64,000 nt of DNA, taken from Candidatus Latescibacterota bacterium (GTDB taxonomy: Bacteria; Latescibacterota; UBA2968; UBA8231). Under the pieces are notes generated by a model. It made no database searches. It saw only the letters and a list, made by a program, of their open reading frames with translations, and had not been told where the DNA came from. The translations under genes and the position numbers were made by a program. Shown here one piece after another: positions 1 to 64,000 of the stretch. The DNA is taken from assembly GCA_965208105.1 (NCBI GenBank), contig OZ242318.1:832001-896000 (forward strand). Reading direction: 5' to 3'. How positions within the stretch are numbered: the stretch's first letter is position 1; every line of letters starts with the position of its first letter.

Positions 1-1015
1 GCACTGAGAAGACTTTCTCAAGGGTGCGCTCGTCCCGCACCAGCAGGCAGCCCGCTTCGTAGGGCTGAAAGAACCACTTGTGCGCGTCCATCCCGATCGA
101 ATCGGCGCGCTCCATTCCGCGCAAGAGCTCTTTGCCCTGCTCGGTCACGACCGCGAATCCGCCATACGCTGCGTCAACATGCAGCCAGAAACCTTCCGCC
201 TCGCAGAAGTCTGCCATGGCTTCGAGCGGATCGATGGCTCCGGTGCTGGCTGTCCCTGCGTTGGCGCACACCGCGATGGGATTGAAGCCGGCATCGCGGT
301 CCGCGCTCACGGCGCGAGTCAGCGCCTCCATGTCCAGCCGGGTGTGCCCGTCGCTCGGAACCATGCGAATGCCCTCCGGCCGGACCCCGATGATCATCGC
401 CGCACGGCTGAGCACGCTATGGCTCTGATCGCTCATGTATACGGTAGCGCGCTCAGGGTGGCCGGCGGCCTCCCGGGCGGCGACGAGGGCGTTGAGACTG
501 GCAGCCGCGCCTCCGCTTGTGAAAAGCCCCCCCGCGCCCTCAGGGTAGCCGAGCCAGCGCCGAAACCAGTCGATGACCACCAATTCGAGCTGGCTCGGAC
601 CGCTTGCCACCAGCCAGGAGGTTGTATTGATGTTATACCCGGACGCCATGAAGTCGGCCAGCACACTCGGCCAGGTTGCCGACGACGGGACAAACGCGAA
701 GCATCGGGGATGATCCAGGCGCATCGCGAAAGGGAGGACCATGCGCGCGACCTGTTCAATGACCTCACCTGCCTCCCGGCCGTTTTCGGGCGGATCCTTC
801 AGCAACTGATCCTCCAGCTCCTGCCTGAAATCACCCTCCCAGGAATCTTCTGCGGGCAAGCGCTCCATCCGCTCCACCAAGATCTCCGCGGCCTTGCCGG
901 CGAGGTCAAGCATCTTTTCCGGCGTCATCCGGAGCTCACCGGCCGGACGCGGCTTTATCTCCCCTTCCTTTGAGGCAGAATGTGTCCCCCCACTTTTTCC
1001 CGAGATTTCCGTCAT
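1..1015 (-). CDS. PLP-dependent group II amino-acid decarboxylase (aromatic-L-amino-acid decarboxylase-like), 3' end outside window
   Basis: Manual minus-strand translation from ATG 1015: ...LDHPRCFAFVP...SGPSQLELVVIDWFRRWLGYPEGAGGLFTSGG...ADSIGMDAHKWFFQPYEAGC (PLP-lysine motif DxHKW). Absent from the ORF track because it runs off the window edge. Confidence 0.9.
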   Translation of the reverse strand, partial: MTEISGKSGGTHSASKEGEIKPRPAGELRMTPEKMLDLAGKAAEILVERMERLPAEDSWEGDFRQELEDQLLKDPPENGREAGEVIEQVARMVLPFAMRLDHPRCFAFVPSSATWPSVLADFMASGYNINTTSWLVASGPSQLELVVIDWFRRWLGYPEGAGGLFTSGGAAASLNALVAAREAAGHPERATVYMSDQSHSVLSRAAMIIGVRPEGIRMVPSDGHTRLDMEALTRAVSADRDAGFNPIAVCANAGTASTGAIDPLEAMADFCEAEGFWLHVDAAYGGFAVVTEQGKELLRGMERADSIGMDAHKWFFQPYEAGCLLVRDERTLEKVFSV

Positions 1016-1132
1016 CGTTTTCTCTATTTCCACTCTTCCTGTTGCTGCGAATCCCAATGATTGAGAGTGCAGCTCTCCTGGAACGAACAGCGGCTGTTTT
1101 CGACGTGACGGAAGCACATCCCATGAATGTCT

Positions 1133-1741
1133 TCAAGGCTGCGACTTCTTCAGCTCGTCGATTATTCGATCCGAATCCAGACGAATATCGAACTTTTCGT
1201 CGATGAACTTCCATGAGATTTTCCCATTTTCATCAACAATGAAGGTGGCGGGCCGCGCTATGTCCGCATTACCCGGGTCGACCACGTTGTAGGCGGATAT
1301 GGCCTGTAGCTCCTGGTCGGAGAGCGTTGGATAGGTTATTTCCAGCAATTTCCTCGTCGAAGCCACCTCAGAAGTCGAATCAGCGCTGATGGCAATCAGT
1401 TCGGCGCCCTCCGCTTGAATCCCCTCGTATCCTTTTTGCAACTCCACGAGTTGCGACTTGCAGAAGCCTCAGGTCCCCATGCGATAGAAGACCAGTACCA
1501 CCCCCTTGCCCTCATGGTCGGCGAGAGCGTGGACCTTTCCATCGCCGTCAGGAAGGGAAAATGCCGGTGCGTCTGCCCCGATGGCCAACCCTTGACCTGG
1601 AGGGAGTTGTCCCGTCCGGACCTGTTGGGAATCGGCCGTTCCGGCCTCGGATACTCCATTTGCCCTGGCGCAGGCAAAGCACATGAGCGCCGCGGTGAAC
1701 AGCACGACGCTCGCCCGCTCGCTGATGAGTTTTGGCAGCAT
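1133..1741 (-). CDS. AhpC/TSA (peroxiredoxin-like) thioredoxin-fold lipoprotein, predicted selenoprotein (Sec at TGA 1471..1469)
   Basis: ORFs 1469..1741 and 1133..1447 are in frame across one TGA: VVLVFYRMGT-U-GFC-KSQLVELQ, matching the FYRGxWCPxC motif with Sec at the first Cys. Also has APAFSLPD and ARPATFIVD motifs and a lipobox-like N-terminus (LMCFAC). Confidence 0.85.
1438..1454 (-). promoter_or_regulatory. bacterial SECIS-like hairpin
   Basis: mRNA GCAACUC-GUG-GAGUUGC: perfect 7-bp stem starting 14 nt after the in-frame UGA, G as first loop base. Confidence 0.75.
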
Positions 1742-2028
1742 TTCTCAAGACTCCTTTCGGGTGAATTTGATCGCATTCATGGGCTAACAAAGCTAAACGA
1801 CGATGGGAGGATGATAGAATCCATCCTGTGGGACTCCTCGATCCAGTTGAGTGTGATTTAGACCCTTTTTCATCCCTGCATCAAGCCACTGCCCAAGACA
1901 GGCCACCGACGCTGTGGGACAGGGGGTGAAATCAAACTTTCTCCCCGCACCACCAGCTTTACCCGAACTTGCGCCCCGGGCGGGGATTCCAGTCCTTTAT
2001 CCCCTTCCTTAAACGCAGAGGTCACGAC

Positions 2029-3159
2029 ATGTCCAGAACCTACAGCGCGGCGGTCATCGGGTCCACCGGCATGGGCGGCTACGGTCATCGCCTGGATGCC
2101 GCCTTCCTGGAGGTCGAAGGGGTCGAGCTGGTCGCCGTCGCCGACCACGACCCCGCAGGACTCGCGGCGGCCGGGGAGCGGCTGGGTGTCTCCCGGCTCT
2201 ACCGCGACTACCGGCGGATGCTCGAGACCGAATTGCCCGATTTCGTCTGCATCGCCCCGAGCTGGGTCACCGAGCGCGTCCCCATGGTCGAGTCGGCGGC
2301 GGCGGCGGGATGCCACATCTACTGCGAGAAGCCAGCGGCGGGCAGCCTCGCCGAGGCGGACAGGATCGAGGCCGCCTGCCGCAGGGCCGATGTCAGAATG
2401 GCGATTGCCCATCAGTGGAGGGCCATGCCCCCGGTGCAAAAGGCCATCGAGGACGTGAAGGCTGGAAAGTTCGGGAAGCTGCTTCGCATCCGTGTCCGCC
2501 CCAAGGATGACAGCCGCGGCGGCGGCGAGGAGCTGCTGCTGCACGGGACCCACATGTTCGACTTGATGATGGCATTTGCCGGTGAGCCGCGCTGGGCCAG
2601 CGGACATGTCACCGTCGGCGGTCGAGACGCCACCGGAGACGATGCCGGGCGGGGCACGGCTCCCGTTGGACCCGTCATGGGCGATTCCATCTCGGCCCTT
2701 TTCGGCTTCGACGGAGGTGTCCGGGGGTTCTTCGACTCCACCGCCAATCTGGCAGTCCCCGGAGAATCCAATTTCGACAACCTCTTCGGTCTTTCCATCG
2801 AGTGCGAGCGGGCATCACTGGAACTGCGCCAACCGGGCGATGTCTACACCTACCCGGCACCGCGGGTGCTGCCCGACCTTGAGGACCTTGCCTGGGAAAT
2901 GGTCGTCCTGCCGCAATGGCACGGCCTCATCGAAAACGCGCCCAGCCTCCTGCACGGGAACTGGCTGGACATCGGCAACAAAATCCTCGCCAGGGACCTG
3001 ATCGACGCGGTGGAATCAGGCCGAGAACCGCTCTCCAGCATCCAATCGGTGCGGTTCGTCAACGAGATGGTTCAAGGGGTCTACAGCTCCCATCTGAGCG
3101 CCGGCCGCCGAATCCCCATTCCCCTGACTGATCGCGCCCATCCGCTGACAGACCGCTGA
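2029..3159 (+). CDS. Gfo/Idh/MocA family oxidoreductase
   Basis: AAVIGSTGMGGYGH Rossmann start, HIYCEKP motif, LLHGTHMFDLM; ATG 2029 preceded by GAGG. Confidence 0.9.
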   Translation: MSRTYSAAVIGSTGMGGYGHRLDAAFLEVEGVELVAVADHDPAGLAAAGERLGVSRLYRDYRRMLETELPDFVCIAPSWVTERVPMVESAAAAGCHIYCEKPAAGSLAEADRIEAACRRADVRMAIAHQWRAMPPVQKAIEDVKAGKFGKLLRIRVRPKDDSRGGGEELLLHGTHMFDLMMAFAGEPRWASGHVTVGGRDATGDDAGRGTAPVGPVMGDSISALFGFDGGVRGFFDSTANLAVPGESNFDNLFGLSIECERASLELRQPGDVYTYPAPRVLPDLEDLAWEMVVLPQWHGLIENAPSLLHGNWLDIGNKILARDLIDAVESGREPLSSIQSVRFVNEMVQGVYSSHLSAGRRIPIPLTDRAHPLTDR

Positions 3160-3206
3160 ACCAGGATTCCAGGCGGTTTCTCCGGGGCAGAGCCGGCGTC
3201 CCTGGT

Positions 3207-4553
3207 TCAGTCAACAGACGCAGGACCGGGTGCCGTCCGGTAGAAGGCCATGCTGGCGTAGCTCACCAGCGAGCCGGTGTCCGGCTGCCGGTTCTGCCCG
3301 TAGCTGAGCAGAGAGCCGCGGCAGCGGGCCCCGGCCAGCAGGGTGTGGAGCGAGTAGAGTCCGGAGACGGCGTCCACGTTGCGGCTGTTGCGGTCGGCGT
3401 GGAGGATTTGGGTGAAGCCGGCCGCATCGAAGCGCTGGGCGCATCCCAGCAGATCGCGGTCGGCTTGCTCGCAGGAGGAGGCGGCGGCATCGTCCACCTG
3501 TTCCCGATGGCCGAACTTGGGGCCGATGTGAGCCAGGTCCACGCTGAGCAGGTAGAGGGCGCGCTTGCCGCTGGCAGCCACCGCCTGCCGCAGGGCATCC
3601 AGCTCGGTGGCCACCTCCGGAGCCTGCAGCGGGTCCTTGCAGTCGCGCAGGTAGGAATCGACGCTGCCCAGCAGGACCGGGACCACCTCGAAGGGGGGCA
3701 GGTCCTCCCGCGCCTGGATGTACTGCAGAAACAGCAGCGGAAACTCCACCGAGTGCTCGGTGCGGTGCATCCACTGCTTCCGGGTGAGGTCGCGCCCGGC
3801 GCGCCTCGACCAGTCCTCGATCACGCCGCCGCTGGTTGCCACCTGACCGAAGGGGGTCGCGTAGTGCTTGCCGGTGGCGATGGCGAAGCTCTTACCCGCT
3901 TCGGTGCCGCCGTTGTGGGCCACTCCGAGGATGACGAAGAGCTCGAAGGGCGGCGAGCCCGCGGCCGCCTCGGCCAGGGCGGTGAAGGCGGGCGGGTAGA
4001 TTTCGCCGCCGGCGCGAAGGTCGATGTGCGGACACATCAGGGCCGCAAGGTCTGCCGCGGAATTCCCCGGGCTTGCGCCGTCCCTTTCCGAGGCGGCCGG
4101 GGCGGCGGCGAAGAAGCGGTCGAGCATGGCGGCCAGCTCACCCGGTTCCTGCGGATAGGCGGTTCCGGCGTGCCACGGCGGGCGGACCTCCGCATGCTCG
4201 AACTCGGCGCACACCTGGTCCATGCGCTCCGCCGCCACCTGGTCGTCCAGGTAGCAAGCCTCGCTCAGCACCTTCAGCAGGCGGCGGATCTCCTCTTCTT
4301 CGACCTCGTTGTCCGGGAACCGCCGCCGCAGCGCGGCGCGCACCTGTTCGATGGAGTGGCGGCCATCGAGATGGGACAGAACGAGCAGCCCCGCCACGCC
4401 CAGAACCAGGGGCTGGGGTGCGAATTCCAGCGGGTCGCGCAGGCAGAATGCCTGATTGCCCTCCTGCTCAAGGGGGATCACCTCCACCTGGCGGAGGCGG
4501 GGCAGCGGTGAATCGCTGGCGGATTCCAGGGGTGGTGGAGAGGAGTTGCCCAT
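3207..4553 (-). CDS. amrB: AmmeMemoRadiSam system protein B (MEMO1 family) with N-terminal extension
   Basis: VRPPWHAGTAYP, PHIDLRAGG, ILGVAH, EHSVEFPLLFLQY, SVDLAHIGPKFG, SLVSYAS. Start ATG 4553 chosen just after the upstream stop. Confidence 0.85.
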   Translation of the reverse strand: MGNSSPPPLESASDSPLPRLRQVEVIPLEQEGNQAFCLRDPLEFAPQPLVLGVAGLLVLSHLDGRHSIEQVRAALRRRFPDNEVEEEEIRRLLKVLSEACYLDDQVAAERMDQVCAEFEHAEVRPPWHAGTAYPQEPGELAAMLDRFFAAAPAASERDGASPGNSAADLAALMCPHIDLRAGGEIYPPAFTALAEAAAGSPPFELFVILGVAHNGGTEAGKSFAIATGKHYATPFGQVATSGGVIEDWSRRAGRDLTRKQWMHRTEHSVEFPLLFLQYIQAREDLPPFEVVPVLLGSVDSYLRDCKDPLQAPEVATELDALRQAVAASGKRALYLLSVDLAHIGPKFGHREQVDDAAASSCEQADRDLLGCAQRFDAAGFTQILHADRNSRNVDAVSGLYSLHTLLAGARCRGSLLSYGQNRQPDTGSLVSYASMAFYRTAPGPASVD

Positions 4554-4561
4554 TCCCCGTC

Positions 4562-7036
4562 CTAATGCGCTATCCCCAATCGATGCATGCGGCGGTGAAT
4601 CGCCTCGCGGGCTTCGATGAAGGGACGCTCCAGGTAGGCGAGATGGTCGTCCTCGCCGTGGTGGTGGGTGGCGGTGCCCGATGGGTGCCGGGCGGCGGTC
4701 TGGCGGATGTAGCTCAGGTTGCCGTCGATGAGGGTGAGCATGTACTGGGCGGCCTCGCGGTCGAACATCCACCACTCTCCGCCGCAGGCCACGTAGATAG
4801 GCGAGGTGTGGGCGAATATCCCCCTTTCCCAGCCGTCGTGGTGAGGAATGCTGGTATAGCCTGGAGCGCCGCAGCGGGCGGCGATCCAGGTGTGCCCGTC
4901 CACCTCTACCTTTGCCTTCAACTCCAGCCTCCGCGCGCCATTGCCGTCTTCAGTGGAGGCAACGACGCGGCCGCCCTGCACGATTTCCAGGGTGTGGATG
5001 GGGAAGATGCTCTGCGCCCACGCTTCCACCTCCACCGTGCCGGCGCCCGGCAACTGCATGGTGTCGCCGATGTGGTGTCCGTCGGCGGTGAGGTGAATGA
5101 TGGGACCGCCGCTGTGAAATGTCCTTCCCCGGGACACGCTCCTGCACCAGTTGTCGTAGCTGAATTCCTCATCGGGCAGGTAGGCGTAGGTGCGGTAGAT
5201 GCCGACGGGGACGTCGCTGCTCATCTTGTCCGTTCCGCCGACCAGGGGCAGGCGGTAGCCGCAGTTCAGGTAGCGGTAGTATTCCAGGTGATTGAAGGGT
5301 GCGTGACGCAGCATCTCCACCCCGTCCACGCGCCCGGAGGCAATCAGAGCGGCCGGCTCGCCGTTGGGGTTGGGAAGGTGGGGGATGATGACCGTGCCGC
5401 CCTGGGCATGGCACTGGTCGGCCCAGTCGCTCATGGTGATCTCCAGGGTCCCGCCGAGCTCGGCTTCACCGGGCCCGTCGCTGCACCACGGCATCACCGG
5501 CTCCTTGAGGCCCCAGAGGATGAGATGCCCGAGAAAGTGCTGCCGGTTCTCCTGGCCGACGTAGACGATGTTGTTGCCGTCTTGGGAGACGCTTGGACCC
5601 CCGGTGAAGTCCTCGGCATTGGTGAAGAGGTTGCCCCACTGGGACGGAAGCAGGTTGACGATGTTGAGGTCTTCGCCCTGGGACTCGGTGTGGCTGCCCT
5701 GGGTGGAGAGGAAGTGGACGTGGGAGTCGCCGCTGTACCAACCTTCCGCGTTCATGTGAATCCAGCGTTTCAGGCGCAATGTCAGCTCCCGCTGCCCAGG
5801 TTCGATGTTCACCCTGGTGCGCAGGGGCTCGTACTCGAACCCCCGGGCAACGTCCACGATGACCTCGCCGCGCGGCAGCCACCCCTGGCAGCGGCCGTCG
5901 ATGTAGGCGTAGGTGATCTGTCCGAGGCGGAGATCGCCGCCGACGTCGATATGCCAGGTGCCGAGGTTGGAATTGACCTGGTTGTGGTGTCCGTGGGGCT
6001 GGTAGGGAATGCCTTCGGGGGAGCGGAAGTGGACGCGGCAGGGGACCGGTTCGCCGCTGTCGTCGTCGAGGACGGTGACGTGAACCCAGTTGCGCCCGCG
6101 GTCGAGAAGCTCCACCCGCATGCGCGGGGTCTCCACCGCCTCCTTCTCCTCCACGTCCCCCCACCTGACCTCACCCACCTCCTCCTCGCCCTGCTTCACC
6201 GTCACCGTCGCCGAGGGAATGGCGGCGACCTCGACGTAGGCGGGGCTCGACCGGGGATTCTGCGCCTCGCCCCAGCCGGCGAAATCATCGCCGACGAACT
6301 CGTCGGCCGACGCCGCGGGCAATGGATGGACGTAAGACGCCGTCCCCCGGTCCACCTCCACGCTGAGATCGAAGGGTTTCTCCGCGTCCTCGGCGCCGGT
6401 CAGGATCAGGCGCGCTTCGCGCTTCCCGTGTTGCACGAAGGGATGCTCGTCGAGGTGGGAAAGGGTGATTCCGGCGATGATGAAGCGCGGCCCGGCGGGG
6501 ATGACTTCCAGGGACTCGAGCGCACGGTCCGGATGGGGATTCTTCCAGGACCACAGGTAATAGCCCCGGGCGTTGCCTCGCGCTACCTCCGTCTGCCGTC
6601 TCCCCATATCCTCCCATCTCCCTTCATTCCGCGGCAGCAACTGGTCGTTCTGGTCCGGCAGGGCGAGGAAGGGCGAACCCCCTTCGGACAGGTGCGCAAT
6701 TTCAAAGCGCTCGCGGATGGGGACGCGGATTTCTTCGCCGCCCGCCAGGCGGAACACGTAGTCGGCCACGGGATTTCCCAGCGGGCCGCCATCCATCAGC
6801 TCGGATTCCAGCAGACGATGGGCGATGATCACCCTGCGCGCGGGCAGGCCGATGGGAACGGTCGCCCCTCCCGAAGCGTCATCAAAAGCCATGAAACACT
6901 TAGCACCGTTCCCGCCCACCTGAAAGGGCAGGCCGCGGAATGTCTGTCTGCCGGTGGGGGCATCCGCGTCCGGGCCCAACACTTCGAGCCCTGCATTGCA
7001 TATCCTCGACAAATCGAGAGGTTGATAGTCTGCCAT
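4562..7036 (-). CDS. CehA/McbA family metallohydrolase (PHP-like domain)
   Basis: WYSGDSHVH, GQENRQHFLGHL, IIPHLPNP, YRYLNCGYRLPLVGGTDKM, FAHTSPIYV; start at MADYQPLDL. Confidence 0.8.
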   Translation of the reverse strand: MADYQPLDLSRICNAGLEVLGPDADAPTGRQTFRGLPFQVGGNGAKCFMAFDDASGGATVPIGLPARRVIIAHRLLESELMDGGPLGNPVADYVFRLAGGEEIRVPIRERFEIAHLSEGGSPFLALPDQNDQLLPRNEGRWEDMGRRQTEVARGNARGYYLWSWKNPHPDRALESLEVIPAGPRFIIAGITLSHLDEHPFVQHGKREARLILTGAEDAEKPFDLSVEVDRGTASYVHPLPAASADEFVGDDFAGWGEAQNPRSSPAYVEVAAIPSATVTVKQGEEEVGEVRWGDVEEKEAVETPRMRVELLDRGRNWVHVTVLDDDSGEPVPCRVHFRSPEGIPYQPHGHHNQVNSNLGTWHIDVGGDLRLGQITYAYIDGRCQGWLPRGEVIVDVARGFEYEPLRTRVNIEPGQRELTLRLKRWIHMNAEGWYSGDSHVHFLSTQGSHTESQGEDLNIVNLLPSQWGNLFTNAEDFTGGPSVSQDGNNIVYVGQENRQHFLGHLILWGLKEPVMPWCSDGPGEAELGGTLEITMSDWADQCHAQGGTVIIPHLPNPNGEPAALIASGRVDGVEMLRHAPFNHLEYYRYLNCGYRLPLVGGTDKMSSDVPVGIYRTYAYLPDEEFSYDNWCRSVSRGRTFHSGGPIIHLTADGHHIGDTMQLPGAGTVEVEAWAQSIFPIHTLEIVQGGRVVASTEDGNGARRLELKAKVEVDGHTWIAARCGAPGYTSIPHHDGWERGIFAHTSPIYVACGGEWWMFDREAAQYMLTLIDGNLSYIRQTAARHPSGTATHHHGEDDHLAYLERPFIEAREAIHRRMHRLGIAH

Positions 7037-7193
7037 GAGAGGCGCCCCTTTCCGTTGCGAATAGCGGTGGCGGGTTTCGTGGTAGAGTTGTGGTGTATAA
7101 TATAGGCCCTCCATCGAGGTCTTTGTCAATGCGTTCACCTCACGCCCCGGCCGGACAGGACCACTTGCAAACCGGCTGCAGGAGAAACTGAAT

Positions 7194-8090
7194 ATGGTGC
7201 GCACGGCACCGCTGGATCGCTCCCATCTTCACCAGACACTGGCGCTGGTCAACAGTCATCTTGGCACCCTGGTTCCCGGGTGGAGCTTGACTCCAGATTA
7301 TTTCTGGGAGCGCCTGAAGAGCAATCCCGAGGAGTATGTCGTCGATCCCTGGGTTGTCGAAAGGAAGTCCATCGTCGGGATAGTCAGGGACCGCGTCTGT
7401 GCTGCGGCCCACCTCCTCCGCTACGGCGACGACACGCGCTGGAGCGGAGTTGGAGAAATTGCCTGGATCCTGTTCTTGCCCAAGGAGCGCGAAGCCGGCG
7501 CGGCGGTTCTGAGTGAGTGCCGGCGCCAGATCAAGGCCTGGCAGGTAACGAAGGAGCAGATTTCGGTTTCCCTGCCCGTTCCGGTGTGCGTGGGAATACC
7601 GGATGTCTGGCCCCACATCGGCGGTCTGATGGAACAATCCGGCTATTCGGCCAATGATGACATTGACGAATCCGTCTATGGTGGAAGCCTGGAAGGAATC
7701 TCCGGTCCGGATGGGTCGCCCATAAAAGGCGCAACGATCCAACGCGAGGTTGGGGATCTCAGTACTCGATTCGTCGCCCGGCTGGGGGGACGCGACATTG
7801 CCTGCTGTGAATGTATTTCAGACTTCACCGCAGGCGGCCAGTTGCCTGCATTTGCCGGATGGGCGGAGCTCTCGGAGCTGGAAACGTGCAAAACGATGCG
7901 CAATCGGGGAGTGGGTTCATGGATCGTCCGTCACGCAGTTGAATGGCTGCGGCTGGCAGGCTGCGAGCGGATTGTGATGGCTGTGGCACGAGAGGACGAA
8001 AGGGCGGGTGCGGGCAGGTTCTACAACCGGTTTGGCTGGATGCCTCTGGTACGAGAAAAAAAGCATTGGCGGAGGCAGAAAGGAAAATAA
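7194..8090 (+). CDS. GNAT family N-acetyltransferase (tandem domain)
   Basis: C-terminal MRNRGVGSWIV acetyl-CoA motif and AGRFYNRFGW. Confidence 0.75.
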   Translation: MVRTAPLDRSHLHQTLALVNSHLGTLVPGWSLTPDYFWERLKSNPEEYVVDPWVVERKSIVGIVRDRVCAAAHLLRYGDDTRWSGVGEIAWILFLPKEREAGAAVLSECRRQIKAWQVTKEQISVSLPVPVCVGIPDVWPHIGGLMEQSGYSANDDIDESVYGGSLEGISGPDGSPIKGATIQREVGDLSTRFVARLGGRDIACCECISDFTAGGQLPAFAGWAELSELETCKTMRNRGVGSWIVRHAVEWLRLAGCERIVMAVAREDERAGAGRFYNRFGWMPLVREKKHWRRQKGK

Positions 8091-8219
8091 TCGCGCCCAG
8101 GATGGGTGTGCGTGCCTGGCCGTCGGCCCCAGACAGGTCAGCTGGGCTAACCTAACTGACCCCAAGGCGGATATTGCGGGAGGCCAGGCGCAGGTCCCCG
8201 CAGGATCCCGCACCCCGTG

Positions 8220-8416
8220 TCAGGCCCCCTCGAGGTCGTGGCGATGCGCCGCGACCATCAGGATCGAAGGCGGCTCCAGATCCAAAAGGTGGGCCGCGGT
8301 CTCGTAGACTTCCCGGTCGGCCTTGTAATGGCGCGCATTCCCTCCGCCCAGGCCGGGTTGGCGTTGGCGGCGAGTACCCGGCGGATATCGACCACAAGCT
8401 GCAGGTTCGATGTCAA
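8220..8416 (-). pseudogene. fused remnant: DNA alkylation repair (AlkD-like) N-terminus plus haloacid dehalogenase type II C-terminus
   Basis: TTG overlapping the upstream stop gives LTSNLQLVVDIRRVLAANANPAWAEGMRA; another frame continues HYKADREVYETAAHLLDLEPPSILMVAAHRHDLEGA* (HAD-II YKP...MVAAH..DL motif). Confidence 0.6.
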
Positions 8417-9291
8417 CGCTTCCTCGCGGCTTTCCTCAGCGCCCCTTTGAACGCCTTCTCGATCTCGCCGCGGGCGACGATCGCGTCCTTCCAGATGTCG
8501 GGGAAGCAGGCCAGGCCATAGCCCGAACCCTTCGGCCCCAGCTCGACCACGGCCCAGAGCACGGAGGCTCCACGCTGTCCCTTGACCCAGTGGAAAAGAA
8601 GGTGTTTGAGGAAGTTGTCGCGCCAGGTGATGAAATCCGGGTCCAGGGCTCCGCGGCCGTTGGTGACCGGCGTCTGGCAATGGCTCCCCGTGAAGGTGCG
8701 GAAGTGAATCAGCTCGCTCCTTTTGAGCAGGTCGGGGCGGTATTCGGAAATTCGCTCCCAGAAGTTTTCAGGGCGCAGCTGTTTGATGATCGCCGGGTGG
8801 GAGTGGTCGAAATTGGTGCTCAGCTTCTCCTTGTAGCGCTTCTCGTACTGCGCCGCCAGCGCCAGCCCCTTCTCCGGGGTCTCGGTGCAGGTGTCGCGGT
8901 GCCATTCGATGGCCGGCTTGAGCCTCAGCTTCCTGCCCTCCTTCATCACCGCCCGCGCCACGGTCACCGCCCTGGGAATGGGCGTATCGTGGTCGCAGAG
9001 CTGGACGTTGACGTGCCGGGCTCCCGCCTCCTTGAAAGCCGATAGCTTGGGACCGGCTTCATCCACCGTGGCAATATCGACCCCGCCCACGAGCTGCAGA
9101 CCGTGCCTGGCGCAGGCCTCGGCGATCTCCGGATCGGCCCCGGCGCTGAAGCCGTCGAAGCCGGCGTCCCTGGCGGCCCGGACCTTGGCGTCCATGGACC
9201 ACTGCCTGGCTTCCGAGGGATAATTCGTCAGGGTCCATGCCGCGGCACAGAGCTTGAGCTGCGGTCTTCTGACCTGCTTTTTCCTGGCCAT
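8413..9291 (-). CDS. sugar phosphate isomerase/epimerase (xylose isomerase-like TIM barrel)
   Basis: AARDAGFDGF, IEWHRDT, NFDHSH, VELGP motifs; start MARKKQ with GGAGAGG RBS. Confidence 0.75.
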   Translation of the reverse strand: MARKKQVRRPQLKLCAAAWTLTNYPSEARQWSMDAKVRAARDAGFDGFSAGADPEIAEACARHGLQLVGGVDIATVDEAGPKLSAFKEAGARHVNVQLCDHDTPIPRAVTVARAVMKEGRKLRLKPAIEWHRDTCTETPEKGLALAAQYEKRYKEKLSTNFDHSHPAIIKQLRPENFWERISEYRPDLLKRSELIHFRTFTGSHCQTPVTNGRGALDPDFITWRDNFLKHLLFHWVKGQRGASVLWAVVELGPKGSGYGLACFPDIWKDAIVARGEIEKAFKGALRKAARKR

Positions 9292-9368
9292 TGTCCTCTC
9301 CTTTGCATGGGATGATTTTGCCGTTGCGCGCAGAGCCGGCATCGGCGATGAGTACGTCGGATGTTCTC

Positions 9369-10442
9369 TCAGGGCACCAGTTGCACCTTTATCGAGTCCG
9401 CGCCTTTCCGAACCATCTCGAATCCTTCGAGATAGTCCTTCAACGGCAACTGGTGGGTCACGATCAGGCCCACGTCGATCAAACCGCGGTGGATATAGTC
9501 GATCGCCAGCGGATAGGCATGCGGACCCAGGTGCGAGCCGTGGATGTTGAGCTCCTTGGTGTCGCCGATGATGGTCCAATCAGCGGTCACCGGCTCCCGC
9601 ATGACGCTGAATTCGACGAAGGTGCCCGCCTTGCGGATCATGTGCAGCCCCTGCTCCACCGCCTGCGGATTTCCCGTCGCCTCCAGGTAGACGTCGCACC
9701 CGTAGCCTTCGGTCAGGTCCAGCACTTTCTGCACCGCATCCTCCTCCGCCGGGTTTACGGCGATGTCCGCTCCCAGCTTCCCGGCGACCTCCAGGCGTCC
9801 GGGCACCAGGTCGACGGCGACGAGCATGCCCGGGTTTTTCAGCTTCGCCGCGGCGATCATGCCGAGGCCGAGGGTGCCCGCCCCGGCGACCACGACGACG
9901 TCGCCGAACTCGATGTCGCCGCGCTGGACGGCGTGGATGGAGCAGGCCAGCGGCTCGATCATCGCCGCGTTCGCCGCGGGGATGTCGGACGGGACCTTGT
10001 AGACGAGGGAGCGCGCCGGGAACTTCATGAAGTCCGCCATGCCGCCGTTGACCGCCGCCTGAAAGCCGTAGATGTTGTGAACCTGGCAGAGCCAGTACTT
10101 CCCGGTGCGGCAGTAGCGGCACTCCCAGCAGGGGACTATCTGTTCGGCAATGGCGGTATCGCCGAGCTGGATGCCGTGCTTTTCACCGGCGCCGTCCCCG
10201 AGCTCAACCACCTCTCCGATGAACTCATGCCCGGCGATGACCGGCGCCTGCACGAAGGGCCGGCGGTGTTCGTCGCCCCAGAAAAGCGGGGCGCCGGTGT
10301 AGCACTTGATGTCGCTGGCGCAAATCCCGCAGGCTTTTACCTCGACGACCACCTCCCCCGCCTCCGCCCGGGGCACCGGCACCTCCTCGAGGCGGTAATC
10401 CAACGGTTCGCGGCAAATGACAGCGCGCATGGTTTCCGGCAT
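9369..10442 (-). CDS. Zn-dependent alcohol dehydrogenase, erythritol/L-threitol dehydrogenase-like
   Basis: CGICASD, GHE, CWECRYC structural Zn site, GAGTLG; the GAPLFWGD insert is typical of this polyol dehydrogenase subgroup. Confidence 0.85.
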   Translation of the reverse strand: MPETMRAVICREPLDYRLEEVPVPRAEAGEVVVEVKACGICASDIKCYTGAPLFWGDEHRRPFVQAPVIAGHEFIGEVVELGDGAGEKHGIQLGDTAIAEQIVPCWECRYCRTGKYWLCQVHNIYGFQAAVNGGMADFMKFPARSLVYKVPSDIPAANAAMIEPLACSIHAVQRGDIEFGDVVVVAGAGTLGLGMIAAAKLKNPGMLVAVDLVPGRLEVAGKLGADIAVNPAEEDAVQKVLDLTEGYGCDVYLEATGNPQAVEQGLHMIRKAGTFVEFSVMREPVTADWTIIGDTKELNIHGSHLGPHAYPLAIDYIHRGLIDVGLIVTHQLPLKDYLEGFEMVRKGADSIKVQLVP

Positions 10443-10495
10443 TCAGAGCCTCCTTGAGAAGTTGGCGAGCCGGTGCCTGCGACCAATTGGTAAAT

Positions 10496-10524
10496 AAAGA
10501 GCCCTTCTGGGGATCTCTGTCAAG
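10496..10524 (-). promoter_or_regulatory. shared 29-bp promoter motif, copy 1 (contains TTGACA)
   Basis: CTTGACAGAGATCCCCAGAAGGGCTCTTT, 26/29 identical to 19471..19499. Confidence 0.6.
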
Positions 10525-10775
10525 AGGACAAAGTGAGGCCTGGCCTGGTGAGGACCACCCCGTCTCTGCAGGTTGGATTTGACCCGCAGGACCAGCCCAT
10601 GTTTACCGGATGGGGTGGTGAATTTCTTTTTCGGGTGTTGCAGGAGTCCAGGATTTTGGCGAACATAGACGGGCAGCAGCGGTCCTGGTGCATCAGCATG
10701 GGAACGCGGATACCTGGGCCGTGGAGCCATTTCAAGACCGATGCAGCCGCGACTATCGAAGATCGACCATTGACC

Positions 10776-11642
10776 ATGGCGAACCCGACCCAGTCCCCCT
10801 TGCCGTCCACCGCCCTGCAGGTCGAGCCGCTCACACCCGCCATCGGGGCCGAGGTCTCCGGCGTAGATCTTTCCCTGCCACTCGACGATCAGACCCTCTC
10901 CGGGCTGAAGGAGGCGTGGTCGCGCCACCTGGTCCTCTTCTTCCGCGATCAGGAGCTGACCTTCGAGCAGCACAAGGCGCTGGGCCGCCGCTTCGGTGAG
11001 CTCCACATCCACCCGGCCGCGCCCAAGGAGGCCGAGCACCCGGAGATTCTCGTCGTCCGCGGGGACGACAAGGTGGAGTTCGTGGCCGGGAACCTGTGGC
11101 ACTCCGACGTCTCCTGCGACGCCGAGCCGCCCATGGCGAGCATGCTGCGCGTCGTCCAGGTGCCCTCCTGCGGCGGCGACACCCTCTTCGCCAGCATGTA
11201 CGCCGCCTACGAGGGGCTTTCGGACCGAATGCAGCGCTTCCTCACCGGGCTCACCGCGGTGCACGACGGGGAGCAGTACTACCGCGGACGCTACGGCGGC
11301 GGCAACCTGCGGGACGGCCATTACCCCGCGGCCGAGCACCCGGTAGTCCGCACCCACCCGGTCACCGGCAAGCCCGCGCTCTACGTCAACGAAGGCTTCA
11401 CCACCCGCATCAAGGAACTGCCGCCGGCCGAAAGCGACGCAGTGCTCGCCTTCCTGTTCAAGCACAGTGCGCAACCAGACTACCAATGCCGCTTCCAGTG
11501 GCGCGAGAACTCCGTGGCCTTCTGGGACAACCGCTGCACCCAGCACCTGGCGATCTGGGACTACTACCCCGAGATTCGCCACGGCTTCCGGGTCACGATC
11601 AAGGGCGATGCGCCTTACTTCGACCCCGGAGGCGGGCAGTGA
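10776..11642 (+). CDS. TauD/TfdA family Fe(II)/2-oxoglutarate dioxygenase
   Basis: LTPAIGAEVSGVDL, WHSD, GGDTLF, HPVVRTHP, WDNRCTQH. Confidence 0.92.
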   Translation: MANPTQSPLPSTALQVEPLTPAIGAEVSGVDLSLPLDDQTLSGLKEAWSRHLVLFFRDQELTFEQHKALGRRFGELHIHPAAPKEAEHPEILVVRGDDKVEFVAGNLWHSDVSCDAEPPMASMLRVVQVPSCGGDTLFASMYAAYEGLSDRMQRFLTGLTAVHDGEQYYRGRYGGGNLRDGHYPAAEHPVVRTHPVTGKPALYVNEGFTTRIKELPPAESDAVLAFLFKHSAQPDYQCRFQWRENSVAFWDNRCTQHLAIWDYYPEIRHGFRVTIKGDAPYFDPGGGQ

Positions 11643-11820
11643 CGGGTGCGGTCCCGCATGCGCTGGCCGCCCTTTCCGGCCCCCGCGAACGGGCAGGCTG
11701 GGACGGCGAAGTCATGGCCCGGGGTGCCGGCCTCCTGCCCACCTATGAGGGCACCGCCGAGCCCGTGGCCTGGAACCGGGTGCCGGGCGAGGCACTCACT
11801 CACTGAAAGAGACCTTAGCT

Positions 11821-13179
11821 ATGCACGCAGACCCGATATTGTTGAACGACAGGCGCATGCAGTCTTTCATCGCCGACGGCTATACAGTGGTCCAAACCGA
11901 TCTGAGCGCGGAATTCCATCACTCAATCTACCGACAAATCGAGGATCTTTTGGCCGCCGATGGCAACCCCGGCAACAACCTGCTGCCCCGCATCCCCGAC
12001 CTGCAGAAGATCTTCGACGAACCCCGGGTGGCGGGAGCTCTGACCAGTATCCTGGGGCCGGGCTACTATCTTCATCCGCACCGGTACTGCCATTTCAACC
12101 AGCCGGGTTCCGGGGGGCAGAAGCTGCACAAGGACTCCTGGAGCCGGCGGCACCACCGGCCGCGCTGGGCCATGGCCTTCTACTATCCGCAGGACACGCC
12201 GGCCGAGCGCGGCCCCTCCGGCGTGGTTCCCGGCAGCCACTACCACAACCGCCTGGACCAGGGGGCCGGCGAGCGGGAAATCGCGCTTACAGGAGAGGCC
12301 GGGACGGTCGCCATCGTCCACTATGACCTGTGGCATCGGGCGACCCCCAACAACACCGGACAGAATCGCTATATGGCCAAATTCCTCTTTGTCCGCCTCG
12401 AAGAGCCGGACGGGCCCGGTTGGAACGCGACGGGGGAGCCCTGGAGCATTAACGGACATGCCTCGGCGCACATGTGGCACAGCATTTGGGAATGGTACGG
12501 CGGGCGTTCCGAGGGTCCAGCCGCCGAGAAGGGTGAGCAGCCGGGCCTGCTGCAGGCCCTGATGGGCGATTCCGAGGAGGCAGGTCAAGCGGCGGCCTAT
12601 GCCCTCGGCCGCGCCCGAGAGCCGGCCGTGGGACCCCTCATGGACTGCCTGCGCCGGGGACCGGAACAGGTGCGACGCAACGCCGGCTACGGTCTGGCCG
12701 CGGCGGGTTCCGCGGCAGCGGATGCCCTGGCACAAGCCTGCGCCGACGGCGACCCGGAGGTGCGGCTGGCGGCCGTCGACAGCCTGGGCGATATGGGCCG
12801 GGCAGGCGCCCCGGCGGTGCCGGCACTGCAGAGGGCGCTGGGGGACCCGTCGAAGAAGGTGCGGGGCCACGCCGCCGAAGCCCTGGGAGCCATGGGGCCA
12901 CTGCCCTCGGCGCTACTGGAGGAGCTGGCCGCCGCCCTCGGCGACGACGACGAATGGGTTCGGCGCAACGCCGCCCTGGGTCTGGCGCGGCAGGGCCGGG
13001 CTGCCGAGGCCGTGCAGCCGGCGGTGGTGGCCGCCCTGAAGGATCCGAATCGCTACGTCAGCGCAAAGGCGGCCAAGATCCTGGAGCGCATCGGCACGCC
13101 GGAGGCCACCGAGGTTCTGTTCGACTACCTGTTCGCCGCGCGCTGGTGCCCCGCCACCTCCAAAGATACGCCGTTTTAA
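11821..13179 (+). CDS. phytanoyl-CoA dioxygenase (PhyH) domain fused to HEAT repeats
   Basis: LHKDS, GPSGVVPGSH, LWHRA; C-terminal VRRNA/VRLAAVDSLG/VRGHAAEALG HEAT repeats. Confidence 0.85.
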   Translation: MHADPILLNDRRMQSFIADGYTVVQTDLSAEFHHSIYRQIEDLLAADGNPGNNLLPRIPDLQKIFDEPRVAGALTSILGPGYYLHPHRYCHFNQPGSGGQKLHKDSWSRRHHRPRWAMAFYYPQDTPAERGPSGVVPGSHYHNRLDQGAGEREIALTGEAGTVAIVHYDLWHRATPNNTGQNRYMAKFLFVRLEEPDGPGWNATGEPWSINGHASAHMWHSIWEWYGGRSEGPAAEKGEQPGLLQALMGDSEEAGQAAAYALGRAREPAVGPLMDCLRRGPEQVRRNAGYGLAAAGSAAADALAQACADGDPEVRLAAVDSLGDMGRAGAPAVPALQRALGDPSKKVRGHAAEALGAMGPLPSALLEELAAALGDDDEWVRRNAALGLARQGRAAEAVQPAVVAALKDPNRYVSAKAAKILERIGTPEATEVLFDYLFAARWCPATSKDTPF

Positions 13180-13266
13180 TCGGTCGCATTCCCCAAGTCC
13201 CGAGAGTGCCCCAATACAAAGGCCCCGCTCCTGGCGGAATGGGCGGCAGACCGGCCTCGGCGCCGA

Positions 13267-14247
13267 TCATCCCGCCCGGCGCCTGAGTATCTCGAGGGTA
13301 TCCGCCGCGCCGCTGTATTCCGCCCAGCTCGCGGGGGTGCCGCCGTGGGCGCCGTCGACGACGGTCGGATCGGCGCCGCGGTCGAGCAGCAGGTTGACGC
13401 ATCCCACGCAGTTGTGCTGGGCCGCCAGGTGCATGGCCACCGCATTTACCCCGTGACCTTCACCGCCCCAGTCGTGGCGCAGATCGGGATCGGCGCCATG
13501 GTCAAGCAGCCATTCCGCCGCTTTCACCTTGTCGCTGTAACATGCCCAGAGCAGCGGCGTGCCGCGAAAGGCGCTGGCGTTGACGTCGGCTCCGAGGGCC
13601 ACCAGCGCCTCCATCGAATCGCATTGATCGTTGCGCGCCGCCCAGGACAAGGCCTCGTCGAGGATTTCCTGGCGGCTGAAGCTACGATTCCATTCCGGAA
13701 AGAAGACGGGGGCAAAGAAGTCGAGCCCCCTGCAGGCGGCGGGGGTCAAGCTGCCCCCGTCGAAGAAGCGGTCCAGGTCACCGCCGAGGGCGGCGGCGGA
13801 CCGCAGATTGTCGGGATGGACCGGCGTCAGGACTTCGCCCATGCAGGTCTTGGCGTAGAACAAGGCGTAGGACAGGGGCGATCCGCCTTCCTTGCCGTAA
13901 GCGTTGGCGCGGACGGAGGCGCCGGCCTCGACAAGGCGTCTACCCAGGCCGGAATGACCGGCCATGCCGGCGGTGTGCAGCGGGGTCCAGCCGTCGTTGT
14001 CGGCGGCGGAAGGGTCGGCGCCGGCGGCGAGCAGCAGATCCACCGCGGCGTGCTGCTCGGGAGTTCCCGGATCCGGCGGAATGGCGATATCACCGGTAGC
14101 GGCGCGGCAGGCCAGGTCTAGCAGGGTGCGGCCGTCCTCGTCGCGGTCCGCCAGGACTTCCGGCGAACGGGCCAGTATTTCGCGCAGGTGGTCGAGGTCT
14201 CCGCCGCGGGCGGCAGCGGCGGCCTGCGTTGGTTCGCTTCCTGTCAT
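13267..14247 (-). CDS. ankyrin repeat protein
   Basis: DGRTLLDLA, DGWTPLHTAG, GTPLLWA, LLDHGADPD, LLDRGADPT. Confidence 0.9.
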   Translation of the reverse strand: MTGSEPTQAAAAARGGDLDHLREILARSPEVLADRDEDGRTLLDLACRAATGDIAIPPDPGTPEQHAAVDLLLAAGADPSAADNDGWTPLHTAGMAGHSGLGRRLVEAGASVRANAYGKEGGSPLSYALFYAKTCMGEVLTPVHPDNLRSAAALGGDLDRFFDGGSLTPAACRGLDFFAPVFFPEWNRSFSRQEILDEALSWAARNDQCDSMEALVALGADVNASAFRGTPLLWACYSDKVKAAEWLLDHGADPDLRHDWGGEGHGVNAVAMHLAAQHNCVGCVNLLLDRGADPTVVDGAHGGTPASWAEYSGAADTLEILRRRAG

Positions 14248-14514
14248 GTCAGCTTTCCTCCCAGATCTGAAACACAGGTCGTGGATACAAGGGCCTCAGC
14301 GGTCCCGGACCCATTTCACCCTCTTCCAGGGGATTCAAAAGGAGATGCGACCGGGAAACCCAGGGGCTCAGCAGGCGCGCAATTCTATCACCCGCTTCCC
14401 GGAAATTAATATTTGCCGGACCGTTAAACCTGCTTACAACCGCAAAATCAAGCAGGCAATGCGGGGTCAGAAGTCCCGGTGTCTCCCAATCCGGCAGAGA
14501 CTGCCTGCAATCGC

Positions 14515-16749
14515 TCATTCCGTCCAGAAGGAGAACAGGTCGGCGTTGCGCAACTGGAACCGCAGCCGCACGGTCTGGCCGCGCAGCTCTCCCAGGTCCT
14601 CCGCCCCAGACCAGCGCAGCGGAATACGGACACCATCCCGTGAAACCGGCGCGGACCTGTCGAGACTCAGACCGGGGCGCAGCAGGTTTCCCTCTCCATC
14701 CAGAATCTCGGCTCTCAACTCGCCTCCCCTGGCGTCGGCGTTGACCCACAGGGTGGAACCGCGCCACAGGAGGGGCCTGGTCAGCACGGTGCCGGGTTCG
14801 GACCCTGCCTGCACCGAGACGAATCCGTCCAGGCGCAGGACCGCCGCGTGAATGGCGAAGGAACCGGACGAGGATATGCTGCGGAATTTGGCGCCGGTGT
14901 AGTAGAAGAATAGCTCGTCGCCGATGCGGACCGGCCGCGACGGGGGTTCGATCTGGGCGTTGTCGAACACGCCCTCGCCGAGCGGCGAGAGGGGCAGGAA
15001 GTCGGGCCGTTCGTCATGCAGCGCGTACTTCCAGTCGCGAAGGTTGGGGCTAACCGCCAGGCCCGGCACCGAATACCCGTCCCCCCACGGCACCCGCCTG
15101 CTGCTGCCCGAGGTGCGGAACATGGTGGGCATGCCGAGGTAGATGCCTTCGTAGGGGAATACCGCCATGTTGTAGACCTGGGTGTTGTACTGCTCCGGGT
15201 CGTTGACCAGCGGCTGGCGATAGGCGCGATCGGCCGTGATTCGGCGCAGCCACTGGGCACCCAGCTCCTGATCGCGGGCGTCGGCGGCGAACATGAGGAC
15301 CGGATCGGTCCACTCCACGAAGTCCCTGCTGGTGGAGATGTTCACCGCGCGCTGCCCCCCGAATCCGGCGTCGTGGATCGTCCTGAGGGAGAAAACGAAG
15401 CTGCCGCTGAGCTCGTCGTAGATGAGGAAGCCTTCCTCGCCGGCGGGAATCCGGTCCTCGGAGAGGAAGGTCCAGTTGATCCCGTCCGGAGAAGCGGCGG
15501 GCCGCGGATTGGTATCGCCGATCAGCGCCTTCCAGCGGCGCATTGGGTCAGGGTCGCGCTCGTCGTAGAGCACGTGATAGAGGAAAAGATCGTACGGCGA
15601 CATGGGGGTCAGCAGGTTGTTTTCCTTCGAACCCTTGAACTCGAATTCACCGACGATCGGCTTTTCCCAGTGCAGACCGTCATCGGAGACCGCCAGAAAG
15701 GTGCCGATCCCATCCACCCCGATGCCCCGCCCCCAATACCGCAACTCCCAGCGCTTCTCCACAGGGTTCCACAGGGGAGCGTCGCGCATCTGGATGTAGA
15801 GGCTCTCCCAGTCGAATTCGGAGCGGATTACCGGATTGCCCGCGAATTTTACCGGCTGATGCTGGACCCTGCGTGCACCGGCAAGTTCATCGACCACGTA
15901 GGCGTCGGCGAAGAGCTGCTTGCGGCCCTCGCGCAGGTAGACCAACCCTTCCCGGCGGTCGAGGGCAACCGTGAACTGCAGATGGGCACTCTCTTCGATT
16001 GGCACCTCGCGCTGTTCGAAGGGAACGATGTCGAAGCGGTCGATGAATATGGTATAAGTGCGGGCAGTGGCCATCTTGTAAGCGCGGGCGGCCGACCCAA
16101 CCCTTCCAGGAGCCGGCGTCACCGGGGCGGCGCTCTTGCGGGCGCCCGGGACCGGTGCAACAGCCCCTCCTGCCTGCGGCGCTGCGGCGGCGCCGTCCAA
16201 GAGGACCATCTTGCGCACCTGCCTGCCGCCGGCGGTGGTCAGGCGGTAGAAGTAGACCCCCGCGGCGACTGGGCGTCCGGCGTCGTCGCGGCCGTTCCAG
16301 GTTGCCCGGTACTCCCCGGACGGCTGGGGCCGATCAACCAGGGTTTGAACCCGCTGGCCCAGGCTGTTGTAGATGACCAGCCTGACATGGCTGTCCTCGG
16401 CCAGTTGGTAGGGAATATGGGTGGACGGATTGAACGGATTGGGATAGTTCTGGCCCAGGTGGAATCGGTCGGGGGTTGCTCCCCCGTTTCCGCCAACGGC
16501 GGTAGGTCCGGCAAGGTCGATGGAAAAATCGCCGTTGTCGTCGGTCAGGGCGCGGAAGATCTGGATCGGCTGGGCCTCGCTGGTCACCGTCACCGCGGCA
16601 TGCTCGACCGGCCGTGTCTGCGGGAACCTTCCCTCGGAGATAGGGGTGACGACGGTGCCCGAGATCACCTGCGCACCCGCGGAAAAAGGAAAAAATCCGG
16701 CAAGCAGCAATCGAATGATCCACCTGGAGCGGCTGATGGAAATCTTCAT
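14515..16749 (-). CDS. secreted protein: Ig-like domain, internal FlgD/T9SS-type domain, GH32/43/130-like beta-propeller
   Basis: Signal peptide MKISISRSRWIIRLLLAGFFPFSAGA; LGQNYPNPFNPST...WNGRDDAGRPVAAGVYFYRL; SDDGLHWEKP, SPDGINW, LRLDGFVS. Confidence 0.75.
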   Translation of the reverse strand: MKISISRSRWIIRLLLAGFFPFSAGAQVISGTVVTPISEGRFPQTRPVEHAAVTVTSEAQPIQIFRALTDDNGDFSIDLAGPTAVGGNGGATPDRFHLGQNYPNPFNPSTHIPYQLAEDSHVRLVIYNSLGQRVQTLVDRPQPSGEYRATWNGRDDAGRPVAAGVYFYRLTTAGGRQVRKMVLLDGAAAAPQAGGAVAPVPGARKSAAPVTPAPGRVGSAARAYKMATARTYTIFIDRFDIVPFEQREVPIEESAHLQFTVALDRREGLVYLREGRKQLFADAYVVDELAGARRVQHQPVKFAGNPVIRSEFDWESLYIQMRDAPLWNPVEKRWELRYWGRGIGVDGIGTFLAVSDDGLHWEKPIVGEFEFKGSKENNLLTPMSPYDLFLYHVLYDERDPDPMRRWKALIGDTNPRPAASPDGINWTFLSEDRIPAGEEGFLIYDELSGSFVFSLRTIHDAGFGGQRAVNISTSRDFVEWTDPVLMFAADARDQELGAQWLRRITADRAYRQPLVNDPEQYNTQVYNMAVFPYEGIYLGMPTMFRTSGSSRRVPWGDGYSVPGLAVSPNLRDWKYALHDERPDFLPLSPLGEGVFDNAQIEPPSRPVRIGDELFFYYTGAKFRSISSSGSFAIHAAVLRLDGFVSVQAGSEPGTVLTRPLLWRGSTLWVNADARGGELRAEILDGEGNLLRPGLSLDRSAPVSRDGVRIPLRWSGAEDLGELRGQTVRLRFQLRNADLFSFWTE

Positions 16750-16826
16750 TTCACCCACTTTCCTTTTGTCCGGCCCCTCCATCGTGCATCCCGCCCGGAT
16801 CGGCCAAAACGTGGAGATGATCCCCT

Positions 16827-17429
16827 TCAGTACCAGAGATAGCCGGCGCTGAAGACGGCAATCAGACCCGTGACCTCGGCCTCCACCTCTTGGGCGCCTA
16901 CGGTGGCCTCGGCGTTCGGCGTACCCCAGCCGAAGGTCCCTTTCACCATCCAGTTTTTCCTCACCTCGTAGCCTATGCTCGCGGCCAGCCCGGGGCCGTC
17001 GAAGGCGTTGTCCCCACCGTCGTCCCAGCGCGCCGTGCCGATGACCGCTTCGACAAAGGGAGAAGGGGCGCGCTGGTTGAAGAAATAGGCCGCGCCGAAG
17101 CCGTTGATCTTGAAGCTGGTGCTGCCCCTGGTGACGGAAGTGCCGAGAAGCTTGGTCTCGTCGTCGTCGGTGTCGCTGCCCAGACCCCAGACCCAGCCCA
17201 ACACGAGCCGGTCGGTGAGGCCATAGCCGAACTGAATGGTTGTCCCGAATGCCGAGTCGCTGTCGTCGCGGCTGGAGGACTCGCCAGCGATGAGCCACTC
17301 CTGCTCGACGGACTGGTAGATTGGTCCGAGGCCGAAACCCAGCAGAAAGCCCGCCCTTCGTCCGTCAAAGGCGTGTGCGGCCATGGGCAGGGTCAGCAGA
17401 AGGGCGGTCAGGGTCAAGACGCGTGGCAT
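16827..17429 (-). CDS. outer-membrane beta-barrel protein
   Basis: Signal peptide ending AHA, amphipathic beta strands, terminal aromatic GYLWY. Confidence 0.7.
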   Translation of the reverse strand: MPRVLTLTALLLTLPMAAHAFDGRRAGFLLGFGLGPIYQSVEQEWLIAGESSSRDDSDSAFGTTIQFGYGLTDRLVLGWVWGLGSDTDDDETKLLGTSVTRGSTSFKINGFGAAYFFNQRAPSPFVEAVIGTARWDDGGDNAFDGPGLAASIGYEVRKNWMVKGTFGWGTPNAEATVGAQEVEAEVTGLIAVFSAGYLWY

Positions 17430-17504
17430 GAAGGAGCTCCATTCTACGGGGTCAGGGACGCGCAGGTCTTCCTTCTCGTTATTCATAATCCCGATCTCCC
17501 GGAT

Positions 17505-18299
17505 CTAATCATCGGGGTCCATCCCCACCCGGTCCAGGCGCCCCATCTCCTCTTCCCCCAGTGTCCAGTCGAACAAATCCAGGTTGTCGCGCAAGTGGGC
17601 GGTGGAGCTGGCCTTGGGGATGACGATCATGTCCTTTTGCAGCAACCACCTCAGGGCCACCTGGGCGGGGGTCTTGCCGTGACCGGCGGCCACCTGCGCC
17701 AGGGCCTCGTCCCGCGCCAGGTCGCCGCGCGCCAGGGGGCGGTGCGCCGTCAGCACCACGTCGAGGCCGTGGCAATGGCGCCGCAGCTTCTCGCGGTTGC
17801 AGCGCAGGTGGTACTCCACCTGATTGGTGCAGATGGGCAGGCCGGTGGCGGCCCTGGCGCGGTCGGTCTGCTCGATGCTGAAATTGCTGATACCGAAGCT
17901 CCTGGCCTGGCCGGCGGCGTGGATTTTCTCGAAAGTGGCCAGGGTGCGCTCAAACGGCACCCCCGGAGCGGGGCGGTGGATGAGCAGGAGATCGACGTAG
18001 TCGGTCTGCAGATCGCGCAGAATCTCCTCCATCTGCCCCTGGGTCTCCTCGTCCTCCAGCTGCGAATCATAGACCTTCGAGGTGATGAAGAGGCGGCCGC
18101 GGTCGGCGCCCACCTCCTTGAGGGCCTGGCCAATGGCTTCCTGATTCCGGTACCTCCAGGCCGAATCCAGGTGGGAATAGCCCAGCTCCAGGGCCTCCTT
18201 GACCACCGCCTTGCACTGCTCGCAGCGCAACTGCCAGGTGCCCAGCCCCAGTTGCGGAATGGCTTTGCCCGAGGCCAGGGTGATGTTCGGCGTGCTCAT
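17505..18299 (-). CDS. aldo/keto reductase (2,5-diketo-D-gluconate reductase-like)
   Basis: IPQLGLGTW, HLDSAWRY, FITSK, DLLLIH, GISNF, VIPKAS. Confidence 0.9.
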   Translation of the reverse strand: MSTPNITLASGKAIPQLGLGTWQLRCEQCKAVVKEALELGYSHLDSAWRYRNQEAIGQALKEVGADRGRLFITSKVYDSQLEDEETQGQMEEILRDLQTDYVDLLLIHRPAPGVPFERTLATFEKIHAAGQARSFGISNFSIEQTDRARAATGLPICTNQVEYHLRCNREKLRRHCHGLDVVLTAHRPLARGDLARDEALAQVAAGHGKTPAQVALRWLLQKDMIVIPKASSTAHLRDNLDLFDWTLGEEEMGRLDRVGMDPDD

Positions 18300-18429
18300 G
18301 TGACTTCTCCTCTTCTGGAAAGCTATACCTGCCGATCATGGAAGAAAAGATAAGGGGAAAGGAGCCTGATCACCCTTCCCCTCCTTGTTGCGCTCCCCGG
18401 GATTTCGTCAGCCTGCCCTGCACCAGGGC

Positions 18430-19464
18430 TCAAGGGACCGGGGCTCCGGCATCGACAAGCCCTTCCTGTTTGAGCTCGGCCCAGAAGTCGGCCGGGATCT
18501 CCCGCTCCAGGCAGTCCACGTTGGCGGCCACTTCGGCGACGCTCCGCGCCCCGGGAACGACGGTTGCCACGGCCGGATGCCCCAGGGGAAACTGCAGGGC
18601 GGCCGCCGGCAGGGGCACCTGGTGCCGGGCGCAGACCGACTCGATGCGGCGCACCCTGGCCAGCACCTCTTCGGGCGCCGGCGCGTAGTTGTAGTAAGCC
18701 CCTTCCACCGCGCCGCCTGCTAGTATCCCCGAGTTGTAGGGCCCGCCGATGATGATCCGCACCCCTTTCTCCAGGCACAGGGGCAGCAACACGCGCAGCG
18801 ACTCCTGCTCCAGCAGGGTGTAGCGGCCGGCCAGCAGAAATGCGTCGAAGTCTCCGGCGCGGGCGAAATCGGCCAGCATCTGCCACTGGTTCATGCCCAG
18901 GCCGACGGCCTTGACCACCCGCTGCCGGCGCAGCTCGTCGAGGGCGGGATAGGCTTCCTCCATTACCTGGTCGAAGTAGCCCCGTCCCCCCGGTTTCCAG
19001 TCCGGCTCGATGCTCTTCGCCTCGTCGGGATCGTGGATCAGCACCATGTCGAGGCGATCGGTCTGGAGCCGCTCCAGACTCCCCTCGATGGAGCGCAGCA
19101 CCGCGTCGCGGGAGTAGTCGAAGTAGCTGGTCAGCTTGGGGGCGTCGATGAAGAGATCGACGTAGTCGTCGCCGGGCTTCCGCTCCACCAGGGTATAGCC
19201 CACCTTGGAGGAGATGGCGATCTCGTTGCGGGGGTAGCGCGCCAGCCCCGGCCCCAGGCGCGTCTCGCTGAGGCCGTAGCCGTAGAGCGGCGCCGTGTCG
19301 AAGTAGCGCACCCCGGCAGCGAAGGAGGCTTCGATCACCTCCAGCCCCTCCTGCTCGCTCAACGCGGAATACATGTTGCCGAAGGTCGTTCCCCCCAGTC
19401 CGAGGCGCGTCACTTCCAGGCCGTGCGGCCCGATTCTTTCCCTGTCTCCCGCACGCATAGGCAT
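18430..19464 (-). CDS. aldo/keto reductase (D-threo-aldose/L-fucose 1-dehydrogenase-like)
   Basis: YFDTAPLYGYGLSE, FDYSRDAVLRSIE, LLAGRYTLLEQ, GGPYNSGIL. Confidence 0.88.
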   Translation of the reverse strand: MPMRAGDRERIGPHGLEVTRLGLGGTTFGNMYSALSEQEGLEVIEASFAAGVRYFDTAPLYGYGLSETRLGPGLARYPRNEIAISSKVGYTLVERKPGDDYVDLFIDAPKLTSYFDYSRDAVLRSIEGSLERLQTDRLDMVLIHDPDEAKSIEPDWKPGGRGYFDQVMEEAYPALDELRRQRVVKAVGLGMNQWQMLADFARAGDFDAFLLAGRYTLLEQESLRVLLPLCLEKGVRIIIGGPYNSGILAGGAVEGAYYNYAPAPEEVLARVRRIESVCARHQVPLPAAALQFPLGHPAVATVVPGARSVAEVAANVDCLEREIPADFWAELKQEGLVDAGAPVP

Positions 19465-19470
19465 GTGCAA

Positions 19471-19499
19471 AAAGAGCCTTTCGGGGGTTCTCTGTCAAG
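19471..19499 (-). promoter_or_regulatory. shared 29-bp promoter motif, copy 2
   Basis: CTTGACAGAGAACCCCCGAAAGGCTCTTT, immediately upstream of the AKR start. Confidence 0.6.
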
Positions 19500-19596
19500 A
19501 CGATGATCTTGGCAAGGGGTGCCAGAGGGTTGCGAAGCAGTTTGGAAGACAGGACCGAGGCTGGGGACCAGAGCGGCCTGAGGCTGCGAAGGTGAA

Positions 19597-21000
19597 TCAG
19601 GAGGCGCCATAGCCTTCCCAGAAGGCCTTGCCCCATTCGCTGCGGGCGTCGTCCCAGTCGTCCCGCCATCGATATAGCTGGTTCCTGAGCTCCTGAAGCC
19701 TGTCCGCATAGGACCCGTCGCCGGCCAGGTTGTGACATTCCTCCGGGTCCTCCGCCAGATCGAACAACTGCGTGGTACGCTGCCCGTTCACCACGTACTC
19801 GATCAGCTTGTAGCGCTCGTCCTTCACCATGCGCTGCCACTGGCGGTAGGCGCCGAACAGCGAATCCCGCGGACCCACGCCGGGACCTTCCAGCGCCGGG
19901 ACCAGGCTCGACCCTTGCACCGAAGCAGGCGTATCGATCCCGGTCAGTTCACACAGGGTGGGAAAGATGTCGAGCAGGTAGGCGCAGGCGTTGCGGCGGA
20001 CGCCGCGGGGCACGCCCGGTCCGGCGAAGACCAGGGGCACGCGCACGCTGTGCTCGTAGAGGTTCTGCTTGCCGAAGAGACCGTGCTGTCCCAGGGCCAG
20101 GCCGTTGTCTCCGGCGAAGACCACGATGGTGTCCTCCGCCCTGCCGCAGGCCTGGAGCGCATCCATCACCCGGCCCATCTGGGCGTCCACGTGGGTTATC
20201 ATGGCGTAGTACTCGGCGAGGTGCCGACGCACCTCGGCCGGGCCGCGCGGGAAGTCCTCGAGCAGTTCGTCGCGCCCCTTCAGATCGCCGTTGTCGAAGG
20301 GGTGGCCCCCCATGAAATTGCCCGGCAAGGGGATGTCCTCCGGATCGTAGAGGTCCAGGTACTCCCGGGGCATGGTGCGGGGATCGTGCGGCGCCAGGAA
20401 CGAGACGTAGATGAAGAAGGGGTCGCCGGAGTCGTAGCGCTGCAGCCACTCGACCGCGGCGTCTGCGAACAACTCGCTGGAATGCCTGCCCGCACTCAAG
20501 TGGTCCCCTTTGCGCAGCATCAATGCGTTGGAGCGCCGCGGGTCCACACACTGGGGCCAGGTGGCAGCATATCTACCTTCGGGGTCGTAGTCGAAGACAG
20601 GTACGTTCCAGTGGTCGGCCATTCCTCCGAAGAAAATCTCGCCCCCATCGCAGAAACTGCGGGTGAACGACGATATTCCGTTGTGCCATTTCCCCGTGCC
20701 CCATGTGCGATAGCCGTGTGCCCTCAGATGCTCTCCCATCAGCACGTGGTCCAGGGGGATATCCTCGCCGGCCCCGCGCAGGTGAAAGAGGGTGCGTCCG
20801 GTGTGCAGCATTGCCCGGCTGGGCATGCACACCGCCGCCGACGTGCCTCCCGGAATATGGGCGTGGGTGAAGGCAGTTCCCGCGGCCACCAGCCGGTCCA
20901 TGGTCGGGGTGATGACGCCCGGATTCCCCAGCGTCCGAATGGTGTCGAAGCGCTGGTCGTCGGTGAAGAAGAAGAGAATGTTGGGCGGTCTGCGGCTCAA
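19597..21000 (-). CDS. formylglycine-dependent sulfatase (choline-sulfatase-like)
   Basis: PNILFFFTDDQ, CMPSRAMLHTG (CxPxR), GKWH, APHDP, DNG, GKQNLYEHSVRVP; TTG start with GAGGAG RBS. Confidence 0.92.
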   Translation of the reverse strand: MSRRPPNILFFFTDDQRFDTIRTLGNPGVITPTMDRLVAAGTAFTHAHIPGGTSAAVCMPSRAMLHTGRTLFHLRGAGEDIPLDHVLMGEHLRAHGYRTWGTGKWHNGISSFTRSFCDGGEIFFGGMADHWNVPVFDYDPEGRYAATWPQCVDPRRSNALMLRKGDHLSAGRHSSELFADAAVEWLQRYDSGDPFFIYVSFLAPHDPRTMPREYLDLYDPEDIPLPGNFMGGHPFDNGDLKGRDELLEDFPRGPAEVRRHLAEYYAMITHVDAQMGRVMDALQACGRAEDTIVVFAGDNGLALGQHGLFGKQNLYEHSVRVPLVFAGPGVPRGVRRNACAYLLDIFPTLCELTGIDTPASVQGSSLVPALEGPGVGPRDSLFGAYRQWQRMVKDERYKLIEYVVNGQRTTQLFDLAEDPEECHNLAGDGSYADRLQELRNQLYRWRDDWDDARSEWGKAFWEGYGAS

Positions 21001-21082
21001 AATAACTCCTCAAGCATTTGCGATGTGGGGACTGGTTTTGCGGAGAGTTGGGGGTTGGTGGCTCGCTCAAAATCGCAATCTG

Positions 21083-21703
21083 TCAGTCCTTCTTGTCGCC
21101 GTAGGTCTCTCGGTAAATTTCCTGGAGAAGCCGCCCTTCGAACCTCCAGTGAGGGGTAGGAGCAACACTATGGTCAATTTCTAGGATATTTCGTGTTGCC
21201 CGGGTCAGCGACATCTCCTCTCCCCTGAACGTTACAAGCCTATCCCCGCTCACGGTCGCTTCCTCATCAGTCTTATCGGATACAAGCGTCGATCCGATCG
21301 GGATTCCCATCTCGACGAAATTCAGGTTTGGCCTGCGACTCTTAAACTTCTTCACCGCTTCGCGCTCCCCTGCTTCCAGTTTGTCGGTCTCCTTATTTAC
21401 CAGTGGAGTCACATCATCACCGGGCAACACTTTGAGGAGCGACTCGACTTGGTATGTTTCAATTTCAAAAAATTCCCTGTAGGGGTTTAACCGGTATGGC
21501 TCAAATGCCTTGTGGAGGGCCTTCTCAAATTCTTCTGCCTTTGAGTCGTCAGTTTGAGTTGCAATGGCACATTCAAACGGTAGCGGAACACCTGTAGTGT
21601 AGAGCTCATTCATTCTGACCTGGGGGTTCTCCCGTGTCGTTGTTCCGATTTTGACGACACCCGGCATAGCTGGGTTGGTCAGCACATACACGATTTTGGA
21701 CAT
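21083..21703 (-). CDS. GIY-YIG nuclease family protein (T5orf172 domain)
   Basis: IVYVLTNPAMPGVVKIG...TGVPLPF...REFF; visibly more AT-rich than its flanks. Confidence 0.85.
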   Translation of the reverse strand: MSKIVYVLTNPAMPGVVKIGTTTRENPQVRMNELYTTGVPLPFECAIATQTDDSKAEEFEKALHKAFEPYRLNPYREFFEIETYQVESLLKVLPGDDVTPLVNKETDKLEAGEREAVKKFKSRRPNLNFVEMGIPIGSTLVSDKTDEEATVSGDRLVTFRGEEMSLTRATRNILEIDHSVAPTPHWRFEGRLLQEIYRETYGDKKD

Positions 21704-22026
21704 GTAAGAATTTTCCTTAAGCGAAAAGACCTTGCGGTCGGTTGTTCAAGAGGTGTGATTCTGATGCTCCACAAGCCTGAAGGGCTAGGCAATGGCCTTG
21801 GGCCTGAGCAAATCGTCAGCGTTCATTTTAGGATAGTCGCGGACGGGATAGCGATTACCCGAGTGTCACGTAAAACTAACATAAAGACCTTTTTCAATTC
21901 TCCGTCAAGTTGTTAAACCCAGGCTCAGGGCGCCGGGACATCCTGATAGTGCAGGAGATTTCACCAGGACCGGGAATCAGAGTTTCTGAATTCTGACCAG
22001 GCTTAGTCCGGCCTCGCAAAACCCAA

Positions 22027-22525
22027 TCAGGCCTTTGCCCCCACCTGACTGAAGTCCAATAACGCGTTTATATATGCAGCAGCGGATTCACGCATGAGTC
22101 CAAGTCCCTCTTCGGAGATTGGACCCTGGTCTTCAGCCACACACAAGTCGGATAAAATGCGGACGCCGACGTAGTTGATCTCGTTGATCGCACAGACATC
22201 CACGATTGCCGCGGATTCCCAATTAACCGCTATGGCTCCGCTCTTTTGGGCGATTCTGTCTCGTTCTGCACGGTCGTAGATGTCCATATCGCCGCAGATC
22301 ACGGAAGATTGCCACAGCCTCGCCCCCCGAGTTATCTGATAGACAGGTTGCAAAGCTGCCGATGGAGACAGAAGAGGCATGGAAGACACGCGCTCTACCG
22401 GCATCCTGGTCGCTGCGGATATCCGGCCTGTTTGGGATATCGTGCTCCGAGACGCCGGTAGTTACGACCATATCGCCGATGCTTAGGGAATCTACCAGGC
22501 CACCCGCAAATCCAAACTCGAAAGC
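22027..22525 (-). pseudogene. MTA/SAH nucleosidase-like (PNP_UDP family) remnant, 5'-truncated and frameshifted
   Basis: FGFAGGLVDSLSIGDMVV..HD in one frame; ICGD...AVNWESAAIVDVC...VRILSD in another; no N-terminus found. Confidence 0.7.
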
Positions 22526-22636
22526 TGAAATTTTTCCCGCGAATCGGCGGGCGCACCAAGCCCTGCGGCCAGGCAAACGCCGACATGGCCATGGGCCGAG
22601 CTAGGCGAAACAGCGGAAGAATGGTCAGGCGTGTGA

Positions 22637-23410
22637 CTAGGCTTGCTCCTCGGGCGACTTGAAGAGGGAAATCCGGTTGCCGGCAATGTCGTTGAATATC
22701 GCCATGGAACCGAAGCCGCCGGGGATCTCACTGGGCTGCATCAGGGCGGTTGCGCCGAGGCTCACCGCCTTGTCGAGGTAAGCCTGCAGGTCGTCAACCT
22801 CGACCGCAACCGAAGGGGCGTTGGGGGGCATGCCTTCCATGTGCTGAAATATGCCGCCGCCGATGCCGTCCGGCGCCCTCTCTACGAGGCGGTAGGTCAT
22901 GCCGTTTCCCATGTCCACGGCATTTACCTGCCAGCCGAACATTTTGGTGTAGAAGTCTTCGAGCGCCGCGGCGTCGCTGCCGCCGAGCTCGAAATGGACT
23001 ACGCGGGGATGATCGGCCAATGGAGGCATCTCACCGTCCCAATCGGGGGGAAGCGAGTACAGGCCGATGGTGTTTTGGGCGGGATCCTGGAACATGGCGA
23101 TGGAGCCCATGCCGGGGGCAATCTCCATGGGCGGCAACACGCCGGCGCCACCCATGGCGGACAGCTTGTCCAGGGCCTCCTGAAGGTCGTTTACCTGGAT
23201 GTAGAAGGTCACGTAGCTGCGGACGGGCATGTCCTCGGTGGTTCCCATGATGCCGCCGCCGATCCCGCCCACGGTGGACTGCACCAGGCCGTAGTTGCCC
23301 ATCTCCTCGCCCTGTACCTGCACCTGCCAGCCGAAGAGGTCCTGGTAGAATTTCTGCAAGGCGGGACCGTCGGGGCCCCCGATTTCAAAGTGGACTACTG
23401 GATTTCCCAT
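22637..23410 (-). CDS. VOC/glyoxalase family protein, two tandem domains
   Basis: Repeated VVHFE(I/L)GG...FY..(L/M)FGW...GIGGGI...MA(M/I)FxD...N.I.L. Confidence 0.9.
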   Translation of the reverse strand: MGNPVVHFEIGGPDGPALQKFYQDLFGWQVQVQGEEMGNYGLVQSTVGGIGGGIMGTTEDMPVRSYVTFYIQVNDLQEALDKLSAMGGAGVLPPMEIAPGMGSIAMFQDPAQNTIGLYSLPPDWDGEMPPLADHPRVVHFELGGSDAAALEDFYTKMFGWQVNAVDMGNGMTYRLVERAPDGIGGGIFQHMEGMPPNAPSVAVEVDDLQAYLDKAVSLGATALMQPSEIPGGFGSMAIFNDIAGNRISLFKSPEEQA

Positions 23411-23545
23411 TGCTCCTCCTCAGGTTTATGGAAAGTCTGAGAAAATGGACCCAAACTCCAAAATTATCAATACAAAAATGGAGTTGGGTCCCGAATTATC
23501 AGATATCGGTCTGGTTGCCCCTGCAGCCTATTCTGCCCGTATCAG

Positions 23546-23582
23546 GATCAACCTGGAGACGTGGATTCCCTGTCCACTGCAC
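23546..23582. repeat. 37-bp direct repeat, copy A
   Basis: GATCAACCTGGAGACGTGGATTCCCTGTCCACTGCAC, 34/37 identical to 24277..24313. Confidence 0.85.
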
Positions 23583-23658
23583 GCGCCTCATCTACGGCAT
23601 ATCCAAGCACGCTTTTGACGGAATGTGCGAATGAGACACCCCTGCTCTGCCTGGAGCT

Positions 23659-24126
23659 TCAACTGGACATGGACCGCTCTAACGCGCGCCGCACCTCATC
23701 GGGCCTGACTCCCAATTCCTCCAGCAAGGGGCCGACAACGGGCCGCATCACCTTTCCCACCAGGGCGAGCAGCAGATGCTCGAAGCCCACTTCCCAGTTG
23801 CCCCGACTAAAAGCTTCTTCGTGCGGCAACTCGAGGACCCTTTTGACTGGGGCGGCAACGCGGGGCTGTTTGGCTGCTTTTTCGACGAAGGCAATCATTT
23901 TCGGCCAGCTCTCAAAGCCGTAATCGCGAGAAAGCGCGAATTGAGCCTCCTGCACCGTAATTCTGTTGTGCCAGCCCCCGTCACGGGGTTGACCGGCCAA
24001 GCGCGGAAGGTGCGCGCGCAGGAGCCTTCTGGCAGACTCCTGGCCGTCGTGACAGGCTTTCTGCAGTTGCCTTGCCTCTTTCTTGAGGTGCTCTTTGCTT
24101 GGTCGAAATGGAAGTGAACGGGACAT
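23659..24126 (-). CDS. small protein: LPxRPSxEHLKKxA...AQFALxRxYGFxSW helical domain plus Clp N-terminal repeat
   Basis: N-terminal MSRSLPFRPSKEHLKKEAR...EAQFALSRDYGFESWPKM; C-terminal VKRVLELPHEEA...GFEHLLLAL...LLEELGV (ClpN-like). Confidence 0.7.
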   Translation of the reverse strand: MSRSLPFRPSKEHLKKEARQLQKACHDGQESARRLLRAHLPRLAGQPRDGGWHNRITVQEAQFALSRDYGFESWPKMIAFVEKAAKQPRVAAPVKRVLELPHEEAFSRGNWEVGFEHLLLALVGKVMRPVVGPLLEELGVRPDEVRRALERSMSS

Positions 24127-24248
24127 AAGTACCCTCTTTCCGAAGTGCCGGATCGTCCGCCAGGACCGGCAGAAAGAAGGTGGATTGTACAGCGAGGTGG
24201 GGTGGGCTGTGCCCTGACCGCGAACGTGGGCGCTCCCCCGAAAGCACT
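24127..24248 (-). ncRNA. candidate structured cis-regulatory 5' leader
   Basis: Hairpins GGGC-ACA-GCCC (24204..24214) and UGCCGG...CCGGCA (24146..24171); loop GCGGAC (24155..24160) is complementary to upstream GUUCGC (24220..24225); lies directly 5' of SD AAAGAGG. Confidence 0.45.
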
Positions 24249-24254
24249 ATTCTA

Positions 24255-24282
24255 AATATACTAGAACAAAGTCTGCGATCAA
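24255..24282 (-). promoter_or_regulatory. sigma70-type promoter TTGATC-N16-TATATT
   Basis: Read directly; the same TATATT -10 occurs at 29636 and 35326. Confidence 0.55.
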
Positions 24283-24313
24283 CCTGGAGACGTAGATCCC
24301 CTGTCAACTGCAC
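24277..24313. repeat. 37-bp direct repeat, copy B
   Basis: GATCAACCTGGAGACGTAGATCCCCTGTCAACTGCAC. Confidence 0.85.
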
Positions 24314-24411
24314 CTGCTGTCCCCGGGCGAGAACAAGGCTTGGCAACCCGCTGAAGCACTCACTCGTGAGGTCTGTTGCCCATCAAATCCCAAAATAGCT
24401 ATTTTGAATCC

Positions 24412-24663
24412 ATGAAAAAGATTGCTGCAAGAGAGGCGAAGAATCGCTTCGGCCGATTGCTCGATGCCGCCCAAAGCGCACCTGTCTGCGTGACCAAGAA
24501 AGGCAGGGCAGTCGGGGTGGTTATGTCCATGGAGCAGTACCAACGGCTGCGGGGCGCCGCATGGGCGCGCTTGACGGCAACCATGGGCAGCCTAGGTGCC
24601 GAGGCGGCCTCAAAGGGATTAACCGAGGCCAAGCTCGAAGCGCTCCTGGCCGATGGGAGTTGA
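24412..24663 (+). CDS. Phd/YefM family antitoxin
   Basis: MKKIAAREAKNRFGRLLDAAQSAPVCVTKKGRAVGVVMS. Confidence 0.9.
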   Translation: MKKIAAREAKNRFGRLLDAAQSAPVCVTKKGRAVGVVMSMEQYQRLRGAAWARLTATMGSLGAEAASKGLTEAKLEALLADGS

Positions 24664-24860
24664 ACGCCTCGGGCGGTTGTGGACAGGATACAAAAGGCCA
24701 ACGGAGTCCTTTCTGTTCTCCGACGAGACCTTCGATGAGCTGCGGACCCGGCTCCAATATTCCAAATTTGACAAGTATGTCGGCCGCGATGGCCGCAGGT
24801 TGTACCTGTCTCAGCTCGAAGCCGCGAGCGCGGCGAAGTGGACGCCATCAAGTGTCGGAC
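24653..24860 (+). pseudogene. PIN-domain toxin remnant
   Basis: Overlaps the antitoxin stop; retains LFSDETFDELRTRLQYSKFDKYV but lacks the N-terminal DTNV and C-terminal CRDxDD..TGD catalytic motifs. Confidence 0.7.
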
Positions 24861-24912
24861 CCTTTCCGACACAGTCACATGCAGTCCTTCCAGGACAACT
24901 CCGCACGCTCCG

Positions 24913-25320
24913 TCATTTTTCCATTCTGTAGACGCCGATGCGAAAGCCGTACTCCTTGTAGAAGGCAACCGCGTCCTTGTTGTGGGCGAACACGTCCAAC
25001 CTGACCTTCTTGTCCGTCCACGCCTTCTCGTACAGCCAATCCAGCAACCGCGTAGCGATGCCCTTCCGGCGGTATGCTTTGCGTACGTACAATTGCCTCA
25101 TGTAGTAGTACGAACCCTCATCCCTGAACAAGCAGTAGGCGATGATGCGGCTGTTTTCTTTCACCAGGTAGCAGATGTATCCGCCTGCCAGCCATTCCTT
25201 CATCCGTCGGGTGAGCTGGGCAACGTCCATGGGATTGGGGTGCCGTTCGTCCTCGATGAGACCCTTGTTCAGCTCGGCGAGTCCTTCGACATCCACAAGC
25301 TCTGCTCTGACAATCTCCAT
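24913..25320 (-). CDS. GNAT family N-acetyltransferase
   Basis: LYVRKAYRRKGIATRLL, NKDAVAFYKEYGF. Confidence 0.88.
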   Translation of the reverse strand: MEIVRAELVDVEGLAELNKGLIEDERHPNPMDVAQLTRRMKEWLAGGYICYLVKENSRIIAYCLFRDEGSYYYMRQLYVRKAYRRKGIATRLLDWLYEKAWTDKKVRLDVFAHNKDAVAFYKEYGFRIGVYRMEK

Positions 25321-25479
25321 TTGAACGGGCCTCAAGCGCTTCGGCCGGCGCGTGGCAAGGAGGGTCAACCATATGTTGCGGGGCCATCTCGGTCAGTCGT
25401 CCATTCATCGCGCGCTGTTCGGGTGAGGTCCGACAATGCCCGGCGTTGATTGCCCGCGGAATCGAAGTTTTCCGGTGCC

Positions 25480-25618
25480 AGCCATGGCGCGCGGGATCCA
25501 CCGGTTCAACCCGGCAAGTTCTCCCATCCATCAGCGCTCGCGGCGGCGGCAATGCCGGGCGCCACTCCCCCAGGGGGGCACCCGGCGATCGACCGGGTTC
25601 CTTCAAATTTCCGCTCAT
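25480..25618 (-). pseudogene. N-terminal remnant of a RimJ/RimL-type GNAT
   Basis: PGAPLGEWRPALPPPRALMDGRTCRVEPVDPARH, after which similarity is lost. Confidence 0.55.
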
Positions 25619-25705
25619 TAACGCGCTCCGTGCCCTCCAATTGCAGCGGCCGCCGCCATACCTGCCAGGTTTCCGTCCCTCGCATTCATCCGCGAGTTCT
25701 GGAAT

Positions 25706-26449
25706 TCAGTCCCCACCGAGCCCTTCGGTATACCCGTTTTCCACCATAGCCTGGCGGAAGAAGTCGAACATATGCGGCAGGCGGTCCGTTCTCCAGCGTC
25801 CGACGGGATCGGGCCGCACGATTACCCGCCCCAGTTTCATCCCGAGGAAATCCTCCAGCCGCTCCAGGGACTCGCTTTGCCTGAGCACGAAGTCTTCGTA
25901 GCGCACCGTCAGCCAGTGCTCGGGTTTGGGGGTGGCCTGCACCAGGTCGTACTGGTATTTCCACGATATGGCCCGGCGTTCGCGCTCGTTGTCCGGGTGC
26001 GGATAGGCAATCCCGAAATCGCTCAGGTCGTCGGTCTTGTGGCGCCCGATGATGCAATCGCGCGGATCGCGGATCCAGTAGATGTACCGGGCCCGGGGAA
26101 AAAGACGGACGATCCAAGGAGAAACGAGCGTGGTCTCGGGCAATTTCCAGCCCCGGAGTCCTTCGTGTTCCAGTACGTCCTTTAAATAGGACTCGACCAG
26201 GGAGGTGAATTCCGCCGCCACGGGGCCCTGGTGCAATGCGCTGAAGTCCCAGTGCAAACCACCCTGCCACCGCACCTGCCTGGCCATGACCCGGCAGGCC
26301 TCGTACAAATCCTGCGCTGGAACCTTGTCCCCCGAGCGATTGATGGCGGCGCCCATGAAGACACCGCTGGCGTACAGGGTATGGGCGATGACCCTGGTGC
26401 CGGAATGACCCCGACCGATAATGGCAATCATCCCGCTTCCGTCAGACAT
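25706..26449 (-). CDS. sulfotransferase family protein
   Basis: IIGRGHSGT PAPS-binding loop, GWKLP, IRDPRD, VRYEDFV. Confidence 0.85.
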   Translation of the reverse strand: MSDGSGMIAIIGRGHSGTRVIAHTLYASGVFMGAAINRSGDKVPAQDLYEACRVMARQVRWQGGLHWDFSALHQGPVAAEFTSLVESYLKDVLEHEGLRGWKLPETTLVSPWIVRLFPRARYIYWIRDPRDCIIGRHKTDDLSDFGIAYPHPDNERERRAISWKYQYDLVQATPKPEHWLTVRYEDFVLRQSESLERLEDFLGMKLGRVIVRPDPVGRWRTDRLPHMFDFFRQAMVENGYTEGLGGD

Positions 26450-26690
26450 AACTTTCCCCGCCGCGCTCCGACCGATCGATCACTTCGCCAAGCCGCTACG
26501 CCTGACCTCTGCCGGATGAAACTGAAATTCCATATGCATCACCTATTCCCTCCAGCCAAGCTCGTGATGAGTTTGCCCGCCGCTGCATCGATGACGAGAT
26601 TTTCCCCGTGGTTGAACGATGGGCCTCTAAAGATAGAAAACGCCGATAAGCTCCGCCTCACTTCCTACATTCGGAGATAATTGGACCAAT

Positions 26691-27239
26691 ATGGATATGC
26701 CGGAATTCATCGATACAGAGAGATTGAAGCTCAGGCTGTTCAGTATCGAGGACGTCGAAGATGTTTTTTCGTACGCATCAGATCCGCAATGGGCGCGCTT
26801 TCTTCCGGTTCCGCAGCCATACACGAAAGCAGATGCTGAAGAATTTGTAGCAGGTCAAGTGTCCGGGGATCGCAAAACAGACGCGGTCTGGGCGATTGAA
26901 CACGCTGGATCGGTAATTGGTGGAGTCGGCATCAGATTTGATTTTGAAAACCGCGTCGGCGAAATGGGTTACAGCCTTGCCCGCCGCTTTTGGGGAAGAG
27001 GGTTGACCACCGAAGCTGTGGGTGCCGTTATCGACGCGGCGTTCTCGGCCTACCCGGAGTTGAATCGCATCCAGGCTTCCGCCGACCAGAGAAACGTCGG
27101 CTCCCTCCGGGTAATGGAGAAGCTCGGAATGGTCCGTGAAGGCGTCCTGCGCCAGGACAAATTCCTGAGGGGTGAATTCAGCAACTCGGTGTGGTGCGGT
27201 TTATTGCGCAGCGAATGGGAGGCAGGAACCAGGAAGTGA
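26691..27239 (+). CDS. RimJ/RimL family GNAT acetyltransferase
   Basis: IDTERLKLR, EMGYSLARRFWGRG, NVGSLRVMEKLGM. Confidence 0.9.
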   Translation: MDMPEFIDTERLKLRLFSIEDVEDVFSYASDPQWARFLPVPQPYTKADAEEFVAGQVSGDRKTDAVWAIEHAGSVIGGVGIRFDFENRVGEMGYSLARRFWGRGLTTEAVGAVIDAAFSAYPELNRIQASADQRNVGSLRVMEKLGMVREGVLRQDKFLRGEFSNSVWCGLLRSEWEAGTRK

Positions 27240-27367
27240 GCTCAAAAATGCCGCCGCCCGGGCTTTTGTTGCGGCGCCGGGAGCCTCCTGGGCCGCGCAT
27301 CACGAGCATTAGGCCGATGCCATGGCCGATGAGGTTGCACTTCATGGTGGGGAAGGCCAGGGCGGCC

Positions 27368-29566
27368 TCAGAAGAAAACCTTGTGCAGCAGGCGCAGGTT
27401 GCGGCCGGGCTCGGGCAGGATTTCCTTGACCCGGTTGAGGTGATTGCGGTAGACCGCGTCGGTGGCGTTCTCCATGGTCAGGGCAAAGGTGTGCAGATGT
27501 CCGCGCCAATGCACGTAGTACTTGCCCGAAAGGTCCAGCACGGCGTAGCCCTCGGTGGGCTCCTCGAACTCGCCGGGGCGGTTCTGGTCCGCCGCCAGGC
27601 GCAGGGCCCCGCCGGCGCTCAGAGCCTCGGTGGGCTCCCAGGCCAGGCTGATGCGGCTCTGCACCGGCGGCAGGCGCGGCAGGGGTTCGCCGCCGCGGTC
27701 GGCCAGGTGTCCGCGCACGTAGCTGAGCGAGGAGACCGTTTTCCAGTTCCGCCCCAGGCGCCAGTCGGCGGTGGCTTCGGCGCCGTGCATGAGGACGCGC
27801 TCCCCCACCATCTGGTAGAGGTAGAGGTCGGCGCGCCGCAGGCTGGGCTGGCCGCTGTTCTTCGGGAAGATGTAGCCGTCTATGACATTGCGGAACAGGG
27901 CCAGGTGGAGATGGCCTCTCTCGTGGTGGCAGTCGGCGAACAGCTCCAGTCCAAGTCCGCGCTCGGTGTTCAGGTCGCCGCTGCCCACCTCGTAGGAGTA
28001 GGCGGCCAGGTGAGGTCCCTCGGAGAACAGCTCTTCGATGCCGGGGGCGCGAAAGGTGCGCATCAAGGTGGCGCCCAGGGTCAGGCCGCGGCCGCTGCGG
28101 TAGAGGCCGGAGAGACCGGCGGAGAGGCCGGCGAAATCCCGGGTGCGGATGCGGCCCACGGTGCGCGAGTCACGCTCCTCGCGCGGCTCGACCCGGCGGG
28201 CGTCGGCGCGCAGGGCGGCGTTGGCCGACCAGGAGCCGCGCTCGATCTCCTGGTAGGTGAACAGAGCGCCGGCGTATTCCTCCGCCGGTGGGGTGAAGTC
28301 CAGACCGGCGGCGGCGTAGTTGCGGTACTCGTACCACAGTCCCGCAACCCCGTTGCGAAAGGGCCCCAGAGGTTCGAGGTGGGCCAGGGCGCTGCTGTGG
28401 TGGGACAACACCCCGAACTCCAGCCCCAGAACGTGATTGACCTCGAACTCGCCGTGCTGGTAGCGCGAGAACGCGTGGGTCAGTTCCAGGCGCTGCAGCC
28501 AGTCCGGTCCGCCGAGGAGCTCGCCGCGTCCTTCGAAATGCTGGCGTTCAAGTTCGATGGACACGCCGTGCGGATGGCCCCCGAGCGGATCGGGAGGGAT
28601 GCCGTAGTCGGAGTCGTAGACGCTGCCGGACACCCCCGCGTGGCCCCAGGGCCGCACCAGGCTGATACCCACCGAGGCATTGCCGGTGCGAATGTCCGTA
28701 TTGGGCAGTACTCCCCGGGGAGTGGCGATGTCGCTGGCGTTGCGCCAGCTTCCGTCGGCCCGCAGGGACATGGGCCCGAGGGGGTGTTCGAGGCTGAGGC
28801 CGGCCCCCAGGGCGCCGTTGACGCTCTCCCCCTGCCAGGTGAAGGAGCCCCCCAGGCCTTCGGGATGCGCAGAGGGAACGTAGCCGCGCACCACGTTGAC
28901 CACTCCGGCCAGGGCGTTGGAGCCGTAGAGCAGGGTCCTGGGACCGCGCACAACCTCGATGCGCTCGGTGGTAAGGGGCTCGATGGCCACGGCGTGGTCC
29001 GAGGAGGAGGACGAGAGATCGCCGGTGCGCTCTCCGTCTTCGAGCACCAGGAGACGGTCGCCGCCCAGCCCGCGCAGCACCGGCCGCGCCGGCGCCGGAC
29101 CCATTGAACGCTGGGCGATGCCCGGCTCGAAGTCTATGGTCTCGGCGATGGTGCGGCTCAGGTTCTGGCGCAGGGTGCTGCCGCTGAAGACCACTGCGGG
29201 GGTCTCCAGGGGCGAGAGTGGCCTGCCGCTCCGGGCCTCGATGAGGACGCTCTGCAGCTCCAGGTGATGGTGGCCGATGGCCAGGTCCACGTGGTTGGTG
29301 TCGCCGGCGACCACCTCGACCTCGAAGCGGGCTTCGTGGTACCCCACGTGGAGAGTTTGCAGAAGGTGAGTGCCCGAAGGCAGATTGGCGAAGAAGAAGT
29401 AGCCTTCGGCGTCGCTGATCCGGGCCCGTTCGAGCCCCTCGACCACCACGGTGGTCCATCCCACCGCTTCGCCGCTTTCGGCATCGACCACGTGGCCGGC
29501 CAGGGCGCCGGTCTCAGTGCCCCGGACAGGGGCCGCCCCGAGAAGTAGAAGAAGGAGGAAGATCAT
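27368..29566 (-). CDS. TonB-dependent receptor (ZnuD-like, probably metal uptake) with N-terminal carboxypeptidase-like Ig domain
   Basis: ARPVLRGLGGDR, SSDHAVAIEP, IEVVRGPRTLLYGSNALAGVVN plug, ELFSEGPHLA, YRNHL, PGRNLRL...F terminus. Confidence 0.9.
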   Translation of the reverse strand: MIFLLLLLLGAAPVRGTETGALAGHVVDAESGEAVGWTTVVVEGLERARISDAEGYFFFANLPSGTHLLQTLHVGYHEARFEVEVVAGDTNHVDLAIGHHHLELQSVLIEARSGRPLSPLETPAVVFSGSTLRQNLSRTIAETIDFEPGIAQRSMGPAPARPVLRGLGGDRLLVLEDGERTGDLSSSSSDHAVAIEPLTTERIEVVRGPRTLLYGSNALAGVVNVVRGYVPSAHPEGLGGSFTWQGESVNGALGAGLSLEHPLGPMSLRADGSWRNASDIATPRGVLPNTDIRTGNASVGISLVRPWGHAGVSGSVYDSDYGIPPDPLGGHPHGVSIELERQHFEGRGELLGGPDWLQRLELTHAFSRYQHGEFEVNHVLGLEFGVLSHHSSALAHLEPLGPFRNGVAGLWYEYRNYAAAGLDFTPPAEEYAGALFTYQEIERGSWSANAALRADARRVEPREERDSRTVGRIRTRDFAGLSAGLSGLYRSGRGLTLGATLMRTFRAPGIEELFSEGPHLAAYSYEVGSGDLNTERGLGLELFADCHHERGHLHLALFRNVIDGYIFPKNSGQPSLRRADLYLYQMVGERVLMHGAEATADWRLGRNWKTVSSLSYVRGHLADRGGEPLPRLPPVQSRISLAWEPTEALSAGGALRLAADQNRPGEFEEPTEGYAVLDLSGKYYVHWRGHLHTFALTMENATDAVYRNHLNRVKEILPEPGRNLRLLHKVFF

Positions 29567-29635
29567 GCGCTAGAATTCGGGTTCAGGGGTACTCGAGCTG
29601 AACGGTAGGTGCAATGGCGGACCATCGGGAGCCTC

Positions 29636-29664
29636 AATATATCCGCCCTTCAACGGGCGGGCAA
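29636..29664 (-). promoter_or_regulatory. sigma70 promoter TTGCCC-N17-TATATT with CCGCCC/GGGCGG palindrome across the spacer
   Basis: Read directly about 70 nt upstream of the TonB receptor ATG. Confidence 0.6.
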
Positions 29665-30008
29665 TGGGCGGCAAGACGCAACAGGCGCCGCCGGCCCCTG
29701 AGCTGGTGGAACATTGCGGTCCCGGCCGGTCCGTCCGCCGAATTGATTTTGCCTCCTCCCGGACCCTTGCGCAAGGACCCTCCCGGCGGCCGTACCGCGG
29801 CTTTCGCTGCCCTCCTTTGATGCACCGATTCGCCATTGACAACTGGAGGCACAATGGCTAAGGTGGGGAAACAGCTTGCGCGATAACCAATCGCGCCGGC
29901 CGATTCGAATCAGCTGGGGGAATGGGCGCGTCCCTGTTTTCCATGCAGATCGAAAACCCGCGGCCACATCCCCTTCAACCCTGTTCTCCGGGGGAAAGGC
30001 AAGAGGCC

Positions 30009-32177
30009 ATGGCGACATTGAAAAGGGTCGGCTCCATCGCAGCGCGCCTGCGGGAGCTGCCGTACGAAAAGCGGGTCTGCCGCGTCGAGCAGTACCCCTC
30101 GTTCTGCCGCGATCCGGATGACCGCACCCCGGACCACGTCATTCAGGAGTACGTAGACCTGATTCACGAGGCCGGAGTCGAAGCCCACATCGTTCAGTCC
30201 ACCCACAACCGCGGCACCCCCCTCTTTCCTTCCAGCATGTTGCCGCCGCACCCGGACCACGAGGGGTTCCGGCTGCCGAAATTCCTCGCCGCCGCCCACG
30301 AGAAGGGCATCATCGTCCTCTCCTATTACGCCATCATGTACAACAAGCCTCTCAAGGAGCTGCACCCAGAGTGGATGATGGAGTTCATCGACTTCGGCCG
30401 GCCGGCGCCGGAAAACGAGGGCTGGCCCTGTTTCAACTCCCCCCACAGGGACTGGCTCGGCGACTACCTCATCGACATCATGGATCATTTGGACCTGGAC
30501 GGGTTCTACTTCGACGACACCAACTGGGGCTCGCACGAGGGCAGGCCCTTCTACCCCAGTTGCATCTGCAGGTACTGCGAGGAGCTTTTCCGCAAGGACA
30601 CCGGCCGGCGCATACCGGGCAAGGTGAATTTCGACGACCCCGACTTCCGCCACTTCGTCAACTGGCGCTACGACAAGCTGCTGGACTTCAACCGGCACGT
30701 TTTCAAGCGGGTCAAGGAGAAGTACCCCGATGTCATCTTCGACTTTCACTACTACGCCAGGCCCACCACCGACTGGGTCGACGGCCACCAGCTCAACCCC
30801 CTGACCTTCGGCGACGACGGCGACCACTACTTCATCGAGACCCACCGGACGGTCCGCGAGACCGGATTCACCGCCAAGGTCGCCCGCTCCATGGGATCCC
30901 CGTTCTGCGTCTGGCGCAACCCGGTGCAGATACTGGAGCAGTGCACCTCGGCCTACGCCCCGTACCTGGAACCGCACACCCCGGTGATCCACGGGCTGCA
31001 GGGAATCATCAACGGGGGCTGCGCCGTCTTCGGCAGCTTCGGAGGCCCCATCCACTTGCACAAGAAATCGATGCGGGAGGTGTTCTCGCAGATGAAGAAG
31101 CGGGTCGAGTTCATGGGCGGAGAGACGGTCAAGTACGTGGGACTGCACTACTCCCAGCAGAGCCGCGATTTCCGCCCCAGCGAGCTGCCCAAGAACATGG
31201 CGCTTACGGAGAACTTCCACATCTCGCAGAAGGACGTGAACGGCAGCTACGAGATGCTCAACCGGTCCCACCACCTCGTCGACATCGTTCTCGACCGCCA
31301 GCTCACTCTCGAGCATCTCTCCGCCTATCCCGTTCTCATGCTGGCCAACAGCTGCCTCTCCGAGGCCCAATGCGACCAGATCCGCCAGTACGTGCACCAA
31401 GGCGGCACTCTCATCGGCAACCACGAGACCTCGCTGCGGGACGAGTTCGGCCAGGCGCGCGGCAACTTCGCCCTGGCAGACCTCTTCGGGGTGGATTTCG
31501 CCGGCCACATCGGCGGCGAGGAACCCTACGGGGTCGTCTACGTCCCCCATGACACCGCGCTGAAGTCCGCCTGCGAGCAGGTTATCTGCTTCGCCTCCAC
31601 CGAGACCGCGGTCCGGTTGAGGGAGGGCTCCACCGCCGAGGTACTCTGCACCCGCGCGAACCTTGGCCCCGATCTTCCCCTGGACAGCTTTCACCCCGGA
31701 TCCACCTTCGATTCCGGCGAGCCGGCGGTGGTGGCCAACAGCTTCGGCGCCGGACAGGTGATCTACATCAACAGCGACGTGGGCGACGGATTCATGCACA
31801 ACCCCTACCCCCCGCTGCAGCGCTTCATATCCCACCTGGTGGGACGCACGAAGTCTCCCGTGGTGGTGGACGCCCCCGAGGCCATCGAGGTGACCGCGTC
31901 CAGGCGCGGAGCAGGGGAACTGATGGTCCACCTGCTCAACGATCCCACCCCCATCGTTCCCATGGACATGCTGGAAAAGGGGGAAGGTCTCAGCACCCAC
32001 CTCTACCTGCGCGAAATTATTCCGGTACACGATGTCCGCATCCGCTTCAACGGCTTCGAGGTGAAATCGGCGCGCCTTCCCCTCGCCGGGGTGGATCTCG
32101 AGGTGGAAGGGGACCCGGCCACCGTGGTGGTGCCCAGGGTGGAGCTCCACGAAGTGGTGCTGGCGCAACTGGCCTGA
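30009..32177 (+). CDS. GH42-like/GHL6 TIM-barrel glycoside hydrolase with beta-galactosidase trimerisation domain
   Basis: AAHEKGIIVLSY, HPEW, CFNSP, DGFYFD, CICRYC, YPVLMLANSCLS, VVANSFGAGQVIY. Confidence 0.75.
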   Translation: MATLKRVGSIAARLRELPYEKRVCRVEQYPSFCRDPDDRTPDHVIQEYVDLIHEAGVEAHIVQSTHNRGTPLFPSSMLPPHPDHEGFRLPKFLAAAHEKGIIVLSYYAIMYNKPLKELHPEWMMEFIDFGRPAPENEGWPCFNSPHRDWLGDYLIDIMDHLDLDGFYFDDTNWGSHEGRPFYPSCICRYCEELFRKDTGRRIPGKVNFDDPDFRHFVNWRYDKLLDFNRHVFKRVKEKYPDVIFDFHYYARPTTDWVDGHQLNPLTFGDDGDHYFIETHRTVRETGFTAKVARSMGSPFCVWRNPVQILEQCTSAYAPYLEPHTPVIHGLQGIINGGCAVFGSFGGPIHLHKKSMREVFSQMKKRVEFMGGETVKYVGLHYSQQSRDFRPSELPKNMALTENFHISQKDVNGSYEMLNRSHHLVDIVLDRQLTLEHLSAYPVLMLANSCLSEAQCDQIRQYVHQGGTLIGNHETSLRDEFGQARGNFALADLFGVDFAGHIGGEEPYGVVYVPHDTALKSACEQVICFASTETAVRLREGSTAEVLCTRANLGPDLPLDSFHPGSTFDSGEPAVVANSFGAGQVIYINSDVGDGFMHNPYPPLQRFISHLVGRTKSPVVVDAPEAIEVTASRRGAGELMVHLLNDPTPIVPMDMLEKGEGLSTHLYLREIIPVHDVRIRFNGFEVKSARLPLAGVDLEVEGDPATVVVPRVELHEVVLAQLA

Positions 32178-32316
32178 AACGTCTTCCGCGCCCGGAATCC
32201 CGATCCATGGCGGTGCGGGGAGGGGAGCGCGGGCTCGCGGAGACCGGTTTGCCGGCTCCAACCCTGATTCAGCCGCAACCGCCGGGTGCGGGGTTGTCGA
32301 GGACAATTTGGAAGCC

Positions 32317-33159
32317 ATGTTGAATTCGAACCAAGTCAGTTTCTTCAAAGAGTTCGGCTTCCTGGTTCTGCGCCACCTGCTTTCGGCGCAAGAGGTCGCG
32401 AGAATCGGGGAGGAAGCCCGAGCGGCTGCGGACAGAATCTACGGCGACAGCCCGGGTGGGCCCCAGGGGAAATGGGTACCGCTCCTCGGCGACTCCACCC
32501 CGTTCAATGCATCCCTGCTGGAGGACCGCCGCTTCCATTCCATCGCCACCGCGCTGTTCGACGACTCCATTTTCGGACTCAACACCGACGTGCTCTTCTG
32601 GCAGGGTGATACCGGGTGGCACCGGGACCTGGACGTTCCCGGAAACACCGGGCTGAAGATCCTCTACTACCTGGATCCCCTGCGGGCGGACAACGGTGCG
32701 CTCCGCGTCGTTCCCGCCAGCCACATCGAACCCCACGAGACCGAAATCCCCCAGGTCGATCCACTGGTGCTTGCCCCGGGAGAAGCCGACTACATGGACA
32801 AGGTCCGCGCTCTCGCGGTCCATCCCGGCGGCAAAATGCTGCCCAGCGTCCTTGTCGAATCGGAACCAGGAGACGTCATCCCCTTCGCCATGCCCCTGCT
32901 GCACGCCAGCTTCGGCGGCTGCCCAGGCCGCAGACTGGGGGCGACGGTTTACTGGTATCCATCGGCGACGCCGGCGCAGTTGGAGGCGCGGCGGCGGGAG
33001 GTGAAAGCGATCCGCGGCAACCACGTAAGGATGTTCGAGTTCCCCCTGGACGAGCCCTATTGCCACCCGGACTTCATCGCCGGCGCCAGGGGCAACGAGG
33101 TCCGCTCCCGCTGGTTGGGGCAGCTCAGGAACCTGGGATGGATCGAGGCAACACACTGA
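32317..33159 (+). CDS. phytanoyl-CoA dioxygenase family protein
   Basis: FFKEFGFLV, TGWHRD, NGALRVVPASH, LLHAS. Confidence 0.88.
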   Translation: MLNSNQVSFFKEFGFLVLRHLLSAQEVARIGEEARAAADRIYGDSPGGPQGKWVPLLGDSTPFNASLLEDRRFHSIATALFDDSIFGLNTDVLFWQGDTGWHRDLDVPGNTGLKILYYLDPLRADNGALRVVPASHIEPHETEIPQVDPLVLAPGEADYMDKVRALAVHPGGKMLPSVLVESEPGDVIPFAMPLLHASFGGCPGRRLGATVYWYPSATPAQLEARRREVKAIRGNHVRMFEFPLDEPYCHPDFIAGARGNEVRSRWLGQLRNLGWIEATH

Positions 33160-33280
33160 GGTTCCGGCTTCTTTGCCGACAGGTTCCGGATGACCCGGAA
33201 ATCGCCCCCCGCGAGTACGACCGGAGGGCGGTCAACCATCAGGATTCCCGAGGGGTAATCCACCTGAACAGGAGAAAGCG

Positions 33281-34132
33281 ATGTTGAGCCCAGGCCAGGT
33301 CGCCGAGTACCACCAGAAGGGATACACCGTCCAACCCGGCTTCCTGAGCCCGGAAGCGGTGGAGGACATATTGGCCGAGGTCGGAAGGATCATCGGCGGC
33401 AGCACCCTCGCCGATCACGATGAATCGCGGATGGAAATGGAGCCGGAGCAGCCGCCGGAGGGCACCATGGTGCGGCGGCTCTACGAGCCCTGCACCCACT
33501 ATCCCCTGTTCAGAGAGCTCTCCGAGTCCGAGAAGCTGGGAAACTCGCTTGAGCAGTTGCTGGGGTCCGACCTGATGTTCCACTACAGCAAAATCAACAT
33601 GAAGCCTTCCGAGATCGGCTCGGTGGTGGAATGGCACCAGGACCTGCCCTACTACCCGCTGACCAACCGTGACTCGCTGGCGGTGCTGTTCTACCTGGAC
33701 GATGCAGACCGGGAGAACGGCTGCCTGCAGGTCCTGCCCGGGCGCCACCAGGGTCCGGTCCTCGGCCACATGAGCAACGGCTATTTCCAGGGCAAGGTGG
33801 TCGATGAGATGGACGCTTCCGAAGCCACCCTGGTGGAGGGCAAGGCCGGCAGCGCGATTTTCATGCACTGCATGACCCCACACGCCTCCATCGCCAACCG
33901 CTCTCAACGCGACCGGCGCACCCTCATCCTCAGCTACCGGGCGGCCGACGCCTATCCCCTCTACCACGGGGAGATGACCCTCCGCATCGAGTCCAACGCG
34001 CGGCTGGTGCGCGGTGAACGGGCCCCGACGGCGCGCTTCACCATGAAGGAGTTTCCCATTCCCCTCCTGAAGGGGAAAAGCTCCTCGCTCTACAAGCTGC
34101 AGGAGCGCTCCAGGGCGGGGGAAATCCGCTAG
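33281..34132 (+). CDS. phytanoyl-CoA dioxygenase family protein
   Basis: EWHQD, ENGCLQVLPGRH, TPHAS..NRS..DRR. Confidence 0.9.
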   Translation: MLSPGQVAEYHQKGYTVQPGFLSPEAVEDILAEVGRIIGGSTLADHDESRMEMEPEQPPEGTMVRRLYEPCTHYPLFRELSESEKLGNSLEQLLGSDLMFHYSKINMKPSEIGSVVEWHQDLPYYPLTNRDSLAVLFYLDDADRENGCLQVLPGRHQGPVLGHMSNGYFQGKVVDEMDASEATLVEGKAGSAIFMHCMTPHASIANRSQRDRRTLILSYRAADAYPLYHGEMTLRIESNARLVRGERAPTARFTMKEFPIPLLKGKSSSLYKLQERSRAGEIR

Positions 34133-34265
34133 ACAAAACCGCGCCGGAGCGCTGCCTGATCCGGCGCGGGATCCGCGCATCACGGCAGGTAACGGGTCGT
34201 CTCCTCCTTCGGTGCAGATCCGCGGCTCTGGCCTTCTACCCGGATTCCGAAGCCTGCATCCCTTC

Positions 34266-34799
34266 CTATTCGCGCTCCTCCTCGTCGTGGTCGTGATCCT
34301 GGTCGGTATCCTCTCCAGGACCGCCTTCCTCGACGTGAATCTCGATCTCCTTGGAGACAAAGTCGGCGTGGCCGGCGTGGTTGATCTTGAGGACGATGGT
34401 TGTGTGCCCCTCTTCCAGGCCCACGATGTGAAAAGACCAGGGTCCATCCAATTCGTGCTGCTCGAACTCGGCGATGCTCTCGTCGTCTATCTCCCAGCCC
34501 AAGGAGAAGCCCTCCTCCGCATCGGGAACGAAGAGGTCGCCGTCCTCGGCGATGAAGCGCACGTTGAGCAGGGCGGTCTCCTTGCCGTGACCCACCTCGA
34601 TTTCTCCTTCGACCTCGCCGTTCTCGTAGCGCACGATCTCCTCGCCGCTGCTGCGGATGATCAGGCCTAAGGCTTCGGCGTGCTCCTCGTCGTGGTCGTC
34701 CGTATCGACGGGATTGTCATCATCGCCGCAGGCGGCGATGAACAGGGCGAGTGCAAATATTCCGAAAGTGGGACTGAACTTTGTGATGTTCCTGAGCAT
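34266..34799 (-). CDS. His/Asp/Glu-rich putative metal-binding lipoprotein
   Basis: Lipobox IAAC, DDHDEEHAE, HAGHADF, C-terminal DHDHDEEERE; GGAGA RBS. Confidence 0.8.
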   Translation of the reverse strand: MLRNITKFSPTFGIFALALFIAACGDDDNPVDTDDHDEEHAEALGLIIRSSGEEIVRYENGEVEGEIEVGHGKETALLNVRFIAEDGDLFVPDAEEGFSLGWEIDDESIAEFEQHELDGPWSFHIVGLEEGHTTIVLKINHAGHADFVSKEIEIHVEEGGPGEDTDQDHDHDEEERE

Positions 34800-34956
34800 G
34801 ATCTGATTCTCCAATTGTTGAATTTTCGCGGACCCTTCCGGGACCCGCCATCGAGTAATGGTACAACGGCCTGGAGGTAGGAGCACGGCAGGATGCATCA
34901 TGCGGCAAGCCTTCACTGCTTCCTCGTCCGGACCGACGAAACGATGAGTGGAGAAC

Positions 34957-34999
34957 GCATCCTGGGCGCCCGGAACGCCGGTTCCGGCGGCGCGGATGC
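34957..34999 (-). promoter_or_regulatory. GC-rich hairpin starting immediately after the leader ORF stop
   Basis: GCAUCC/GGAUGC, GCGC/GCGC and CCGGAAC/GUUCCGG nested stems. Confidence 0.6.
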
Positions 35000-35314
35000 T
35001 CAGGAGCAGGGTGGGGCGCGGTTACTGCAGAAAAAGCCGCAGAAGAACAGCAGCAGGGGGACCGACCAGAGTACCGGGGAGCGGCCCCGGCACCCGGGTC
35101 GGATGAAGTACAGGAACAGGATGAAAAGGGATAGCAGTACCAGACTGCTCTCCAGCATGTGCACCGGGCAGGACTCGGGTTCGCCGGGGCCCTGGTGGAA
35201 CAGCTGGTGGCTCAGCGGCAGGGCCAGAAAGATACCCAGGAGGAGAGCCGCCAGGGCCAGACCGGCCAGGCGGGCCGGGCGGCGCTGAAGGGCTATGGTG
35301 AATCGAGGGTTCAT
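35000..35314 (-). CDS. DUF2946-like leader peptide with C-terminal RAPP arrest motif
   Basis: N-terminal TM/signal segment, HQLFH...CPVH putative metal site, ends SNRAPPCS*; 200 nt upstream of the metal-binding lipoprotein. Confidence 0.75.
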   Translation of the reverse strand: MNPRFTIALQRRPARLAGLALAALLLGIFLALPLSHQLFHQGPGEPESCPVHMLESSLVLLSLFILFLYFIRPGCRGRSPVLWSVPLLLFFCGFFCSNRAPPCS

Positions 35315-35325
35315 CGGCTGGGCTT

Positions 35326-35357
35326 AATATAGGGTCTCGCACGAGAAAATGCGAGAC
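35326..35357 (-). promoter_or_regulatory. promoter (-10 TATATT) overlapped by perfect palindrome GTCTCGCA-N8-TGCGAGAC
   Basis: Inverted repeat at 35334..35341 and 35350..35357; -10 at 35326..35331, 11 nt before the ATG. Confidence 0.55.
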
Positions 35358-35523
35358 ATCCCCTGCCTGCCACCAGCGGTCCGAGGGAATGGCTGACATG
35401 CCCACAGCAACCGGGGATGGACGCTGGCCGGGGCGGGACTCGGGATGCAACCCGGTCCACTCCGACGGAATGCCCGGGTTCTCCCGAAGGGGTTGGGCCG
35501 CGGCAGCAGCGCGGCCCCTTTCA

Positions 35524-36954
35524 TCAGGGCGCGACCTGGAAGGAATAGAGCTTTGCCCGCCGCATGCTGAAGCGCAGGCGCAGCGGTTGAGCGATCTCCC
35601 CTAGCTTTCCGCCTCCGCTCCATACCACCTGATGATCTAGCGAGTCCCCTTCAATGACCCTGCATTGCTCGCGGGTAAAGCCGGCCACGGGCTCGCCGTA
35701 GAGGGTGAGGGCCTCGACCTGCAGCGATCCTCCGCGGGCGTCGGCGTTCAACCTCAGGGCGCGGCCGCCGTCGAAATGCAGCGGCTTGGTGGTGAGCGTC
35801 CCTTCCCTGTCCCCGGCGGCCATGGAGGCGAATCCGTCCAGGCGCAACCGGGCCAGGCCCAGCTCGTCTCCCCTCATCTCGCGCCCGTTCCTCCTCGTCC
35901 CCATCAGCTCGGAGATCTGGATGTGGGGAATGTTGGAGCCGCGGTAGTAGAGCCGGATCTCATCATCCCCCACCTGGGCACAATCGAGATAGACCCGTTT
36001 CTCGTCCCATCCCCCGGTATCGCCGGAAAGAAAGGCCTGGCGCTCGCCCACGCGGGTCCAACTCCTGCCGTCGCGGCTGCATGCGAGCTGCACGTTCAGG
36101 GTGAAATTGAGCCCCTCCAGCGGCCGCTCGTCCCCGGTGAAATGGTAGAAAACGATCACGAACCCGATATAACAGCCTTCGTAGCGCAGGACGGGCATGT
36201 AGTAGAACTCAGTCCCTGGTCCGTCGACCTCGTCCGGTACCACGACCTCTTCGAGATCGGTCCAGTGCTCGAAGTCGATGCTCTCGCTGCGCCCGATCCG
36301 CCGCGTCGGGAAGGCGCTCTCGTCCGCCGTCCCGGTCCAGCGTTTCACGTGGTGGCCGTTGGGCCGCATGTAGAGGACGTAGCGGCCGCAGCGCTCGTCC
36401 CAGAAGACCGCCTGGCCGCCGTCGCCGGTGGGCGCGATGACCGGGTTTCCCTCGTAGGCGGACCAGGTCAGGCCGTCCCCGGAAAAGGAGACCCCGGCGC
36501 CGTGGGTTTTCGCCACGAAGTGCACCATCTTGAAGCGCCGCCGGGGATCGGGGTCGCGCAGATCCTGGATCACCGCCTTGTCATGAGCGAAGCCTTGCGG
36601 AGTCGAAACCAGATTGTTGTCCTTGCTGCCCTGGAAGTCCACCAGGCCGAGGCAGGGCCGCTCGAAGTGGATCCCGTCCTCGGACGTCGCGTAGCACAGG
36701 CCGGGACCGGGCACGCTGTACCAGAGCTTGTAGATCCCCTCCTCCTGGTCGAACAGGAGGTCGCAGTAGAGGAAGCGCCCCATTTCCCAGGGCCTGTCCA
36801 TGACCAGGATGGGATTGGCCCCGTCCTTCTCGGGCCGCTCCACGAAGCGGGAAACTCCCTCCCTGAACGCAACCAGGTGATCGTCTATGAATAGCTGCCT
36901 CTCGCGGCCGATCCTTACCACCTCGGGCAGGCGTTCTACTGCCTCCTCTGCCAT
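35524..36954 (-). CDS. GH32/43/130-like five-bladed beta-propeller protein
   Basis: RQLFIDD, YATSEDGIHFERP, DPDPRRRFKM, SRDGRSW, LRLDGFAS; paralog of 14515..16749 and 60245..61732. Confidence 0.75.
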   Translation of the reverse strand: MAEEAVERLPEVVRIGRERQLFIDDHLVAFREGVSRFVERPEKDGANPILVMDRPWEMGRFLYCDLLFDQEEGIYKLWYSVPGPGLCYATSEDGIHFERPCLGLVDFQGSKDNNLVSTPQGFAHDKAVIQDLRDPDPRRRFKMVHFVAKTHGAGVSFSGDGLTWSAYEGNPVIAPTGDGGQAVFWDERCGRYVLYMRPNGHHVKRWTGTADESAFPTRRIGRSESIDFEHWTDLEEVVVPDEVDGPGTEFYYMPVLRYEGCYIGFVIVFYHFTGDERPLEGLNFTLNVQLACSRDGRSWTRVGERQAFLSGDTGGWDEKRVYLDCAQVGDDEIRLYYRGSNIPHIQISELMGTRRNGREMRGDELGLARLRLDGFASMAAGDREGTLTTKPLHFDGGRALRLNADARGGSLQVEALTLYGEPVAGFTREQCRVIEGDSLDHQVVWSGGGKLGEIAQPLRLRFSMRRAKLYSFQVAP

Positions 36955-37147
36955 TTATCTTCCTCCTCTATTTGGTCACAGATCTTTTTCATGCACCCGA
37001 TCCCCGAAACGGCGGGGATGGAAAAATAATGCCGCCGCAACCATGCCGCAATCTCCCCTCCTCCCAAGTGTCCTGGATGGCATGGCACTCCTTGACAAAG
37101 GCACCGGACAGGAACTTATTCTGGTAACTTTGCAGGAAAATCCACGG

Positions 37148-37538
37148 ATGGCAAATCAGCTTTCGAGACGGATTTTGGGGCGCACCGGCCTGGAGATCAC
37201 CCAGTTGGGATACGGTACCGCCCTGCCGGAGCTGAGCGCGAAGGACCACGGCGACAGGTTCGCCGGCGAGCTCCTCAACGCGGTGCAGGACGAGGGCATC
37301 AACTTCATGGACACGGCCCCTGACTACGGGCTCAGCGAGGGCGGACCGTCACGCATTCATCCTGCGCTTCACCCTCTCCCACCCCGCCTGTCACCCTACC
37401 ATCGTGGGAACAGGCAAGCTCGACCATCTGGCCGCGAACCCGTGTTCGGCTCAGGAGGGGGCGCTGCCAGCCAGGTTGTACGCCAACGCAAGGGAAGCGT
37501 TGTCCAGGTGTGGTGAGGTTCCCGAACAGCCGTCTTGA
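37148..37538 (+). pseudogene. aldo/keto reductase with large internal deletion
   Basis: N-terminus ILGRTGLEITQLGYG...MDTAPDYGLSE joined out of frame near 37340 to C-terminus FILRFTLSHP..TIVGT..DHLAAN...PEQPS*. Confidence 0.8.
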
Positions 37539-37762
37539 GAATGGCCGACGGGCCTCGCCGGCCGGGGCTGCCGGCACCAGCGGCGGGTCAGCGTTTCCAG
37601 CTTCAGGGCGGCAGGACTTCCCCACCCTCAGCGGAAACCGCCCTGGTCCACCACAGGTCCCACCGATGTCCCGCCATCTGGGGTGCCAAACCCTGCCAGG
37701 AGGACGCCGCAACCCTGAAATCCCGCATCTCTTCCATCCTACCTCAATAAGGAGTGTTCCAG

Positions 37763-38737
37763 ATGACAGTAGATTCACCGGCAAACCTGCTGACAAATCC
37801 CTTTGGCCTGCGCGACGAGGACGGCTACGAATGGCTCAAGGGAAATCTGCATTCGCACACCACCAATTCCGACGGCAAACCCTCTCCCCAGGAGCGCCTC
37901 GACGGCTACCTCGACCAGGGCTACGACTACCTCTGCCTGTCGGACCACTACAACATCACCAGGGTAGACAGCGTCCGCTGTCCCGCCGACTTCACCCTGG
38001 TTCAGGGAGTGGAGCTGCATCCCGACAACCCCTTCGGCGGCCAGCGCCACCACTTCGTCTGCCTCAACGTTGAGGACGATATGGATTCGGCCAATATGCC
38101 TCCCCAGTACGTGATCGACGCGGTCAACGAGCAGGGCGGCGCCGTGTTTCTCGCCCATCCCCACTGGAGCTCGGTCAGCGTCGGACGCGACGTTCTTCCG
38201 CTCCGGGGCTTTGCCGGCATCGAGGTCTTCAACACCACCTGCCGCTGCGCCGGGCGCGGGGATTCGTCAGTGCACTGGGACGACTGGATGGAGCAGGAGG
38301 ACAAACTCTATCCGGCCCTGGCCAACGACGATTCCCACGCGCTTGATTCCGAGGAGCGCGACACCTACCAGGGTTGGACCTGGGCGCGGGTAAAGGAACG
38401 CAGCCCCGGCGCCGTCCTCGATGCCCTGGTGCGGGGCGCCTCCTACTGCAGCAATGGACCCGAGATCCGCGACATCCGCCTGCGCCGGGTGGACGAGGAG
38501 GGCGACGAGAAACAAGCTGTCGAGGCCACCGTGCAGTGCTCGGAAGCCCTGCGCATCCTGGCGGTGGCCGATCGCGTCGGCGTCCAGTACTGGGAGAAGG
38601 GGGAAACCTTCGAGGAGGCCACCTTCACCCTGCGCCCGGGCTCGCGTTGGACCCGCTTTGAAATCTTCTCACCCGACGGCAGCAAGGCCTGGTCCAACCC
38701 CTTCGATCTCACCCGCCTGAGCCGGAGCTCGGACTAA
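37763..38737 (+). CDS. CehA/McbA family PHP metallohydrolase
   Basis: WLKGNLHSHTTNSDG, LSDH, AHPHW, IEVFN, NDDSH, AWSNP. Confidence 0.85.
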   Translation: MTVDSPANLLTNPFGLRDEDGYEWLKGNLHSHTTNSDGKPSPQERLDGYLDQGYDYLCLSDHYNITRVDSVRCPADFTLVQGVELHPDNPFGGQRHHFVCLNVEDDMDSANMPPQYVIDAVNEQGGAVFLAHPHWSSVSVGRDVLPLRGFAGIEVFNTTCRCAGRGDSSVHWDDWMEQEDKLYPALANDDSHALDSEERDTYQGWTWARVKERSPGAVLDALVRGASYCSNGPEIRDIRLRRVDEEGDEKQAVEATVQCSEALRILAVADRVGVQYWEKGETFEEATFTLRPGSRWTRFEIFSPDGSKAWSNPFDLTRLSRSSD

Positions 38738-38933
38738 GGAAGCAGATCCCGGCGCAAAGGGGAGGGGCACCCGAACCTCCGGGTCTCTCCATCGGCTCCC
38801 CCGACCGCGGCAACGGCTGCATCCGCTGTGTCGAGGGCCGCCGCCTCAGGGCCAACACCGTCGCCTTCGACGTGTCTGGGAACGGGCGCGGGGAGCCGAC
38901 CCAACGGGTTTTACGCGAAAGTTCAGCGGGAAC

Positions 38934-39956
38934 ATGAAGGCTGCTTACTATCACGGCAACCGGACCATCGGGATCGAATCCTGCGTGCCGCGCCGGCCGG
39001 CGGCGGACGAGGTGCGCATCGAGGTGGCCTACGGCGGGGTGTGCGGCTCGGACCTGTCCATCTTCCAGGGACACCGGGACATGCGCATGCGACTGCCCAT
39101 GATCATCGGCCACGAGATGTCCGGAACGATTGCCGAGGTCGGAGTCCAGGAGCAGAAGTGGCGGGAGGGCGACCGCGTGGTGGTCCGTCCCCTGGACCCC
39201 TGCGGCAACTGTCCGTCCTGTGCCTCGGGCGACTTCCATGTATGCTACCACCTCAACTTCCTGGGGGTCGAATCGGCCGGCGCTTTCCAGTCCTCCTGGA
39301 CCGTTCCGGCCCACACCCTGCACCGCCTGCCCGCCTCCCTGCCCCTGGACCTGGCCGCCCTGGTGGAGCCCACCGCGGTGGCCTATCACGCGGTGGAAGC
39401 CAGCTCCCTGGAGCCCGGTCAGTGGGCGGTGGTCATCGGCGGCGGCCCCATCGGACTGCTCAACGCCCTGGTGGCGCGGCGCCGGGGCGCTCGGGTCCTC
39501 CTCGCGGAAATCAACCCCAGCAGGCTGGAGTTCGCCCGCAGTATGGGACTGGAAACGGTGGACCCCCTGGAGGAAGACCTCGAGGCCGTCGTGCTGGAGC
39601 GCACCGGCGGGTCGGGGGCCGACGTGGTCTTCGAGGTGTCGGGGACCGCCGCCGGGGCGGCGGCGATGACCGGACTGGCGCGGGCCAGGGGCCTGATCGT
39701 GGTGGTGGCCGTCTTCAACGAATCGCCGAGGATCGATCTCTTTCGCTCCTTCATGCGGGAGCTGAGGTTCTGCGCCGTGCGCGCCTACGAGCCGAAGGAT
39801 TTCGAGCGCTCCATCGCCCTGATCGCCGGCGGAGAGCTACCCCTCGAGCGCATGATTTCGAAGAGGCGCTCCCTGGATGAGCTTCCGGAGGTATTTGCGC
39901 AGATGGAGTCCAGTCCGCAGATTATCAAGGTTCTTCTGGACCTCAAGGGAGCATAG
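38934..39956 (+). CDS. Zn-dependent alcohol/sugar-acid dehydrogenase
   Basis: GVCGSD, GHE, CGNCPSC, GGGPIG. Confidence 0.9.
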   Translation: MKAAYYHGNRTIGIESCVPRRPAADEVRIEVAYGGVCGSDLSIFQGHRDMRMRLPMIIGHEMSGTIAEVGVQEQKWREGDRVVVRPLDPCGNCPSCASGDFHVCYHLNFLGVESAGAFQSSWTVPAHTLHRLPASLPLDLAALVEPTAVAYHAVEASSLEPGQWAVVIGGGPIGLLNALVARRRGARVLLAEINPSRLEFARSMGLETVDPLEEDLEAVVLERTGGSGADVVFEVSGTAAGAAAMTGLARARGLIVVVAVFNESPRIDLFRSFMRELRFCAVRAYEPKDFERSIALIAGGELPLERMISKRRSLDELPEVFAQMESSPQIIKVLLDLKGA

Positions 39957-39961
39957 CTGCT

Positions 39962-40732
39962 GTGGGTATCACGGAGAAGTTCCGGCTCGACGGCAAGACC
40001 GCCCTGGTCACCGGGTGCCGCAGAGGCATTGGCAAAGGGTTCGCTCTGGCCCTGGCCGAGGCCGGTGCCGACATCGTCGGGGTGAGCGTGGCGCAGGAGC
40101 GGGAGGGCAGCGCCGTTCAAAGGGGAGTTGAGGCGTGCGGGAAGCGGTTCAGGGGCTATGCCTGCGACTTCGCCGAGCGCCGGGCACTTTACGGCTTCAT
40201 CGAGCAGGTCAAGGAGAACAGTCCTCGCATCGATATCCTGGTCAACAACGCCGGGATCATCCGGCGCAGCGCCGCCCTGGACCATGCCGACGAGGACTGG
40301 GACGCCGTTGTCGAGGTCAATCTCAACGCCCAGTTCATCCTGGCCCGGGAGTTCGGCCGCGACATGGTGGATCGAGGCGAGGGCAAGATAGTCTTCACCG
40401 CCTCGGTGCTGAGCTTCCAGGGCGGAATAACCGTGCCCGGGTACGCCGCGGCAAAGGGCGGCATCGCCCAGTTGACCATGGCGCTGGCCAACGAGTGGGC
40501 GGCGAGGGGAGTCAACGTCAACGCCATCGCACCCGGCTATATCACCACGGACAACACCGCACCGCTGCAGCAGGACCGCGAACGCTACGAGCAGATCCTC
40601 GGGCGGATTCCGGCGGGGCGCTGGGGAGGCCCGGAGGACCTCGGCGGCGCGGTGGTCTTCCTCTGTTCGCCGGCGGCAGACTACGTCCACGGGACCATCC
40701 TCTCCGTCGACGGCGGCTGGATGGGGCGCTGA
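39962..40732 (+). CDS. kduD: SDR oxidoreductase, 2-dehydro-3-deoxy-D-gluconate 5-dehydrogenase-like
   Basis: TGCRRGIG, NNAGIIRR, ASVLSFQGGITVPGYAAAK, NAIAPGY, VDGGWMGR. Confidence 0.8.
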   Translation: MGITEKFRLDGKTALVTGCRRGIGKGFALALAEAGADIVGVSVAQEREGSAVQRGVEACGKRFRGYACDFAERRALYGFIEQVKENSPRIDILVNNAGIIRRSAALDHADEDWDAVVEVNLNAQFILAREFGRDMVDRGEGKIVFTASVLSFQGGITVPGYAAAKGGIAQLTMALANEWAARGVNVNAIAPGYITTDNTAPLQQDRERYEQILGRIPAGRWGGPEDLGGAVVFLCSPAADYVHGTILSVDGGWMGR

Positions 40733-40757
40733 ACCAGATTTTGCGGAGGGATTTCTT

Positions 40758-41765
40758 ATGAAACAACTGAGCGCGGCACAGATCGAGGAATTCAACGAGC
40801 AGGGATTTCTCGTGGTCAAGGACGTTCTCGACCCGGAGGAGGACATTGCGCCGGTCATCGCCGAGTACGGGGAGGTGCTGGAGCGTCTGGCGCAGAAACT
40901 CTACGAGCGCGGCGACATCTCTTCGACCTTCGACCATCTGCCGTTCGGCGAGCGCCTCACCCGCATCTACGTGGAGAGCGGCAAGGTCCATGCCCAGTAC
41001 TTCGATTTCTCCCTTCCCCAGAAGGGGATAAAAGCGGACACCCCGTTCTGGACCGGGCCTGCCGTCTTCAACGCCCTGCGCAACGAGAGATTGCTCGACC
41101 TGGCGGAGTCCCTGGTCGGTCCGGAAATCTACTCGGTGCCGGTGCAGCACGTGCGCATCAAGCCTCCCGAGCATCTCCTGCTCTCATCCGAGGACACCAG
41201 GGTCTCTCCCGATGACCTCCAGGCCGCGATCGAGGGAGGCAACCTGGTGATCTCGACTCCCTGGCACCAGGACCTGGGAGTGGTGCTGCCGGATGCAGAC
41301 CAGACCGACATGCTGACCGTGTGGTTTCCGCTCACCGAGGCCACCGTCGAGAACGGCTGCCTTCTGCTGGTTCCGGGCAGCCACCACGGCGGGCTCCTGC
41401 GCCACTGCCCGAGCAGCTCGGGCATCCACATTCCCCAGCAGCTCTTCCGCGAGGAAGACGCCGTACCCGTGCCCATGGAACCCGGGGACGTGCTGCTCAT
41501 GACCCGCTGGACCTGCCACTCCTCCCTGCCCAACCGCAGCGGCGGTATCCGCTGGAGCTTCGATCTGCGCTATTGCCCCACCGGACAGTCCAGCGGGCGC
41601 GGGATTTTCCCCGGCTTCGTCGCCCGCAGCCGCGCCCATCCGGAAACCGAGCTGCGCGACCCGGGGACATGGGACCGCATGTGGCACGAGGCCCGCGACC
41701 TGCTGGCCATTCAGGAGGACCCCGCCTTCAACCGCTGGAGCGCAGGCCACCCGGTCTGCGCCTGA
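40758..41765 (+). CDS. phytanoyl-CoA dioxygenase family protein
   Basis: TPWHQD, ENGCLLLVPGSH, HSSLPNRS..IRWSFDLRY. Confidence 0.9.
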   Translation: MKQLSAAQIEEFNEQGFLVVKDVLDPEEDIAPVIAEYGEVLERLAQKLYERGDISSTFDHLPFGERLTRIYVESGKVHAQYFDFSLPQKGIKADTPFWTGPAVFNALRNERLLDLAESLVGPEIYSVPVQHVRIKPPEHLLLSSEDTRVSPDDLQAAIEGGNLVISTPWHQDLGVVLPDADQTDMLTVWFPLTEATVENGCLLLVPGSHHGGLLRHCPSSSGIHIPQQLFREEDAVPVPMEPGDVLLMTRWTCHSSLPNRSGGIRWSFDLRYCPTGQSSGRGIFPGFVARSRAHPETELRDPGTWDRMWHEARDLLAIQEDPAFNRWSAGHPVCA

Positions 41766-41867
41766 GTCCCTCAGCCCGCCGCGCACCCCTTCGGAGGGCC
41801 CCGCATCCCGCGATACAACGGGGCCGCAAGGTGGCCCCAGGTCCATTTTTTCATTCAGGAGAGCAGC

Positions 41868-42863
41868 ATGATTCGCATGGCCCAGTTCGGGACCAAACAC
41901 GGGCACGCCGCCGGCAAACTCGCGGCGATGCAGAAGAACCCCGATGTGGAGGTCGCGGGCGTCTTCGAACCCGACGGTAAAAGACGCGCGGAGCTGGAAG
42001 AAGGGAACAGTCCGTTCGGCTCTGCTGCTTGGTTCGACGCTCCGGGCGACATTCTAAGCGATCCCTCCATCGCCGCCGTCGCCTCCGAAGGATCCAACGA
42101 GGAAAGCCTGGACCAGACCGAGGAACTGGTGCGGGCGGGCAAACACGTCTGGTACGACAAGCCCGCCGGGGAAAATTGGGAGCAGTGGCAGCGGGTCGTC
42201 GCCATGGCCGGGGAGCGCAACCTGATCCTGCAGATGGGATACATGCTGCGTTACCACCACGGATTCGAACGCATCGCGGAATGGGTAACGTCGGAAATGC
42301 TGGGGTCCGTATTCTCCGTTCGCGCCCACATGTCCACCCACATCTCCTCAGAGGTACGCCGCGCCCTCAGCCGCCACGGGGGAGGCATCTGCTACGACCT
42401 CTGCGGCCACATGCTCGACCAGATCGTCTGGCTTTTGGGCCGGCCCGCAAAGGTGACCTCGTTCCTGCGCAACGACAGCGACCTCGAGCCGGCGATCCCC
42501 GACAATACTCTGATCGTCCTCGAATACGACAACAGTCTGGCCTTCGTCGACATCGCCGCCATGGAATCACGCCCCATGGCGCGGCGCTTCGAAGTCTACG
42601 GCACCGGCGGCAGCGCCATCATCCCGGAGCCCTTCGAGCCCGGGTCCCAGGTCCGCCTCTGCCTGGAGGAAGCCCGTGGAGGCTACGAGGAGGGGGAGCA
42701 GTTCATCCCCTTGAGAGGAGAATCGCGGCAGCAGCTCTACGAGCTGGAGCTGGAGTCCTTCCTTGCCTCCATCCGGGGACAGAATCCGCCGCTACGGCCC
42801 GCGGAACACGAGCTGCTGGTCCAGGAAACCCTGCTGCGGGCCACCGGAGTAGTGGCCGCCTGA
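41868..42863 (+). CDS. Gfo/Idh/MocA family oxidoreductase
   Basis: GTKHGHA, KHVWYDKP, QMGYMLRY, DLCGHMLD. Confidence 0.88.
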   Translation: MIRMAQFGTKHGHAAGKLAAMQKNPDVEVAGVFEPDGKRRAELEEGNSPFGSAAWFDAPGDILSDPSIAAVASEGSNEESLDQTEELVRAGKHVWYDKPAGENWEQWQRVVAMAGERNLILQMGYMLRYHHGFERIAEWVTSEMLGSVFSVRAHMSTHISSEVRRALSRHGGGICYDLCGHMLDQIVWLLGRPAKVTSFLRNDSDLEPAIPDNTLIVLEYDNSLAFVDIAAMESRPMARRFEVYGTGGSAIIPEPFEPGSQVRLCLEEARGGYEEGEQFIPLRGESRQQLYELELESFLASIRGQNPPLRPAEHELLVQETLLRATGVVAA

Positions 42864-42922
42864 CTGCATTTAGCGGGCATCCAGAGGGAAACTGACCGCA
42901 GATAGTCAACAAGGAGAAGGGC

Positions 42923-43654
42923 ATGGATCGATTCGCAGGCAGCACGGTCGTCGTGACCGGGGCCGGTACCGGCATGGGCCGCGCAATTGCCAGGGCTTTC
43001 GTGAAAGAGGGGGCCTGCGCCGCCTTCATCGGCCGCCGCCTGGAGAAACTCCAGGAGGCGACCGCCGCTCTGCCCGAGGAGCGGTTCATGCGCGCCGGCT
43101 GCGACGTCTCCGACCGCGCCGCGGTGAACTCCACGGCAAGGCAGGTGGAGGAGCGCTTCGGCAGGGTCCACATCCTGGTGAACAACGCCGGGGTCAACAC
43201 CAATCCCCGCTCCGTTGCCGAGGTCGATCCGGAGGACTGGGACAGCACCGTGGCGATCAACCTGACCGGTGCCTTCAATATGACCCGCGCCCTCCTGCCC
43301 GGAATGCGGGAGGAGAAGGACGGCGTGATCGTCAACCTTTCCTCGACGGCCGGCCTGCGCGCCTCAGAGCTGGCCGGCGCCGCCTATTCGGCGGCCAAGC
43401 ACGGGATGGTGGCGCTGACCCACAGTATCAACGAGGAGGAGAGGGACTACGGCATCCGCTCCTGTGCAATCTGCCCCGGCGAGGTGGCCACCCCCATCCT
43501 CGAGCTGCGCCCGGAGCCGGTGGAGCCCGAGCGCCTGGAGCGCATGCTGCAGCCGGATGACATCGCCGCTACCGTGCTTTTCGTCGCCGGCCTGCCGCCG
43601 CGGGCCTGCGTGCCCGAGTTGGTGATCAAGCCGGTGTACCAGATCTTCCAGTAG
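42923..43654 (+). CDS. SDR family oxidoreductase
   Basis: TGAGTGMG, NNAG, YSAAK. Confidence 0.9.
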   Translation: MDRFAGSTVVVTGAGTGMGRAIARAFVKEGACAAFIGRRLEKLQEATAALPEERFMRAGCDVSDRAAVNSTARQVEERFGRVHILVNNAGVNTNPRSVAEVDPEDWDSTVAINLTGAFNMTRALLPGMREEKDGVIVNLSSTAGLRASELAGAAYSAAKHGMVALTHSINEEERDYGIRSCAICPGEVATPILELRPEPVEPERLERMLQPDDIAATVLFVAGLPPRACVPELVIKPVYQIFQ

Positions 43655-43722
43655 GGTGTTGTGGATTTAGCCCGTAGCACAAAGATGGGTTTATCTGGAG
43701 GTTTGGTACCGCGGTAAGTCCG

Positions 43723-43890
43723 CTGGTGTCCCGCCGCAGAAATATGCCGCCATTATTCCGCCGATCCATCCCGGCTCAGGGAGTTGCCTTCACTCGCCGT
43801 ACACCACTGGTACGACTCGCTCAGGCGCCTTGTGAGCCGGGCGCCTCGGCAGCCCAATTGCGTCAACCTATCTCTGCGGCGGGACACTAG
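43723..43890 (-). mobile_element. 168-bp MITE-like palindromic element (CTGG...CTAG), copy 1
   Basis: 22-bp terminal inverted repeats with 2 mismatches (43723..43744 and 43869..43890); terminal CTAG contains the TAG stop of 43887..45014. Confidence 0.75.
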
Positions 43891-45014
43891 AAGGAGCATT
43901 GCAGCTGTATGGAGTAGGTATTGTCGGCGTAGCTCTGGGTGGGATCGCTCGAGTCGTTGGTCGCAAACGCGTATTCCAGCCGTGCCGCGAAATTGTCGCG
44001 GAGGTCCTGCTTAATGCCGAAGCTCAACAGGGTGTGGTTGTCGCGCCGTTTGGCGCCGGTCCCCGGCACGATCCAATCCTGGTACAGCTTGAAATGATGG
44101 CGCGCAGCAAGGCTCGCGCTGGAACGCGGCGCGAGTCGCCAGATGAAAAAAGACCCCAGGCGGTGGCTGGCGAAGTTGAAATCGACATCGTCCTCATCGC
44201 CGTCGTGATGGCCGAATTCACCCTTTTGCTCAGGCTCGCGAGAGAGGGGTTCGTGGCGCGGGAGTTCGCGGGAGGCCAGATCGATTTCGAACTGATATTT
44301 CAAATTCAGCAACACCCGCTCCAAGGCCATGCACTCAAACCCGAAGCTGGCTGTCTGGCGGATTCCGTCCACGTTCTCGTTGAGCTCGGATATGATGATT
44401 CTCGGGTCGATAACGCCCTGGTACGCCCGCACCTGATAGCCGGCGGAAACATGTGCAATCGAGCTTAGCCGCCGTCTGAGCCCCCCTTTGACCATGACAC
44501 TGCTATACGTGCTGCCTTCGTTGTTGGGAAAGTACTTGTTCCGCAGCTCGGCCCCGAACCGGGACGACCACGACGGATTCCACCGGACCTGGAGTTGACC
44601 ACTGATATCTTGCTTGAAGTATTCGTTGATGAGGTCGTTGGGTTGGCGCCGCAGGCCGAGGTTGGCGACGGTCAGGAGCGTGGCATCGCGGGAAAGCCTG
44701 CGGTGCCAAAGACCTGACAGCAGGTGATCGTAGCGATTCTTCTCCGTTACGTCGGCAAAGCGACGCGGGGCCATCTCATAGCGCACGGCGATGCGCGTAC
44801 GAGGATCGAGCGCGGCCCTGACATTGACCCCTGTCCATATATACGCGGCAAAATCCCGTTGTTCGCCCAAATCCTTCGGCACCTGCAAGACATTGTCTTC
44901 GTACTGGTAGCGGAGGTCAAGAAATGGCTCGATCCGCAACGATGAATCGGCGAAAACCAGGCACGGAGGGCTCAGCCCGAGCAACCATGCTACAACTGCA
45001 ATTCTCAATGACAC
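43887..45014 (-). CDS. outer-membrane beta-barrel protein with His/Asp-rich loop
   Basis: Signal peptide, RYQYEDNV, alternating beta strands, GHHDGDEDD loop, terminal YSIQLQCSF. Confidence 0.75.
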   Translation of the reverse strand: MSLRIAVVAWLLGLSPPCLVFADSSLRIEPFLDLRYQYEDNVLQVPKDLGEQRDFAAYIWTGVNVRAALDPRTRIAVRYEMAPRRFADVTEKNRYDHLLSGLWHRRLSRDATLLTVANLGLRRQPNDLINEYFKQDISGQLQVRWNPSWSSRFGAELRNKYFPNNEGSTYSSVMVKGGLRRRLSSIAHVSAGYQVRAYQGVIDPRIIISELNENVDGIRQTASFGFECMALERVLLNLKYQFEIDLASRELPRHEPLSREPEQKGEFGHHDGDEDDVDFNFASHRLGSFFIWRLAPRSSASLAARHHFKLYQDWIVPGTGAKRRDNHTLLSFGIKQDLRDNFAARLEYAFATNDSSDPTQSYADNTYSIQLQCSF

Positions 45015-45026
45015 GTGGGGATACCG

Positions 45027-45920
45027 TTACTTTCCCTGGAGCATATTCTCGAGTTCTTGGGCAAGATGTACCGCTTTCTCTCCGTGGACTTTTTCTTTGG
45101 CATACCAGTCCTCCCGTTTGATGCGCCAAATTTCCAGAGCCGATTCCGCATCCGCAATCTCGCCTTCCAACTCGGCGATATCGAGGTTGCGATCAAGGTC
45201 AAACTCGTCTTCTTCCCCGCGGCGCATGTCGCGGAGCAACTCCAGCATGTTGCGCCGCAGATCGAGTGCTTTACCGGTTTCGCGGATCTGCCGGTCAAGC
45301 TCTCCGATTTTGCTCCTTATAATATCCTGTTGGTCCTGGAGCACGGCCAATTTCTGCTGGATCTCATCGGGGCCATCTGTTTGCGCCAGGGCGACATCCA
45401 ACGCCATCAGCAACTCGCTGGACCCTCTGGCCATTTGCTCCCGGTAGTTTTCTGCTTCCTCCTGAAATTTCAGCATTGCGGCAAGAATTCGGGTCTTGGC
45501 GTTGGCGTCTTCGGCGACGCGGGCTTCCCCTGAAAGCCGCTCGATTTCGGCGTTCAGCATGCCCACGAGCATCCGTTGCCTGGAGACCGATTCCTCCGTG
45601 AGCGCATAGATCCGGTCGTCGAGCTCCTGGATCCGGTCCGACAACTCCCGGGACGCCTGCAGGTCGTTCTGTAGCTGTCGCTCAAGCAGCCGGTCGCCGC
45701 CCTGTTGCAGGTCCTGTTTGGCCGTGCGGATCCTGTCGGTCAACCTCTTGTTTTCGCGCAGCAGCCTGGCGCTCTCCGCCGAGATGGCTGCGGCCCGTTC
45801 GCCGAGTCGTTCAATCTGTATCCTCAAGTTTTGCAGGGTTGGCTCTTTTGTGAACGCCGCCGGCACCGCCCCGGTTGAGATGGAGAAAAGCAGCAGGAGA
45901 CACGGCCAGCTGAAAAGCAT
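45027..45920 (-). CDS. exported coiled-coil protein
   Basis: Hydrophobic N-terminus (MLFSWPCLLLLFSISTG) followed by long heptad-rich E/L/Q/R helices. Confidence 0.65.
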   Translation of the reverse strand: MLFSWPCLLLLFSISTGAVPAAFTKEPTLQNLRIQIERLGERAAAISAESARLLRENKRLTDRIRTAKQDLQQGGDRLLERQLQNDLQASRELSDRIQELDDRIYALTEESVSRQRMLVGMLNAEIERLSGEARVAEDANAKTRILAAMLKFQEEAENYREQMARGSSELLMALDVALAQTDGPDEIQQKLAVLQDQQDIIRSKIGELDRQIRETGKALDLRRNMLELLRDMRRGEEDEFDLDRNLDIAELEGEIADAESALEIWRIKREDWYAKEKVHGEKAVHLAQELENMLQGK

Positions 45921-45943
45921 GGTTCTGAACGACCGCCGAGAGA

Positions 45944-46111
45944 CTAGTGTCCCTTTGATAAAGTTGCTCTGCAGGCGAGGCCGAGTCACGGCGGTCGAAG
46001 GCAAGGCGTGCGACCGAGGCGAATCGAGGGAATCCGGAGAGGGGGCGCAACGCCGTATTCGAACGCCAGGGCCGGCGGCAGCCCGGATGGACTGTTTCAA
46101 CGGGCTGCTAG
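45944..46111 (+). mobile_element. 168-bp MITE-like palindromic element (CTAG...CTAG), copy 2
   Basis: CTAG at both ends, imperfect terminal inverted repeats, same length and loop motifs as copy 1; terminal CTAG contains the TAG stop of 46108..47445. Confidence 0.7.
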
Positions 46112-47445
46112 AGGTCATACTTCTCAAATTTGTAGCGGAAAGTGGTTCGTTCGATACCGAGCAATTTCGCGGCATCGGCTTTGACCTTGTTCGCCTTCAG
46201 ATAGGCATCCCACAAAAGCTGCTTTTCAAAAGCCTCGACGCGCTCCGTCAATGTGCCGCTTTCGACGTCGTGTTCAGGCGATTGAGCGTTCAGCGAGAGG
46301 TCCTCAGGCGTAATCTGGTTGCCCTGCGCCAACACCACGGCGCGTTCGACGACGTTCTCGAGTTCCCTGACATTGCCGGCCCAGGAGTAGGTCGTCAGCA
46401 ATTCCATTGCGCTTGGATGCACTGACGACACCTTCTTGCCGATCTCGGCGTTGTACTTGAGCAGGAAATGGGCCACCAGCAGCGGAATGTCTTCGCGGCG
46501 TTCGCGCAAGGGCGGGATCTCGATGGGAACCACGTTGAGGCGGTAGTACAGATCTTCGCGGAATGCCCCTTCCTTGATGCGGTCGGGCAGGTTTCGATTG
46601 GTCGCGGCGACGAGCCGGACATCGACCGCGATGGAGCGGGTTCCCCCAACCCGCTCGAACTCCCGTTCCTGCAGGACCCGCAGCAGTTTGACCTGCATGG
46701 CCGGCGTACTCTCGCCGATCTCGTCGAGGAACAACGTACCGCCATCGGCGATCTCGAAACGTCCGGGTTTCATCTTCACGGCCTGGGTAAATGCGCCTTT
46801 CTCATGGCCGAAGAGTTCGCTTTCCAGCACGCCTTCTGCCAGCGCCGCGCAATTGACTTTGACGAATGGTTTCTCCCAGCGCGTACTGTGCTGGTGGATC
46901 GCGCGGGCAACGAGCTCTTTCCCGGTGCCGCTTTCCCCGCCGATGAGCACGGTCGAATGGATTGGCGCGACGGTTTGTATCCTGCGAAAGACCGCTTGCA
47001 TCTGAGGGCTTTTTCCCATGATCTCGTCAAAGCTGTAGCGCAGCTCGTCTTCCCGGCGCAGGTAGGCGTTTTCCTGACCGAGACGGCGTCCGGCAAGCGC
47101 CTGTTCAATTTTTACTTCGATCTGTTCGAGGGTGTACGGTTTGGTTAAAAAGTCCACCGCTCCTTTCTGCATGGCCTCGACGGCCAGCTCGATCGTGCCG
47201 AAAGCCGTCATCATTACGACACTCGTTTCGGGCGCGATCTCGGCAATGGCTTCGAGGACTTCAATCCCGGTCTTCTTTGGCATCTGGATATCGACCATGG
47301 CCAAATCGAAAGAGTACTTCTCGACCGCTGCGATCGCGTCCTCTCCGTCAAATGCAACATGGGTCGAATGCCCCAGCCCCTCAAGCGCGAGGGCGAGCCC
47401 TTCCCTGGTGCTCTTATGGTCGTCGGCAATCAGTATCCGGCTCAT
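46108..47445 (-). CDS. sigma54-dependent NtrC/ZraR-family response regulator (REC-AAA-HTH)
   Basis: ILIADD, DIQMP, GESGTGKE, ESELFGHEKGAFTQA, LFLDEIG, FREDLYYRL, C-terminal HTH; ATGA overlap with the kinase. Confidence 0.95.
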   Translation of the reverse strand: MSRILIADDHKSTREGLALALEGLGHSTHVAFDGEDAIAAVEKYSFDLAMVDIQMPKKTGIEVLEAIAEIAPETSVVMMTAFGTIELAVEAMQKGAVDFLTKPYTLEQIEVKIEQALAGRRLGQENAYLRREDELRYSFDEIMGKSPQMQAVFRRIQTVAPIHSTVLIGGESGTGKELVARAIHQHSTRWEKPFVKVNCAALAEGVLESELFGHEKGAFTQAVKMKPGRFEIADGGTLFLDEIGESTPAMQVKLLRVLQEREFERVGGTRSIAVDVRLVAATNRNLPDRIKEGAFREDLYYRLNVVPIEIPPLRERREDIPLLVAHFLLKYNAEIGKKVSSVHPSAMELLTTYSWAGNVRELENVVERAVVLAQGNQITPEDLSLNAQSPEHDVESGTLTERVEAFEKQLLWDAYLKANKVKADAAKLLGIERTTFRYKFEKYDL

Positions 47446-48902
47446 GCCAGTCTTTCCCGCTTCAGAGTCGCCGGCAGTCTGAGGGCAAACGTCGTTCCGC
47501 CGCCTTGCTTGCTCGTGCATTCGATCGTGCCTTGGTGATGCTCGACCAGCCGTTTGACGATGGCCAACCCGAGACCCGTGCCCTTGTCTTTAGTGGTAAA
47601 AAACGGGCTAAAGGCGCGTTCCGCCGTCTCGGGGGACATACCCACTCCGGTATCCCGAACCTCGACGCGGATGGCGTCGGCGTCCGCATCGACAAAACCT
47701 TCAATGGCGATGGTTCCGCCCCGGTCGATTGCTTGCGCGGCATTCTTGACCAGATTGGTGAACACCCACTTGAGTTGGTCGGCGTCTGCTTCGATGGCGG
47801 GCAAGGTGTCCAGGTTTACCGTTTGAACCTCGACAGCGCCCTCGCGCAACTCCGCATCGAGCAGCGCCAGCACTGATGCGACTACGTTTGCCAAATCCAC
47901 CGCCCCGGTCTGCAGCGGCGTCGGACGCGCGAAGTCGAGAAATTCGCTGACCAGCTGGTTCAATGACCGCACTTCGCCATCCACTTGTTCAATCAGTTGC
48001 TCCGCCTTCGGGTCGGCGGGGATTTGGCGTTTGAGCAGGCCCAGGAAAATCCGCATCCCGTTAAGCGGGTTTCTGACCTCATGGGCAAGCCCGGCCGATA
48101 GCTGTCGAAGCTCCTCGGCCATGCGCGACACCTGCTGGTCCCGCTCTTGAATCGCGACACTCATCTCGTTGAATGTCGTGGCCAGCGCGCCGACCTCGTC
48201 TTCACTGCGCGTTTCAACCTGCGTCCCGAACGCCCCTGCCTTAATTCGTCGGGTCGCTTGCGAGAGTTTCTCAATCGGCACGACGATCGACCGGGCTAAA
48301 AAGATGCTGAGAGCAACGGCAAAAACCATACCAATAACGCCGATGAGTATCATGTCGCGGCTCATCTTGGCGAGGCTTTCGAGGAACAGCACACTCGCAT
48401 CCACAGCGAGAACGGCGACGATACCACCGTGTTCGTTGCGAATGGGCGCATAAGCCGATCGGTAGAAAGCATCGTCTATGCCCTGGAAGGCGACGGAAGC
48501 GGCCCCTATCCCTCGTTTGGCCTGGTCAATATGGATTCTGTCCTCGCCCAGTGAGTGGTATTGACTGCCGATGGGTACATCGAGGCGGGAATCGACGAGG
48601 CTTTTGTATTCAAGGTCAAGCACGTACATCGCCCGCGCTTCGGAAGCGTCGCGCATGGACTGCAGCTTCTTTTGCAGCGTTCGGTACAACCGCGTGTCTT
48701 CGCCGCCCGGCTGGAGTGCGCGCAAGTAGCTTCCATTGAGTTGTGCTGCAGAGGTCTTGGCGACCGCCACTAGCCGTTCGCCCATCTCGGCGTCGAGCGC
48801 ACGCTTTGCCGTGTCGAAAAACAGATAACTACTAGCCGTCAAAACCAGGACGACGAGCAGCGCAATAGTGAGGGTCGTCTTCGTTTGGAGGCGGAATTTC
48901 AT
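47442..48902 (-). CDS. membrane sensor histidine kinase (periplasmic domain, HAMP, HisKA, HATPase)
   Basis: Two TM segments, DEVGALA HAMP, LAHEVRNPL, NLVKNA, DTGVG, FFTTK.KGTGLGL. Confidence 0.95.
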   Translation of the reverse strand: MKFRLQTKTTLTIALLVVLVLTASSYLFFDTAKRALDAEMGERLVAVAKTSAAQLNGSYLRALQPGGEDTRLYRTLQKKLQSMRDASEARAMYVLDLEYKSLVDSRLDVPIGSQYHSLGEDRIHIDQAKRGIGAASVAFQGIDDAFYRSAYAPIRNEHGGIVAVLAVDASVLFLESLAKMSRDMILIGVIGMVFAVALSIFLARSIVVPIEKLSQATRRIKAGAFGTQVETRSEDEVGALATTFNEMSVAIQERDQQVSRMAEELRQLSAGLAHEVRNPLNGMRIFLGLLKRQIPADPKAEQLIEQVDGEVRSLNQLVSEFLDFARPTPLQTGAVDLANVVASVLALLDAELREGAVEVQTVNLDTLPAIEADADQLKWVFTNLVKNAAQAIDRGGTIAIEGFVDADADAIRVEVRDTGVGMSPETAERAFSPFFTTKDKGTGLGLAIVKRLVEHHQGTIECTSKQGGGTTFALRLPATLKRERLA

Positions 48903-49043
48903 GTGTTTTGTGCGCGAATTAAAACTTAATGAATAGGGGCCTGATAAAGTATATCGTCACAAAATTAGATCAATGATCCGGGCCGTGGCGCAAATCAGCG
49001 CGGCCATCAAGCCTCCGCAGGACCCATCGAAGAATTTCTTCCC

Positions 49044-49079
49044 CGGCAAATTTCCGCCGCCCCCGGTGGAAATTTGCCG
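49044..49079. promoter_or_regulatory. candidate upstream activator sequence
   Basis: Perfect 12-bp inverted repeat CGGCAAATTTCC-N12-GGAAATTTGCCG, 52-87 bp upstream of the sigma54 -24 element. Confidence 0.65.
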
Positions 49080-49130
49080 TGTCCGTTCCAGATTCTTCCC
49101 CCAAATGCCCTGATCCAGGGGCCTTGTAGT

Positions 49131-49145
49131 TGGCACAGAAATTGC
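49131..49145 (+). promoter_or_regulatory. sigma54 (-24/-12) promoter
   Basis: TGGCAC-AGAAA-TTGC, matches the TGGCAC-N5-TTGC consensus. Confidence 0.85.
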
Positions 49146-49233
49146 GAAGTAAAAAAAATGTCCAATGCCATGGCAAAAAACGCATAACTCGGTGCTCGCA
49201 GTTTGAACTACTTCTTAACTCGGAGGAGATACC

Positions 49234-50238
49234 ATGAAACTCACCATAGGCAAACCAATCGTCGCGGTGCTTGTTCTCATTTTTGTTGGAATGAGCGGCT
49301 GTGGTGATAATCCAATTTCGCCCGCGGGCGAAAACGCTGAATCGGGCAGGTCTGAGTCGGACGGAGAGCATGGAGGCAACGAAGGCGGTGAAGGTGGTGA
49401 AAGCCACGCTGGCAGGGAAGGCGGCGAAGGCGGCGACATAGCTCTGCAACTGACACTCGACCAGGTCTACGACCATACGCGCAACGGCGCACGGCTGATC
49501 ATGTCGTACAACTCCAGCAGGGATGAATTCAGCGGGACCGTGGAAAATACGACGAATCAGACTCTGCGCCGAGTGCGGGTGGAAATACATCTGTCTAACG
49601 CAGCCAATGCGATCACCGCGGAATTGGGACCCACCACGCCGACGGACCTCGCGGCGGGTGCGAAGCTGAACATCACCCTGTCTGCCCAGGGCCAGACTTT
49701 CGACGGCTGGTCGCCCCATGTGGAGGTCGGCTCCGGAGAGAGCGGCGGCGGAGGCGAGAGTAACGAGACCAGCGGCCATGCCGAGGGCGGCGAAGGCGGC
49801 GGAGGCGATCCGTCGAGCCCGGTCCTCGCGCTCGACGAGTCGTGGGACGGCGTCGTCAACGGTCTGCGCGTGGCCATGTCCTACGACCCGGACAGGCGCT
49901 CGTTCTCGGGCATCGTCGAAAACACCATGGCGCAGACCGCCTGCTTCGTCCAGATCGAACTCAACCTCAAGCAGGGCACGCGCACGGTCGTCGAGCTGGG
50001 GCCTGATCCGGTCGGCGATCTGGCGCCGGGTGCCATGGCGACTACCGAACTGTTAGTCGACAACGAGCCGCAGGCGGCAGGGGTAGCTTTCGACGCCTGG
50101 GAGATCCATCCGGAGCTATTCGACTGCAATGGCCCCGGTCCCGACTCCACAGGTGGCGAAGGCGGTGAAAGTGGTGAAAACCACGCCGGCGGAGAAGGTG
50201 GTGAAAGTCACGACGGCAGAGAAGGCGGAGGCGGGTGA
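49234..50238 (+). CDS. lipoprotein with two repeated beta-rich (FxLYD/Ig-like) domains and Gly/Glu/His-rich linkers
   Basis: Lipobox MSGC; duplicated NGxRxxMSY...FSGxVENT...ELGP...DLAxG...FDxWxxHxE; EGGEGGESH-type linkers; GGAGGAG RBS. Confidence 0.8.
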   Translation: MKLTIGKPIVAVLVLIFVGMSGCGDNPISPAGENAESGRSESDGEHGGNEGGEGGESHAGREGGEGGDIALQLTLDQVYDHTRNGARLIMSYNSSRDEFSGTVENTTNQTLRRVRVEIHLSNAANAITAELGPTTPTDLAAGAKLNITLSAQGQTFDGWSPHVEVGSGESGGGGESNETSGHAEGGEGGGGDPSSPVLALDESWDGVVNGLRVAMSYDPDRRSFSGIVENTMAQTACFVQIELNLKQGTRTVVELGPDPVGDLAPGAMATTELLVDNEPQAAGVAFDAWEIHPELFDCNGPGPDSTGGEGGESGENHAGGEGGESHDGREGGGG

Positions 50239-50291
50239 AATTTCATCGCTGCCAACTCCACCCCCCGGTGAGATAGCAAAGCGAGAATAAG

Positions 50292-50330
50292 GCTGGTCGG
50301 TTGTAGTTTCAATCGGCCAGCTTTTTCTTT
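50292..50330 (+). terminator. Rho-independent terminator
   Basis: GCTGGTCGGTTG-TAGTTT-CAATCGGCCAGC followed by TTTTTCTTT. Confidence 0.8.
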
Positions 50331-50516
50331 GCCGCGATACCCGGGACCTCTCAGACACGCCGATGGAACTCGCCGAGTGTTTGACCTTATCCCCATCGCG
50401 CCAGCCGTTCTTGGCGCAGCTCTTGACAAATTGCCCAAAATGGCGCCTCATATTGCCTGCGCCTGAAGTTTTCGCTTACGACCGAAGAAAACCTGTGATT
50501 TCATCCGTTCTCACTC

Positions 50517-51293
50517 ATGGAGGCAAGTGCCGCAATGAATGACGAGCTCGACCCCAAACGACGTCTGAAAATTCCAGGAAGCTACAACATCCGCGACCTG
50601 GGAGGCTACGAGACCAGGGACGGAAGGCGGACCCGCTGGGGCAGGCTGCTGCGCTCCGACTCCCTGCACCGGCTCGATGCGGACTCGCAGCAGGCCCTTC
50701 TCGACTACGGCCTTCGCACCGTCATCGACCTGCGCAAGAGCGTTGAGCTGCAGACCCTGGGCCATCCCTTCATGAGGTCCGAGCAGGTGACCTGGTACCA
50801 TCAGAACATGGTCGGGGACGACCCCTGGCGGGAAGCGGACGGCATTACCCGGCCGGAAGGGGTAGCCGAGACCAAGCGCCGGACCTACTCCCTCATCCTC
50901 GACCGGCGCCGGGCGCAGGTGCGCGAGATCCTGTCGCTCCTCGCCCTGCCCGACTCGTTGCCGGCCCTCTTCCACTGCTCGGCCGGAACCGACCGGACGG
51001 GAATGATCGCGGCGCTGGCCCTTGGAATCGCCGGAGTGCCTCGCGAGGTCATCGCCCGGGACTACAGCCTGAGCGGCCGGTTCCTGCTGCTTCGCTACCT
51101 GGACGACAACCCGGAAATTTCCCCCGGAGAGATCACCTGGCAGGAATACCAGGCCCGGACCTGCCCCCCCGAGATAATGCTGGGTGTGATGGACGATCTC
51201 GACGAGCGCCACGGCGGCGTCGAAGGGTACGCGCGCGCCATCGGCCTCGACGATTCCAGGATCCAATCCCTCAGGGAGGCGCTGGTCGAATAG
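50517..51293 (+). CDS. tyrosine-protein phosphatase (Y_phosphatase3/MptpB-like)
   Basis: NIRDLGGY, LLRSD, VIDLR, HCSAGTDRTG P-loop, DYSLS. Confidence 0.88.
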   Translation: MEASAAMNDELDPKRRLKIPGSYNIRDLGGYETRDGRRTRWGRLLRSDSLHRLDADSQQALLDYGLRTVIDLRKSVELQTLGHPFMRSEQVTWYHQNMVGDDPWREADGITRPEGVAETKRRTYSLILDRRRAQVREILSLLALPDSLPALFHCSAGTDRTGMIAALALGIAGVPREVIARDYSLSGRFLLLRYLDDNPEISPGEITWQEYQARTCPPEIMLGVMDDLDERHGGVEGYARAIGLDDSRIQSLREALVE

Positions 51294-51464
51294 TGTTCCA
51301 TTTCGGCACCCCGCTCTCCGGCGAGCCGCTGCAGGAGGCATTCGGTCGAGGGCGACGGTTCGACTCCGGGCATGGCCGTTCGGAGGCTGTCACCGCCGTC
51401 GGGCCCCGCGCAGGGTCCGGACGGCGCCACCCGAAACGCGGCCGCAACAGCGGAAAGGCATACC

Positions 51465-52598
51465 TTGAATATCGTCGATAGAGGGTTCATTCACGACGGC
51501 GGCAAGGCCGCTGCCCACCAGCGCTCCTCCGCCCGAACCGCCGTCCTCGCGATGCGCGACGAAACCCTGATCGCAAGCTGCCGCCTCGGCAGCGAAAGGG
51601 AGTCCCTCGACGGCCATGAGGCGGTGTTCGCCAGCTCGGATTCAGGCAGGACCTGGGAGCTGCGCCACCACGGCTACGGACAGGGCGCCTGGGAAGACGG
51701 GACCCCCGGCGAGGTGTTCTCCTTCACCATCGCCGAGACCTCGCCTGGCGTCCTGACCGCCACCGGGATCTGGATGGACCGCACCGACCCCGAGCTTCCC
51801 ATGTCCAATCCCGTCACCCAGGGGTTCCTGCCCATGCGCATGTTCCACACCACGTCGACCGACGGGGGGTTCACGTGGGGTCCCCGGCGCCGGATGGACT
51901 CGCGGCCGCACAGGGGGGCATCCTCCGCGACCCAGGCGGTCTGGCCCTTGCCCGGAGGCCTGCTCGCCCAGCCCTACGAGTGGTGGAAGGAATACGACGA
52001 CCCCTCGCCCGGACGGCCCGGATGCTGCTTCCGCATTTCCCGGGACGGAGGTCTGAGTTGGCCGGAGTTCCTTCCCGTCGCCCGGCATCCGCGGAATCTG
52101 CTCTACTACTGGGACCTCCGCCTGGGGGTTCACCCCGATAGCGGCCGGTGGGTGGCCATGTTCTGGACCCACGATCCGGCCGCCGGCGCCGATCTCGACG
52201 TCCACGTCGCCTGGGCGACCCCCGACGCGCGCTCGTGGACGACCCCCGCCGGCAGCGGCCTGCCCGGCCAACACTGCCAGCCGGTGCCTCTCGGCGGCGA
52301 TCGTCTGCTGGCGGTCTACTCCCACCGCCGCGATCCTCCGGGCATCGCCGCCTCGATCAGCGACGACTTCGGACGCACCTGGGACCGCGGCAGAGACCTG
52401 ATGATCTACGAGAGCGGAGCAGGCACGGAGCCTGGCGCCCGGGGGCGGCGCAGTCCAAAGGAGAAGTTCGACGACATGAAGACCTGGCGCTTCGGCCATC
52501 CGCGCGGGGTGCTGCTGAGGGACGGCACCGTCCTCGTCGTGTTCTACGCCGGCAGGGACGACGTCAAGAGCGCCTGCTGGGCCAGGGTGAAGCCCTGA
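51465..52598 (+). CDS. sialidase/BNR-repeat protein
   Basis: Asp-boxes SSDSGRTW, STDGGFTW, SRDGGLSW, SDDFGRTW; TTG start after GGAAAGG. Confidence 0.8.
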   Translation: MNIVDRGFIHDGGKAAAHQRSSARTAVLAMRDETLIASCRLGSERESLDGHEAVFASSDSGRTWELRHHGYGQGAWEDGTPGEVFSFTIAETSPGVLTATGIWMDRTDPELPMSNPVTQGFLPMRMFHTTSTDGGFTWGPRRRMDSRPHRGASSATQAVWPLPGGLLAQPYEWWKEYDDPSPGRPGCCFRISRDGGLSWPEFLPVARHPRNLLYYWDLRLGVHPDSGRWVAMFWTHDPAAGADLDVHVAWATPDARSWTTPAGSGLPGQHCQPVPLGGDRLLAVYSHRRDPPGIAASISDDFGRTWDRGRDLMIYESGAGTEPGARGRRSPKEKFDDMKTWRFGHPRGVLLRDGTVLVVFYAGRDDVKSACWARVKP

Positions 52599-52828
52599 GG
52601 GCCGCCCCGCGACCGGGGATGACCGAGCAGGAGAAAAAGACCCTGGTACGAGGCAGCGACTTGCCCGGCGATTGAGTGCGCCCGCGATTCCAGCGCTTCA
52701 CCCCGCCCCCGAGTGTGTCCAGGCTGCTTTACAACCGGGCCGAAAAGGTGCCTCATTTTCTATTTTTAGGGGCTGTCCTTTCGTCTAAACCCAACAGTCC
52801 CCGGACATCGGAATTAGGACCTCGTAGC

Positions 52829-53291
52829 ATGTCGTCAAGGAAATTCACATCACTACGAATCGAAGGATGGCGCCATTTTCAGCGACGCCAACATGCAGTC
52901 GGTGTTCGCTGAAATCGAAGAGTCCGCGCCCGCATACGACGGCACCAACAACACCGGAATGCTGCAGCTCTTCCCACCTTACTGGAGTAGGCAAGCGGAG
53001 CAGGGGATTTCCAGTGCGATTTCTGGAGCCGACGTCAAGGGCCGAAACCGAAATACCCTTTCGGATGCCCTCCCTTTGGTTCCCGAAACTGTTCAGGTCA
53101 CCTGAGGTATGGGTCCGAACCACAACGGAGGCCTTTTTACTGTTGTTTCGCTTCCGTCTGGCCAGCGAGGTACAACTATACAGATGTTTAAACCAAGAAC
53201 GTTCAAACCCTCATACCCCCTCTGCGTGGATGGTCCGCGGAACCCGTTGCCTATCGGTAAACTCGTTGACCCCCACGAATACCTAACCTGA
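52829..53291 (+). pseudogene. fragmented remnants, beginning like an AAA/OLD-type ATPase N-terminus
   Basis: MSSRKFTSLRIEGWRHF followed by short unrelated ORFs; identity uncertain. Confidence 0.3.
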
Positions 53292-53309
53292 ACTCGGGAT
53301 TCCTGTTCC

Positions 53310-56300
53310 ATGAATGGTTTCAGCTTACGTTGCCCTCTTTTCATTTTTCTCGGTCTGATTCTCTCGTCGTCAGCATTCCTCCATGCTTCACCCCCGGCCG
53401 ACAGCCTCCACTTCTGCCTGCCGTTCGAATACGAGCAGTGGGAGCGGAAACGCCCGGCAGGCAAGCGGCTGGCTGATCTAAATACCGGCGAACCCCGCAC
53501 CGTTCGCCTTTTCTACTTCCTGCCCAACGACCGCCCGTTTCGTACGGACGTGGTGCAAAGAATCAAGGACGAAATCCGCAACATTCAGGTCTGGTTCGGC
53601 GAGCAGATTCAGGCGCATGGATACGGGTACAAGACCTTCCGCTTCGAGACCGACGACCAAGGGGAGCCGCTGGTTCACCGCGTGGACGGCCAACATCCCG
53701 ACAGTCATTATCTGGACAACTCGTGGGACCTTGCCCCTGAGGTTGAACAGGTGTTCGATCTGTCGAAGAGTATCGCTGTCTTCGTCATCGACAACAGCAA
53801 CAACCGGATCAACAGGACGGCGGCCGGACAGGCGAGATCGGGCTCGAAACAGAGCGGCGCCCTTCTGGTGCCGGAGGAATTCAGCTGGCAAACCCTCGCC
53901 CATGAACTGGCGCACAGCTTCGGTATGGGACACGATTTTCGCGACGACACGTTCATCCTCTCATACGGATTTGATGAACGAAGGGTTCTGTCTGCATGCG
54001 CCGCCCGGTTTCTGGCTGTTCATCCCTACTTCAATTCCGATGTCGGCGTCGAGTGGGCAGAGGCGCCAGCCATCGAACTCCTTTCCGAACATGGGTATCC
54101 GGAAGGTTCGGAGAACGTCCCCATTCGGCTGAGACTCAGCGACGCGCATGGGCTTTATCTGTTGCGGCTGCGCGTTCCCACGAGGGAGACCCACAACCCC
54201 TCCTACCTTGTAGGAGGCTGGGAACTGAAATTGTGCCGTGAAATGACGGGCGAGGAGAAAGTCGAGATTGAGATCGATTACGACGGCGTGATCCCTTCGG
54301 GCAGCGACTGGGGTTTTTCGGATCTTTCCGACCCGAAGGTGCATCCGATATCCCTCATCGTGATCGACAGGGACGGCAACAGGGCAGGCATCAGTTTCGA
54401 TCTGTGGGAAGTGTCGCGGCAGCATCAGACCACCTTCGAGCTTGCGGAGGAAGTTCACTCCGTGGCCTTTGTTCCCGGTGGCACCACCCTGGCCTCCGGC
54501 TCGGGAGAGGGAGTCGAGCTGTGGGACCTGGAGACGCGGACGGGAACCACTACCTCCCTGTCCGGCGGAGCCGGTGCGATGGCCCTTTCCCCCGACGGAG
54601 CGACCCTGGCCTCGGGGTCCGGCGCCGAGGTCCAGCTTTTGGACATGGCAAGCGGCCAGGTGATCGCCACCTTCTCCGGGCATACCGACCCGATCCGTTC
54701 CCTGGCCTTTTCACCCGACGGCGCGATGCTCGCCTCGGGGGCCGCGGACGCCATCCGGCTGTGGGACCTTGCGGCTCGAACCAGTACCGCGATTCTTCCG
54801 GTCGGCGCCGCCTCGGTGGCCTTCTCCCCCAACGGGGCGACTCTCGCCTCCGGCTCCTTCGATGGTATCCGGCTCTGGGACCTGGAGACCCAGAGGGAGG
54901 TCGCGGCGTACTGGCACGGCGGTGGGCGTGGGGTCAACACCGTCGCGTTCTCACCGGACGGAACCCTGGTCGCCTCCGGGGAGGACGATACCACCGTGCT
55001 CCTGTGGAACGTGGAAACGGGCGAGGACGTCGCCGTCCTCGAGGGGCATGATCGGCCCGTCAGAGCAGTGGCCTTTTCCACCGACGGGACCCTGCTCGCT
55101 TCCGGGGCGGACCTGGAGGTGAGTCTGTGGGATCCGGTAACGAAGGGCAGGATAGCCGCGCTGCAAGGCGAGGGAAGGGGGATCAACACCCTGGCCTTCT
55201 CTTCCGACGGCACAACCCTTGCCGCCGGAACGGGTGACGGCCGGATCGGACTGTGGGACGTGTCCGAGTGGCTACAGCCCCGTCCTCGAACGCTGATGGA
55301 GATTTCAGGGGATGACCAGCGGAGTACGACCGGTTCAGCCTTGGCGAACCCTTATGTCGTGGAAGTGAGAGATCAGTACGACAGTCCCTTGCAAGGCGTT
55401 GAGGTCACGTTTGCGGTCACGGAAGGAGATGGCACGCTCAACGAACGGTTCACGGTCGAGAAGGTGACGACCGGCGCCGACGGCCGGGCAGAGGCTCTTC
55501 TCACTCTTGGACCCGATCCGGGAACCAACACCGTTGAGGTCACGATTCCCGGAGTTGAGCTGGTGACATTCAGTGCGGTGGGGGTCGGCACACCTTCTAT
55601 CCCCCTCATGGAGGATGAATTCCAGAGGTGGCATCTCCCCGATGGGTCCATTGCCCGCCTGGGAAAAGGGCGCATAGGCCGAGGAGACAGGGTGGTTGCC
55701 TTCTCTCCGGATGGTCGGCTCCTCGCTGTTGGAAGTGAGACGGGCACCTGGCTTTACGACGTGACGACTTCCCGCGAAGTCGCCTTGTTCCCCATCGGAA
55801 ATGCGGTCATGCCGGTGGCGTTTTCCCCCGATGGATCCAAGCTCGCCTCTGCCGGGTCGCTCTGGGACGTGGCTACAGGCTCTCATACCCCTCTCGAAAC
55901 CTACTATTCAGCAGCGTTCTCTCCCGACGGGACCCTGCTCGCTCTGGGAGCATATGACGCCAGGATCATTCTGTGGGACCTGGCGGCGGGCACAACTGCC
56001 GCCACCTATGCACATCGAGGCACTGTCTACTCAGTGGCGTTTTCCCCGGACGGCACAAAGCTCGCTACGGGGAACATCGCGGGCAGGGTCTTTTTGTGGG
56101 ACGTGGCGACCGGGGCTCATGAAACCCTGGAGGGGCATACGGACGAGGTTCACTCGGTGGCATTTTCGCCCGACGGGAGGACTCTCGCTTCCGGATCCAA
56201 CGACCACACGGTCGGACTTTGGGATGTCGGGACGGGCACTCATATCACCGCGCTCGAGGGACATACGAGTTGGGTTTTCTCCGTGGCGTTTTCCCCCGAT

Positions 56301-64000: not shown

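What the first reader, a model, noticed from the sequence alone, without database searches (positions are those of the whole stretch)
23659..24313. Structured, possibly pseudoknotted 5' leader ahead of a small helical-domain/ClpN gene
Seen: promoter TTGATC-N16-TATATT gives a ~120-nt leader with a 5' hairpin (GUGCUUU/GGAGCGC), a GGU-CA-GGGC-ACA-GCCC-ACC hairpin, and a UGCCGG/CCGGCA hairpin next to the SD whose loop GCGGAC can pair with upstream GUUCGC. The protein begins with an LPxRPSxEHLKKxA...AQFALxRxYGFxSW domain. From memory (unverified), this domain occurs fused to varied effectors such as ankyrin, VOC and ClpN, and such genes often carry a similar GTCCGCGG..GGG..CCCACC...GCGGAC leader. 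Inference: an undescribed RNA motif paired with a small, possibly RNA-binding, autoregulatory domain.
Basis: partly seen in the sequence, partly recalled or inferred. Interest (0 to 1): 0.72.

Follow-up and report, generated by a model that had tools for sequence, protein, structure and literature searches.

The report
New pseudoknotted leader RNA family
The stretch ahead of this small gene is one copy of a widespread structured mRNA leader that matched no catalogued RNA family and almost always sits in front of genes whose proteins start with the same unnamed helical domain, so the RNA and that protein domain probably work together.

Summary
Window 24124-24257 (minus strand) is a 5' leader with four parts:
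- a 5' hairpin (P1);
- a GG/GGGC hairpin (P2);
- a hairpin (P3) extended by a 10-bp helix that buries the Shine-Dalgarno (SD) sequence;
- a 6-bp long-range helix (GUUCGC with GCGGAC in the P3 loop) that makes a pseudoknot.

Covariance models found it in 26 of 61 related genomes (112 copies) and in 58 of 151 genomes of the phylum. They also found it in MAGs labelled Verrucomicrobiota, Acidobacteriota, Streptosporangiaceae and Longimicrobiales, and in 79 of 80 metagenome loci picked with a 25-nt pattern.

Covariation is strong: 93% of cells pair, 31 of 33 pairs show compensatory changes, and 0 of 500 shuffles reach this. Rfam 15 has no match and five literature searches found nothing.

The motif ends at a start codon, and 54 of 61 copies are followed by an ~85-aa helical N-terminal domain with no Pfam or NCBIfam family of its own (9,759 clusters). 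That domain is fused to ankyrin, Clp_N, FliG/FliM, LRR, TPR or sigma-54 AAA+ modules.

The most likely role is translational control by SD sequestration. That the N-domain itself is the effector remains a hypothesis (about 0.35).

The parts
24124..24257 (-). Whole leader motif as matched by covariance model R2 (from about 12 nt before P1 to the AUG)
   Evidence: 100.6 bits, E 2e-23, model positions 1-139 of 139. The next best hit in the window scores 9.7 bits.
24277..24282 (-). -35-like hexamer TTGATC
   Evidence: 9 of 12 matches to consensus, spacer 16. It lies inside the 37-nt repeat 24277-24313.
24255..24260 (-). -10-like hexamer TATATT, 9 nt before P1
   Evidence: In 43 of 73 family members a TANNNT hexamer ends 8-10 nt before P1, so the transcript probably starts 1-3 nt before P1 (inferred).
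24232..24245 (-). P1: 5'-terminal hairpin (GCUUU / GGAGC, loop CGGG)
   Evidence: 4 of 5 pairs show compensatory changes; 89% of cells pair.
24220..24225 (-). 5' strand of the long-range (pseudoknot) helix, GUUCGC
   Evidence: pairs with 24155-24160; 98.6% of cells pair; 6 of 6 pairs covary. R2 did not model this helix.
24201..24219 (-). P2 hairpin: GG-UCA-GGGC-ACA-GCCC-A-CC, with an internal loop
   Evidence: inner helix 99.3% paired with 4 of 4 pairs covarying; outer GG/CC 97.3% paired.
24182..24200 (-). Linker, variable in length and sequence
   Evidence: alignment columns 67-118 are mostly insertions.
24172..24181 (-). Anti-SD strand ACCUUCUUUC
   Evidence: pairs with 24131-24140; 10 of 10 pairs show compensatory changes in both A6 and A7.
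24146..24171 (-). P3 hairpin UGCCGG ... CCGGCA
   Evidence: 6 of 6 pairs covary; 90.4% of cells pair.
24155..24160 (-). 3' strand of the long-range helix, GCGGAC, inside the P3 loop
   Evidence: GCGGAC or GCGGAU is present in 77 of 80 metagenome copies chosen only by their 5' domain.
24131..24140 (-). Shine-Dalgarno-containing strand GAAAGAGGGU
   Evidence: Predicted unpaired probability: median 0.028 in 72 native leaders against 0.37 with the upstream part shuffled.
24124..24126 (-). Start codon
23866..24126 (-). N-terminal helical domain (residues about 1-87)
   Evidence: AF2 pLDDT 86.2, five helices; 9,759 representative clusters at E <= 0.001.
23668..23823 (-). Single Clp_N repeat (residues 102-153)
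   Evidence: PF02861, 26.2 bits, cut-off 20.7. Most relatives are about 231 aa with two repeats. The 155-aa form recurs in P0001 and P0002.
23659..24126 (-). Whole CDS, 155 aa

Best explanation
Window 24124-24257 (-) is the 5' untranslated leader of the mRNA for a 155-aa protein (N-terminal helical domain plus one Clp_N repeat). It belongs to a large family of pseudoknotted leader RNAs that matches no catalogued family.

Shown:
- The RNA has conserved, covarying helices P1, P2 and P3.
- A 10-bp helix extends P3 and pairs the Shine-Dalgarno (SD) region with an upstream pyrimidine tract.
- A 6-bp long-range helix ties the P3 loop to the strand just 5' of P2.
- The motif ends at the start codon of genes whose products begin with the same ~85-aa helical domain, whatever the C-terminal module.

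Inferred (about 0.75):
- The transcript starts 1-3 nt before P1.
- The element controls translation initiation by holding the SD in the extended P3 helix, with the pseudoknot locking that fold to the P1/P2 domain.

Hypothesis (about 0.35):
- The effector is the N-terminal domain itself, made by this gene and its paralogues.
- It would bind the folded leader and so feed back on translation of the whole set of leader-bearing genes, as free ribosomal proteins do on their own mRNAs.
For: Structure:
- Four paralogous leaders in this genome share the architecture although their N-domains are only about 30% identical.
- On 73 distinct sequences (A6), 93.0% of cells pair and 31 of 33 pairs show compensatory changes. 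0 of 500 shuffles reach any measure. Slid controls pair at 46-53%.
- The long-range helix was not part of model R2, yet it pairs in 98.6% of cells with 6 of 6 pairs covarying.
- A second set of 80 metagenome copies was chosen only by a 25-nt pattern in the 5' domain. It gives 93.2% paired, with 10 of 10 anti-SD:SD pairs and 5 of 6 P3 pairs covarying.

Distribution:
- 112 matches in 26 of 61 related genomes (the total is my sum of the 'matches' column).
- 58 of 151 genomes of the phylum.
- 3-7 copies in each of five genomes from other lineages.

Link to the domain:
- 54 of 61 copies have the N-domain within 400 nt downstream, against 0 of 61 in upstream controls.
- 72 of 80 metagenome copies have it; 6 of the 8 misses run off the contig.
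- 9 of 9 loci picked by protein similarity alone carry the RNA. This is 8 of 8 without the unpublished genome G157.
- Per genome: both present in 25, RNA only in 1, domain only in 3, neither in 32.
- C-terminal modules are unrelated to each other.

Expression platform:
- SD columns are predicted paired (median unpaired probability 0.028 against 0.37; lower than own shuffles in 61 of 72).
- -10-like hexamers are in register 8-10 nt before P1 in 43 of 73.
- Conservation stops at the AUG: third codon positions carry mostly 0-0.6 bits, up to 0.9.

For the autoregulation step there is only the strict pairing of RNA and domain, the domain's obligate N-terminal position (149 of 150), and a weak OST-HTH/LOTUS match in 2 of 18 N-domains (best E 0.0015, below cut-off).
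Against: - No binding was or could be tested here.
- The N-domain is not uniformly basic (median pI 8.7; 38% of 233 domain copies below pI 7).
- It has no significant match to any solved structure: PDB profile best E 0.013 to a designed protein, Foldseek nothing at E <= 0.001, VIA best Z 3.9.
- 5 of 9 N-domain copies in this genome lack the full leader. A few leaders lack the domain (L028, L036; L033's own ORF is FliG_C only).
- Nearly identical leaders on up to 16 genes per genome would give pooled feedback, not gene-specific feedback.
- Thermodynamic prediction puts the SD in the paired (off) state by default. I found no conserved alternative (on) pairing, so the direction of control is unknown.
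- Transcription of the leader is not shown. Two RNA-library contigs cover only parts of the CDS.
Confidence: 0.4

Rival explanations
1. The leader is a riboswitch. Its P1/P2/pseudoknot core binds a small molecule or ion, and that binding sets whether the SD helix forms. The N-terminal domain travels with it because both respond to the same signal, not because they touch.
For: - Highly conserved unpaired nucleotides surround the helices: the CC after P1, the NAA/A internal loop of P2, and the CGCGG junction.
- It has a pseudoknot plus an SD-sequestering expression platform.
- It spans several phyla.
- From general knowledge, not tested here: SD-occluding pseudoknot riboswitches such as SAM-II, preQ1-II and guanidine-III are built this way.
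Against: - The downstream genes share no metabolic or transport theme. They are ankyrin, Clp_N, FliG/FliM, LRR, TPR and sigma-54 AAA+ modules.
- The association is with a protein domain, which is unlike known riboswitch regulons.
- No conserved alternative fold was found.
Confidence: 0.2
2. The leader is the operator of a regulon. A separate trans-acting factor recognises the fold and co-regulates all leader-bearing genes. That factor could be a dedicated RNA-binding protein, for instance one of the stand-alone ~100-130-aa N-domain proteins, or a small RNA. The genes encode adaptor-like proteins that share an N-terminal docking domain.
For: - There are many copies per genome with a near-identical consensus (up to 16), some in tandem arrays.
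- The C-terminal modules are mostly protein-binding or substrate-recognition domains: ankyrin 33, Clp_N 17, FliG_C 6, FliM 5, LRR 4, ClpX zinc finger 2, Lon substrate-binding 1, of 135 scanned.
- Single-domain proteins of 99-140 aa exist.
Against: - No candidate factor or complementary small RNA was identified.
- No conserved neighbouring gene was seen, though I did not look for one systematically.
- This reading does not by itself explain why the leader is so rarely found without the domain in cis.
Confidence: 0.22
3. The leader acts without any ligand, either as an RNA thermometer or as a constitutive element. The 5' hairpin would stabilise the mRNA, and a helix rich in G-U pairs would tune or temperature-gate ribosome access.
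For: - The anti-SD:SD helix keeps G-U pairs at several positions (for example U-G in 48 of 73 sequences at one pair).
- P1 sits at the inferred 5' end.
- The SD is predicted to be buried.
Against: - From general knowledge: thermometers are usually simple hairpins with little sequence conservation.
- Here about 60 positions are nearly invariant across phyla, and a covarying pseudoknot plus P2 would be superfluous.
- The strict link to one protein domain is left unexplained.
Confidence: 0.1
4. It is not an RNA element. The conservation would reflect a DNA-level feature, such as a mobile promoter cassette, a recombination site or a repeat that spreads together with the N-terminal exon-like module.
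For: - A 37-nt direct repeat flanks the gene (23546-23582 and 24277-24313, 92% identical).
- The neighbourhood is a patch of small accessory-type genes: VOC, Phd antitoxin, GNAT.
- A related strain's contig skips 926 bp that include the gene.
Against: - Compensatory changes in 31 of 33 pairs, strand-specific G-U pairs, a fixed register to promoter and start codon, and SD pairing all point to a transcribed single strand.
- The 37-nt repeat has only these two copies in the genome and lies upstream of the motif, not in it.
Confidence: 0.02

Closest known systems
Autoregulatory leaders of ribosomal-protein and other RNA-binding-protein mRNAs (for example the rpsO/S15 pseudoknot leader of E. coli). 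Recalled from general knowledge, not tested here.
   Same: A structured and often pseudoknotted 5' UTR lies directly ahead of the gene for one particular protein. Its fold involves the ribosome-binding site, and the RNA and the protein family co-occur.
   Different: - The partner here is a portable N-terminal domain fused to many unrelated C-terminal modules, present in up to about 18 paralogues per genome.
- No RNA-binding activity of the domain is known.
- No cellular RNA that the leader could mimic was identified.
Orphan gene-family-specific RNA motifs from comparative genomics, such as the motifs reported upstream of domain-of-unknown-function genes in Weinberg et al. 2017 (PMC5737381). 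I saw only the search listing and the start of the abstract; the example names are recalled.
   Same: A conserved structured motif is found by covariation upstream of genes defined by one protein family of unknown function.
   Different: - No Rfam 15 family matches this motif in 31 copies scanned: the window's own, 20 more, then 10 more.
- Its architecture (P1, P2, P3, SD helix, long-range pseudoknot) and its partner domain are different.
- In the search listing, the word 'ankyrin' occurs 0 times in that paper's main text. Its supplements were not read.
SD-sequestering pseudoknot riboswitches (SAM-II, preQ1-II, guanidine-III). Recalled, not tested.
   Same: A compact pseudoknot lies next to the SD, and the expression platform is translational with no terminator.
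   Different: - There is no sequence or model similarity (Rfam E > 1).
- This motif is much larger (about 135 nt, with three hairpins).
- The genes controlled have no shared metabolic function.
Pfam PF20066 Glyoxalase_8 (for the protein domain)
   Same: Positions about 4-58 of this 143-position model align to the N-domain in 9 of 18 members (best E 9e-4). The Pfam family therefore seems to contain a short form of the same N-terminal module fused to a VOC fold.
   Different: - All matches are below the family's 23.7-bit cut-off.
- The N-domain has no Pfam or NCBIfam model of its own.
- The window's protein carries Clp_N, not a VOC domain.

Membership tests
Any Rfam 15 RNA family | Match to a family covariance model at or near its gathering score | tested here: not met
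   -, window 23000-25500, E <= 10: only a SNORD75 chance hit at 23534-23599, outside the leader.
-, 20 further copies, E <= 1: only microRNA chance hits elsewhere in one locus.
-, 10 copies from several phyla: no match.
Riboswitch (as a kind) | Conserved, covarying aptamer-like fold in a 5' UTR | tested here: met
Riboswitch (as a kind) | Expression platform that couples the fold to gene expression | tested here: met
   The SD is paired in a covarying 10-bp helix. No terminator-like site follows the motif on the minus strand: both sites found in 23300-24700 are on the plus strand.
Riboswitch (as a kind) | Controlled genes share a function related to one ligand | tested here: not met
   The C-terminal modules are unrelated to each other. 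Only the N-terminal domain is shared.
Riboswitch (as a kind) | Direct, selective binding of a small molecule | not testable with these tools
   Needs in-line probing or a similar assay.
Autogenous protein-binding leader | The RNA lies in the mRNA of the protein (family) that binds it | tested here: met
   Only co-occurrence is shown: 54 of 61, 72 of 80, 9 of 9.
Autogenous protein-binding leader | The encoded protein binds the leader specifically and changes translation | not testable with these tools
   No RNA-protein prediction or assay is available. Indirect indicators are mixed.
RNA thermometer | Imperfect SD-masking helix that melts with temperature, usually with little further conserved structure | tested here: inconclusive
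   An SD-masking helix with G-U pairs is present. The extensive conserved structure beyond it is atypical. Melting was not tested.
Clp_N (PF02861), C-terminal part of the encoded protein | Score above the Pfam gathering cut-off | tested here: met
   26.2 bits against 20.7, residues 102-153. There is one repeat; relatives of about 231 aa have two.
Glyoxalase_8 (PF20066), N-terminal domain | Score above the Pfam gathering cut-off (23.7 bits) | tested here: not met
   best E 9e-4 among the 18 N-domains; the three matches whose scores one search printed are 13.2-16.0 bits, covering only profile positions about 4-58.
Integron attC site or cassette boundary (considered for the 37-nt flanking repeat) | A family of imperfect inverted repeats at the ends of many same-orientation cassettes next to an integrase | tested here: not met
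   There are only two copies in the 4.85-Mb genome. Neighbouring genes lie on both strands. I did not search for an integrase.

The most novel reading that the evidence does not exclude
The ~85-aa N-terminal helical domain is a new RNA-binding domain whose cognate RNA is the pseudoknotted leader of its own mRNA. Leader and domain would then form a portable, self-regulating cassette that evolution has placed in front of dozens of different protein-binding and substrate-recognition modules in at least five bacterial phyla. A cell would hold the total pool of these adaptor-like proteins under one shared translational feedback.
Probability: 0.3. Interest if true: 0.88.

Novelty: new variant of a known kind. 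Interest (0 to 1): 0.8.

Why it matters
- **A new RNA class.** Structured cis-regulatory RNAs that span several phyla are now rarely found. This one has hundreds of copies in the genomes and metagenomes sampled here, a well-supported pseudoknot, and no entry in Rfam 15.
- **An unusual association.** The motif follows a protein domain and not a gene function. That domain has no Pfam or NCBIfam family of its own, has 9,759 representative clusters, and sits almost always at the extreme N-terminus. It is fused to ankyrin, Clp_N, ClpX zinc-finger, Lon-N, FliG/FliM, LRR and TPR modules.
- **A directly testable question.** Do leader and domain bind each other? The answer would give a function to a large protein family of unknown role and to its mRNA leader.
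- **Relevance to symbionts.** The RNA libraries that hold the gene are labelled sponge metagenome, and ankyrin-repeat proteins of symbionts are of long-standing interest (the latter from general knowledge).

Tried and rejected
- **Single-sequence folding.** z = -1.82, too weak on its own, so I moved to comparative analysis.
- **The 37-nt flanking repeat as an attC site or mobile-element end.** It has only two copies in the window and the genome and lies upstream of the motif. I read it as a local duplication of a promoter-upstream segment.
- **A leader copy ahead of the neighbouring VOC gene (22637..23410).** None found with filters off.
- **Rfam.** No match.
- **Literature.** No paper ties ankyrin or this domain to an RNA motif. 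I saw only listings and abstract starts. Supplements of the large motif surveys were not read and could hold an unnamed equivalent.
- **Earlier notes of this scan.** Nothing.
- **The N-domain against solved structures and libraries.**
  - PDB sequence profile: best E 0.013, to a designed protein.
  - Foldseek against PDB: nothing at E <= 0.001.
  - VIA wide: best Z 3.9.
  - ESM Atlas: 0.78, a lead only.
  - NCBIfam: none.
- **The search for related loci with alignment A4.** It failed because no stretch was conserved enough. I repeated it with the single protein.
- **A conserved alternative 'on' pairing** between the purine-rich 3' side of P1 and the anti-SD. It pairs in 84% of cells but equals the shuffles (86 of 500) and the slid controls. 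Rejected.
- **RNA-level constraint running into the CDS.** Third codon positions are mostly free. Rejected.
- **A uniformly basic N-domain as a hint of RNA binding.** Not found.
- **Expression evidence.** Two metatranscriptome runs each gave one short contig inside the CDS (23945-24124 and 23696-23865, 95-99% alike). There is no cover over the leader, so the transcription start and leader transcription remain untested.
- **Complex prediction.** Not used, because it cannot take RNA.
Full report
**What is at the site**

- The gene is on the minus strand, 23659..24126, 155 aa.
- Its C-terminal part is a single Clp_N repeat (PF02861, E 8.8e-6, 26.2 bits against a cut-off of 20.7).
- Residues 1-87 match no Pfam family at E <= 0.1.
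- Upstream on the same strand lies TTGATC-16 nt-TATATT (24282..24255). It is the only promoter-like site on that strand in 23300-24700.
- Folding the single sequence is not decisive: -47.8 kcal/mol, z = -1.82, and 9 of 200 shuffles fold as well.
- An Rfam 15 scan of 23000-25500 at E <= 10 gave only a chance snoRNA hit outside the leader.

**From one leader to a family**

- Searching the window's own 4.85-Mb genome with residues 1-87 found six further genes that begin with the same domain. By reading the translations, four look like ankyrin-repeat proteins and two like aminoglycoside-phosphotransferase-type kinases.
- A profile later raised the genome's total from seven to nine copies.
- Three of the six paralogues carry the same leader architecture as the window's gene, although the domains are only 26-38% identical.
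- RNAalifold already found compensatory changes in 5 of 19 pairs.
- The three leaderless paralogues fetched were searched with filters off: two gave nothing better than E 0.73, and one keeps only the SD-proximal part (13.7 bits).
- Model R1, built from the four leaders, found only those four in the own genome.
- In 61 related genomes R1 found 112 matches in 26 genomes, up to 16 per genome, with E down to 1e-26 outside the own genome (112 is my sum of the 'matches' column).

**Structure and covariation**

I aligned 61 copies to R1 (A5). On that alignment I defined P3 and the anti-SD:SD helix, which R1 did not model.
- Even so they paired in 81.7% and 85.3% of cells, with compensatory changes in 4 of 6 and 5 of 10 pairs.

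Model R2 carries P1, P2, P3 and the SD helix but not the long-range helix. It was used to align 74 copies, 73 of them distinct, with loci of the unpublished genome G157 left out (A6). On A6:
- 93.0% of 2,372 cells form standard pairs.
- 31 of 33 pairs have changes on both sides.
- 0 of 500 shuffles reach the observed value on any of the five measures.
- Sliding the 3' partners by 1-3 columns drops pairing to 46-53%.
- The long-range helix pairs in 98.6% of cells, and all six of its pairs covary. Examples are GUUCGC/GCGAAC, GCCCGC/GCGGGC, AUCCGC/GCGGAU, GUCUGC/GCAGAC, GCCUGC/GCAGGC and GUCCAC/GUGGAC.

Because its 3' strand lies in the P3 loop, the fold is a pseudoknot.

**An independent sample**

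- I scanned metagenome contigs with a 25-nt pattern that covers only the 5' strand of the long-range helix and P2.
- Of the 80 loci fetched, 79 have an R2 match at E <= 0.001, most of them full length.
- Among the 80 matches, 77 have GCGGAC or GCGGAU at the predicted partner position. The other three are cut by contig ends.
- On this alignment 93.2% of cells pair. All 10 anti-SD:SD pairs and 5 of 6 P3 pairs show compensatory changes. 0 of 500 shuffles reach the observed values.
- The pattern fixed the long-range 5' strand and P2, so those helices cannot covary in this set.

**Distribution**

- R2 matched 58 of 151 genomes sampled across the phyl

um.
- The closest protein relatives lie in MAGs titled Latescibacterota and Gemmatimonadaceae. 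More distant ones are titled Longimicrobiales, Verrucomicrobiota, Acidobacteriota and Streptosporangiaceae.
- All nine of these loci, chosen by protein similarity alone, carry the RNA ending at the start codon (34-96 bits). One of them, L044, is from the unpublished genome G157; without it the count is 8 of 8.
- Whole-genome searches of the five distant genomes gave 5, 4, 3, 7 (G157) and 5 copies. Four lie in tandem on one Verrucomicrobiota contig.

**Link to the protein domain**

- An HMM of the N-domain (A4; 18 sequences) hits the 400 nt downstream of 54 of 61 copies. It hits none of 61 upstream controls.
- Eighteen of the 61 copies contributed to the HMM, and nine had been chosen by protein. 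Among the 52 copies found by RNA alone the count is 45 of 52.
- The seven misses are as follows:
  - Five ORFs (L016, L017, L025, L049, L054) begin like the domain and then break. These are frameshifts or assembly errors.
  - One is an ankyrin fragment (L028).
  - One is a decayed copy with no ORF (L036).
- In the metagenome set 72 of 80 have the domain. Six of the eight misses have under 105 nt of downstream DNA.
- Per genome, among the 61 relatives: both present in 25, RNA only in 1 (the decayed copy), domain only in 3, neither in 32. Relatives are not independent, so this is descriptive only.
- The C-terminal parts differ widely. Among 23 downstream proteins there are ankyrin, Clp_N, sigma-54 AAA+, FliM, FliG_C, TPR, and LRR with or without DNA-ligase domains.
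- Among the 135 best family representatives: ankyrin 33, Clp_N 17, FliG_C 6, FliM 5, LRR 4, bifunctional nuclease 3, ClpX zinc finger 2, and single cases of Lon substrate-binding, receiver, T2SSE and others.

**The domain itself**

- A profile search of 1.84 billion representatives found 9,759 proteins at E <= 0.001 and 4,886 at E <= 1e-10.
- In 149 of the top 150 the first copy starts within 25 residues of the N-terminus. 95 of the 150 have two or three tandem copies.
- AlphaFold2 gives a confident five-helix model (pLDDT 86.2).
- No convincing relative was found in the PDB by sequence profile, Foldseek or VIA-align (best Z 3.9).
- NCBIfam has nothing.
- Pfam gives only sub-threshold matches: positions about 4-58 of PF20066 Glyoxalase_8 in 9 of 18 members, and OST-HTH/LOTUS in 2 of 18.
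- Domain pI is heterogeneous: median 8.7, with 38% of copies below 7.

**How it probably works**

- *Where the RNA ends.* Conservation stops at the AUG. Third codon positions of the first 20 codons carry mostly 0-0.6 bits, up to 0.9. The RNA element is therefore the untranslated leader, and the domain is conserved as protein.
- *Where the RNA starts.* TANNNT hexamers end 8-10 nt before P1 in 43 of 73 sequences, and A and G are enriched at -3 and -2. I infer that transcripts begin 1-3 nt before P1.
- *What it does to the SD.* The SD strand is predicted paired in native leaders (median unpaired probability 0.028) but not when the upstream part is shuffled (0.37). It is lower than its own shuffles in 61 of 72 leaders. 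The masking helix covaries, including its flanks in the actinobacterial and acidobacterial copies.
- *The inference.* I therefore read the element as controlling translation initiation. The pseudoknot ties the SD-masking hairpin to the P1/P2 domain.
- *What is unknown.* A conserved alternative pairing that would free the SD was sought and not found. What shifts the equilibrium, and in which direction, is unknown.
- *Best candidate effector.* The RNA follows the domain whatever the effector module, so I take the domain itself as the best single candidate (about 0.35). It would act on all leader-bearing paralogues.
- *Live rivals.* A small-molecule riboswitch, another trans-acting factor, or a ligand-free element all remain possible.

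**Comparison with what is known**

- The kind of element (a structured 5' UTR masking an SD, tied to a gene family) is known.
- This RNA matches no Rfam 15 model in 31 copies scanned.
- Five literature searches found nothing that links these proteins to an RNA motif. I saw only listings and abstract starts, and I read no supplements.
- I rate it a new variant of a known kind: a new RNA family, paired with a protein domain that has no family of its own.

**Limits**

- No experiment shows transcription of the leader. Two metatranscriptome contigs cover only parts of the CDS.
- Many genomes are incomplete MAGs.
- Relatives are not independent samples.
- Binding between domain and RNA is untested.
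- Only two things rest on the unpublished genome G157: its copy count (7) and one of the nine loci. L044 from G157 was also 1 of the 61 rows used to build R2.

Noticed in passing
window 23546-23582 and 24277-24313 (+ coordinates): A 37-nt direct repeat (92% identical) flanks the gene. Each copy covers the -35 region and the sequence upstream of it for one of two adjacent minus-strand genes: the Clp_N gene and the VOC/glyoxalase gene at 22637..23410. These are the only two copies in the 4.85-Mb genome. It may be a duplicated promoter or operator segment.
   Followed up: partly
window 23523/24450: In DNA run X7 one contig (depth 3.8, matched at the 90% setting) joins 23523 to 24450 with 9 other letters in between. 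It skips 926 bp that hold the gene, its leader and both 37-nt repeats. This suggests a presence/absence difference among related strains, but the contig could come from another organism.
   Followed up: no
window 23441-23534 and 24616-24662: These short stretches have far higher summed contig depth in DNA runs than their surroundings (about 167 and 55 against 3.5). The first holds an inverted repeat between the VOC gene and the Clp_N gene. Both are single-copy in this genome, so the extra depth comes from other contigs in those samples.
   Followed up: partly
window 24376-24663 (+) and 24653-24931 (+): A Phd/YefM-type antitoxin gene (PF02604, E 3.6e-12) is followed by an overlapping 92-aa ORF with no Pfam match. 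They may form a toxin-antitoxin pair. GNAT acetyltransferase genes lie at 24913-25368 (-) and, by my reading of its translation (no family scan), 26691-27239 (+). The patch from about 18-27 kb has lower GC3 than its surroundings.
   Followed up: no
G154:C165 (loci L077, L081, L086, L090); also G019:C61, G126:C73, G005:C8, G033:C60: Leader-bearing genes often lie in tandem, each with its own copy of the leader. There are four at about 1.3-1.6 kb spacing on one Verrucomicrobiota contig, and pairs 1.8-2.6 kb apart in several relatives.
   Followed up: no
family representatives P0031-P0165: The N-domain is fused to substrate-recognition domains of AAA+ proteases without the ATPase part: Clp_N in 17, ClpX zinc finger in 2 and Lon substrate-binding domain in 1, of 135 scanned. 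It is also fused to flagellar-switch-type domains (FliG_C 6, FliM 5, FliG_N 2). This hints that the family acts as adaptors or decoys.
   Followed up: partly
loci L016, L017, L025, L049, L054, L058, L063: Several downstream ORFs begin with the domain's first residues and then break within 20-110 codons. These are either pseudogenes or indel errors of the assemblies.
   Followed up: no
window 53310-58751 (+): A 1,813-aa ORF contains about 15 or more repeat units of roughly 123-126 nt. From the repeat period they look like WD40-type repeats, but I did not scan them against any library.
   Followed up: no

Follow-up and report, generated by a model that had tools for sequence, protein, structure and literature searches.

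MITEs are usually viewed as the leftovers of internal deletions, in which only the ends are conserved. In plants, Stowaway MITEs are moved by Tc1/mariner transposases, generate a TA duplication and can adopt a hairpin fold over their entire length; to our knowledge, no conserved non-Watson-Crick core is common to Stowaway families with unrelated arms. REP and REPIN sequences are numerous palindromes in which compensating changes preserve the hairpin; they are not known to duplicate TA, and they need a Y1 transposase.

Individual REPs are 20–40 bp long and carry a GTAG or CGTC tag (PMC3733652). The RUP element of pneumococcus, attributed to IS630-Spn1, has 107 bp and, as far as it is summarised in PMC2229807, no other motif of structure or function is reported in it. 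The same summary describes the Correia/NEMIS and ERIC elements as intergenic, with TA ends and 5'-3' stem structures in RNA, and gives an IHF site as the central functional module of the Correia elements. ISfinder lists ERIC under MITEEc1 of the IS630 family, named MITEEc1_IS630 in a census preprint according to which 97.4% of prokaryotic MITE clusters are confined to one genus (bioRxiv 10.1101/2024.01.18.576219).

The two elements described here lie in a window of 64,000 nucleotides (contig OZ242318.1, positions 832,001 to 896,000) from the genome of a Candidatus Latescibacterota bacterium. Both are probably non-coding, TA-duplicating MITEs of the IS630 type, members of separate multi-copy families (A and B) within one pan-phylum superfamily that bears a common core. 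They resemble RUP in being small, non-coding and multi-copy, in their IS630-like terminal inverted repeats and in insertion at TA (PMC2229807), but are longer (162 bp), G+C-rich, paired over their full length and provided with a core common to several phyla. Stowaway elements are eukaryotic, whereas the present ones are bacterial. In comparison with Correia elements, as these are described, the core is G+C-rich, contains tandem G.A pairs and has no IHF site. When a Pseudomonas copy was searched by blastn (E up to 10) against 5,426 E. coli genomes, no match was obtained, so no likeness to ERIC was seen, and a blastn search of plasmids with a Pseudomonas copy gave none either. The layout of the two window copies is given in Table 1.

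Table 1. Features of the two window copies and their surroundings (window coordinates)
Feature	Position	Strand	Remarks
Family A MITE copy	43726..43887	minus (core-sense strand)	162 bp, G to C
Terminal inverted repeats of A copy			both arms GTGTCCCGCCGCAGA
Flanks of A copy		plus	left CTG, a decayed CTA; right TAG
Conserved core of A copy	43780..43832	minus	element positions 59-111
Target-duplication TA, right end of A	43888..43889		with the element's last base C (43887) gives a TAG stop
ORF ending at A copy	43887..45014	minus	375 aa, without Pfam match; stop codon rebuilt by A end
Family B MITE copy	45947..46108	plus (core-sense strand)	162 bp, G to C
Placement of B copy			in the gap from the sigma-54 response-regulator stop codon to the ATG (45918-45920) of the next minus-strand gene
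Conserved core of B copy	46002..46054	plus	element positions 59-111
Duplicated TA, left of B insertion	45945..45946
Duplicated TA, right of B insertion	46109..46110		with C at 46108 gives the TAG stop of ORF 46108-47520
Sigma-54-dependent response-regulator gene	46108..47520	minus	Response_reg, Sigma54_activat, HTH_8; stop codon rebuilt by B end

The sequence-only reading of this DNA had started from two stretches of 168 nt, positions 43723-43890 read as the reverse complement and positions 45944-46111 read forward, and its description of them was borne out. Their gap-free alignment has 72 identical columns out of 168, and both contain CTAGTGTCCC (1-10), CAAGGCG (59-65), CGAG (72-75), CGGnGAG (92-98) and GCAAC (104-108). 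Different bases pair in the same register at 67/103 (C-G vs G-C), 68/102 (T-A vs C-G), 71/99 (G-T vs C-G) and 81/89 (C-G vs T-A), the outer stems occupy 50-58/113-121 in one copy and 47-56/115-124 in the other (i+j=171 for both), and the tandem G.A pair is formed by G73 A74 and G96 A97. The two copies face opposite ways, and the right-hand CTAG of each contains the stop codon of a minus-strand ORF, as had been claimed. The ORF that ends at the A copy has an ortholog in the related genome G021 whose reading frame is approximately 9 codons longer. The B copy is set in an operon-like series of minus-strand genes.

The core of the A copy is ordered CAAGGCG, stem, GA, CGAG, stem-loop, CGGCGAG, GA, stem, GCAAC, and forms two tandem G.A pairs on the minus strand. 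The covariance model R1 gave 77.7 bits on the A copy (G000 875761-875853) and 65.7 bits on the B core (G000 877981-878073). Folding returned a single long hairpin for each copy, at -101.2 kcal/mol (z = -9.3) for A and -71.2 kcal/mol (z = -1.5) for B. The normal 5' end of family B, present in its other 13 full copies, is CTAGCAGCCCG or a near variant and not CTAGTGTCCC; in the window B copy the first 8 element bases (11 including the flanking CTA) are A-like, so that this 5' end is chimeric or mutated.

The two stretches had been taken for diverged copies of one family. This view had to be abandoned: A and B come from separate families, and within each family the copies are nearly identical. 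Family A comprises 92 copies of at least 145 bp in the genome, mostly 85-96% identical, with the terminal-repeat pairs spaced 161-163 bp apart in 82 copies. Family B has 14 full copies, and a third family, C, with a core common with A, has 19. The elements start with GTG or GCAG directly after the TA. The solo ends in the genome proved to be either truncated copies or chimeras of A with B or with C. Roughly 20 core-less mini elements, 31 bp in length, consist of B ends alone; either the core is dispensable for movement or the mini elements are deletion remnants.

The flanks of the 125 copies are CTAG on both sides in 50 cases and contain TA on both sides in 68. Of the 18 copies with TA but not CTAG at both ends, 17 are bordered by unlike 4-mers (e.g. 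CTAG...CTAA), which fits a duplication of TA and does not fit one of 4 bp. Positions G4 and C165 are conserved like internal bases, and positions 1-3 and 166-168 are variable. The target duplication is TA, preferably within CTAG. At the site of the B copy the flanks meet at a single CTA in G021, and metagenome contigs of runs X1 and X7 join 45943 directly to 46108, skipping 164 bases that correspond to 162 plus TA. B is a real insertion, its site being unoccupied in a relative as well as in a related strain of greater abundance. The proposal that the elements are mobile and non-autonomous is upheld by their copy number, their terminal inverted repeats and these empty sites.

Of the 125 copies, 73 overlap the stop codon of a gene, in comparison to 230 of 1501 other CTAG sites. 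Since an element starts with G and ends with C, TAG is restored when it inserts at the TA of a stop codon; such an insertion is therefore harmless, as the sequence-only reading had supposed, and copies accumulate at gene ends. The association with stop codons is explained by TA targeting combined with selection against hits inside genes. Given this siting, most copies are probably transcribed. Relative to the transcription of the gene reading in, 69 are sense and 89 antisense, and the corresponding numbers for genes whose stop codon is common to a copy are 34 and 42. Singleton changes per site in family A amount to 0.66 in the terminal repeats, 0.63 in the arms and 0.74 in the core. As the core is no less densely changed than the arms, single copies look neutral where they are sited.

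A scan with the core pattern yielded at least 114 loci in at least 23 sequence clusters from at least 6 phyla, and the complete genome G013 of the same phylum contains at least 28 core matches, the Pseudomonas genome G212 at least 35. Covariation is strong. An alignment of 43 non-redundant sequences taken from many genomes has 79.1% of its cells paired, in comparison to 26-42% with the partner column slid; both sides are changed in 191 cells, versus 40-64 in the slid controls and 77.6 +/- 6.7 in shuffled ones (0 of 500 shuffles reach 191). The fold is kept while the sequence diverges, in agreement with the sequence-only reading, and the occurrence of the same core and register in 43 sequences places the similarity of A and B far beyond chance. 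The core structure was set by hand; RNAalifold on alignment A3 placed part of the core out of register because G.A pairs are not credited. In the paired columns G.A or A.G occurs 103 times and C.T or T.C 22 times, and G-T or T-G 72 times versus 28 for A-C or C-A. In each of 18 representative elements the sense strand has the more stable fold, by a mean of 15.9 kcal/mol. Among the ten Pseudomonas matches that came from the model rather than from the pattern, seven have an A-T pair where three have G-C. The terminal repeats of family A, too, show an excess of pairing-preserving double changes (32 cells across 18 pairs; 2-7 in slid controls; shuffle mean 11.5, maximum 19). The fold matches no described RNA family: Rfam 15 gave nothing on A or B in window positions 43000-47000 at E up to 10 and 0 matches in five Pseudomonas loci at E up to 1.

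These properties could also be expected of elements kept mainly as structured RNA in the service of the host, e.g. as a hairpin at the 3' end by which the operon mRNA is stabilised or processed, an effect on mRNA stability having been suggested in the sequence-only reading. The G.A and G-U pairs are found on one strand only, the better-folding one, as in functional RNAs, the majority of copies sit exactly at a stop codon, so most are probably transcribed, and B lies within an operon-like gene run. Such a role is nevertheless unlikely. Copies are found in both orientations, overall and at the stop codons they have in common with genes, the two window copies are themselves in opposite orientation, singleton mutations are no sparser in the core than in the arms, and the B site is empty in the relative and in the more abundant strain. 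A scan of both window copies revealed no promoter-like or terminator-like sites, and the siting at stop codons is accounted for by TA targeting and counter-selection within genes.

The explanation preferred here, insertion as IS630-type MITEs, rests in part on the ends of the elements. The end of family A and that of family C each agree in 21 of 30 bases with an IS630 element of 1177 bp from a sibling genus (G108, L152; transposase at 1096-2184), the background for unrelated ends being 8-16 of 30. In Pseudomonas the right end of an IS630 element (L172) agrees with the ends of core-bearing Pseudomonas MITEs in 24 and 22 of 30 bases, but with the families of the window genome in only 9-12 of 30. 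The likeness between MITE ends and IS ends thus amounts to 70-80% over 30 nt, short of identity. No end partner was found for family B. In the IS630 copy of G001 (L127) no clean terminal repeats were found.

The 13 DDE_3 matches in the window's genome include an IS630-family element of 1162 bp, present in 9 copies between CTA...TAG flanks, which has its own 100-bp MITE in 4 copies. An autonomous element with A, B or C ends was not found in this genome, and its best relative of the G108 transposase shows only 28-29% identity. The core was not found in the autonomous IS630 elements whose ends match. DDE_3 is present in only 1 of 5 carrier genomes of other phyla and in 2 of 5 high-copy Pseudomonas genomes, and is absent from the complete genome G013. 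Among 151 genomes of the phylum it occurs in 27 of 46 core carriers and 43 of 105 non-carriers (Fisher p = 0.052, a weak difference since the genomes are related).

The many carrier genomes without DDE_3 would be in keeping with movement as single-stranded DNA hairpins through a Y1/HUH transposase (as in REP/REPIN-RAYT or IS200/IS605) or another enzyme recognising the core, the likeness to IS630 ends being secondary. The conserved full-length pairing, the strand-specific structure and the excess of pairing-preserving double changes in the family A repeats point the same way, as does an orientation bias of 81 to 44 relative to replication in G000. This bias is unsettled; it was not clearly repeated in G001 (49 to 37, for 86 of at least 108 matches and with the origin assumed near coordinate 0). 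Movement of this kind is very doubtful, as Y1_Tnp (PF01797), a transposase of the type suggested by the sequence-only reading, had no match in the genome (completeness 93.9%), the arms have IS630-like ends in two phyla, and the TA duplication is clean, whereas Y1 elements are not known to make one. The elements differ from REP/REPIN-RAYT in the lack of a Y1 match, in the TA duplication, in their length of 162 bp and in their starts.

An origin as IS5-family MITEs duplicating the 4 bp CTAG, the link made in the sequence-only reading, is scarcely credible, for although many copies have CTAG at both ends, 4 DDE_Tnp_1 matches occur in the genome and MITEPsy1, an IS5-derived Pseudomonas MITE, duplicates CTAG or YTAA (PMC3189936), the flanking 4-mers are nearly always unlike in the informative copies, G4 and C165 behave as internal bases and the ends are like those of IS630.

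In the preferred explanation, the elements are bounded by their terminal inverted repeats and insert at TA, preferably in CTAG, with duplication of the TA. The arms, which differ between families, pair over their full length in every member, so that one strand folds into a single long hairpin. In two phyla the arm ends resemble local IS630-family ends, and the elements are presumably mobilised by cut and paste with an IS630 transposase acting in trans. A core of about 53 nt is common to all families and has two or three tandem G.A pairs, confined to one strand; this core may act in cis for the spread or survival of the element itself, in a single-stranded or cruciform state, rather than as a regulator of neighbouring genes.

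A further proposal is put forward only tentatively. The G.A core might be a new and widespread structured module and the cis element that defines an ancient pan-bacterial lineage of non-autonomous transposons, in which the core is retained and the arms are swapped or re-tuned to the local IS630. A protein might read it in folded form, be it single-stranded DNA, cruciform or RNA, which could be why core-bearing elements outnumber core-less MITEs.

No description of the element was found in the full-text literature searched; ISfinder, Dfam and subscription journals lay outside this search, and an earlier description may exist. In contrast to the usual view of MITEs, it is the ends that differ in these elements, and a folded core in the interior is preserved in at least 6 phyla and is absent from the autonomous elements with matching ends. 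If the core aids spread or persistence, it would represent a novel type of cis element in DNA transposition and would be part of the reason why some MITE families reach about a hundred copies. The covariance model flags hundreds of repeats in metagenome-assembled genomes, at which assemblies break, and the elements explain many apparent conserved RNA structures directly 3' of stop codons.

An IS110-family element was found inserted into the ends of family A. IS110-family elements also insert into REPs, a point of likeness to REP/REPIN sequences.

Families A, B and C of the window genome are non-coding, multi-copy insertions that are bounded by terminal repeats and duplicate TA; at least one of them is polymorphic, and stop codons are preserved. 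Copies A and B (each 168 nt with flanks, the element being 162 bp) can be aligned gap-free (72 of 168 columns identical) and have common motifs, same-register pairs changed on both sides and a tandem G.A at 73-74/96-97, much as the sequence-only reading had described. The TAG stop that it had placed in the terminal CTAG was also confirmed, as the right-hand CTAG of A and of B alike contains the stop of a minus-strand ORF. Copy A folds into a single long hairpin of -101.2 kcal/mol (z = -9.3), and copy B takes the same shape in a weaker form (-71.2 kcal/mol, z = -1.5).

The window's own genome consists of a single 4.85-Mb contig of 61.6 % G+C, in which a BLAST search revealed three families: 92 copies of family A, mostly at 85-96 % identity, 14 full copies of family B and 19 of family C, which has the length of A, different arms and a core common with A at approximately 87 % identity. 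The consensus folds of the three families are each about -100 to -109 kcal/mol. The two window copies, previously taken for diverged copies of one element, belong to separate families. Copy B is atypical within its own family in that its initial 11 bases are A-end-like; the other 13 full B copies begin with CTAGCAGCCCG or a near variant. A/B and A/C chimeras, comprising the left half of A and the right end of B or C joined within or beside the common core, are found elsewhere in the genome. Such chimeric copies, the window B copy included, suggest recombination between the families.

Coordinates of the elements and associated features
Feature	Sequence	Position	Strand
Copy A	window	43723-43890	minus
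Copy B	window	45944-46111	plus
A-end-like start of copy B	window	45944-45954	
Bases skipped at the empty B site	window	45943->46108	
ORF next to copy A	window	43887-45014	
ORF end compared with its ortholog	window	43887-43910	
Region of run X1 depth comparison	window	43300-46700	
A/B and A/C chimeras (examples)	window genome; locus L083	378581; 3931641	
1162-bp IS630-family element (example)	window genome, locus L008	878-2039	
31-bp mini elements (examples)	window genome, contig C1	4253148; 3096490	
IS110-family element abutting A (examples)	window genome, contig C1, outside window	2245519-2246280; 181886-182648; 1994948-1995590	
Opposite-strand core pairs (examples)	second core-rich genome (G001), contig C1	318131-318347; 2507738-2507954	
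IS630 transposase ORF	sibling-genus genome (G108), locus L152	1096-2184	

Conservation drops between the first G of the element and the flanking CTA. Among 125 copies the flanks were CTAG/CTAG in 50 and TA on both sides in 68, and in 17 of the 18 TA-flanked copies other than CTAG/CTAG the two 4-mers were unlike. What is duplicated is therefore TA, with CTAG as the preferred context, and not the 4 bp implied by the proposed link to CTAG-targeting IS5 transposases. Neighbouring copies often abut, with a TA common to both. The B site was empty in the related genome G021, where both flanks are joined at a single CTA, and in contigs of two metagenome runs (X1 and X7) from two studies, in which exactly 164 bases are skipped; copy B is therefore a true, fairly recent insertion. 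No empty site for copy A was found in relatives, where the gene order differs. Run X1 contains a related strain with many single-base differences and no B insertion, whose contigs were about 25 times deeper than those of the window's own strain (about 200-230 vs about 9).

The terminal TAG was the exact stop codon of a called gene in 73 of 125 copies, in comparison to 230 of 1501 other CTAG sites; gene calls for this count and for gene orientation came from our own simple ORF and GC3 heuristic. With G as first and C as last base of the element, TAG is rebuilt at each junction, and at the B site the stop codon of the relative is kept to the letter. The ortholog in G021 (locus L130) of the ORF next to copy A is longer by about 9 codons, and the protein next to copy A may owe a shortened C-terminus to the A insertion or to its target site. 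Taken relative to genes that read into a copy, the orientation was sense in 69 cases and antisense in 89. With respect to replication, the core-sense strand of the 125 A, B and C copies was on the lagging-strand sequence in 81 vs 44 cases (p = 0.0012); this bias sits in copies between same-direction genes (48 vs 18), is absent between convergent genes (24 vs 22) and was not clearly repeated in G001.

A core pattern built from the motifs common to A and B was scanned against a genome collection and matched at least 114 loci, forming 23 clusters among the matches listed. By record titles these belong to Candidatus Latescibacterota, Gemmatimonadota, Myxococcota, Nitrospirae, Acidobacteriota and Gamma- and Betaproteobacteria including Pseudomonas; most core loci listed are elements of about 160 bp with TA flanks, ends beginning with GTG and unrelated arms. 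Covariation was assessed on 43 non-redundant core regions with the structure set by hand; the invariant motif columns were imposed by the search pattern and have no evidence value, whereas the covarying columns were not imposed. Covariation was strong: 79.1 % of cells were paired vs 26-42 % with the partner column slid, and 191 cells were changed on both sides vs 40-64 slid and 77.6 +/- 6.7 shuffled, none of 500 shuffles reaching the observed value. The covariation score was 0.378 vs 0.07-0.10. A second tandem G.A, not imposed by the pattern, was present in roughly 31 of 43 cores, and some families have three. Paired columns contained G.A/A.G in 103 cells vs 22 of C.T/T.C, and G-T/T-G in 72 vs 28 of A-C/C-A, while the sense strand gave the better fold in 18 of 18 representative full elements (mean 15.9 kcal/mol); the fold therefore has polarity.

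A covariance model built from the 43 cores gave 141 matches in the window's own genome and at least 108 and at least 77 in two others. Matches were present in 46 of 151 sampled genomes of the phylum, patchily by family, and in 46 of 121 Pseudomonas species genomes. In ten Pseudomonas matches obtained with the model, not the pattern, the pair beside the inner G.A motif was A-T in seven and G-C in three. No described RNA family in Rfam matched the window copies or five Pseudomonas loci.

The core would be kept by selection on propagating lineages, not on single resident copies. In family A singleton changes are flat along the element, and the lower number of shared variants per site in the core (variant copies: core 2.11, arms 3.87, terminal repeats 4.26; few sites) offers weak support for selection at the lineage level. 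Within family A, and above all in its terminal repeats, pairing-preserving double changes were more frequent than in the controls, at 32 cells in 18 pairs vs 2-7 cells slid and a shuffle mean of 11.5 (maximum 19). This excess points either to selected pairing or to repair acting on a folded intermediate. The folded form might be a cruciform joining the two ends of the short element, a single-stranded DNA hairpin or RNA.

As to the mobilizing enzyme, IS630-family transposases would move A/B/C-type elements in trans, and families may arise or be re-tuned through change or exchange of arms, chimeras being at hand. The window genome has 13 matches to the IS630-family domain DDE_3 and none to the Y1/HUH transposase domain Y1_Tnp (PF01797). 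Its resident 1162-bp IS630-family element (9 copies, CTA...TAG flanks) encodes its transposase in two frames, divided at a run of A, and four copies of a 100-bp MITE carry the same ends. The ends of A, B or C were on none of the genome's own IS630 elements. G108 has a 1177-bp IS630-family element encoding a 362-aa transposase with HTH and DDE_3 domains, whose right end matches the A end, and left end the C end, in 21 of 30 bases each. This resemblance is on a par with that between the two ends of A (23/30) or of C (21/30); unrelated ends give 8-16/30. Relatives of this transposase in the window genome are only 28-29 % identical, so A and C are orphans there, which fits their divergence of about 7 %. 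Of the core matches listed in G108, 14 share a score of exactly 92.0 bits, which suggests a young burst where the partner IS630 is present. The transposase ORF of this element extends across the right terminal repeat and ends in a stop codon made of the duplicated TA and the flanking G.

An independent case comes from a second phylum, in which a Pseudomonas IS630 element agrees at its right end with the ends of a core-bearing Pseudomonas MITE in 24/30 and 22/30 bases and with another family in 20/30, but with the window genome's families in only 9-12/30. What speaks against a simple IS630 picture is that only 1 of 5 core-carrier genomes from other phyla, and only 2 of 5 high-copy Pseudomonas genomes, gave a DDE_3 match. 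Among the 151 genomes of the phylum, which are related and in many cases fragmented, DDE_3 was present in 27 of 46 core carriers vs 43 of 105 non-carriers (p = 0.052). The core itself was absent from arm-matching autonomous IS630 elements.

Plant Stowaway elements are among the closest described kinds. So are RUP with IS630-Spn1, Correia and ERIC (PMC2229807). The present elements differ from all four in their G+C-rich, strand-specific, non-Watson-Crick core, which recurs in several phyla in families whose arms are unrelated. A census preprint reports that clusters of MITEs seldom extend beyond one genus (bioRxiv 10.1101/2024.01.18.576219).

Several smaller arrangements accompany the families. 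Mini elements of 31 bp with B ends only (TA|GCAGCCCGGATGGACTTTTTCAACGGGCTGC|TA) are present at about 20 sites and could be mobile minimal MITEs, or deletion remnants between GCAGCCCG direct repeats of full B copies. In G001, pairs of core matches on opposite strands about 125 bp apart occur in at least 9 places; they are recurrent composites, the A-like copy always occupying one position within a B-like arm. An IS110-family element of the window genome (Transposase_20 domain, ORF of about 412 aa, 13 matches) abuts the family A terminus in 10 copies with an invariant junction, ...CAATACATA|TCA|GTGTCCCG, and appears to insert site-specifically into the A end; members of IS110/IS1111 insert site-specifically into REP sequences.
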